Assembly (NCBI GenBank): GCA_021323375.2
Contig: JAJPCT020000016.1
Coordinates: 64,001 to 128,000, forward strand
Source: Candidatus Wolframiiraptor gerlachensis
Lineage (GTDB): Archaea; Thermoproteota; Nitrososphaeria_A; Caldarchaeales; Wolframiiraptoraceae
DNA: 64,000 nt
Direction of reading: 5' to 3'
Part shown: positions 1 through 64,000 of the stretch, one piece after another
Layout: each line of letters opens with the position of its first letter
Numbering within the stretch: the stretch's first letter is position 1
Position numbers and translations under genes: made by a program
The notes under the pieces: model-generated
Told to the model about the DNA's origin: nothing
Databases searched by the model: none
Seen by the model: only the letters and a program-made list of their open reading frames with translations

Positions 1-4
1 TGAG

Positions 5-733
5 GTGCTTGAGGATGCTGGAGTGGATTTGTCGGGAGTGGTTGTCGGCGAGGATGAGAGGAGCACCAAGTTCAAGCTAACTTACATGGGGGATCGGCGC
101 TGTCTAAGACTTCTCTCAAGGGCCGGAGGCATAGAACTGGAGAAGCTTGCTGGCGAGCTCCAGTCGCTTGATGCGGTTTACCTCGGCCCAGTCGCATGGG
201 AGGTGGACATAGAATCTATCAGCAAGCTGCTAGGCCGGGTTAGGAGGCTGGCTCTAGACCCACAAGGCCTGATGAGGACTATTGACGAGGCGGGCTTTAT
301 CAAGCTCAAGAGGCTTGATCTCGAGATTCCCGGGCTCTGGATCCTAAGGTTATCGGGCGAGGAGGCCGAGGTGCTCACGGGATCCACCGATCCCATCGAG
401 ATAATTGACCGCCTTAAGCGGGTTGGCGCGGAGATCACGATATTGACGCTGGGCAGGCTTGGAGGCATCATCGCGCATGGAGCCGATGTTATTAAGGTCC
501 CATGTTATGAGACCAGCATCTTCGATCCGACCGGTGCTGGAGACGTATTTGGGGGAGCCTTCATAGCATCATATCTTGATTGCTGGGATCTCCGGTGGGC
601 GGCGGCCATGGCATCCGCGATGGCATCCATAGTCGTGGAGGGGTCGAGCTTTAAGCCCCTCACCTCGCCCGGGGTAAGGGATGAGGCCAAGCGCAGAGCC
701 GAGAAGATCTATAGGCTGATAGAGCCCCTCTAA
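5..733 (+). CDS. PfkB/ribokinase-family carbohydrate kinase (probably 5'-truncated by window edge)
   Basis: C-terminal PfkB signature DPTGAGDVFGGAF; TLGRLGG motif. Confidence 0.85.
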   Translation: MLEDAGVDLSGVVVGEDERSTKFKLTYMGDRRCLRLLSRAGGIELEKLAGELQSLDAVYLGPVAWEVDIESISKLLGRVRRLALDPQGLMRTIDEAGFIKLKRLDLEIPGLWILRLSGEEAEVLTGSTDPIEIIDRLKRVGAEITILTLGRLGGIIAHGADVIKVPCYETSIFDPTGAGDVFGGAFIASYLDCWDLRWAAAMASAMASIVVEGSSFKPLTSPGVRDEAKRRAEKIYRLIEPL

Positions 734-894
734 TCCACCTTTATCCCATGCTTCTCCAAGGCCTTCTTTATCTTCTCGATCTCCGATCTAAGCCGAACCA
801 GCTCTCCAACAATCATCTCAAGATCTGATGGTAGAGCATAGCCCAGCCTTCTAGCATCCCTCAACCTATCAAGCAGATCCTCAGGCAAAGCCAT
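730..894 (-). CDS. Small hypothetical protein, 54 aa (MALPEDLLDRLRDARRLGYALPSDLEMIVGELVRLRSEIEKIKKALEKHGIKVD)
   Basis: Manually translated, below the ORF-track cutoff. ATG preceded by GTGGT, host-like codons, coiled-coil-like C-terminus, fills the gap exactly. Confidence 0.6.
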   Translation of the reverse strand: MALPEDLLDRLRDARRLGYALPSDLEMIVGELVRLRSEIEKIKKALEKHGIKVD

Positions 895-979
895 TACCAC
901 ATCCCAAGAGGAGTATGCATAGCTCCCTTAAAACGGTAGCTGGGCCCCCATGACGGGGTATCAAGCGATATCGTATTAA

Positions 980-1439
980 TTAATTCTTATGGAAGGCGCT
1001 TGGATCGTCTGATGCCGCGATTATCCTCCCCCACCATGGACAATAGCTTCTAACAGTCTCTAGCCAATAATCGAGCTCGCTTTCCACAAAGCTGGGGGTG
1101 CTGTCGCAGAGCTCGATGCTGACCTCAACCATCCTCACCGTCTCGGGCTTCAGGTGCCAGCTCCAAGGCTTGTTGAAGCCACCATCCCCGCGGGCCAACT
1201 CCCTCATCGGGAACAAGCTATTCTTTCCCTCAATGTTCTCGAGGGCAAGCCTGATAGTCTCTGGATCGGTGACATAGATTACAAAGCGCTCACCGTTCAC
1301 ATCCACCAAGAAGGTATTTTCTATGAGGCTTCATGTATGGAGTTATGAAAAGTGTGGCCGCAATAGCCGCGATGACCACGAGCAAGATGATGACTAGTCG
1401 CCTACGAGGCTGCACAGCATTTCTTGATCCAAGTCGCAT
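980..1439 (-). pseudogene. BP74-N-like exported protein split by a 1-nt frameshift near 1313
   Basis: 980-1309 has the PWSWHL..E..ELCD..P..VE..LDYW...YCPW pattern. The upstream frame from ATG 1439 encodes a signal/TM segment (RRRLVIILLVVIAAIAATLF). Deleting one C in TACCTTC fuses them as ...KYFLVDVNGERF. Confidence 0.6.
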
Positions 1440-1560
1440 ATGTAACTTCCCATTCGTCATAGATCGAGCAGCCGGAGCCTAGGCCGCGTTTAGGAGCTAG
1501 TGATCTTGGAACAAGATTATTAAACACCATGATCTAAGGCGTGGTTTCGAGAAGAAAGAC

Positions 1561-2346
1561 ATGTCAATAGTGCAGGCTTTTCAGAGCATATCTGGCGGTG
1601 ATCCCGTGATCTTGGGCGCTTTAGCAGGCCTATTCACCTCGATTATGAATCTGTTGGGGGCTGTGCCAATACTATTCTTAAGGGGGCCTTTTAGGAGGAT
1701 TTCTGATCTTGGGCTTGGTTTTGCCTCCGGGGTCATGCTCGCGGCCAGCTTCACGAGCCTCATCCTGCCGGGGATCGAGCTTGGGGGCATAATGCCTGTG
1801 CTAGTGGGAATGATTCTTGGGGCTGCCGCGATCTCCCTGATGGATAAGCTGATACCCCACATGCATGCAATCATGGGTATAGAGAAGGGCTCCTCTAGGC
1901 TTAAGGCTGTATGGCTCTTCATCCTCGCGATAGTGATACATAATATGCCGGAGGGGCTGGCCGTCGGCGTTAGCATGGGGTCGGGCGACCTCGCGGCCGG
2001 CCTAGCCCTCGCGATAGCCATAGGGATCCAGAATATGCCGGAAGGGTTGTCCGTAGGCTTATCACTCATCTCCACGGAGAAGTATAGCAGGTCTAGGGCA
2101 TACATCATCTCCACGGCATCAGGGTTCGTCGAGTTCCCCCTAGCGATAATCGGCGCTGTGGCCGTCATGGTGATTCACCAGATAGTCCCATATGCTATGG
2201 GGTTTGCGGCCGGAGCTATGCTATTCGTGGTGAGCGATGAGATCATACCAGAGCTTCATAGGCTAGGGAAGGAGAAAAGCATAACCTATAGCCTGATAGC
2301 CGGGCTGATCGTGATGCTGTATCTAGACGTGTTGCTCTCGGCCTAA
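1561..2346 (+). CDS. ZIP-family (ZupT/GufA) divalent metal transporter
   Basis: HNMPEGLAVG and QNMPEG motifs, multiple TM helices. Confidence 0.92.
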   Translation: MSIVQAFQSISGGDPVILGALAGLFTSIMNLLGAVPILFLRGPFRRISDLGLGFASGVMLAASFTSLILPGIELGGIMPVLVGMILGAAAISLMDKLIPHMHAIMGIEKGSSRLKAVWLFILAIVIHNMPEGLAVGVSMGSGDLAAGLALAIAIGIQNMPEGLSVGLSLISTEKYSRSRAYIISTASGFVEFPLAIIGAVAVMVIHQIVPYAMGFAAGAMLFVVSDEIIPELHRLGKEKSITYSLIAGLIVMLYLDVLLSA

Positions 2347-2381
2347 CATGAATTACTTGACCGGATTATCTCTCGCGCCTT

Positions 2382-2933
2382 TTATAGGCCGAGCTCCCCA
2401 CTTATCCCATTCAATGCCCTGAGCGATATCTCGAGGAAATCATCTAGTGTTAAGCCTATTTGCTCGCAGAACATTATCCGCTCTCTGCTGACATTCCTTG
2501 CAAAGTCCTTCTGCTTGAACTTCCTCTTCAGTGTCTCAACGCTCACCTCAGCCAGCTTCTTATTTGGCATGACGAGGGCGGCGGCGATTATGAGCCCCGA
2601 GACAGCGTCAGCCGCGATCAGCGCCTTCTCCATATCACTCTCCGGCCTCACCCCAGTATTCTCGAAGTTATGGGACTTTATGGCCCTAATAATCTCCGGC
2701 GGCACGGAGCTTCCCAGAATCTTCTCAGCCTCCAATCCATGCCTGCTTGGCTCATCCTTCGTCAGCTCATAGTCTATGTCATGGAGGAGCCCCGCGAGCT
2801 CCCAGACCCCCTCATCCCGCCCTAGGTGCCGCGCAAGCTCCCTCATTATCGCGGATACAGCTATCATGTGTAAAACTATCTTATCATTCGCGACTTTCTC
2901 CCTGACAATTCTCAGCGCCTCCTCCCTATCCAT
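2382..2933 (-). CDS. HDIG/HD-domain phosphohydrolase
   Basis: LHM...GLLHDIDYE...H...SHN...ADAVSGL; likely start MDREEA. Confidence 0.85.
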   Translation of the reverse strand: MDREEALRIVREKVANDKIVLHMIAVSAIMRELARHLGRDEGVWELAGLLHDIDYELTKDEPSRHGLEAEKILGSSVPPEIIRAIKSHNFENTGVRPESDMEKALIAADAVSGLIIAAALVMPNKKLAEVSVETLKRKFKQKDFARNVSRERIMFCEQIGLTLDDFLEISLRALNGISGELGL

Positions 2934-2962
2934 CCAGCGCACCCCCTCATCCTCCAGATGCC

Positions 2963-4273
2963 TTAACAATATTCCTCCACTGCCTCGCGGATTCTTTTAC
3001 AAGCCTCTCTAAGGGGCTTCTCATCCAGAACAGCGGAGATTCTGATATGGTTGTTGTAGTTCTGCCCGAAACATGCTCCGGGCGCTATCGCGACGCTCTT
3101 CTCCTCGAGGAGCTTCCACGCGAACCTCCATGAATCGAAACCCTCCACGTTTATCCTCGGGAAGATATACATCGCGCCCTCCGGCGGCTTGACCTCTATG
3201 AGCCTAGACCTCGAGAGCTCCTCATAGAGTATCCTCAGCCTCATCCCGATGAGCTCCACGTTCCTCCTCGCCGACTCCTCGTCGTTTAGCGCTGCTAAGG
3301 CCGCCCTCTGGACAAACTCGGGTATACATGTTATGGCGGTGTTCTGGGCTCTCGCGATGCGAGTCACGGTCTCAGGGTCGGACACTACGTATCCAACCCT
3401 GAAGCCCGTCATGCCCCAAGTCTTCGAGAAGGAGTTGACCATTATCGCGCGCTCCGCCCCGAGCTTCAGAATGCTCTCGAACCCATCACAGTAGCAGAAG
3501 TCCATATAGACCTCGTCGCTCAGGATCCAGGCGCCATAATCCTCAGCGATCTCTATTATCGCTCTCATGCTCCTCTCATCGAGAACTCTTCCAGTCGGGT
3601 TATTCGGATAATTCAGGATTATCAGCTTGGTCAGCCTGCTAACCTCCTCCTGGATCGTGTTGACGGGGTCCCAGTTATCCTCGAACCTCGTCCTAATTAT
3701 CTTCGGCCTCCTGCCAAGCCATCTAACCTGATGGGCGTAGAGGGGCCAGGCCGGCTCTATCACAATAACCTCATCACAGAGCTCCGTCACAGCCTCTATC
3801 GATCCATATACGGCGAACGTCCCACCCGCCGTAACCGCGATATTATCGGGCTTCAGGTCGAGGCTGAATCTCTCGGAGAGCTTTGATGCTATCGCCGCCC
3901 TAAGCTCCATGATACCATTCGCCGGGCCATACTTGCTATAACCCTCCCTGATCGCCCTGCAGGCTGCCTCAACAGCGCTTGGCGGCGCGGTGAAATCCGG
4001 CTCACCAAGCTCCAGCCTATAGACCTCTCTCCCCATTCTCTGAAGCTCTAGGGCTCTTGAGGCAAACTCCCTCAGCTTTAGCCCACTCTCTGGTGTTCCG
4101 CCCCTACCGCATCTCTCCCTCTCCTCCAAGACTAGGGAGAAGATCTTTCTCGCGAAATCCCCGCTCAGCCCATGCTTGCTGAACTCCGAGATCATTGCAT
4201 CGAGCATTTCAGCGCTAAGCTCGGATCTAGCAAGTGATGCGCATATTCTGGATAGCTCCGCGAGCTCCCTCAT
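2963..4273 (-). CDS. PLP-dependent class I/II (aspartate) aminotransferase with N-terminal helical extension
   Basis: LGEPDF, NYPNNPTG, SDEVY and NSFSKTWGMTGFRVGY motifs. Confidence 0.9.
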   Translation of the reverse strand: MRELAELSRICASLARSELSAEMLDAMISEFSKHGLSGDFARKIFSLVLEERERCGRGGTPESGLKLREFASRALELQRMGREVYRLELGEPDFTAPPSAVEAACRAIREGYSKYGPANGIMELRAAIASKLSERFSLDLKPDNIAVTAGGTFAVYGSIEAVTELCDEVIVIEPAWPLYAHQVRWLGRRPKIIRTRFEDNWDPVNTIQEEVSRLTKLIILNYPNNPTGRVLDERSMRAIIEIAEDYGAWILSDEVYMDFCYCDGFESILKLGAERAIMVNSFSKTWGMTGFRVGYVVSDPETVTRIARAQNTAITCIPEFVQRAALAALNDEESARRNVELIGMRLRILYEELSRSRLIEVKPPEGAMYIFPRINVEGFDSWRFAWKLLEEKSVAIAPGACFGQNYNNHIRISAVLDEKPLREACKRIREAVEEYC

Positions 4274-4347
4274 CACAGCACCACCCTCTCCTCGCCGCCT
4301 TCTCCGAGAATTAAGCCTTTTAACCATTGCCATGGCCATTTACCATT

Positions 4348-5181
4348 ATGAGGGCTGAGGAGCCTAGAGCCGGGGAAGCCTTCTATCACATTAGAGTTAA
4401 GCCCGGGGAGGTCTCAAGATATGTTCTTCTTCCAGGAGATCCGGAGCGCGTCCCATTAATCGCGGAGTTCTGGGATGAGGCTTGGGAGGTCTCGTGTCAT
4501 AGAGAGTTTAGGCTCTGGAATGGCAGGGTTGGCGGCAGGCCGATCTCGGCATGCTCTACGGGTATAGGCTCGGCCTCAGCCTCGATAGCTGTCGAGGAGC
4601 TCGCTAGGGCGGGCGCGGACACGTTTATCAGGGTTGGGAGCACGGGTGCGATCCAGCCGCATATAAGGCTCGGAGACCTCGTGATATCATCCGCTGCCAT
4701 CAGGCTCGAGGGCGCGAGCATGGATTATGCGCCGCCGGAGTACCCAGCCGCCGCGAGCTACGAGGTCCTCTTAGCATTAATTGAGGCAGCTGAATCCCTT
4801 AACATCACCTATAATGTTGGCGTCACCGCTACCACGGATAGCTTCTACCTCGGCCAGGGGAGAAAGGGGTTCCGCGGCTACTCATGGAGCAGGTCCGAGA
4901 ACCTCCTCGAGGACTTGAGGAGGATGAATGTCCTCAACTTCGACATGGAGACATCCACAATATACACTATAGCATCCATTTACGGGCTTAGGGCTGGATC
5001 CGTCTGCGCGGTCTTCGCCAACAGGGTTAGGGATGAGTTCGGGATAGCTGGCGAAAAAGATGCAGCTAGAGTCGCGGTCGAGGCCATCAAAATCCTCCAA
5101 GAATGGGATGAGCTCAAAGCGAGGCGGGGTAAGCCCCTCTTCTACCCCTCACTTCTAAGGGGGTCTAATCCAAAAATATGA
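4348..5181 (+). CDS. udp: Uridine phosphorylase
   Basis: LPGDPERV, STGIG, RVGSTG, DSFY.GQGR and DMET motifs. Confidence 0.88.
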   Translation: MRAEEPRAGEAFYHIRVKPGEVSRYVLLPGDPERVPLIAEFWDEAWEVSCHREFRLWNGRVGGRPISACSTGIGSASASIAVEELARAGADTFIRVGSTGAIQPHIRLGDLVISSAAIRLEGASMDYAPPEYPAAASYEVLLALIEAAESLNITYNVGVTATTDSFYLGQGRKGFRGYSWSRSENLLEDLRRMNVLNFDMETSTIYTIASIYGLRAGSVCAVFANRVRDEFGIAGEKDAARVAVEAIKILQEWDELKARRGKPLFYPSLLRGSNPKI

Positions 5182-5209
5182 GCTCGAGAAGCTCTCGTAG
5201 AGAGTTCCT

Positions 5210-5803
5210 TTGAGCGGCCTTCTCGATTCCCTGCTTGAGTGGGCTAGACTTCATCTCGTCCCACTGGGGATTCCGGGGCTGATTTTAACGGCCTTCACGG
5301 AGTCCAGCTTCTTCCCAATACCGCCTGATGTCATCCTTATCCCGCTTGCCCTCCTAGACCCCGGAAACGCTGTGCTCTACGGCCTCGTGGCCACGGTCAG
5401 TTCGACGGCTGGAGCCCTCCTTGGCTACTGGATCGGTCTTAAGGGCGGGAGACCCATACTCCTTAAGCTGGCTGGCAAGAAGTCTGTGAAGAAGGCTGAG
5501 GAGTTCTTCAACAGGTATGGCGCCTGGGCTGTTGGGGTAGCTGCCTTCACGCCGATACCCTATAAGGTCTTCACTATAGCCTCTGGAGTATTCATGCTTA
5601 GGAACTTGAAGGCTTTCATCCTCGCATCAATTCTGGGGAGGGGTGGGAGGTTCATGGCCGAGGCAGTGCTCATAATGCTCTTCGGCGAGGAGATATTGTC
5701 ATTTCTCAGCGCGCACTTCGAGCTCATAACAATTCTAGTTGGCGCGGCCGTGATATTTTTCCTAGCGGTATATAGCCTCCTCAGGAGGAGATCACGCTCC
5801 TGA
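5210..5803 (+). CDS. DedA/YqaA (VTT domain) membrane protein
   Basis: AFTESSFFPIPPD and FTPIPYKVFTIASG motifs. Confidence 0.9.
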   Translation: MSGLLDSLLEWARLHLVPLGIPGLILTAFTESSFFPIPPDVILIPLALLDPGNAVLYGLVATVSSTAGALLGYWIGLKGGRPILLKLAGKKSVKKAEEFFNRYGAWAVGVAAFTPIPYKVFTIASGVFMLRNLKAFILASILGRGGRFMAEAVLIMLFGEEILSFLSAHFELITILVGAAVIFFLAVYSLLRRRSRS

Positions 5804-7108
5804 AGCCCTTCTTTTCCCAATCGTTATCCTCGCTGTTATGAGCCTCTCCCCCATGAAGAGCCATGAGCTTAGTAGGAGGAGCAGTGCCGCGAATCCCAGC
5901 ATCACCATTATTGATGTGATCGCGGATGTGATATCGCCCGCGAACCCACCCTGTATCGCGAGGAATAGGTGTGTGAAGGGATCTAGGAGGAGACCTATCC
6001 TGACTCCTATTGGGAGGCTCTCGAGGGGCGCGAAGATTAGGATGAAGAATGGGGGCATTAGGAGTGGGAATGTTATGACCCCGACGAGTTGCTGGGCGCT
6101 CCTGACATCGCTCCCGAGGACGCCGACAAGGAGCCCTATACATGTCATCATCACCATCGCGATGAATATCGCTGAGACGAGTATCGGGATGAAGATGGGG
6201 GATGGCCAGAGGTCGATAAGTGTTATGCTCACCTGCTGGCCTGCGGCAACCTCCTCGACCGGGATCCGCGCCATCATGCTCCCCGCGATCATCAGGCCGT
6301 AGACCCCGAAGCCGACCAGGAATGAGAATGTGCTTAAGAGGACTATAACAAATGTCCCCAAGAGCTTGCTGAGGAGTATTGTTATCCTCCTAGCCGGGAT
6401 CGTTAGGAGCAGCTCAAGGGTCTTGGACTCCTTCTCGAGGGCGATGCTTGTCGCCGAGACCGTGGATGCATAGCTCGCGACCATCACCGCGACTAGTGGG
6501 AGGCCGAAGAGCGTTGTCAGGAAGGTGGCGGCAACGGCGGAGGCAGGAGCCCTCAATATCCTGTCAAGATAAAGCACCATGGAATTCTCTAGGATCGGTT
6601 TCTCGAAGAACCTTGGATCAATACCTCCCCCATGAACTCTCTCAGCCAGAGACTTGAATATATCGAGTAGGATTGTTGAGATCCGCTGGCTCATGCTGAT
6701 CTCGGAGATCGAGGCGGATCTTATGGGGTAGATCGTCATGATCGTGCTCTGGATGCCGGATGTGAAGTTTCTCGTGAAGCCGCTCGGTATTATGATCACG
6801 GCATTGAGCTCCTTTCCGGCCGCCGCCCTGGCGCACTCATCCTCGGATGAGCACTCCACCTTGATGGTCCTAATCCCCTTTTCCCTGAGCAGCTCCGGGA
6901 GATGAGTAGATGTTAGCCATGTCTTTTCTAGGTCAGCTATCCCGATTACAAGGCCCACTTCAGCCCTCTCCATCGCCGCGCTCATCCCAAGGCCAGTCAA
7001 CGCGCCCATTATCGGGAAGACTATTAGCGGGATTATTATCGCGCCTACTAGTATGCTCCTCTCCATCAGGAGCTCCTTAACCTCCTTCTTAAGTAATGGC
7101 CCGAGCAT
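5792..7108 (-). CDS. ABC-2 type exporter permease (NatB-like)
   Basis: IALEKESKTLELLLTIP motif; 1+5 TM topology with large loop. Confidence 0.88.
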   Translation of the reverse strand: MLGPLLKKEVKELLMERSILVGAIIIPLIVFPIMGALTGLGMSAAMERAEVGLVIGIADLEKTWLTSTHLPELLREKGIRTIKVECSSEDECARAAAGKELNAVIIIPSGFTRNFTSGIQSTIMTIYPIRSASISEISMSQRISTILLDIFKSLAERVHGGGIDPRFFEKPILENSMVLYLDRILRAPASAVAATFLTTLFGLPLVAVMVASYASTVSATSIALEKESKTLELLLTIPARRITILLSKLLGTFVIVLLSTFSFLVGFGVYGLMIAGSMMARIPVEEVAAGQQVSITLIDLWPSPIFIPILVSAIFIAMVMMTCIGLLVGVLGSDVRSAQQLVGVITFPLLMPPFFILIFAPLESLPIGVRIGLLLDPFTHLFLAIQGGFAGDITSAITSIMVMLGFAALLLLLSSWLFMGERLITARITIGKRRASGA

Positions 7109-7109
7109 C

Positions 7110-7826
7110 TTAAGCCGCCTCCACCAGCTTCGCGAAGACCTCCTCGAGATTCTGGGCCCGGTGCTCAGCCTTCAGCTCATCAGGCCTGCCCTCCGCGATG
7201 ATCCTCCCGCCGCTCATGAATGCAACCCGGTCACAGAGATACTCTATCTCGAACATGTTGTGGCTGGAAACTATGACGGTTGCGCCGCTCTCCTCCACGA
7301 ACCTCCTTATCCTCCTCCTGATATGCACGGCGTGGATGACGTCTAGACCGGAGGTCGGCTCATCGAGTATCGCAACCCTCGGCCTCAGCATTAATATCGC
7401 TGCGAGGATTATCCTCCGCCTCATACCCTTGCTATAGGATCCCATGGGCTTCCTCAGTGCATCGCCGAGCCCCGCGATCTCCATACCCTCCTTGATGCAT
7501 TCCCGACCCCTGCCATGAACCTCGGCCATGAAGCTGAGAAACTCCAAGCCTGTCAAGTGCCTGTAAACCCCGGCATCCTCCGGCAGATATGCGATGATTC
7601 TCCTAACCCTGTCCGGCTCATCCCTGACGCTGTGACCCATTATGATAGCGTCACCAACATCCGGCCTAAGGATCGTCGCGAGAATCCTGAGAGTCGTCGT
7701 CTTACCGGCACCATTCGGCCCAATCAAGCCGAAGATCTCCGACTCATCAACCTCAAATGAGACGCCCTTCAGAACCTCGAGAGACCCAAACCTCTTAACG
7801 AGACCGCTGGCCACGACAGCCCTCAA
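7110..7826 (-). CDS. ABC transporter ATP-binding subunit (NatA-like); likely TTG start at 7826
   Basis: GPNGAGKTT, YSKGM, LDEPTSGLD, SSH. The ORF-track N-terminal extension lies inside insertion B. Confidence 0.9.
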   Translation of the reverse strand: MRAVVASGLVKRFGSLEVLKGVSFEVDESEIFGLIGPNGAGKTTTLRILATILRPDVGDAIIMGHSVRDEPDRVRRIIAYLPEDAGVYRHLTGLEFLSFMAEVHGRGRECIKEGMEIAGLGDALRKPMGSYSKGMRRRIILAAILMLRPRVAILDEPTSGLDVIHAVHIRRRIRRFVEESGATVIVSSHNMFEIEYLCDRVAFMSGGRIIAEGRPDELKAEHRAQNLEEVFAKLVEAA

Positions 7827-8071
7827 GCATAAATCCCTTGAGGCTTGTAATCTTTTAGGATTTCTATTTTTCTCATATTGCTCCTTGCCTCTCAAATCTT
7901 CTACTAGGGCTAACTGGATTTTGCATGCATTATACATTACTTTACTTTAATATTCATAACTCATAATATCAGCCATCATAAGAGGCTTGACACCATCTCC
8001 CGAGTCTTGAATCTCCATCAACACGTCCGGAACTGCCTCGATCGTCCTATCTTTTCTTTATTGCTTCTATT

Positions 8072-8539
8072 ATGGAAATTCCATGGAAGCATGGGCGGAT
8101 TATCGATGAAAAGAACTTGAAGAACTTGATAAAAAAATAGACCCTACTACAACCTCAAGGAACCATTAAGGCTCATAGGTAATGATGATGGGGAAGAAGT
8201 TTATGAGAAGACCTATAAAATCTTTTGGGACAAAAGGAGCGTTGAAGAAACTATCAAATTATATTGTCGATAGGGTTACCACTCCATTTGCTGGTAGTAA
8301 GGTTGGGGATTTCTGAGATGAGATCGATTCTGGGTGGAGGTGGAGGGTGATGAGGGTGATATACTCGTAAGTTAAGATCACATGTTGCGGCTATTGTAGC
8401 AAATCTTTACGCGTATGTTAGAAGGAATGTAAGCGTTTCGGATGAAATTGCCAATGTTGCTGAGTGTATGTCCAAAAATCAGGCGATAGTTAAATTGAGG
8501 CTGACGACTTTGGAGGCGTTAAGAAGAGCATACCCATGA
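8072..8539 (+). pseudogene. Degenerate C-terminal half of the IS110/TasR-like protein
   Basis: Fragments ILSIGLPLHLLVVRLG and YTRKLRSHVAAIVANLYAYVRR...IVKLRLTTLEALRRA align with ILIVKLPLNWKLAKLKG and YNHKLRANLSNIAANIYLNYKR...IFRLEIRILKALKRA. Frameshifts present; start approximate. Confidence 0.7.
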
Positions 8540-8547
8540 CAAAGCCG

Positions 8548-8693
8548 CTGGCCAGCAAGTTCTCGTAGCCATAAAGGCCAGCAAGCCAAGCCTTAAACCA
8601 TCCATGGATTCATAAAGATAGAAATCCATCCTCCATGGTGGCAGCTTCCGCCAGCTCTACTGGCCTTTATGGCTTTTAATACCCGCCGGCCAG
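8548..8693 (-). ncRNA. Putative dual-guide hairpin RNA, copy B (inverted relative to its ORF)
   Basis: Perfect 15-bp stem 8567-8581/8660-8674. The TAAAAGC...GCTAC motif and G-U wobbles occur only on the minus strand. Loop strands match flanks 8974-8984 (11/11) and 7837-7846 (8/10). Confidence 0.75.
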
Positions 8694-8962
8694 TCCCACC
8701 CTCCATTTTTGCCTTAGCCTTAGTATGTTTAGATTGGATCCTAACTTTGTCTGAACATGTAAAAGAGCTTCTGTCAACTTAGCAAGTAATCTCTTCAAGT
8801 CCTTTATCTTGACGTATGCGCTGATATAAAGATGCTTTTCATCCCTAACTCTATTATCCTGATCCTTCTCAGAAATATAGCTGGTTATCAGCCTCGGCCA
8901 CAGGATCCCAGACTATGGGTTTAGGCATTGGAGCTTAGCTTCCTCAACATATACCTTCTCCT

Positions 8963-9907
8963 CTAGATCTTGAGCTTCCGCCAGTCGCCCCTGATCTCGG
9001 GTTCGCCCCTAAGCCTTCTCAGGTAATTGTGTGCGGATAGTGCAGCTATCGCGCCCTGAGCTGCTGCTATCACGGCCTGCTTGTATGGCATATCGCAGAC
9101 GTCGCCGGCCGCGAAGACTCCCTCCCTGCTCGTTCTGCCAAGCCTGTCCGTTACAATCTCGCCGCGCTCGTTTAGCTCGATGAATCCCTTGAGCCACCCC
9201 GTATCCGCCGCGTATCCGAGCTCCACGAAGACACCATCAACCTCCAGCTCAATTCTCTCTCCCCTCTCAACTCCCCTCAGGATCAGCTTTCTAACCACGA
9301 TATCGCCGACCACTTCCTCCACCCTCACGCCCGTCATAACCTCCGCGCCTAATCCTCGCAGCTCCCTCAGGAGCCGATCATCCTCCCTAGGCCGCCCCGA
9401 GTAAATCACATAAACCATGTTATCGTAGTTTCTGAGTATCGTGGCAGCCTCATGTGCTTGATCGCCCCAGCCGACTACGGCCACCCTCCTGCCCCTGTAT
9501 AATGGCGCATCGCAGATGGCGCAGTAACTGACACCCCTACCCGCGAAGACATTCTCACCCGGAACACCCATCTTCCTCGGCTTCTTCCCGATAGCGAGGA
9601 TCAGCGCCCGCCCCTCATAGTCACCGCCCCTGCACTTGACCCTGAAGCCGCCCTCCACTTCCTCAACGCCAATCGCTTCATCATAGGATATCTCGGCCCC
9701 AAACTCTCTAGCCTGCTCGAGAATACTGTTCACGAGCTCGAAGCCCGAGACCGAGGGCGAGGCCGGGAAATTCTCTATTCTTGGTACTGTGAGAAGCTGG
9801 CCGCCAATATCCATCGTAACAACAAGTGTTCGCAGACCCTGTCTAGCGGAGTATAGCGCCGCGGTAAGGCCGGCAACACCGCCGCCCACAATCAGTACAT
9901 CATACAT
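8963..9907 (-). CDS. trxB: Thioredoxin reductase
   Basis: GGGVAGLTAA, GVSYCAICD (CxxC), TSREGVFAAGD; likely start MYDVLIVG. Confidence 0.92.
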   Translation of the reverse strand: MYDVLIVGGGVAGLTAALYSARQGLRTLVVTMDIGGQLLTVPRIENFPASPSVSGFELVNSILEQAREFGAEISYDEAIGVEEVEGGFRVKCRGGDYEGRALILAIGKKPRKMGVPGENVFAGRGVSYCAICDAPLYRGRRVAVVGWGDQAHEAATILRNYDNMVYVIYSGRPREDDRLLRELRGLGAEVMTGVRVEEVVGDIVVRKLILRGVERGERIELEVDGVFVELGYAADTGWLKGFIELNERGEIVTDRLGRTSREGVFAAGDVCDMPYKQAVIAAAQGAIAALSAHNYLRRLRGEPEIRGDWRKLKI

Positions 9908-9964
9908 CGCTAGCCTACTTATTCGGCGGAAGCTATAAAGCATGCTCTAGAGCCTTGGAGAAGG

Positions 9965-10162
9965 ATGGAATTGAGCGCGCGAGCAATCCTCATCCCCAAG
10001 ATACTTTTGAAGCTCGCGGCCGCTGCAGCCCTAGCCATACTAGCATACTATGCTTATGAGGGCATATCAGCAGCCCTATCAGCCTCACCCATCTTCGCCG
10101 CCATATTCCTCACACTCCTCACAGCCGCAATAATCATAGGAATCATAAGCCTCCTCACATGA
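9965..10162 (+). CDS. Small 2-TM membrane protein
   Basis: Two hydrophobic stretches; ATG after GGAG. Confidence 0.55.
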   Translation: MELSARAILIPKILLKLAAAAALAILAYYAYEGISAALSASPIFAAIFLTLLTAAIIIGIISLLT

Positions 10163-10366
10163 GAATACGTCGAGCAACAGCTATGCTTAACTACAAGCTG
10201 CGAAAGGCCCATACAAGAAAACAGTTAAACAACGTATTTGCATGCGTTCTACTAAAGACGTTGAGCATTTTTCGAAAAACGTAATAATGGTACCATATCC
10301 CTACAAATTGATGCGTCTTGCTGAGCGATTTTAAACACTTATTAACATCCCCCGACGCATTAATTC

Positions 10367-11248
10367 ATGAAGTATTGTCCGAAGTGTGGTAAGAAGCTTG
10401 AAATTCAATCACCTTACTGCCCATTTTGCGGGGCACTTCTTACAGAGCATCTTCAAGCACAGTATCATGCTGAGAAGAAGAATAGGAGAAAGGCGATAGC
10501 CGCGATCCTAGGGATCTCGGGCCTACTCGGGCTGGGGCTCATCGCATTCAGATACTATGGGGATGAGGTATACGAGTTGCTGAACAGGATTACTGGAGCC
10601 GGAGGGACAACTACGGTTACCAAGACCATAAAACCCACCGAGGCATCAGAGACAAGCCCACTCTCTACGACAACCTATTCAGCCGAGATAACCTCATCAA
10701 GCGCCTGTACCTCATTAACATCCTCACCAATGAGCACGACAGCAACTTCACCCTCCATATCAGGAAGTATTGGAACAACATCAACCGAGATAATATCGAC
10801 AACTAGGACTACTCGCACGACGGCTGTCCCAAGAATACCTGATAGAGACTGGGATCGCATAATATTCCCCTATATTGTGGTTGGTGGGCAGACGGCATAT
10901 GAGGGGTTTGAGGTTATGGTAGAAAATCGTGGAAACGCGCCATCATTCTACACTGTGATGGAGCTTTACAGTAGTTCCAGGGCGATGAACTTAGACCGCC
11001 CGCTGAACAGCTTCAGCCTAGTATGGCGCAGGGTTACAACCCTGAATGCAGGCCAGCGTATCGAGATCGATTTCTCAGAGCTACCCCTAAGCCATGAGGC
11101 CCTAGTATGGGTATGCTATGACCCGATCTTGGATCCGAAAAGCTTCAGAATGGATAGCGATGTCCAGCTCAGGAGCATCTATAGGAGAAGCTATGATAGG
11201 GATAGGCATGTGATGGCGCTTGGCAGATCAGGAATGGTGGAGGATTAG
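10367..11248 (+). CDS. Zinc-ribbon + TM + Ser/Thr-rich linker + beta-sandwich-like domain protein
   Basis: CPKCG...CPFCG, one TM helix, S/T-rich tract, VENRGNAPS. Confidence 0.75.
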   Translation: MKYCPKCGKKLEIQSPYCPFCGALLTEHLQAQYHAEKKNRRKAIAAILGISGLLGLGLIAFRYYGDEVYELLNRITGAGGTTTVTKTIKPTEASETSPLSTTTYSAEITSSSACTSLTSSPMSTTATSPSISGSIGTTSTEIISTTRTTRTTAVPRIPDRDWDRIIFPYIVVGGQTAYEGFEVMVENRGNAPSFYTVMELYSSSRAMNLDRPLNSFSLVWRRVTTLNAGQRIEIDFSELPLSHEALVWVCYDPILDPKSFRMDSDVQLRSIYRRSYDRDRHVMALGRSGMVED

Positions 11249-11251
11249 AAT

Positions 11252-13090
11252 ATGCCGAAGACCGCCATTCACGTGATAGTTCTGGATGAGGTAATCAGAA
11301 GACTTAAGATGAGTGATAATGAGATCGAGAAAAAGCTCGGCATGCTCATGAGCCAACATCGATCCGCAGCAGTTCTAGGGGCTATTGGGCCCGATCTATT
11401 CTTCTGGGCGCCGGACTTCGAGGCCGCGAGAAAGCTCTACAACTTTTACAAGAACTGGAAGATGGTTGTGGACCTCTATAATGAGACCATAGGCAAGGTT
11501 GTGAGGGCTATGGAGGCTCTGGGGGATCCTGTGGAGGATGCTGTTGAGAGCTTAGCACCCTCGACGATAAGCCTCGTGAAGATGCTTATCGAGGAGGTTA
11601 ATGAGACCGTTAGACTCCTCAAGTCAGTAATCGCCACGACACTCTTCAGCGAAGTAATCGAGGGATATAATGCTTTGAGCGATATCTCCGGATCGCCGAG
11701 ACTTTTCCACGCGCTCTTCGACGAGCTCATGCCGCCGATGCAGAAGGGTAAGAGGGAGTCAGAGTGGTATTGGCTTGATATGCTCCATTACAGGGATACC
11801 GGGAGATTCGCCGCAAACCTCATCAACTCCGCGGAACAAGATCCCCAGATAGCCTATGCGCTTGGATATCTAACACATATCGCGACAGATATTGTCGGAC
11901 ACGGCTATATCAACCAGATCGTCGGCGGGCCATACAGAATGCATCTTCAAAGACACATTACAGTTGAGAACTTCATAGACTCGTGGAAATTCTATGAGGT
12001 GTATAATGCTAGCATAAACGAAAAGCTTCACAGCATCTTGGAGCTTCCATCCTCCCTACCACCCGAAATCATCGACCTGATACATGACTCATTTAAGAAG
12101 ACCTATGAGGAGAGACCGCATCCAAACAGGATTAACAAGCCGTATAATGGCTTCCTGAGAAGGGAGGATATATCCGCGACATACGATGCCTATAGATTCA
12201 CCATCGAGGCATTGAAGAGCGTTAGTATAAGACCCCCAGAGGAGCCTTTCAGCGGGGTGATGGATGTCCTATCAGAGGCTTTAGGCGGGATACATGCGCC
12301 TCCATCCCCTCCGAAGCCCAAGAGGATGTGCGATATAGAGGATATACTCGCCATAGGCTTGACCGAGCGCTCAAGGGAGTGTTATGAGGAGTTTGCCAAG
12401 AGCATCGAGGAATGGCTCGAATATCTTGGAGAGCTACTTGAATGGACCCTCGAAACTATACTCGCAATAATAGACTTAATCACTGCCGCGCTTCTATCAT
12501 TGGCGATCATCACATTGATGGCAATACTATACGCCATCCAGCTATTACTATACATACTCCTAAGAAACTTCAGACAACTATATGTCCTAGCAGGCCTACT
12601 CTACCCAGAGCCAGATGAGCTAGAATCAGCCCATGCAAGAAACCTGATAACAAACTATCAATGCGAAAGCGTCGTTGGGCCAGGGGGATACCCACGACTC
12701 CACTCCTGCAATCTGAATAACCTCCAATGCCCCGATACAGAGATCGAACAACCTGGAACAATTCCAGCACTATATCATAGGGGCGCGGAGATAACACCCG
12801 ACTCATTTATAATCAAGGAGGAGTTCGGCCAACAAACAATAGACTCTATCATGCAGTATTCGAGAGCATCAACCCCGGAGAAGACTAGGGAGCTGGAGAT
12901 GGCGGGCCATGCTCTAGGCAATGCCGTAAGCCTCTCACGCTGGCTAATCTTGAACGCCTTCCTAAAGAACAACCTAGACATCGTCTACACGGACTGGAAC
13001 CTAGACTCGGATAGGGGCTATGGATACAAATGCTGGTACTGGGATCAGCAAACCGGTAAGGATGCCTATCTGCGAATAGTGTTCGTCTAA
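11252..13090 (+). CDS. Zinc-dependent phospholipase C family protein
   Basis: MP...H, GAIGPDLFF, DMLHY..TG.F, LGYLTHIATD..GH..IN and RH..VE metal-ligand pattern. Confidence 0.75.
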   Translation: MPKTAIHVIVLDEVIRRLKMSDNEIEKKLGMLMSQHRSAAVLGAIGPDLFFWAPDFEAARKLYNFYKNWKMVVDLYNETIGKVVRAMEALGDPVEDAVESLAPSTISLVKMLIEEVNETVRLLKSVIATTLFSEVIEGYNALSDISGSPRLFHALFDELMPPMQKGKRESEWYWLDMLHYRDTGRFAANLINSAEQDPQIAYALGYLTHIATDIVGHGYINQIVGGPYRMHLQRHITVENFIDSWKFYEVYNASINEKLHSILELPSSLPPEIIDLIHDSFKKTYEERPHPNRINKPYNGFLRREDISATYDAYRFTIEALKSVSIRPPEEPFSGVMDVLSEALGGIHAPPSPPKPKRMCDIEDILAIGLTERSRECYEEFAKSIEEWLEYLGELLEWTLETILAIIDLITAALLSLAIITLMAILYAIQLLLYILLRNFRQLYVLAGLLYPEPDELESAHARNLITNYQCESVVGPGGYPRLHSCNLNNLQCPDTEIEQPGTIPALYHRGAEITPDSFIIKEEFGQQTIDSIMQYSRASTPEKTRELEMAGHALGNAVSLSRWLILNAFLKNNLDIVYTDWNLDSDRGYGYKCWYWDQQTGKDAYLRIVFV

Positions 13091-13173
13091 AAATAAGCTA
13101 GCCAAACATTCACCCCCTTCAAAAGATTGCAGATAATATTTTTAATAGGAGGCAAGTTTGTTGGAAATTTTTG

Positions 13174-13246
13174 GGGCCGGTAGATCAGCTGGGAGATCGC
13201 CCGCCTCGCACGCGGGAGGTCGCGGGTTCAAATCCCGCCCGGTCCA
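13174..13246 (+). tRNA. tRNA-Ala(CGC)
   Basis: GGGCCGG/CCGGTCC acceptor stem with G3-U70, loop CTCGCAC, GGTTCAAATCC. Confidence 0.95.
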
Positions 13247-13346
13247 CTAATTTTTCAAGGATTGATTCGCTGAATACTGTTTCTCCAGTGATTGCTTTGA
13301 TGAGAAAACTGTTGGTGAGGAAAGTAGCATCATTCATCCGTTGATG

Positions 13347-15134
13347 TTATGTGGATAAGTAGTAGTATTCTCCTTGTTCTTTCTGGATTTTGTCGAGTTG
13401 TGAGCCCGGTTTGTTTGCTCTCGGTCTCCCGGTTTCTGGATCTCTTCTAAATGTTATGCCGACTTCTTTTAGGAACTGGTTGAATCCCGTTTTCAGGTCT
13501 GTTGGCGGATTCGCGATGCCATGTATCCCCGGCTCCCCTGTGAAGACCATTAGCCTTGTCGAGGCGAAGTCTAGGACCATGAGATCGTGTTCTACAAGGA
13601 AGATGTAGGCTCTTCTATCCCTTGCGATCCTTCTCAGGTATCTCGCTATCGAGTATCTCTCCTCGACATCTAGGTAGGCGCTTGGCTCATCTAGAAGATA
13701 TATTTCTGCTTCTCTTGATAATGCCTCGGCCACTGAGACCTTCTGGAGCTCCCCGCCGCTCAGCTCGCTCATGTTCCTGTCGAGGAGCCTCTCCAGCTGG
13801 AGTGGCTCGATCACTTCGCTCCAGTAAATCTCCGTCTCGAACTTCGGGCCGGCTGCATCCCTCAACGCCTTCTCCACGACTATGTCCCTAGGCTCAGGGT
13901 ACTGGGGCTTATAGCTCACAGACTTATACTCCAGTCTATAGCCGTCATCGCACTCCTCCACGCCCGCGAGAAGCTTGATGAATGTCGTCTTGCCTATGCC
14001 ATTCGGCCCCAGTATGCCGATGACCTCGCCTGGGTATATTCGGCCGCTTCTAACCTCCAGCCTAAACCCATCATACGTCTTCGTCATCTCAGGCCACTCA
14101 AGTGGCATACCGCCCTCAATGATCTCCTGCTGCGATGGTGGCCTAACCTGAAAGGTTATCCTCTCCGACCTGAACCTAACATTATCTGTCGGGATATAGC
14201 CATTCAGGAAGATGTTTATTCCCTCTCTAACGCCGAATGGTCCCGAGACTATGCCGAAGATGCCGGCTCTGCCATAGAGTATGAAGACCTTGTCCGAGAG
14301 ATAGTCGAGGACAGCGAGGTCGTGATCGCAGACGAGTATCCTGATGTTACTGCTGAGCATTGACCTTATCGCTGCGGCGGCTCTAAGTCTCTGCCTTATG
14401 TCTAGGAAGCTAGATGGCTCATCCACGATGAATGTGTTCGCGTCCCTGGCTAGGCATGCGGCGAGGGCGAGCCTCTGAAGCTCTCCACCACTAAGGGCTG
14501 AGACCTCCCGATTCAGCAGGTGCCCGAGCTCAAATAGCTCGATAACCTTCTCCAGCTTACCGGGGCTCGCAACGCGCCTAAGAACATCTCCAACCTTCCC
14601 CCGGACTACCTTTGGTATCTTCTCGATATACTGTGGCTTGTAGCTTATCTTGATCTCACCTCTAGCTATTCTGGTGAAATAGTCTTGGAGAAGTGTTCCC
14701 CTGAATTGCCTCGCAAGCTCCTCATAGCTCGGCTCACTCGAGTCAAATCTTCCTAGGTTCGGCTTCAGGATGTTGGCGAGTATCTGGAGGGCCGTGCTCT
14801 TCCCGGTTCCATTCTTACCGATCAGGCCGACGACTGCACCGGGCTCCGGATATGGAAGCCTATAAAGCCTGAAAGTATTTGGCCCATACTGGTGAACAAG
14901 ATCGGACTCGAGCTCCCGAGGAAGGTTGACGATCGTGATAGCCTTGAATGGGCACTTAGAGGCGCACAAGCCACAGCCTATACATAGCGGCTCGACGATC
15001 ACCGGGTAACCATCTTCACCCAGCTTGACGACCTCGATGCCGCTCCTCACCTTCGGGCAGAACCTGGTACATTCTAACCCACACTTCTTCGGGTCACACT
15101 TCTCCCTGTCAATGACCGCTACCCTAAGCTGCAT
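13347..15134 (-). CDS. rli: ABCE1/RLI ribosome recycling ATPase
   Basis: N-terminal 2x[4Fe-4S] Cys motifs, two ABC domains, GITFRRDPETGRPRANK. Confidence 0.96.
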   Translation of the reverse strand: MQLRVAVIDREKCDPKKCGLECTRFCPKVRSGIEVVKLGEDGYPVIVEPLCIGCGLCASKCPFKAITIVNLPRELESDLVHQYGPNTFRLYRLPYPEPGAVVGLIGKNGTGKSTALQILANILKPNLGRFDSSEPSYEELARQFRGTLLQDYFTRIARGEIKISYKPQYIEKIPKVVRGKVGDVLRRVASPGKLEKVIELFELGHLLNREVSALSGGELQRLALAACLARDANTFIVDEPSSFLDIRQRLRAAAAIRSMLSSNIRILVCDHDLAVLDYLSDKVFILYGRAGIFGIVSGPFGVREGINIFLNGYIPTDNVRFRSERITFQVRPPSQQEIIEGGMPLEWPEMTKTYDGFRLEVRSGRIYPGEVIGILGPNGIGKTTFIKLLAGVEECDDGYRLEYKSVSYKPQYPEPRDIVVEKALRDAAGPKFETEIYWSEVIEPLQLERLLDRNMSELSGGELQKVSVAEALSREAEIYLLDEPSAYLDVEERYSIARYLRRIARDRRAYIFLVEHDLMVLDFASTRLMVFTGEPGIHGIANPPTDLKTGFNQFLKEVGITFRRDPETGRPRANKPGSQLDKIQKEQGEYYYLST

Positions 15135-15142
15135 ATCCCGCG

Positions 15143-16510
15143 CTATGCTCCCCCGCTAAGCCTCCTTATAGTCTCCATTATCACGTTCTCCGCCTCGCCC
15201 ACTATCTCGCTCAGCCTCTTCTCCGTCCTCGCCTCTGCCGTCATCTTCACCTGGGGCATGGTGTTGGACTGTCTAACAAGGATCCAGCCATCATCGAAAT
15301 AGGCCTTTACACCATCTATAGTGCTCACCTTGAGGCCCTTCTCCCGATAGTATCTCGCGATTTCCTCCACGACCCTAGCCTTCAACTCATCCGGGCACTC
15401 GAACGTCTTTATCGGTATAGATGGATACTTGGGTATCTCATCAACGAGCTTGGAGAGCTTCTTACCCGTCCTCGCAACTATCTCCGCCATCTTAAGGGTC
15501 GCGTAAACCGCGTCATCAAAGCCCCAAATCTCCGGGAAGTAGAAGTGGTTACTCTTCTCGCCGCCGATGACCGCTTTCAGCTCCCTGACAGCGTTCAGGA
15601 GGAAAGCTCTTCCAACTCTCATCTCGACGGGCTCGCACCCCTTCTCGAGAATAATCTCCCTAAGAGCGCTGCTACTCGACACGTCATAGACAACCTTACC
15701 CCGTTTATCCAAATGCTTGACATAGATCGCGAGCGTGATGTCCCCTGGGATTATCCTGCCTAGATCATCCACGAAGACAACTCTATCTCCATCACCATCA
15801 AATCCAGCGCCAAAGTCTGCTCCTGATTCAACAACGATTCGCTGTAGATCCTTTAAGGTCTCCTCTGTGGGCTCGGGGAGGTGGCCCGGGAAACGGCCAT
15901 CTGGAACATCATTTATGCTCACGATCTCTATTCCAAGCCTCTCCGCTATCTTGGGGAATGGTATTGCAGCCGCCCCATTAGAATAGTCCACCGCGATCTT
16001 CATACGGGCACCTATCCTGAACTTTGAGACCATGAACTCGATATAGGGCGCGAGTATGTCAACCTTCTCAATCTTTCCCGGCCTCTCACCCTCCCTAAAC
16101 CTCCTATTAATGATCATGTCTCTCAGTTCCTCCATTCCGGCTCCGGCCGAGAGCGTCGCTCCTCCCTGCTTCACGATCTTAAACCCATTCCACTCGGGCG
16201 GATTATGGCTCGCTGTGACCTGAACCCCTCCATCAACTTTGAAATAAACCGTGGAGAAGTATAGCATGGGCGTCGAGACCATTCCAACATCCAGCACATC
16301 ACATCCAGCTCTGGTCAAGCCCCTCGCCAAACCCGCTACCAGCACCTCTCCACCTATCCTAACATCCCTACCAACAACAACCCTGCCACGATTACCGAGA
16401 AATGTCCCATAGGCTAGGCCGATGAGCTCGGCGACCACCTCATCCAGATCCTGACCATAGACCCCCCTAATGTCATAAGCTCTAAAGATGTGCGGCTTCA
16501 CGGAAACCAT
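15143..16510 (-). CDS. Phosphomannomutase/phosphoglucomutase
   Basis: FRAYDIRG, TASHNP, FDGDGDR, GEKSNH. Confidence 0.94.
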   Translation of the reverse strand: MVSVKPHIFRAYDIRGVYGQDLDEVVAELIGLAYGTFLGNRGRVVVGRDVRIGGEVLVAGLARGLTRAGCDVLDVGMVSTPMLYFSTVYFKVDGGVQVTASHNPPEWNGFKIVKQGGATLSAGAGMEELRDMIINRRFREGERPGKIEKVDILAPYIEFMVSKFRIGARMKIAVDYSNGAAAIPFPKIAERLGIEIVSINDVPDGRFPGHLPEPTEETLKDLQRIVVESGADFGAGFDGDGDRVVFVDDLGRIIPGDITLAIYVKHLDKRGKVVYDVSSSSALREIILEKGCEPVEMRVGRAFLLNAVRELKAVIGGEKSNHFYFPEIWGFDDAVYATLKMAEIVARTGKKLSKLVDEIPKYPSIPIKTFECPDELKARVVEEIARYYREKGLKVSTIDGVKAYFDDGWILVRQSNTMPQVKMTAEARTEKRLSEIVGEAENVIMETIRRLSGGA

Positions 16511-16718
16511 AATTATCTAGTATCAGAGTTGCTCAGCCTCAACTTTAACCCTTTTTCAAGGCCAAGTATGGCCAAAATGCACCAAAACATAGCTCAATAA
16601 TGGCGCAGCGCGGGGCTGTTCATCACCCCTAATATACCTTTCTCAGGCTTAGGGGCCGAAAAAACCCCGGAGTAAAGCTAAATTTATGGGCTTGAAAAAC
16701 ACGAATAATTGAGAAAAC

Positions 16719-16895
16719 ATGCCCCGTGAAAGGATCGTGGTTGAATCAAAGGTACGAGAGCTTCTGCCGGAAGGAATACGCCTCGCATCCGACGCTCTCG
16801 ACGGACTCGACCAAGCCGTTAGAGAACTGATAAACAAGGCCGTGCAAAGATGCAAAGCAAATGGAAGAAAGACAATAATTAAAGAGGACTTCTAA
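16719..16895 (+). CDS. Short histone-fold protein, 58 aa (MPRERIVVESKVRELLPEGIRLASDALDGLDQAVRELINKAVQRCKANGRKTIIKEDF)
   Basis: Manually translated, missed by the track. IVVxSKV...A..R.KANGRKT...D pattern of DUF1931/Bd0055-like truncated-alpha3 histones; AT-rich promoter-like sequence upstream. Confidence 0.85.
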   Translation: MPRERIVVESKVRELLPEGIRLASDALDGLDQAVRELINKAVQRCKANGRKTIIKEDF

Positions 16896-16984
16896 CACTC
16901 TCCAACACACTATTTTCTATTCCTCCCAAAGATTTTTCCAGGATGAAAAAATGGAACGATGTGGAAATTGAACTGTTATCCTTA

Positions 16985-18169
16985 TTACCAGTACTTGATC
17001 CCCCTATTCTTAATGTAGTCGTAGACCTTTTTCGCGGTCTTCTCCATCCCGAAGGCCTTAAGGTGTAGAAGGGTCTCCGCATACGCCTTGCTCCTTATCG
17101 CGTTCTTAGTCTCGTCTGATATCTTGTCGAATTCGTTGAAGAACTGTTTTAGCGCGAACTTAGAGTTCTCGACGAATATTTCAGCCTCAGGCACCCCCTC
17201 CTTTCTATAGCTCTCAATAACCCACTTGTAGACCCTCCGGTATAGTTCTGGCTCGTAGATTCTCAAGATATCATAGACCATGAGCATATAGATTGTCGCG
17301 ACGTTGCCCTTACCTATCACCCCCTTCGGGAATTTTTCTGCAATGAGGTGGAGTGGTGTCCCGCTCACGCCATGCTGAGCAACTCTAGTTGGATACCCGT
17401 TATCCCATAATGCTCGAACTATCTCAACTGTGCGCTGGATGTTTATCCCGAGCTGTGGTATTATATTACCCTCCGCGTCCACCGAGACGCCATGTTTTGA
17501 GCCATTGTTTATCGCGAGCCAGTGGAGGTCGACTCCATTCTGCTTCATGCTCTTCACGTAGTGTAAGGCCTCCTCGACAGTTGTTAGCTCTGTCTTGCCT
17601 ATCTCGCCGACCTCGCCCTCCCTACCATAGTTCCTGTGCCCTATCAGCTCATCTAAGTACCTGAACATCTCTGTGCCAACCTCAATTATCCGCTTAAGTT
17701 GCTCAGGCACGGTATCCTTGGTTAGGTCGAAGAGGTATGAGGCGTCTATGGCGAAGCTTGTGAACCCTGCCTCAACCCTAGCGGCAAGCTCTCGCTTAAC
17801 GTTCTCGATCTCCTCATCGGTGCCCTTCCTGATCACGACGTGATCTGCGTGGAGGACGTAGCCATACCAGCCGACATTCTCCGCAGCCTTTCTCACGCGC
17901 TCGGCGAATGTTTTAGGTGTCAGGCCGGTATAACCTCCCTTCAAGTTCATCTCGGATAGGGCTAGCTCAAGGATCACCACGTTCTCAGTATCCTTGGCCG
18001 CCTTCAGAACCCCCTCAATCACCTCGAGGGTAACCCTTGGATTGACCGCGAGGACTATCTCCCTCGGCGGCGTCAAGGCCTCGAAGAGAACATTCCCCGG
18101 TATCGGGGGCTTGGGATCCTCGAAAAATGCCACATGCTCTGGTTTCATCCAGTCAGCCACCTCAATCAC
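16985..18169 (-). CDS. fba: Class II (metal-dependent) fructose-bisphosphate aldolase family
   Basis: LHADH, GFTS..IDAS, EGEVGEIG, NGSKHG, QHGVSG, KGNVAT. Confidence 0.85.
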   Translation of the reverse strand: MIEVADWMKPEHVAFFEDPKPPIPGNVLFEALTPPREIVLAVNPRVTLEVIEGVLKAAKDTENVVILELALSEMNLKGGYTGLTPKTFAERVRKAAENVGWYGYVLHADHVVIRKGTDEEIENVKRELAARVEAGFTSFAIDASYLFDLTKDTVPEQLKRIIEVGTEMFRYLDELIGHRNYGREGEVGEIGKTELTTVEEALHYVKSMKQNGVDLHWLAINNGSKHGVSVDAEGNIIPQLGINIQRTVEIVRALWDNGYPTRVAQHGVSGTPLHLIAEKFPKGVIGKGNVATIYMLMVYDILRIYEPELYRRVYKWVIESYRKEGVPEAEIFVENSKFALKQFFNEFDKISDETKNAIRSKAYAETLLHLKAFGMEKTAKKVYDYIKNRGIKYW

Positions 18170-18331
18170 AAGTTAGCGCTCCTATAATTTAACACTTTGC
18201 ATATAGGAAAAGGCTAAATACCATGCTCCAGCCGAGGGCGGCCATTTTAACATCGAAAAAGCATCCCCTACAGCCCCTTTTTAGCCCCCTCTCCTTAGAC
18301 TTAGAGGGCTGCATCGAGGGGTTAAGCCCTC

Positions 18332-27433: not shown

Positions 27434-28159
27434 CTACTTCTTCTTCCTGCCGGTTCTCCTTGCCGCGATGTAGCCAACCTTTCTCCCAGGCGGCGCGTTT
27501 CTAGACACCGTCTCAGGTCTTCCAAGCTTCTTCCGAGTTCCACCGAATGGATGGTATGCGGCGGCCATCGCGACACCGCGGACCCTCGGATACGTTGCAA
27601 CTCTATGTTTCGCCACCATCCAGTGATGCTTCTTACCAGCCTTTAGGAAGGGCTTATCCCGTATCCCCCCGCCTGCGACAACACCTATCATCGCGAGACA
27701 CTTAGAGCTTAGCTCTATAACCTTCTTCGATGGCAGCGAGACTATCGTCCTATCACCAAGCTGTGATGTGACGGTCGCGTATGTCCCGGGCGCTCGGACG
27801 AGCTTGCCACCATCCCCTGGCTTATGCTCTATCATCGAGACCTCCGTTCCCTCGGGGATCTTGGCTAGCGGAAGGATGTTGCCCGGAGCTATCGTCGCCT
27901 GCTCGCCCATCTCGATAACCTGGCCCACATACATCCCCTCAACAGCCACGACCGGGAAAGTCTCGCCATTCTCCAAGGCGATTAGGGCTACTGGAGCGCC
28001 CCTACCGGGATCATGATCCAGCTCAACCACCCTGCCGAGCAGGAGCCCAGACTGCGAGATTAGCTGAGACGGGTAGCCGACGGCATACTTCCGCCTAAGC
28101 GATGCCCTGAAAGTCGGCGAACCCCTACCCAGCCTCTGAGCCCTAATCCGCTTACCCAT
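27434..28159 (-). CDS. rpl2p: 50S ribosomal protein L2 (uL2)
   Basis: MGKRIRAQRLGRG, HDPGRGAP, PRVRGVAM...HPFGG. Confidence 0.97.
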   Translation of the reverse strand: MGKRIRAQRLGRGSPTFRASLRRKYAVGYPSQLISQSGLLLGRVVELDHDPGRGAPVALIALENGETFPVVAVEGMYVGQVIEMGEQATIAPGNILPLAKIPEGTEVSMIEHKPGDGGKLVRAPGTYATVTSQLGDRTIVSLPSKKVIELSSKCLAMIGVVAGGGIRDKPFLKAGKKHHWMVAKHRVATYPRVRGVAMAAAYHPFGGTRKKLGRPETVSRNAPPGRKVGYIAARRTGRKKK

Positions 28160-28397
28160 CCCCCATCCACCGGGATCCTATCCAGTCCACCAGCCCAGAC
28201 CCCAATTTATTAAATATTTTCGCATCACATGAGCTTCCACTATTAAACCTCCTTTCAGCAAGTTTTCAGCATTGAGATGCAAGTTCTAGTTTACTCAGCC
28301 TTTTCATTTCGAGCATATTCCTTCTACAAGGGGATATAGTCTTTCAAGAGTTTGAGGAGTCCATCTTTTGAGGCCGTATTGATCCTCACCCGCCGGG

Positions 28398-28658
28398 TTA
28401 GAGTATTCCGAGTTCGACTGCGAGGTCCGCTGCCCTGTATTCTGGCTTTAGCTTGACATATGCCTTCTTCTCACCTCTTGGCGTTATCATCGTATTCACC
28501 TTCTCCACCTTCACGCCATAGAGTTCCTCGACTGCCCTCTTTACATCGGCCTTGGTCGCTCTCAAGTCGACTATGAAGGTGAGCTTATTCTCTTTCTCGA
28601 TTAGCGAGACTGCGTCCTGTGTTATCACGATCCTCTTGATTACTTCGGAGGCCCTCAT
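28398..28658 (-). CDS. rpl23p: 50S ribosomal protein L23 (uL23)
   Basis: [27 protein letters not shown]...KKAYVKL. Confidence 0.96.
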
Positions 28659-29491
28659 GCCAGACCACCTAGTATCCTTTCATCCAGCTTTTCTAGGGCG
28701 GATCTTGTCCAGATTGTAAGCCTGCCTGGCTTGGCGCCGGGCGCGAGGTGGAGAACGCTTAGATCCTTCAGCTTCACGACCTCGACACCGGGAATGTTCT
28801 CCGCTGCCTCCTCGATTCCGCGATCCTCGAGTATAACTATCAGCGGCCCGACCCTCCGCTTATATCTTCGGCCCCTCCGCTTACCCTTCCCAGCCCTAAC
28901 CTTCTTCTTGCTACATCTCTTGAGTTCCTCGCCAAGCCCTATCTTCTCCAAGAATTCTCGAACCCCCCTAGTCTTTGCGATAGACTGGAGCGCATCATCA
29001 ACGACTATTGGGAGCGGGAGGTCTTCCGGGATCTTATGCCCCCTAGCCTTAACCGCCTCTCTATCTGCCGTGAATGCTATCGCCACGGCGAGCGCCGCCC
29101 TCTTCTCCTTCTCATTGAGATCCTTGTGGATCTTCTTTTCCGGCACCGGTGGGTGTCCCGGTCTACCGCCTACGGCCGAGTTAATCATCCCGCCCGCCAT
29201 CGCCTTGCCAGTACCATGAGCTCTTATCCGGGATACTCTGGCTACTCCATAGCCCGCTCCAAGCGACTCAACCGAGTACTTGTGGCCCGAGCCCTTGAAC
29301 GTGCCCTTAGGCTGTAGGACATGGGTCTGGAGATGTATGAAGGCCCTCCAGACCAAGTCCTCCCTGAGCGGGGCCAAGAAGGTCTTGGGGAGCGTGATCT
29401 CGCTGACCCTGTTACCGGCTAGATCTAGGACGGGCACTCTCCTTTCGCCCACCCTAGAAGCATTCATCAGTAGCTCAACCAGCAGGCTCAT
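28655..29491 (-). CDS. rpl4p: 50S ribosomal protein L4 (uL4)
   Basis: [34 protein letters not shown]. Confidence 0.96.
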
Positions 29492-29616
29492 CCTAGGCTT
29501 CTAGCCCATAAAGCCCATATTTAAGGCTCTTCAGAGAAATGGTCCAGAAAAACATTCACGCCCCATAGAAATTGTTATATCCATATCTTGAGAATTTTCA
29601 TGAGAGCCGGGGCCCC

Positions 29617-30043
29617 TTGCTTAATGAGTTCGAGTATTCTCGGTGGATAGGGCTGCTTGCCAAGCCCTTGAGTCGGCGAAGGCTGATCTCTCGCGGGGAT
29701 TATAACTGGGCCTGCTTTAAGGCGGAGCAGGCTGCTGAATGCGCTTTGAATGGTCTTCTTAGGGGGCTTGGAATATTTTTATTATACAAATAGTCTAGTT
29801 AGCATGCTCGCCAAGCTGCCAAAAGACTTGGATTTATCAGGCATAATGCAGGCGACAAGCGAACTGGATAAGCTATTCCTGCCAACACGTTATCCTGATG
29901 CTTGGGTGGGGGGTGTGCCCTCCAACTATTATACTAGGCAAAATGCGAGGGCGGCGATAAGCTATGCTCTGATGATCATTAAGCGGGTTGAAGATTCCTG
30001 GAGCTCGCTTCGGGGGAGGGAGCAGCGTATAGCTAGAGTCTAG
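29617..30043 (+). pseudogene. HEPN-domain protein, frameshifted, between rpl3 and rpl4
   Basis: GDYNWACFKAEQAAE.AL..LL in one frame and LDKLFLPTRYPDAW in the next. Confidence 0.8.
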
Positions 30044-31020
30044 ACTGGTATCCCCGCATATAATAGCTGTGGCGGCTCGATCGGCGGCGGAGGCCTTGCC
30101 GGTATCCGGAGGACTATCGGCCTCTTCGGCGTCCCCGGGACGGTTCCTTCGAGAAGTATGCATGTTGTTCTTATGATTCCAAAGTGCGGGAACCCGCCTT
30201 TCGGAGTAAGCTTTGAGCCATCCTCCTCAATCGCGAGTATCCTCTTGTTATATTCCGTTCTTCTGTGGTAGCCGAGCTGACCCGGCCTCGGCACCGTATA
30301 TGGGACGTATTCAGGTGTTCTGCCGCCGATTGCCCCGACAACACGCCTTCCCTTCCTCTTCTTCCTCGGCAGGATCTTGACGCCCCATCGCTTCACCACG
30401 CCCTCAAAGCCCTTGCCCTTCGTCACAGCGATGACGTCTATGAAGTCTCCGGGCTTGAAGACCTCGCTTATCCTGATCTCCTGCCCGAGCTTCGAGACAG
30501 CATAGTCGATCGCCTTCTCTATGTCCCCACCGACCTTTATCTCTATTATATCCGGCTTCTTCTTCGAGAGGCCGGCTTGCTTCGGGAATGCCATGCCAAT
30601 TATCCTAACCTCTGTAATATCGCCTCGCAGAGCCTCCAGCTTCCTCAAATCCTCCTCATTCGGCCTCCAGCTCGGGATCTTCCTCCTAATCAGGTCCACG
30701 GGAACCTTGCTGCTCCAGACTCTCAAGAGCTCTTTGAGAGATTTGTTCTCCTCAGTGTATGCGACTATGCCGGCCGCGAGCATCGGCGGGGTGACTATCA
30801 CGGTGGCAACCTTCGCGACCTCCTGGCCCTGGGTCGGGGAGTTCGGCGTAGTGTCTATGTAGTATGCTGTGAGGTGGCCCGCCTTATAGCCCAAGAAGCC
30901 TAAGGGCTTCGGCTCGCCCTCATATAGAGGCCAATACCTTACCCTAGGGACGAGGCGACTGGCCCTGCCTCTAGGCAGGAATGCGAGTGAACCTGATCTC
31001 GGCTTCGAATCCTTGACCAT
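30040..31020 (-). CDS. rpl3p: 50S ribosomal protein L3 (uL3)
   Basis: PRSGSLAFLPR, GYKAG, VTKGKGFEGVVKRWG, GQLGYHRRTEYNKRI. Confidence 0.97.
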   Translation of the reverse strand: MVKDSKPRSGSLAFLPRGRASRLVPRVRYWPLYEGEPKPLGFLGYKAGHLTAYYIDTTPNSPTQGQEVAKVATVIVTPPMLAAGIVAYTEENKSLKELLRVWSSKVPVDLIRRKIPSWRPNEEDLRKLEALRGDITEVRIIGMAFPKQAGLSKKKPDIIEIKVGGDIEKAIDYAVSKLGQEIRISEVFKPGDFIDVIAVTKGKGFEGVVKRWGVKILPRKKRKGRRVVGAIGGRTPEYVPYTVPRPGQLGYHRRTEYNKRILAIEEDGSKLTPKGGFPHFGIIRTTCILLEGTVPGTPKRPIVLRIPARPPPPIEPPQLLYAGIPV

Positions 31021-31123
31021 CCGCTATCTCCCGCATAGCCCTAGGGCTCGACGATATAAGCCTAATCCTTGGAAGTTTGTGGGAATCCCCTTAAATACGA
31101 GGCTGGCGAGTCTTAGTTTTGCT

Positions 31124-31609
31124 ATGGCTGCTCGGGAACTTCCCGTGACCCGTGAGATAATTGAGCTGATTAGGAGGCCGAGTGTGGTTGGCTTGGCGAC
31201 TCACCGGCATTTGCCACATGAGAGGGCGATATACATGAGGCATGGTAGATGCGGCTTCGCGATCGACGTGCTGGTGGAGGAGAATGGTGTTAGGAGGCTC
31301 TACTCCGTCCTCGTGGAGGCAGAGGTGAACATCGGCGATAGGAGGGAGTTTAAGTCATTCATGGAGCTCGGCGGCATAATCCGCTACCAGCTCTCCGAGA
31401 AGATCGGCGACACGTTCAAGATAACAAGGAAGGAGCTCAGCTACAGGGATGGAGAGGAGCTCTTCCATCAAGTCGATCTTGTTAGAGCCGCATTCTACGA
31501 GAAGTATCGGGAGCTCAAGGCCAAGGCCGGGGTTGAACCGGCGAAGATAGAGGAGGAGATCTTCCACCAGGTTGGAATCAGGCCCGAGGAGATGCTTCTC
31601 GGAGTATAA
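31124..31609 (+). CDS. Hypothetical protein
   Basis: Likely start MAARELPV; host-like codons; adjacent to the next gene. Confidence 0.65.
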   Translation: MAARELPVTREIIELIRRPSVVGLATHRHLPHERAIYMRHGRCGFAIDVLVEENGVRRLYSVLVEAEVNIGDRREFKSFMELGGIIRYQLSEKIGDTFKITRKELSYRDGEELFHQVDLVRAAFYEKYRELKAKAGVEPAKIEEEIFHQVGIRPEEMLLGV

Positions 31610-31613
31610 GCTG

Positions 31614-32876
31614 ATGATAGGGCTCGCGCTCGCGGAGAGGGCCGAGGATGCTAAAAGGATTGCTGAGAGGCTGGTGAAGTCTCAGGAGTATAGGCTCGTC
31701 AAGTCATTCAGGCTTATTGAGATTGAGACAGAGATAGGCTATGTCTCTGTGGCCGCTAGGGAGGATGAGTTCGTCGAGAGAGGCGATGCGCTGGCGGCAT
31801 GTATGCATTATCCGCGTGCTGGCATAAGGTTCCTCGAGAATCTCCTAGAGTCCGAGGATCTCGTGAAGACTTTGATGAATCTCGACCTCTTCCTTTCCGG
31901 CGCTATAGTTGATTATGAGAGGGTTGTCTTGTTCAGGGATCATGTCGGCCATATGCCCCTAGCATATGCTAGACATGGTAGGTCGCTCATAGCGGCCTTG
32001 AGTAAGTCGGCGATCGGGTCGGCCGCGAGATCTCTTGAGCCGGGCCATATGCTGATCCTAGACCGCTCGGGTTCAAGACTTGTCAGATGGTATCATCCCG
32101 GAAGATGGGTGATGGGCGATCCGGGAAGGGAGCTTGCCGAGAGGCTGATGCACGTCTCCGAGAAGTATCTCCCGGACACGGTCTTCCTCGGGTTCTCCGG
32201 CGGGCTTGATAGCTCCATCCTCGCTCATCTAGCAGCTCGAGCTGGCAGGAATGTTAGGGGGATCGCCGTGGCCATGAGGGGAAGCCTTGATCATGCTTGG
32301 GCCCAAGAGACAGCTGAGATCCTAGAGATCGGGCTAGAGATCCTAGAGCCATGCGATGAGGAGCTCATGGATGTTGTGAGGCTCTTGTCGAGCCAACTCC
32401 CGGGAGCGGGGCTAATGGATCTCTCGATAGCATCCCTCATGCTTCTGGCCGCGAGGAGGGCTGGAGGTGTTCTTGTGGTCGGGCAGGGGGCTGACGAGCT
32501 TTTCGGGGGCTACTGGAGATATGAGAAGATGCTGCTTGAGCATGGTATCGAGAAGGCCGCCGAGATTATGAGCAGGGATGTTGAGAGGATTGGCGAGAGG
32601 AATTTGGAGAGGGATGAGCTTGCTGCAGCCCTCGCGGGCTCGCAGCTTCTCGCACCATATGTTGCTAGGCCCATCTATGAGGCCGCTCTCTCAATAAGCC
32701 CAGAACTTAAGCTAAGGATGCTGGATGGCAGGGTTGTCAGGAAGTGGATATTGAGAAGGGCTGCTGAGATCCTCGGGGTCCCGGGGAAGGTTCTCGAGAG
32801 GCCTAAGAAGGCCGCGCAATATAGCTCGGGAATTCAGAGGAGGCTGAGGAAGCTCCTAGCGGAGAAAAAATTGTAG
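31614..32876 (+). CDS. Asparagine synthetase-like PP-loop ATPase with degenerate GATase domain
   Basis: RDHVGHMPL, FSGGLDSS, GQGADELFGGY, RPKKAAQYSSG; no N-terminal Cys. Confidence 0.85.
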   Translation: MIGLALAERAEDAKRIAERLVKSQEYRLVKSFRLIEIETEIGYVSVAAREDEFVERGDALAACMHYPRAGIRFLENLLESEDLVKTLMNLDLFLSGAIVDYERVVLFRDHVGHMPLAYARHGRSLIAALSKSAIGSAARSLEPGHMLILDRSGSRLVRWYHPGRWVMGDPGRELAERLMHVSEKYLPDTVFLGFSGGLDSSILAHLAARAGRNVRGIAVAMRGSLDHAWAQETAEILEIGLEILEPCDEELMDVVRLLSSQLPGAGLMDLSIASLMLLAARRAGGVLVVGQGADELFGGYWRYEKMLLEHGIEKAAEIMSRDVERIGERNLERDELAAALAGSQLLAPYVARPIYEAALSISPELKLRMLDGRVVRKWILRRAAEILGVPGKVLERPKKAAQYSSGIQRRLRKLLAEKKL

Positions 32877-33011
32877 TTGAGGGGGTTTTATGGCGGAGAC
32901 TCCTTCTCCTTCTTCTTTTTCGAGGATCCTCCACGGCAGCAGGGAGCCATGGCGATGGTCTCGCGGCGCCTAGTGTTAAGCGTTTTCCGGGCTGGGGTGC
33001 ATGGATAATAC

Positions 33012-33599
33012 GTGGATTATCTCCTAACTCTCTCGATGAGTGTGGATAATGGCTTGGCGGTAATCTATGATGCTGTCCTGAGGCTTAAGGGGCTTAAGAG
33101 GACTGGCTGGCTCGAGAGGGGGGTGAGGGGTGCGGAGAGCGTGGCTGCTCATAGCTATGCCGTCGCCCTTCTCTCGATGATCTTGGCGGATATCAAGGGG
33201 CTTGATGTTGAGGAGGCTGTGAGGATGGCGTTGATCCATGATCTGCCAGAGGCCTTTATTGGGGATCTTACGCCCGGCGAGAAGGAGAGGATGAGGGATT
33301 TCCAGGAGAGGGAGATGGGGGCCATCATGGAGATGGCCAAAGCCCTCCCAGGCAGGGCCTCGGAGAAGCTCATCAGGACGTGGAGACGGTATTCTGAGGG
33401 GTCAAGCGATGTGGCAAGGCTCGTCAGGGACGTAGATAAGCTTGAGATGGGGCTTCAAGCCCTAAGCTATATCAGGTCAGGATACTCTGGAGCATGGGAG
33501 ATCTATGAGTCCGCGTTGAGGGAGATTAGGGATCCGGAGCTCCGGGAGCTTTTAAGAAGGCTTGGCGAGCGCCAACTTAATACATCGCATGTCACATAG
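33012..33599 (+). CDS. HD-domain 5'-deoxynucleotidase-like hydrolase (HDDC2/YfbR type)
   Basis: LK.LKRTGW...ESVAAHS, ALIHDLPEA..GD, DKLEM. Confidence 0.88.
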   Translation: MDYLLTLSMSVDNGLAVIYDAVLRLKGLKRTGWLERGVRGAESVAAHSYAVALLSMILADIKGLDVEEAVRMALIHDLPEAFIGDLTPGEKERMRDFQEREMGAIMEMAKALPGRASEKLIRTWRRYSEGSSDVARLVRDVDKLEMGLQALSYIRSGYSGAWEIYESALREIRDPELRELLRRLGERQLNTSHVT

Positions 33600-33609
33600 T
33601 TAGTGCTGG

Positions 33610-34785
33610 ATGGCGGCTATCCGGGAGCTCTCCATAACGGCTAAGTATCCGTTCCTTCCTGAGGCCCGGGGGGAGCTTGCGAAATACGGGATAACTCTTG
33701 AGAGCTTCAGTGACCCGGCCTACCAGAAGGTCGTTGAGAGGGCGAAGAAAAGGATAATTGACGCGATAGAATATGGTGATGACATCAGCCCCTCGAGCAT
33801 CTCCGATGATGATTTTGTGGAGCTTGCATCATTTCCACTCTCAATAGCCATGATAGCCGCGATCGGTGATAAGAGGCTCGCGAGGAGGTTCGCGCTCGCA
33901 ACATCCTCTCTCGCGATCAAGCTCCTTGAATCCGAGGATCCCGAGTGGAGGGATGAGATAGTTCTCAGGATCGCGCAGGATGTCTTCGGCATGGATGTTA
34001 GGAGGGAGAACAGGGTTGTCGGCGGCATCACATACGACTACTCTCTGGGGCTCAAGGATTATCTGAGAGGAGCGCTGGCGTTCAATAGGCCCGAATGGAA
34101 GCTCGTGAACCGCGTCGTCGAGCGTGGCAGGGTCTTGGTAACAGCCCATGAGCTCATTAGGCTTCTAAAGGATCGTGTGATGGAGCATATCCTATCCCTC
34201 GTGGAGAGGGCTGGCAAGATCGGCGCTCTCCCCAACCCGGTTGAGGAGGCGATTAGGGAGATTAGGGAGAGGATGCCGGCCGCGATACAGCTCGAGCTCA
34301 CCACCGTTAAGAGCGGGCCCGAGACATGGCCGCCATGCATGAGGGCAATAGCAGACAAGCTCATGGCCGGCGAGAATATCAGCCACTTCGCGAACTTCGC
34401 CTTCGCAGCATTCCTCTCAAACATAGGATTTGAGCCACATGAGATAATCAGGTTCTACGCGAATAGGCCGGACTTCAACGAGAGGATCGCGAGGTATCAG
34501 GTCGAGCACATCGCCGGCCTCAGAGGCAGCAGGACAAAGTACATGACACCAAGCTGCAGCACTATGAAGACTAACGGCTTATGCGTGAAGGATGGCGCAT
34601 TATGCGGTGGGATCAGGAACCCATTAGCTTATTATAGGAGGGCGATTAGGAGGATGAGGAAGATTGATAAGGATAAGGCTGAGATGGGAGGAGAACGCGG
34701 AGAGGCTGGCGGCGAAGCTATCAGAGATTCTGGCTCCGATGGGAATACTCCCGGTGATCAACAGGTCTCAGGTAATCTTGGATGA
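33610..34785 (+). CDS. priL: DNA primase large subunit
   Basis: AKYPFL, WPPCM, DFNERIARYQVEHIAG, PSC.TM...LC...C...NPL.YY. Confidence 0.93.
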   Translation: MAAIRELSITAKYPFLPEARGELAKYGITLESFSDPAYQKVVERAKKRIIDAIEYGDDISPSSISDDDFVELASFPLSIAMIAAIGDKRLARRFALATSSLAIKLLESEDPEWRDEIVLRIAQDVFGMDVRRENRVVGGITYDYSLGLKDYLRGALAFNRPEWKLVNRVVERGRVLVTAHELIRLLKDRVMEHILSLVERAGKIGALPNPVEEAIREIRERMPAAIQLELTTVKSGPETWPPCMRAIADKLMAGENISHFANFAFAAFLSNIGFEPHEIIRFYANRPDFNERIARYQVEHIAGLRGSRTKYMTPSCSTMKTNGLCVKDGALCGGIRNPLAYYRRAIRRMRKIDKDKAEMGGERGEAGGEAIRDSGSDGNTPGDQQVSGNLG

Positions 34786-35032
34786 TGATCTCGCTTATAG
34801 GTCACTAAGAATCGAGGAGATGGTCGAGCTCGCGGCGAGGACACTATTGGAGCTCGGGATAAGATTCCGCGGAATCACTGCCTCCGATAGAGAGATCATA
34901 ATCGAGGATGAGGAGCCGGAGAGGAGGGGGAGCCGCGGGCCGGGCTTCTTCATCTGTCCCCACTGCGGCTTCATAACACCATACGAGGAGGAGTATTGGA
35001 ATCACTTGAAGATTCATTATATCGGGGTCTAG
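34664..35032 (+). CDS. Small protein with C-terminal C2H2 zinc finger
   Basis: CPHCGF...EEEYWNHLKIHY; overlaps the priL tail. Confidence 0.7.
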   Translation: MIRIRLRWEENAERLAAKLSEILAPMGILPVINRSQVILDDDLAYRSLRIEEMVELAARTLLELGIRFRGITASDREIIIEDEEPERRGSRGPGFFICPHCGFITPYEEEYWNHLKIHYIGV

Positions 35033-35529
35033 GGCCGTTTAAAGCCTGCGATGAGCCTCTTCCAGTAATCCCAGTCCACGAGCCCATAAACCCCCTTAAC
35101 CACGTTCTCGTCTATAGCGGCGGCAGCCATCTCGCCGAGCTTATCAATTGCGATGTTCGCAATTATTCTGAATGGGAGGCCGGCCGTCTTCGCTGCATAA
35201 ATAGCCACCGATGTGCATGATTTGACAAGATCCCAGTTCACTGCGCCAGCCTCCCCTCTAATCACCTCCACTAGGCCCCCGAGATCTGTGAAATAATCCC
35301 TCAAGTCCTTCTCCATATCGGGCACGCTTACAAGGGTATTTCTAGCCAGACTTAGAATCCTGTGAGCCGAGGCCTCCGCACGCGCTATCCTCCAAGTTAT
35401 CGAGATGATCCTCGAGAGGGAGATCGCGTCTTCAAGTTTCCTGATCCGCTCCTCGAGCTCCTGGAGCTTTCCCGAGATCTCCTCGAGAAGCCTCCTGACC
35501 TCCTCGAGAAGCCTCTCCTCGGATGCCAA
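35029..35529 (-). CDS. Hypothetical protein with N-terminal coiled coil
   Basis: Directly downstream of sufB; heptad-rich N-terminus. Confidence 0.65.
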   Translation of the reverse strand: MASEERLLEEVRRLLEEISGKLQELEERIRKLEDAISLSRIISITWRIARAEASAHRILSLARNTLVSVPDMEKDLRDYFTDLGGLVEVIRGEAGAVNWDLVKSCTSVAIYAAKTAGLPFRIIANIAIDKLGEMAAAAIDENVVKGVYGLVDWDYWKRLIAGFKRP

Positions 35530-35533
35530 GCCC

Positions 35534-36739
35534 CTAGAATCCCTTGACCGCGAGGTCTATAATCTTTTTGATCGATTCCTCGAGGAAGCTTGGGAGGTTG
35601 AGGGGGGATACGTCTAGGAAGCCCCTGACTATCAGGGACTCAGCCTCCTCTCTCGAGAAGCCCCTTGACATGAGGTATATTAGCTGGTCCTCGGAGATCC
35701 TGCCTATCGCCGCCTCATGAGTCAGCGACGCGTTCATTCTTCTCGAGATCAGCTCCGGTATAGTGTATATCTCCGCCTCGTCAGAGAGCATTAGGCCCCT
35801 GCAGCTTATGTGACCGCGGCCATCATCCGCCTCACACTCTATCCTTCCACGCATGGTGAGCTTGGCCCTATTCAAGGCGACCGCGCTCGTGGTCAGCTCA
35901 GCTCTCCCACCCCTCCCCGCTATCAAGCAATCGCCACCCATATCCATCCTCGAAGAGCCGTCAAGATAGATGATATTACTCATGGATATCACCGCACTCC
36001 CTCCCTCAAGCCTCGCAGACGGCTTTGACTGGAAGCTACCAACAGAGCCGAGGAGGACATAGTTGTAGGATACCATCGCGCCCTCCTCGAGCACTATGCC
36101 GGTCCTCGGCCTTACGTGGAAGCTCGGCCCCCATCTATGAATCATTGTATAATTCAGCTTCGCGCCCTGCCTGACGAATATCTCTGTTACACCAATATGG
36201 AGCCCCCTCTGATCATGCCTCCTCATCGTGCAGCCCGTGATTATACATGCCTCAGAGCCCGGCTCAGCAACTATGAGGTTGTGAACGCTCTGGATTATCC
36301 CGGGCGAGTAGGAGAAGAAGCATGCCTGAATCGGCATGTGAAGCCTCCTACCCTCAAGTATCCTGAGGAAGAACCCGCTCGGCGGCTTCAAGGCATTATA
36401 TGCGGTATATTTGTCAGTATATGGGCTTACAAGGCTCCAGAAGTGATCCCGAGCCCATGGATACCTCTCAAAAGCCTCCTGTATTGGCATGAGCTCTATA
36501 TCTCCTTGGAACTGCTTCTGGACAGCCCTATACGCGATCTCATGATCGATCTGGAGGAATGTTGTGAGGGATGATGCTCTCCCCAGATCCACCCCAACCT
36601 CGAGGCTCCTCCTCCTAACATCCTCATCAACCTCGATCCTCTCTTTGGACTCCTGCTCGAACTCCTCAAGATCTAGATCCTCGCCATATTCAGCCGGCTT
36701 GCTAAGAGCCTCTCTCAGCCGCCTCTCATTAACCTGCAT
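35534..36739 (-). CDS. sufB: SufB/SufD-family Fe-S scaffold (SmsB-like)
   Basis: CRGLML, IPEL, THEAAIGRI..QLIYLMSRG. Confidence 0.9.
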   Translation of the reverse strand: MQVNERRLREALSKPAEYGEDLDLEEFEQESKERIEVDEDVRRRSLEVGVDLGRASSLTTFLQIDHEIAYRAVQKQFQGDIELMPIQEAFERYPWARDHFWSLVSPYTDKYTAYNALKPPSGFFLRILEGRRLHMPIQACFFSYSPGIIQSVHNLIVAEPGSEACIITGCTMRRHDQRGLHIGVTEIFVRQGAKLNYTMIHRWGPSFHVRPRTGIVLEEGAMVSYNYVLLGSVGSFQSKPSARLEGGSAVISMSNIIYLDGSSRMDMGGDCLIAGRGGRAELTTSAVALNRAKLTMRGRIECEADDGRGHISCRGLMLSDEAEIYTIPELISRRMNASLTHEAAIGRISEDQLIYLMSRGFSREEAESLIVRGFLDVSPLNLPSFLEESIKKIIDLAVKGF

Positions 36740-37461
36740 CTCTCACACCACCTATATCCATCCCTTATTATCCTGTTGAGTACCTGATCTGGATCCCCTT
36801 CACATGCTATCACGCCATCTATGAGGACATGCGCCTTCACGGGCTTCAGATGCCTGAGAATATAGCCATGATGTGTTATTATCAGGGCGGATCTACCCCT
36901 CAAGTTCTCCGAGAGGAATCTCCCAATCAACTCGAGATTCTCCACATCAACACCCGAGTCCGGCTCATCAAGGATTATTAGCCTCGGGTTTGATGCTAGC
37001 GTCTGTGCAAGCTCGCACCTCTTAATCTCCCCGCCCGAGAAGCCTACATTCACATACCGGTTCAGGTGCTCCTGTGATATGTTGAGCCTATCAACTATCT
37101 CGAGGAATCTCTCGCCGACGCCGTTCTCGGACGCTATTCTTGCGAGGAGGTCCTTCAGCTTTACCCCATGGAGCTTTGGCGGGTTCTGAAATGCTATGCT
37201 TATCCCCATTCTAGCCCTCTCATCTATCGGCTTCTCCGTTATGTCTTGGCCGTCGAATATTATCCTCCCGCTGACTATCCTGTAATCCGGGTGCCCGATT
37301 ATGGCCATCGCGAGCGTCGACTTCCCGGAGCCATTCGGCCCGAAGATCGCGTGAATCTCGCCATCACCGACCTCGAGGCTCACGCCCTTAAGTATCAGCC
37401 TATCCCTCACAGCGACGTGAAGATTCTCTATCCTGAGCAGGGCACACCACCTCTGAACCAC
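36715..37461 (-). CDS. sufC: SufC-family ABC ATPase (SmsC-like, C-terminal CxxC)
   Basis: GPNGSGKST, VNVGFSGGEIKR, LDEPDSGVD, WCERC. Confidence 0.9.
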   Translation of the reverse strand: MVQRWCALLRIENLHVAVRDRLILKGVSLEVGDGEIHAIFGPNGSGKSTLAMAIIGHPDYRIVSGRIIFDGQDITEKPIDERARMGISIAFQNPPKLHGVKLKDLLARIASENGVGERFLEIVDRLNISQEHLNRYVNVGFSGGEIKRCELAQTLASNPRLIILDEPDSGVDVENLELIGRFLSENLRGRSALIITHHGYILRHLKPVKAHVLIDGVIACEGDPDQVLNRIIRDGYRWCERCRLMRGG

Positions 37462-37462
37462 T

Positions 37463-37831
37463 TTACGCGATCTTGAAGAGGAGCCAGCCCCTCCCGATGT
37501 TTATCATTGCATATCTTCCTCTTAACCTTGAGCCCATGCAATCGAAGACTATCTTCTTATCTTTTTCATATTCTACGAGCTTAAATTCACCCTTATCCCA
37601 AATCTTCACTAATCCAGCTCCGTAGCCTTCTTTTATTTCTCCCTCGAAATCCGCATACCAAAGCTCATGATCGGGCTGAGGAATTCCAAGCCTTTTTACT
37701 CCCTGCATAGTGGGAAGCTCTTTTCTGAAAGCCCAGGATTTCAGCACACCATCTATCTCGAGTCTGAGATCGTAGTGAAGCCCCGCACGCTTCGCATGAT
37801 GCTCATGTACGACGAATATTGACATAATCAT
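37463..37831 (-). CDS. Stand-alone LigD-type DNA 3'-phosphoesterase (PE) domain
   Basis: FVVHEH.A...LHYDLRLE.DGVLKSWA, DH...Y..FEG.I..GYGAG.V.IWDKG. Confidence 0.88.
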   Translation of the reverse strand: MIMSIFVVHEHHAKRAGLHYDLRLEIDGVLKSWAFRKELPTMQGVKRLGIPQPDHELWYADFEGEIKEGYGAGLVKIWDKGEFKLVEYEKDKKIVFDCMGSRLRGRYAMINIGRGWLLFKIA

Positions 37832-37910
37832 TACTTAAAACATCGAGGGGTTTAAATGTATGGGGAGGCTAGCTCTTGATTAAAGTGAAAGCTCCAAATA
37901 CCGTTTTTGA

Positions 37911-39728
37911 ATGGACTATTTTCCAGAAATGTTGCCGTTCTCGGTATATGTTGGAAAGCTTGAGAATGGATTCCGAGCTATAGTTGCTCGTCATTACTTC
38001 AGGAAATGGCTTCCATTATCGGTCATAATAGGCATAGCTGCAGGATTCTCAGCAATAGCCTTCCATGAAATGGTTAAGCATGCGACGGCCGCCCTATTGG
38101 TAGGAGTCGCGGGATATCATCCGCCAGCTCCCGTTGGAGAGGGAGAAACCTTATTTAAGTTTCCAGAAACACCTTATCTAATCCCGCTAATCACCTGTAT
38201 CGGAGGCCTGATCAGTGGTCTTCTAGTCCACTTGTTTGTTCCAGAAGCTGAGGGTGATGGATTTGATGCTGCAATCGACGCATTTCATAATAAGAGAGGC
38301 GAGGTTAGGGCGCGGGTTCCATTCATTAAGATGTTAGCGTCAGCAATTACGCTGGGCTCGGGTGGAAGCGCCGGGAGAGAGGGGCCTATTGCGCTTACCT
38401 CGGCTGGAGTCGCATCTATTGTTGGAAAAATCTTTAAGCTTAGTGAGAAGGACAGAAGGATAGCTGTTGTGGCGGGGATTGGGTCTGGTATAGGCGCGAT
38501 TTTTAAAGCACCTTTCGGAGGTGCAATCCTCGCAGCCGAGATCCTTTATCTACGCGATTTTGAAATCGAGGCTCTTGTGCCATCGTTTATAGCATCAGTA
38601 GTTGCCTATAGTATTTTCTCGATGGTCTATGGGTGGCAGCCGATCTTCGGGGGTGGAGGTCAATATATCTTCAAGGATCCCCTGAGCCTCGTATATTATG
38701 CCTTTCTAGGGGTTCTATGCGGGCTGCTAGGGATACTCTACGTAAAATCGTTCTATGGTGTGAAAAGTCTCTTCGATAGATGGAGGATCCCGAAAGTCTT
38801 CAAACCCGCGGTTGGCGGGCTTCTCCTTGGGATTATTGGGATCTGGGTTCCACATGTCCTCGGAACAGGCTATGGATGGCTTCAAAAAGTAATTTTAGGA
38901 GACTTCTCGGCTATGACGCTGAGTCTAATCATCGCAATAATATTCTTGAAGATAATTGCAACCGCCCTTACAGTAGGCTCAGGTGGAAGCGGGGGAGTAT
39001 TTGCTCCCGCTTTGGTGATAGGTGGAATGACCGGAGCTGCGACTTGGTTAATCTTCCACTCGCTAGGAGTAATTCCTGAAGCTTCTCCAGCGCCTTACGT
39101 TATCGTTGGAATGATGGCTTTCTTTGGCGGGGTTGGAAAAGTCCCGATAGCAGTTATCCTAATGGTTAGCGAGATGACTGGAACCTACAGCTTAATCGTT
39201 CCATCAATGCTCTCGACAGCGATAGCATACGTGATAACAGGAGATAACACAATTTACATTAGCCAAGTTCCGACGAGAGCTGACTCGCCCGCTCACATGA
39301 CCGAGTATTCAATTCCACTTTTCATGAAGATAAGGGTTAGAGACGCCATGACTAGGAGGGTCGTAACGGTCTCTCCCGAGGATCCTGTTATGAAGGCGGC
39401 GGAGCTTATGACGAAATATGAGATTAGAGGATTACCGGTCGTGAAGGATGGGATCCTAGAAGGGATAATAACTCTTTCAGATATCCTAAGGCTTCCAGCC
39501 GATAAGAGAGATTATGTGAAAGTTGGAGATGTGATGTCAAAAGATGTCATCGTGACCTATCCTAATGAATCCCTCTTAGAGGCATTTGAGAAAATGATTC
39601 ATTATCAGGTCGGCAGGCTTCCGGTAGTTGAGTCCCCGAAGTCTAGAAAGCTTATCGGGATAATCACGAGAGGCGATATTGGAAGAGTCTACGAGCTTAG
39701 AATGAGAGAGGTTGTGGCTGAGAGATAA
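37911..39728 (+). CDS. ClC-family chloride/proton antiporter with CBS pair
   Basis: GGSAGREGP, GGSGGVFAP, two C-terminal CBS domains. Confidence 0.93.
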   Translation: MDYFPEMLPFSVYVGKLENGFRAIVARHYFRKWLPLSVIIGIAAGFSAIAFHEMVKHATAALLVGVAGYHPPAPVGEGETLFKFPETPYLIPLITCIGGLISGLLVHLFVPEAEGDGFDAAIDAFHNKRGEVRARVPFIKMLASAITLGSGGSAGREGPIALTSAGVASIVGKIFKLSEKDRRIAVVAGIGSGIGAIFKAPFGGAILAAEILYLRDFEIEALVPSFIASVVAYSIFSMVYGWQPIFGGGGQYIFKDPLSLVYYAFLGVLCGLLGILYVKSFYGVKSLFDRWRIPKVFKPAVGGLLLGIIGIWVPHVLGTGYGWLQKVILGDFSAMTLSLIIAIIFLKIIATALTVGSGGSGGVFAPALVIGGMTGAATWLIFHSLGVIPEASPAPYVIVGMMAFFGGVGKVPIAVILMVSEMTGTYSLIVPSMLSTAIAYVITGDNTIYISQVPTRADSPAHMTEYSIPLFMKIRVRDAMTRRVVTVSPEDPVMKAAELMTKYEIRGLPVVKDGILEGIITLSDILRLPADKRDYVKVGDVMSKDVIVTYPNESLLEAFEKMIHYQVGRLPVVESPKSRKLIGIITRGDIGRVYELRMREVVAER

Positions 39729-39773
39729 TACCGTATCACCTATATATCATCGCTAGGTGTAAGTAATTGGAGA

Positions 39774-41078
39774 ATGAGCTTGAGAGATTTTCTCGAGGTC
39801 TTGGATAATGAAGGTCTTCTTGTCCATGTTAGGAGGCCTGTTTCAACGAGATATGAGGCTGCCGCGATAATGAAGAAGCTCGATCCGAAGCCTGTATTAT
39901 TCCATGAGGTGCGTGAGGCCCCGGACTTCAAGCTTCTCGGAAATCTCTGCGCCGATAGGAGGATCCTAGCAAGGGCTCTAGGAGTCTCGGAACAGAATCT
40001 GCTAAAGAGAATTGTTGAGGCGATGAAGCATCCTGGAAAGGGTGAGATCGTAGAGGATCCACCATGTCAGGAGGTCATGATAGATGACCCGGATCTTAGG
40101 AGGCTTCCCTTCCTCGTTTTCGGGGAGAGGGATGGCGGACCATACATGACTGCCGGGATAGTAATTGCCCGGGATCCAGAGCTGGGGCATAATGCGAGCT
40201 ATCATAGGCTCATGCTCTTGGATGAGAGGAGGGTTGCTGTGAGGATCCTGCCAAGGCACCTCGACGAGTTCATCAGGAGGGGTGTTAAGAGGGTTGCGAT
40301 AGCCGTGGGCAATCATCCAGCATTCATGCTGTCGGCAGCCGTTACTTGGAGGCTGGGCGTCAGCGAGCTCGATATAGCCGCCGCGCTCGCCCCGATAAGA
40401 TATGCCAAGGCCGTGACGAGCGATATCCTCGTCCCAGCCGACTGCGAGCTCGTCTTGGAGGGGAGGATAACGGATGAGAGGGCCGATGAGGGGCCATTCA
40501 TCGACATAACAGGGACATATGATATTGTGAGGAAGGAGAGGGTTATCGAGATTGATTGCATCACCATGCGGAGGAGCCCGATATTCCAGCAGATACTCCC
40601 AGCTGGCAGCGAGCATAGGAACTTGATGGGGATGCCGAGGGAGGCGGCGATATACGCTGAGGCATCAAAGGTCTGCGATGTTGTTGATGTGAGGCTTACG
40701 CCGGGCGGCTGCAACTGGCTCCACTGCGCGATAAGCATTAGGAAGAGGAGCGATGATGATCCGAAAAGGGTTATCGAGGCCGCGCTAAGAGCCCATCAAA
40801 GCCTCAAGCACGTCATAGTTGTTGATGATGATATAGATCTCTCGAACCCATATGACTTGGAGTGGGCGATAGCGACGAGGGTCCAGCTGGATAGGGATCT
40901 TGTGCTTAGGCCGAATGAGCTTGGATCATCCCTCGACCCGTCAGCCGATCAGGTTACTAGGAGGACTTGTAAGGCTGGCTTGGATGCTACGATCCCGCTC
41001 ACAGCCGATAGGAGTAAGTTCATTAGGGCCAAGATACCGGGTGAGGATGAGGTTAGGATAGAGGATTACGTGAAGTGA
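39774..41078 (+). CDS. UbiD-family decarboxylase (likely anhydromevalonate phosphate decarboxylase)
   Basis: DGGPY, EGPF.D.TG.YD, VVDDDID...WAIATR, SSLDPS; operon with the AcnX pair. Confidence 0.85.
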   Translation: MSLRDFLEVLDNEGLLVHVRRPVSTRYEAAAIMKKLDPKPVLFHEVREAPDFKLLGNLCADRRILARALGVSEQNLLKRIVEAMKHPGKGEIVEDPPCQEVMIDDPDLRRLPFLVFGERDGGPYMTAGIVIARDPELGHNASYHRLMLLDERRVAVRILPRHLDEFIRRGVKRVAIAVGNHPAFMLSAAVTWRLGVSELDIAAALAPIRYAKAVTSDILVPADCELVLEGRITDERADEGPFIDITGTYDIVRKERVIEIDCITMRRSPIFQQILPAGSEHRNLMGMPREAAIYAEASKVCDVVDVRLTPGGCNWLHCAISIRKRSDDDPKRVIEAALRAHQSLKHVIVVDDDIDLSNPYDLEWAIATRVQLDRDLVLRPNELGSSLDPSADQVTRRTCKAGLDATIPLTADRSKFIRAKIPGEDEVRIEDYVK

Positions 41079-41084
41079 GCCCGG

Positions 41085-42272
41085 ATGTATCTGACGAGCC
41101 TTGAGGAGAGGATGCTCGCGGGCGAGTATGGCTATGCGGCCCAGAAGGCCATGGAGATACTCGTTGCTCTGGGGAAGATCTATGACGCGGAGAGGATGAT
41201 AGAGATAAGGAGCGCGCAGATCTCCGGCGTCTCCTACAGCAATCTCGGAGAGGAGGGGCTCGAGTTCCTCCTCAAGCTCGCTGAGGATGGGCGCGTCAGG
41301 GTTCCTACGACCCTGAACCCCTGCGGGATGGACTTGGAGGAGTGGCGTGAGATGAGCGTCCCCGAGGATTTCGCGGAGAAGCAGCTGAGGGTTATCGAGG
41401 CCTATCAGAGGCTCGGCGTCGAGCCCACGCTCACCTGCACACCCTATCTAGCTGGCAACATGCCGGGGTTTGGGGATCATGTCGCGTGGAGTGAGAGCTC
41501 AGCCGTGATCTACGTCAACTCGGTCATTGGTGCGAGGACTAATCGTGAGGGCGGGCCGAGCGCCCTAGCAGCCGCAATTGCCGGCAGGACGCCGCTATAT
41601 GGCCTCCACCTAGATGAGGCTAGGAGGCCAACAATAATTGTGAGGGCGCCGAGGATAAGCGGAGAGCTTGACGCCTCAGCCCTCGGCTACCATGTCGGCA
41701 GGATAATCATGAGCGGCGTGCCGCTATTTACTGGTCTTGGAGCGGTCTCACGGGATCAGCTAAAGGCCCTCGGAGCAGGCCTCGCATCATCGGGTGGAAT
41801 AGCGCTCTTCCATGTCGAGGGCATCACGCCGGAGGCGCACATGTATTCTAGAGAACATGTTGAGGACGTGATCGAGGTAACGGAGAGCGATCTGCGGGAT
41901 GAGGTTGAGATGCTTGACGAGGGATTTGATGACCCCGACCTGATATTCATCGGCTGCCCACACGCATCCATCGAGGAGTTGACGGAGGTATACCTACTTC
42001 TCGGTGGCAGGAGGGTCTCGAGGAGATTCTGGATCTTCGCCTCCAAGACTGTAAGGGCTCAGGCCGAGAGGATAGGGCTGCTGGCGAAGCTCGAGGCGCT
42101 CGGCGTCAGAGTCTACTGCGATACATGCCCGATCGTGGCGCCGCTTAAGAGGCTAGGATTCAAGAATGTGCTCACAAATTCCATGAAGGCAGCATACTAT
42201 TTGAGAAATCTTCATGATGTTAGGGTTCGGCTTAAGCCTCTTCAAGGGCTCGTGGAGGATGCTGTGAGATGA
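41085..42272 (+). CDS. Aconitase X large subunit (likely phosphomevalonate dehydratase)
   Basis: TCTPY, AWSESSA, GARTNREG, IGCPH, DTC. Confidence 0.88.
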   Translation: MYLTSLEERMLAGEYGYAAQKAMEILVALGKIYDAERMIEIRSAQISGVSYSNLGEEGLEFLLKLAEDGRVRVPTTLNPCGMDLEEWREMSVPEDFAEKQLRVIEAYQRLGVEPTLTCTPYLAGNMPGFGDHVAWSESSAVIYVNSVIGARTNREGGPSALAAAIAGRTPLYGLHLDEARRPTIIVRAPRISGELDASALGYHVGRIIMSGVPLFTGLGAVSRDQLKALGAGLASSGGIALFHVEGITPEAHMYSREHVEDVIEVTESDLRDEVEMLDEGFDDPDLIFIGCPHASIEELTEVYLLLGGRRVSRRFWIFASKTVRAQAERIGLLAKLEALGVRVYCDTCPIVAPLKRLGFKNVLTNSMKAAYYLRNLHDVRVRLKPLQGLVEDAVR

Positions 42273-42676
42273 AACTTCTCTTAGAGGGTAGGGTGATATG
42301 GGAGGGGCATGTTGAGGGAGAGGCGCTCGCAACGCGGCAGCCAATAAGCTTCTACGGTGGAGTTGATCCGGAGACTGGGAGGATAATCGAGAAGGGGCAT
42401 GAGCTCGAGGGAGTATCAATCAGCGACAAGATACTCGTATTCCCATATGGTAAGGGCTCGACCGTCGGCTCATATATTCTTCTCAGGTTGAAGAAGCGCG
42501 GCCTAGCGCCAAGAGCGATAATAAACCAGAAGTGTGAGCCCATAATAGCTGTCGGGGTGATAATAGCGGAAATACCATGTGTTGACTTGATAGATGTTGG
42601 CAGGATTTCGACGGGGGATATTTTGAGGATTGATGGGCCGAGGGTTGAGATCTGGAAGAGGATGCCCAAGCCCTAA
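42269..42676 (+). CDS. Aconitase X small subunit (DUF126)
   Basis: ISFYGGVDP.TG, GKGSTVGSY. Confidence 0.9.
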   Translation: MKLLLEGRVIWEGHVEGEALATRQPISFYGGVDPETGRIIEKGHELEGVSISDKILVFPYGKGSTVGSYILLRLKKRGLAPRAIINQKCEPIIAVGVIIAEIPCVDLIDVGRISTGDILRIDGPRVEIWKRMPKP

Positions 42677-43143
42677 AGCTCGATGAACCCCTCCCAGAGC
42701 TTCTCAGCCGGCATATCCTCATACTCGACCCCATAGAGCTCGATCTTATATCGCCCCGGCTCAAGATCAGCTATCTTGATTGTGATCTCGTATTCGCAGA
42801 TACATCTGCACATCTCGCCGATATTCTTCTCAACGATCTTAAGCAGTATATGGTCTCCGCGATGCTCCACGGGCTCGAGGCTAATCACTATATCGGCGCA
42901 GCAGACATAACTTAGATGATGGATCAGGTTTATCGAGGAGGGACCTGTTGTGAGCTCAATCCTGCTTGTTGAGCCGTATCCGCGCGTAAGGCCATCATAG
43001 CTCATGCTGGAGCAGCCGCCCACACTATATGTCAGGGCGGGCTTCCCGGCCGGGGGTTTCCCAGTAGGGTAGAATGCCATGAAGAGTCCCGCGGTAAAGG
43101 CGATCACGAGGACGATAATAGCGATGTAGGTCAGCTTTCCCAC
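42673..43143 (-). CDS. Membrane-anchored/exported Cys-containing protein
   Basis: N-terminal TM; VCCA...CRCICEY motif. Confidence 0.7.
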   Translation of the reverse strand: MGKLTYIAIIVLVIAFTAGLFMAFYPTGKPPAGKPALTYSVGGCSSMSYDGLTRGYGSTSRIELTTGPSSINLIHHLSYVCCADIVISLEPVEHRGDHILLKIVEKNIGEMCRCICEYEITIKIADLEPGRYKIELYGVEYEDMPAEKLWEGFIEL

Positions 43144-43264
43144 TTCAGCACCTCGCCAATTATCATGAATTACGGTTAATCAGGCTTTCGGCCAAGGGGC
43201 GTTATGGCTAAATTCAGCCTCGCGGCGCAACATCTGGAGATATTTCATCCCACTCTTAGGGGGT

Positions 43265-43516
43265 GTGCTTATGAGCCTGCCGATCCCAGTGGTTAGGAGG
43301 AAGCTTAGGGATGGCAGGATTATCGAGAGGGAGGGTAGGGGCTTTAGCTTGAATGAGCTCAGGGAGGCGGGCATAACAATTGATCAGGCGAAGAGGCTTG
43401 GGATCTACATCGATAAGAGGCGGAGGAGTTGTAGGAAGGAGAATGTCGAGGCGTTAAAGATACTTTTGAGAGCTTTGAGTGAGGCTGTGGGGACGGGCTC
43501 CGGGAAGAGCTCGTGA
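43265..43516 (+). CDS. rpl13e: 50S ribosomal protein L13e
   Basis: REGRGFSLNELREAGI...A..LGI.IDKRRRS...NVEAL. Confidence 0.92.
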   Translation: MLMSLPIPVVRRKLRDGRIIEREGRGFSLNELREAGITIDQAKRLGIYIDKRRRSCRKENVEALKILLRALSEAVGTGSGKSS

Positions 43517-43521
43517 ACAGG

Positions 43522-44115
43522 TTAGAGTTCCTCTGCCTTCGACTCCAGCACTTTGAAGAGATCTGCTTTCGTCACAATGCCGGTTATCCTGCCATCCTTC
43601 TGGAGGAGTATCGCTGGATACTCTTGGAGGAGCTGCCTGACGATATTTAGTGATGCCTCTTCGGGTATTATCGGGAAGACCTCATCCATAACCTCGCTTA
43701 CAGGCATATCCGTGGACTTCACCTTCTCGAGCTTTCTCATGATTGTTGACTCTGAGATGCTTCCAACCGGGTTTCCATTCCTGAGAACCGGTAGCTGCGA
43801 TATCCCATACATTCTCATCAGGCTTATCGCCTTGCTTAGTGGATCGGATGCCTCAACGCAGATGACATCCCTAGTGCAGATGTCTCTGGCCAAGAGCTTT
43901 GCACCCCTTTCAGCCCTAGCCATCTCAAGGGCCTGTAGGATGCGCCTAACAGCCTCATAGGAGGGGTTGATCCGGCCACGTTCTATCTTCGAGATCAGGG
44001 ACTGGCTTAGCCCCGACATCTTCGCAAGCTCCCTCTGTGTAAGGCCCAGCCTCTTTCTAAGCTTCGCGAGGGACTCAAGATCCCAGAGGTTTTCCAAGAA
44101 GATTATGGCACCCAT
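43522..44115 (-). CDS. XRE-HTH + CBS-domain transcriptional regulator
   Basis: LGLTQRELA..SGLSQSLISKIERG followed by a CBS pair. Confidence 0.9.
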   Translation of the reverse strand: MGAIIFLENLWDLESLAKLRKRLGLTQRELAKMSGLSQSLISKIERGRINPSYEAVRRILQALEMARAERGAKLLARDICTRDVICVEASDPLSKAISLMRMYGISQLPVLRNGNPVGSISESTIMRKLEKVKSTDMPVSEVMDEVFPIIPEEASLNIVRQLLQEYPAILLQKDGRITGIVTKADLFKVLESKAEEL

Positions 44116-44142
44116 GATTCCTATAGGAATATCTGATTATAA

Positions 44143-45348
44143 ATGTTTATGAGCAACAGATTACGGGCAGAGGTGATGCGGAAGCCGTCCACCGAGGCTA
44201 TTCACGGGCATGGCTATCGGGATCGGGAGAGGGGGGTATTTAAGGTCCCCATCTACCAGACAGCCATCTACGAATATCCCGACTCAATTACTGGAACACC
44301 TAGGCTTAGTGATCGGGGCCTGGATCTCAAGTATAGTAGGGAGGAGAATTACACGGTTAGGTCTCTTGAGAGAATTCTGGCTAGGCTTGAGAGAGGTGTT
44401 GACTGTCTCGCCTTCGGGAGCGGGATGGCCGCGATAGCCGCCGCATATCTCTCGAGGCTCAGCGCCGGGTCAAAGCTCCTAGTCCCCCTAGAGTGCTATG
44501 GGACCACTCAGGAGCTTGCTCAAAACCTCTCGAAGTTCGGCATCACATGTGTTCTCGCTAGATCGGATACAGGCGAGTTTCTTGAGAGGCTTGAGGATGG
44601 CATTTCGCTCGCCCTCGTCGAGACCATCACGAACCCGATGATCAGGGTTATTGATGTTAGGGAGATTGCGAGGAGATGTAGGGAGCTGGGGATACCTCTT
44701 ATCGTCGATAACACGTTCTCCACGCCAATACTCTATAACCCTCTCGAGGATGGTGCTTGGATAACGATCCACAGCTTGACGAAGTATATTGCCGGGCATA
44801 ATGATGTGGTGGGTGGCGCGATAATAGTTGGGAGTGAGGAGGATGCGAAGACCTTCTGGAACTGGAGGAGGAAGCTTGGATCGATCATGAGCCCGTTCGA
44901 CGCCTTTCTCACGATCCGGGGCGTGGCAACCCTCGAGGCGAGATTTGAGAAGCAGTCAAGGAGCGCCATGGAGATAGCCGAGTTCTTGGAGGATCACCCG
45001 AAGGTCTTGGAGGTTTATTATCCTGGGCTCTCAAGCAACCCGTACAAGGGCGTTGCTGATAGGCTCTTCAAGCGTCGGCTCTATGGCGGTGTCCTAAGCT
45101 TTAAGGTTAAGGGAGGCCAGAGAGAGGCCATAGAAGTTCTCAAGAGCACGGAGATTATCAAACCGACGCCGAGCCTAGGCGGTGTCGAGAGCCTCTTAAC
45201 ATACCCAATATGGACTGCCGCTAAGAACATGAGTAAGGAGCAGTTGGAAATACTCGGGATAGGCGAGAACCTCCTCAGACTATCAGTCGGCCTCGAGGAC
45301 ATAGAGGACCTGAAAGAAGACCTGGATAGAGCTCTCTCTAGAATCTAG
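44143..45348 (+). CDS. Cys/Met-metabolism PLP enzyme (cystathionine gamma-synthase/lyase family)
   Basis: FGSGMAAI, ETITNP, VDNTF, HSLTKYIAGH.D, SLGGVESL, LRLSVGLED. Confidence 0.92.
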   Translation: MFMSNRLRAEVMRKPSTEAIHGHGYRDRERGVFKVPIYQTAIYEYPDSITGTPRLSDRGLDLKYSREENYTVRSLERILARLERGVDCLAFGSGMAAIAAAYLSRLSAGSKLLVPLECYGTTQELAQNLSKFGITCVLARSDTGEFLERLEDGISLALVETITNPMIRVIDVREIARRCRELGIPLIVDNTFSTPILYNPLEDGAWITIHSLTKYIAGHNDVVGGAIIVGSEEDAKTFWNWRRKLGSIMSPFDAFLTIRGVATLEARFEKQSRSAMEIAEFLEDHPKVLEVYYPGLSSNPYKGVADRLFKRRLYGGVLSFKVKGGQREAIEVLKSTEIIKPTPSLGGVESLLTYPIWTAAKNMSKEQLEILGIGENLLRLSVGLEDIEDLKEDLDRALSRI

Positions 45349-45449
45349 GCTTCATGGAGCTATACCCGCATGAGACCCCGGGTATGATCCCCGCCTACAA
45401 CCGGACCTGAGGTTAAAACCTGATCTGGAGCATATTTGAGCGGCGGGGG

Positions 45450-45473
45450 ATGGAAGCCGTCCTGAGACATTAT
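45450..45473 (+). pseudogene. Orphaned original 5' end (MEAVLRHY) of the gene now at 53322
   Basis: ATG GAA GCC GTC CTG AGA CAT TAT joins CAT TAT CTG AGA GAG at 53343 in frame; TTAAAA box at 45413. Confidence 0.75.
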
Positions 45474-45658
45474 ATACCTTACTGCAAACCTAACACTCAT
45501 TTCAACAATCCTTCCTTTACCCATTTAGCTTTTCTTGCGAGACCATTTAAAGCAATGGCCTCATATAGTTCAATATTCCCTCGATAACCCTTTCAACACC
45601 ATACTTCTCTAATTCACTCCACCGAATGACTATCCAAGTGACTATCCAAGCTTACATT

Positions 45659-45715
45659 CTAGAATCCTCAGGACATCTATGCTCATTAAGCCCATCCCCA
45701 GAATCGTTTTCTACA
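45659..45715. repeat. Imperfect direct repeat of 52354-52409 (3' end of the element Zn-protein gene)
   Basis: CTAGAATCCTCAGGACATYTATGCTC...CCCCAGAATCGTTTT shared; minus strand reads CRKRFWG. Confidence 0.85.
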
Positions 45716-45794
45716 TCCTTCGCTTATTAGCATATAATTTAATTTCTCTCTATAAGAAGCTAATTCCAAGTAAGGCCCTCGCCGAGCCGGCTTT

Positions 45795-46049
45795 TCACAC
45801 TTCGACATTAAACTCTATGGGCTCGCCGGTCTCCGGGCTAAGCCTCATCGCGACTTTGACGAGCCTCCTCCGCCCATCCCTGATCCGCAGATCTAGCCTG
45901 ACATTCCATAGGCCGCCATGGGTGCTCGGCTCGAGCGCTATCGAGTCCACCCAATATTTCTCGATCTTGGCTCCAAGCCTCTTCTCGGCCTCGCTTAGCG
46001 CCAGCCTTTCTGCCTCCTCCCAAGAGGATATCCTCATACCCGCCCACAT
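45795..46049 (-). CDS. Hypothetical protein
   Basis: 84 aa, follows the permease in the same direction. Confidence 0.6.
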   Translation of the reverse strand: MWAGMRISSWEEAERLALSEAEKRLGAKIEKYWVDSIALEPSTHGGLWNVRLDLRIRDGRRRLVKVAMRLSPETGEPIEFNVEV

Positions 46050-46067
46050 CCTCTTTTCTTGGATGGA

Positions 46068-47294
46068 CTACTCGGATCTTAAAGCTTGAACCGGGTCCAT
46101 CCTAGCTGCTTTCACCGCGGGGTATAGCCCCGAGAAAACCCCGACGAGGATGGCGAAGAAGAAGCTCTCTATGATGAGCTCCGGCGTGATCACAGGCGTG
46201 TATGAGATTTGGAGCGCTTGGCCTATAGGCGTGCTGGCCTCCCTCACTTGGAACATTCTCGCGAAGACGTCTCCTAGGAGGAGCGATGCCGAGATCCCCA
46301 GCACTATTCCGAGGATCCCTCCTATAGCCCCTATTAGGGCTGCTTCTGCTAGGAAGATTGCTGCTACGTGCTTCTGTGTGAAGCCGAGGGCCCTTAGCAC
46401 ACCGATCTCCCTAGTTCTCTCCATCACGGACATTATCATCGTGTTCATTATTCCTATGCCGGCGACAATAAGCGAGACGCTCGCAACAATAAGCATGAAG
46501 ATCGAGAAGTTGGAGATTATCGCCCTAACATTCCTGACTATCGTGAGGGGGCTTATTATCTCTATATCGCGGCCGTAAATATCCCTGAGCATCTTTATCA
46601 GGGGCTCGACGGCATCCGGGGAGCTCGCGACTATCACTATCGCTGGATAATATCTCGAGCCGAACATGTTCCTCGCCGCTTCCACCGTCGCGAGGATGCT
46701 ATTATCAACGTCTAGGTAGGGCGTTGAGCCGAACTCGTTGTAAATCGCGCCCACCATGAATGTTTTGGTCTTGACTGATTGGCTGCCCTGGAAGAGTATG
46801 GAGACGGATGAGTAGAGCCTTATGCTCTTGCTCGGGTCTTCAGGAGGGTATGCGACCTTATAGCCTAGGGCCACGACCGCGACATCAGCCGGCTGGAGCG
46901 GCTCGCCCTCAAGCAGCTCCAAGTCCGGAAGTATGAGCTTGATCATCCTAGGATCTGTTGCGAGGAAGTTAACCTGTCTCTCAATCGAGCCCGACTTCAG
47001 CATCACCCTCGTGAAGTAGAATGGCGCTGTGGCCCTTACTCCAGGGAGCCTCGAGAGCATGATCACATCTGTGTCCGTGAACTTTACCGAGCCCTCGACT
47101 GGTATTATCCAGATGTTATTGCTGCCGATCCTCGACAAGACCTCATTGAGGAAGTTGTCGAATCCACTGGTATTCGATATAAGTGTTATAATCGCTAGTA
47201 TGCCTATCATTATCCCGAGTATTGTGAGGGCGCTCCGCGTCTTCCTATCCTTGAGCCCCTTGAACGCGTACCATAGGATGTCACCCGGCCTCAA
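46068..47294 (-). CDS. MacB/FtsX-type ABC permease
   Basis: RSALTILGIMIG, GIMNTMIMSVMERTREIGVLRALG, GLYPA.KAARMDPVQALR. Confidence 0.93.
   Translation of the reverse strand: MRPGDILWYAFKGLKDRKTRSALTILGIMIGILAIITLISNTSGFDNFLNEVLSRIGSNNIWIIPVEGSVKFTDTDVIMLSRLPGVRATAPFYFTRVMLKSGSIERQVNFLATDPRMIKLILPDLELLEGEPLQPADVAVVALGYKVAYPPEDPSKSIRLYSSVSILFQGSQSVKTKTFMVGAIYNEFGSTPYLDVDNSILATVEAARNMFGSRYYPAIVIVASSPDAVEPLIKMLRDIYGRDIEIISPLTIVRNVRAIISNFSIFMLIVASVSLIVAGIGIMNTMIMSVMERTREIGVLRALGFTQKHVAAIFLAEAALIGAIGGILGIVLGISASLLLGDVFARMFQVREASTPIGQALQISYTPVITPELIIESFFFAILVGVFSGLYPAVKAARMDPVQALRSE

Positions 47295-64000: not shown

What the first reader, a model, noticed from the sequence alone, without database searches (positions are those of the whole stretch)
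7823..8984. Insertion B split a trxB-ABC operon exactly at the guide-predicted core
Seen: the minus-strand loop strands CTGGCGGAAGC and TTTAAGGCTT match the trxB 3' end (8974-84) and 7837-46. Joining at GCTT gives TGG CGG AAG CCT CAA GGG ATT TAT GCT TGA, whose stop overlaps the ABC ATPase TTG start (TTGA), a typical coupled-operon junction. The element supplies a replacement tail (LKI*). This is independent support for the guide hypothesis.
Basis: partly seen in the sequence, partly recalled or inferred. Interest (0 to 1): 0.82.

Follow-up and report, generated by a model that had tools for sequence, protein, structure and literature searches.

The report
RNA-guided insertion splitting trxB from ABC genes
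A decayed mobile element sits in the last codons of a thioredoxin-reductase gene at the spot matched by the two loop strands of its own hairpin RNA, and it belongs to an unannotated archaeal family related in fold to bridge-RNA recombinases.

Summary
Element-free relatives (G002, G011, G008) have trxB ending ...RKLKP*, then a gap of about 50 nt (counted from the last aligned trxB codon) before the TTG-start ABC ATPase. So the tail is not WRKPQGIYA and there is no stop/start overlap. Their empty site carries TTTAAGGCTTG directly followed by AGCTTCCGCCAG. These equal one loop strand and the reverse complement of the other (11/11 and 12/12). The junction repeat is CTTG (7844-7847 and 8969-8972), not GCTT. 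The insert is 7848-8968.

The insert is a dead copy of a multi-copy element: 26 places in this 1.28-Mb genome. An intact element is a 286-315 aa ORF followed by a ~145-nt hairpin RNA with one variable internal loop. The ORF has no Pfam hit at threshold. Its predicted fold matches the ISCro4 and IS621 bridge recombinases and TIGR-TasR.

At 8 of 9 sites with an empty counterpart, at least one loop strand matches its half-site by 10 or more exact nt.

In B the ORF is truncated, the hairpin is inverted, and 257 extra nt lie at the right end.

I found no donor-binding loop and no conserved catalytic serine. The mechanism is therefore inferred, not shown.

The parts
7110..7826 (-). ABC transporter ATPase, TTG start at 7826-7824
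   Evidence: Pfam ABC_tran E 2e-26. The same TTG start and N-terminus are seen in 14 relatives' loci.
5792..7108 (-). 438-aa ORF downstream of the ATPase; presumed permease, not tested
   Evidence: ORF list only.
7827..7836 (.). Remnant of the native trxB-ABC spacer, about 35 nt shorter than in G002
   Evidence: Comparison with L023 and L022.
7837..7847 (+). Left half-site. It matches the loop strand TTTAAGGCTTG at 9/11 here and 11/11 in the empty sites of G002 and G011
7844..7847 (.). Left copy of the junction repeat CTTG
   Evidence: native sequence runs up to 7847.
7848..8968 (+). Inserted DNA, 1121 nt, 36-46% G+C against 52-60% in the flanking genes. It consists of a decayed element plus 257 extra nt
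8261..8533 (+). Remnant of the C-terminal ~90 residues of the element's ORF
   Evidence: blastx against the genome's own copies, best E 6.5e-18.
8545..8696 (-). Hairpin guide-RNA module, inverted relative to the ORF remnant and to the G005 copy at the same site
   Evidence: Covariance model R1 scores 118.5 bits on the minus strand and 65.7 on the plus strand. Fold -88.6 kcal/mol, z -7.6. Flanking motifs keep the + orientation.
8643..8654 (-). 5' loop strand of the RNA (CTGGCGGAAGCT on the minus strand); it pairs with the + strand of the right half-site
8587..8597 (-). 3' loop strand of the RNA (TTTAAGGCTTG on the minus strand); identical to the + strand of the left half-site
8694..8711 (+). 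Canonical right-end tail (C-rich, then TTTTTG), as at the right end of the G005 copy
8712..8968 (.). 257 extra nt, absent from the G005 copy. 8864-8968 is 86% identical to the 3' coding part of a 301-aa gene 16 kb away
8969..8972 (.). Right copy of the junction repeat CTTG; it lies within the native trxB codons L-K
8973..8984 (+). Right half-site AGCTTCCGCCAG, inside the trxB 3' end
8963..9943 (-). Thioredoxin-reductase-like gene. Its tail is RKLKI* here and RKLKP* in element-free relatives
   Evidence: Pfam Pyr_redox_2 E 1.9e-37.

Best explanation
Window 7848-8968 is a dead copy of an RNA-guided, site-specific mobile element.

Intact relatives of this element carry two parts. The first is a 286-315 aa protein with a RuvC-like (DEDD-type) N-terminal domain, a coiled coil and a helical C-terminal domain. 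Its predicted fold matches the IS110-type bridge recombinases and TIGR-TasR. The second is a ~145-nt hairpin RNA directly 3' of the gene, at the right end of the element. The internal loop of this RNA has two variable strands of about 11-12 nt.

One loop strand is identical to the top strand of the left half of the target. [quoted passage not shown] So each strand can pair with a different DNA strand, as in the target-binding loop of a bridge RNA.

I infer that the protein-RNA complex recognises the uninterrupted site and inserts the element at the boundary of the two half-sites. Insertion is in a fixed orientation and leaves a short repeat at both junctions (CTTG here).

Element B went into the last codons of trxB. 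It replaced only the final proline and the stop, and it separated trxB from the ABC transporter genes. Later it lost two thirds of its ORF, had its hairpin inverted, and gained 257 nt at its right end.

Shown: the insertion, the empty site in relatives, the loop/half-site identities, the RNA structure, and the fold class of the protein.

Inferred: that the RNA is made and guides insertion, the chemistry of the reaction, and how the element's own ends are recognised.
For: Empty site. G002, G011 and G008 have trxB and the ABC ATPase contiguous. In G002 and G011 the two loop strings lie side by side at 11/11 and 12/12; in G008 they are 10/11 and 11/12.

Same site in the closest relative. G005 carries a related ~650-nt element at the same site and in the same orientation, with near-identical loop strands.

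Family.
- There are 26 distinct places in G000, 12 in G005 and 8 in G002, and none in the other 38 of 41 relatives searched.
- The RNA lies directly 3' of the ORF in G000 and in 6 of 14 loci from other Nitrososphaeria genomes.

RNA structure. 95% of cells are paired. 14 of 40 pairs show compensatory changes, and 0 of 500 shuffles reach that. Slid controls give 25-44% paired. The stems are conserved and the loop strands vary.

Guide rule at other sites. Of 9 sites with an empty counterpart, 8 have an exact match of 10 or more nt on at least one half, and 6 have it on both halves. One example: the loops of a G005 element match 13 + 10 nt of the empty site in G000.

Position-specific control. Own guides reach 10 or more of 11-12 nt in 4/26 and 7/26 copies. 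Guides from other copies do so in 10/650 and 21/650 comparisons.

Junction repeats. They are 3-8 nt at 8 elements.

Orientation. The rule is the same in all 7 subfamily-1 sites, counting B and its G005 counterpart as one site.

Protein.
- The AlphaFold model has pLDDT 90.4.
- Foldseek top hits are ISCro4 9t56, TIGR-TasR 9mty and IS621 8wt6/8wt9, with E from 9e-7 to 7e-6 and TM 0.57-0.62.
- D8, D28, E46, D50 and D95 are invariant; E59 and D92 are nearly so.
- There are sub-threshold PF01548 hits in 19 of 37 members.

Geometry. It matches the IS621 target-binding loop as described in PMC11208160 (passages read).
Against: - No second variable loop for the element's own ends was found. Left and right ends are not conserved between elements.
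- No conserved serine follows the GLTP motif, where canonical IS110 proteins have an invariant S-G. This comparison was anchored on motifs by eye. No residue-level superposition could be run.
- Profile comparison with canonical archaeal IS110 proteins is not significant (E 0.21). No PDB sequence was hit.
- The protein is as similar in fold to the nuclease TasR as to the recombinases.
- In G000, 13 of 26 copies reach 10 or more matched nt on no side under any of the four tests, and cross-copy guides reach that level in 1.5-6.5% of comparisons, so some of the 13 that do may be chance.
- My first, unpositioned k-mer control hardly separated own pairs from cross pairs (0.93 against 0.64 matches per pair).
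- The overlap of the two guide-matched halves varies from 0 to 4 nt. The junction repeat varies from 3 to 8 nt. So no fixed core could be defined.
- No RNA data, circle junction or empty-site read was found.
Confidence: 0.72

Rival explanations
1. RNA-guided homing. The protein is a TasR-like RNA-guided nuclease and not a recombinase. With its single dual-guide RNA it cuts the uninterrupted allele. The element is then copied in by homologous repair from an occupied allele. This is how homing endonuclease genes spread, and how TnpB helps IS605-type elements persist.
For: - There is a single guide loop and no donor loop.
- No conserved serine lies where IS110 recombinases have theirs.
- The fold matches TasR as well as it matches IS621.
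- Each copy has its own guide for its own unique site.
- The guide site is destroyed by the insertion, which would give self-immunity.
- The element ends are not conserved.
Against: - A short repeat was seen at every one of the 8 mapped elements. Homing does not need this.
- Orientation relative to the guide is constant in 7 of 7 subfamily-1 sites. It is the reverse at the 2 mapped subfamily-2 sites, with one-sided support from 2 more copies. Independent founding events under homing should give random orientation.
- Homing does not explain how new sites and matching guides arise.
Confidence: 0.2
2. The core is GCTT. The ancestral trxB ended in WRKPQGIYA, with its TGA overlapping the TTG start of the ABC ATPase.
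For: GCTT stands at 7843-7846 and 8974-8977, and the join is in frame.
Against: - Three element-free relatives, and the ABC-side flank of G005, show ...RKLKP, then TAA, then a spacer.
- The repeat of AAGC within the native site explains the false core.
Confidence: 0.02
3. The loop strands are a record and not a guide. Flanking sequence was copied into the hairpin at or after insertion.
For: The two loop strands equal the two 3'-ended strands that a break at the site would give. This is my own inference. Every copy has a different loop.
Against: - No known mechanism does this.
- Related systems with the same fold class use such loops as guides (PMC11208160 and PMC12045711, passages read).
- The loops of the G005 copy and the window copy have drifted from the flanks, as expected of a dead guide. 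The comparison does not tell in which direction the information flowed.
Confidence: 0.04
4. Chance similarity between a palindromic repeat and its surroundings, with the AT-rich stretch being ordinary intergenic DNA.
For: The 9/11 match at 7837-7847 is within chance on its own.
Against: - The 12-mer is unique to the loop and the junction.
- The empty sites in relatives argue against chance.
- The same rule holds at other sites.
Confidence: 0.01

Closest known systems
IS110-family bridge recombinases (IS621, ISCro4) with bridge RNA
   Same: - Predicted fold class.
- A structured RNA encoded in the element.
- An internal loop whose two strands pair with opposite strands of the two target halves.
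- A short sequence repeated at both junctions.
- Site- and orientation-specific insertion without terminal inverted repeats.
(PMC11208160, passages read.)
   Different: - No Pfam PF01548 or PF02371 hit at threshold.
- Profile comparison is not significant.
- The protein is 286-315 aa.
- No conserved serine in the loop after GLTP.
- Only one variable loop, with no donor-binding loop found.
- The guide strands are 11-13 nt.
- Nearly every copy in one genome has its own guide and its own unique site.
IS1111 group and seekRNA
   Same: The non-coding RNA lies downstream of the transposase gene at the right end of the element, and it selects the target (PMC11187229, abstract and passages read; PMC11208160).
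   Different: No sub-terminal inverted repeats of 11-13 bp were found at the ends of two intact elements; only scattered short inverted repeats were seen. The protein is not detectably related in sequence.
TIGR-TasR (RuvC + Nop-domain RNA-guided nuclease)
   Same: Fold match equal to that with IS621 (9mty, E 1e-6). Two short spacers pair with opposite DNA strands. No serine nucleophile is needed (PMC12045711, abstract and passages read).
   Different: TIGR guides stand in tandem arrays and are cut to 36 nt. Here there is one long hairpin per element, and the unit is mobile, with insertion polymorphism between species.
Box C/D snoRNP (Nop5) guide RNAs
   Same: A two-guide RNA bound by a RuvC-like/coiled-coil/Nop-type protein, a relationship proposed in 10.1101/2024.06.21.599552 (abstract and passages read). 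3pla appears only far down the fold list, at probability 0.12.
   Different: The targets here are the DNA flanks of the element, not rRNA. No C/D boxes were looked for in a formal way.

Membership tests
IS110 family (bridge recombinases) | Pfam DEDD_Tnp_IS110 (PF01548) plus Transposase_20 (PF02371) at the curated threshold | tested here: not met
   - 0 families at E <= 0.01 for 3 intact ORFs.
- PF01548 only sub-threshold, in 19 of 37 members; best E 0.0042 (the one score printed, for P0001, is 15.4 bits against a cut-off of 29).
- PF02371 is not among the 25 families listed of 33 at E <= 1.
- NCBIfam transpos_IS110 E 0.013-0.1.
- PF02371 was not found in G000.
IS110 family (bridge recombinases) | RuvC-like domain + coiled coil + helical C-terminal domain fold, with conserved acidic residues | tested here: met
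   Foldseek: 9t56, 8wt6 and 8wt9 at E 9e-7 to 7e-6, probability 1.00, TM 0.57-0.62. D8, D28, E46, D50 and D95 are invariant; E59 and D92 are nearly so. Which four residues form the active site was not determined.
IS110 family (bridge recombinases) | Highly conserved serine in the C-terminal (Tnp) domain | tested here: not met
   Canonical archaeal IS110 proteins have invariant S250-G251, five residues after the GLVP motif. This aligns with the S-G of IS621. In the 37-member alignment no serine is conserved between G214 and A237; S190 is the only invariant serine. The comparison is anchored on motifs by eye. The structural aligner was busy, so no residue-level superposition was made.
IS110 family (bridge recombinases) | RNA loop whose two strands pair with opposite strands of the left and right target halves | tested here: met
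   Geometry compared with PMC11208160.
IS110 family (bridge recombinases) | Second (donor-binding) loop matching the element's joined ends | tested here: not met
   The covariance-model alignment shows only one variable internal loop. The ends of 9 mapped elements are not conserved and, by eye, do not match the RNA. A donor guide outside the 145-nt module is not excluded.
IS110 family (bridge recombinases) | Circular intermediate and precise excision | not testable with these tools
   Only contigs of public runs could be laid, and no joint across the insert was seen.
IS1111 group | RNA-coding non-coding region downstream of the transposase gene | tested here: met
IS1111 group | Sub-terminal inverted repeats of about 11-13 bp | tested here: not met
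   No end-to-end inverted repeat in two intact elements. One of them has a 12-nt, 92% inverted match between its left end and the hairpin stem. This was not seen in the other ends listed.
TIGR-Tas | Tandem array of guide units | tested here: not met
   There is one hairpin per place. The places are scattered over 19 of the 27 contigs, and the closest pairs lie about 1-2 kb apart. No tandem-repeat search was run.
TIGR-Tas | RuvC + Nop-domain protein with two spacers on opposite DNA strands | tested here: met
   9mty at E 1e-6, TM 0.58-0.59; guide geometry as above.

The most novel reading that the evidence does not exclude
This is a serine-less, single-loop, RuvC/Nop-fold RNA-guided mobile element of thermophilic Nitrososphaeria, a form lying between the TIGR-TasR nucleases and the IS110 bridge recombinases. 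It would insert at a 23-nt site specified by one dual-guide loop. It would do so either through chemistry that does not use the IS110 serine (the near-invariant Tyr225 is a candidate nucleophile) or through guided cleavage and homing. Each lineage would be dedicated to one unique genomic site. Inversion of the palindromic guide module, seen in B, could be a recurrent way to switch or disable the guide.
Probability: 0.3. Interest if true: 0.9.

Novelty: new variant of a known kind. Interest (0 to 1): 0.7.

Why it matters
The corrected junction turns a suggestive match into a clean occupied/empty pair. The two loop strands of the element's RNA spell 23 contiguous bases of the uninterrupted site.

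Eight further sites were compared with an empty counterpart. Together they indicate that a protein family annotated only as 'hypothetical' is an RNA-guided mobile system. The family has 146 homologues in the protein search. The three nearest Atlas clusters hold 122, 57 and 956 members.

Surveys that select bridge recombinases by the two Pfam domains would not pick this family up. Examples are the methods of PMC11208160 and of 10.64898/2026.10.21.760802 (passages read).

The proteins are small and come from hot-spring archaea. They have long guide strands, one loop and no conserved serine. They could therefore show how guided nucleases and guided recombinases are related, and they may be of use as compact, heat-stable tools.

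For the host the effect looks mild. trxB loses one residue, and the ABC genes are cut off from whatever transcription came through trxB.

Tried and rejected
- Rfam at gathering threshold found only two tRNAs in the window and nothing in the insert.
- An HMM of four family members found no PDB sequence at E <= 10.
- hhalign against one canonical IS110 protein, and against an alignment of 20, gave E 0.13 and 0.21. Only the KSDxxDA stretch aligned.
So there are no Z-scores and no residue-level check of the serine position.
- My first control for loop/flank matches, any k-mer of 9 or more within 2.5 kb, was too loose: 26 own matches in 28 copies against 0.64 per cross pair. I replaced it with the positioned test.
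- A scan for the reversed rule gave little beyond B itself. The structural guide extraction does not fit subfamily 2 well.
- Looking for a donor guide, I compared the ends of nine elements with their RNAs by eye and found nothing consistent. A 10-nt identity between B's apical-loop insertion and its left end is within chance for 1.1 kb.
- Sequencing runs: no RNA holder was listed.
- Contigs of four runs were laid. X2 and X3 each hold the whole insert in one contig, with 5 changed letters and a 1-nt gap. No contig joins across the insert and no circle junction was seen. One X5 contig leaves the window at 7832 into a G002-like spacer.
- Box C/D or H/ACA guide RNA was considered and dropped, because the loops match the elements' own DNA flanks.
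- A non-standard genetic code for the ORF-less insert was considered and dropped, because blastx shows an ordinary truncated ORF remnant.
- Literature searches for prior description:
  - 'bridge RNA' + IS110 + archaea gave 22 papers.
  - 'bridge recombinase' + archaeal + compact gave 5 papers.
  - IS110 + Nitrososphaeria gave 0 papers.
  - seekRNA + IS1111 gave 20 papers.
  - Nothing I saw of these papers (the search listings, and abstracts or passages of six of them) describes this family. Supplementary tables were not seen and might list members, for example the 662 archaeal IS110 proteins of 10.1101/2024.06.21.599552.
Full report
**What is at the coordinates.**
All three genes lie on the minus strand.
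- 8963-9943 is a thioredoxin-reductase-like gene (Pyr_redox_2, E 1.9e-37).
- 7110-7826 is an ABC ATPase with a TTG start (ABC_tran, E 2e-26).
- 5792-7108 is a 438-aa ORF.
- Between trxB and the ATPase lie about 1.1 kb with no ORF longer than 44 aa. G+C there is 36-46%, against 52-60% in the genes.

- The 12-mer AGCTTCCGCCAG occurs exactly twice in the window, at 8643-8654 and at 8973-8984.
- The second loop string, TTTAAGGCTTG (minus strand of 8587-8597), matches 7837-7847 at only 9/11. On its own that is within chance.

**The empty site.**
- I searched 41 related genomes with trxB. In 14 of the 19 loci fetched, the ABC ATPase follows trxB on the same strand.
- In 13 of these the distance from the last aligned trxB codon to the TTG start is 15-65 nt. 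It is 701 nt in G005 and 1139 nt in the window.
- The closest element-free relatives are G002, G011 and G008, with trxB 91, 83 and 82% identical. In all three trxB ends ...DWRKLKP, then TAA.
- Read on the window's + strand, the G002 and G011 sites carry TTTAAGGCTTG directly followed by AGCTTCCGCCAG. One loop strand therefore matches 11/11. The reverse complement of the other matches 12/12. The two matches are contiguous.
- G008 has one change in each half.

**The corrected junction.**
- Native sequence in the window runs up to 7847 on the ABC side. It resumes at 8969 on the trxB side.
- CTTG is present at both junctions (7844-7847 and 8969-8972).
It arises because AAGC occurs twice in the native site.
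The tail WRKPQGIYA and the stop/start overlap are therefore not ancestral.
- With the correct join, the window would read RKLKP and then run on for six codons to a TGA. The reason is that the relatives' TAA reads CAA here and about 35 nt of spacer are missing. G005 still has the TAA, so these are later changes in this lineage.
- Only ATC TAG of the present trxB tail comes from the insert.

**What the insert is.**
- The stretch 8547-8693 recurs across the genome. An iterated nhmmer search gave 28 hits. A covariance model found 26 distinct places in G000, 12 in G005 and 8 in G002, as I count them from the listing. It found none in the other 38 of 41 relatives.
- The RNA folds into a long hairpin (z -7.6). 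It has an outer stem, an inner stem, an internal loop of about 14 + 14 nt and a conserved apical hairpin.
- On 16 sequences, 95% of cells pair. 14 of 40 pairs show compensatory changes, and 0 of 500 shuffles reach this. Slid controls pair at 25-44%.
- About 56 cells are G-U pairs by my count. This favours folding of the sense strand.
- The stems are conserved and the two loop strands differ in nearly every copy.
- In most places the hairpin lies directly after a recurring ORF, overlapping its end. Six copies of this ORF are intact at 286-315 aa, and many are broken.
- The same gene-then-RNA order is seen in 6 of 14 loci from other Nitrososphaeria genomes. By record title these include Candidatus Geocrenenecus.

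**Element B itself.**
- B keeps only the last ~90 codons of the ORF, on the + strand at 8261-8533. The hairpin follows.
- The hairpin is inverted. Its flanks keep the + orientation, but the module scores 118.5 bits on the minus strand against 65.7 on the plus strand.
- In G005 the copy at the same site has the usual orientation, opposite to trxB. Of four places shared between G000 and G005 or G002, only B shows such an inversion.
- Inversion leaves the RNA sequence unchanged.
- The usual right-end tail is at 8694-8711. In G005 the equivalent tail abuts trxB directly.
- In the window 257 more nt follow. The last 105 of them are 86% identical to the 3' coding part of a 301-aa gene 16 kb away. 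They are 88% identical to that gene's counterpart in G005. I cannot explain this piece.

**The guide rule elsewhere.**
- In ORF orientation, subfamily-1 elements have the 3' loop strand identical to the left flank. The reverse complement of the 5' loop strand is identical to the right flank.
- I compared nine sites with an empty counterpart:
  - B against G002, G011 and G008;
  - three G000 elements against relatives;
  - five elements of G005 or G002 against G000.
- Eight of the nine have an exact match of 10 or more nt on at least one half. Six have it on both halves.
- The clearest case is a G005 element whose loops match 13 and 10 nt of the uninterrupted G000 site, overlapping by 4 nt.
- One site (L060) shows only 9/11 and 7/11, by eye.
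- All eight mapped elements have a short repeat at both junctions: CTTG, TTG in G005, GAGCTT, GTAGC, ATAGGTTT, AAGA, TGAA and TTGGA.
- A positioned control gave own guides at 10 or more matches in 4/26 and 7/26 copies, against 10/650 and 21/650 for guides of other copies.

**Results against the rule.**
- In G000, 13 of 26 copies reach 10 or more matched nt on no side under any of the four tests.
- The unpositioned control barely discriminated.
- The two mapped subfamily-2 elements follow the mirror-image rule.
- Two subfamily-1 copies show the mirror pattern on one side.

**The protein.**
- No Pfam family was found at E <= 0.01.
- All 146 homologues in the protein search are unnamed or 'hypothetical', and none carries a Pfam domain.
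- PF01548 appears below threshold in 19 of 37 members.
- The AlphaFold model is confident (pLDDT 90.4, pTM 0.83).
- Its best Foldseek matches are the ISCro4 and IS621 recombinases and TIGR-TasR. All have E near 1e-6 and TM about 0.6.
- Sequence profiles do not connect it to canonical archaeal IS110 proteins.
- Canonical proteins have an invariant S-G after GLVP, aligned with the S-G of IS621. The name S241 for that serine is recalled; no call gave it.
- This family has a shorter loop there with no conserved serine. It has a near-invariant tyrosine instead.
- The Atlas search places the protein next to three unnamed Nitrososphaerota clusters, and then next to IS110-domain clusters.

**How it most likely works.**
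- The geometry equals that of the IS621 target-binding loop. [quoted passage not shown]
- The geometry, the junction repeats and the constant orientation within subfamily 1 make RNA-guided, directional insertion the best reading.
- The missing donor loop, the missing serine and the equal likeness to TasR keep a guided-nuclease homing model alive. I put it at about 0.2.
- Both readings explain why each copy is dedicated to one unique site.

**Comparison with what is known, and verdict.**
- The family works like an IS110/IS1111 element, with the RNA at the right end as in IS1111 (PMC11187229). It fails three defining tests of IS110 membership: the Pfam domains, the conserved serine and a second loop.
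- It shares the dual-spacer principle with TIGR-Tas but has no array.
- Nothing I saw of the papers found (search listings, and abstracts or passages of six) describes it. Supplements were closed.
- The finding is real and useful as support for the guide idea. Its junction, its core and its reconstructed gene end need the correction given here.

Noticed in passing
window 23831-24803 (+): An intact copy of the family: a 286-aa ORF (23831-24691) followed by its hairpin RNA (about 24671-24797; subfamily 2). Its ends and target were not mapped.
   Followed up: partly
window 52735-53245 (+): A decayed ORF remnant (tblastn 52735-53093) followed by a hairpin (53112-53238). The reverse complement of its 3' loop strand recurs as 10 exact nt about 98 nt downstream. 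This fits the mirror-image rule of subfamily 2.
   Followed up: partly
window 8545-8696: The whole palindromic guide module of B is inverted between its outermost inverted repeats, relative to the G005 copy at the same site. Two other subfamily-1 copies (G000 C25:78747-78897 and C10:17580-17726) show a one-sided pattern that such a flip would give.
   Followed up: partly
window 8712-8968: 257 nt of extra DNA lie at the right end of B. A 105-nt piece of it is 86% identical to the 3' end of a 301-aa gene at G000 C16:56729-56833. By eye that gene looks eIF-2B-like; this was not tested. The piece is flanked by TTG on both sides.
   Followed up: partly
L088 (G002 C7), around position 1494: At the site occupied in G000 by the C4:7350 element, G002 has no element but carries 9 extra nt equal to the last bases of that element. 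This may be a footprint of imprecise loss.
   Followed up: no
L082 and L069 (G005, G002) against G000 C3:31508 and C17:122676: Subfamily-2 elements have the 5' loop strand identical to the left flank, and the reverse complement of the 3' strand identical to the right flank. This is the opposite orientation of element to guide compared with subfamily 1.
   Followed up: partly
window 7827-7843: In this lineage the native trxB stop reads CAA instead of TAA, and about 35 nt of the trxB-ABC spacer are missing compared with G002 and G005. I take this as decay after the insertion.
   Followed up: yes
L022 (G005 C1), about 800-1500: The closest relative has a ~650-nt element at the same trxB site. It lacks the extra 257 nt, and its trxB tail is extended by seven element-encoded residues (RKLKNRSGAGQ*).
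   Followed up: yes
protein alignment A3, residues 214-230 of the window copy: Tyr225 is present in 35 of 37 members and is Phe in two. It sits in the short loop where IS110 proteins carry their conserved serine-bearing loop.
   Followed up: no
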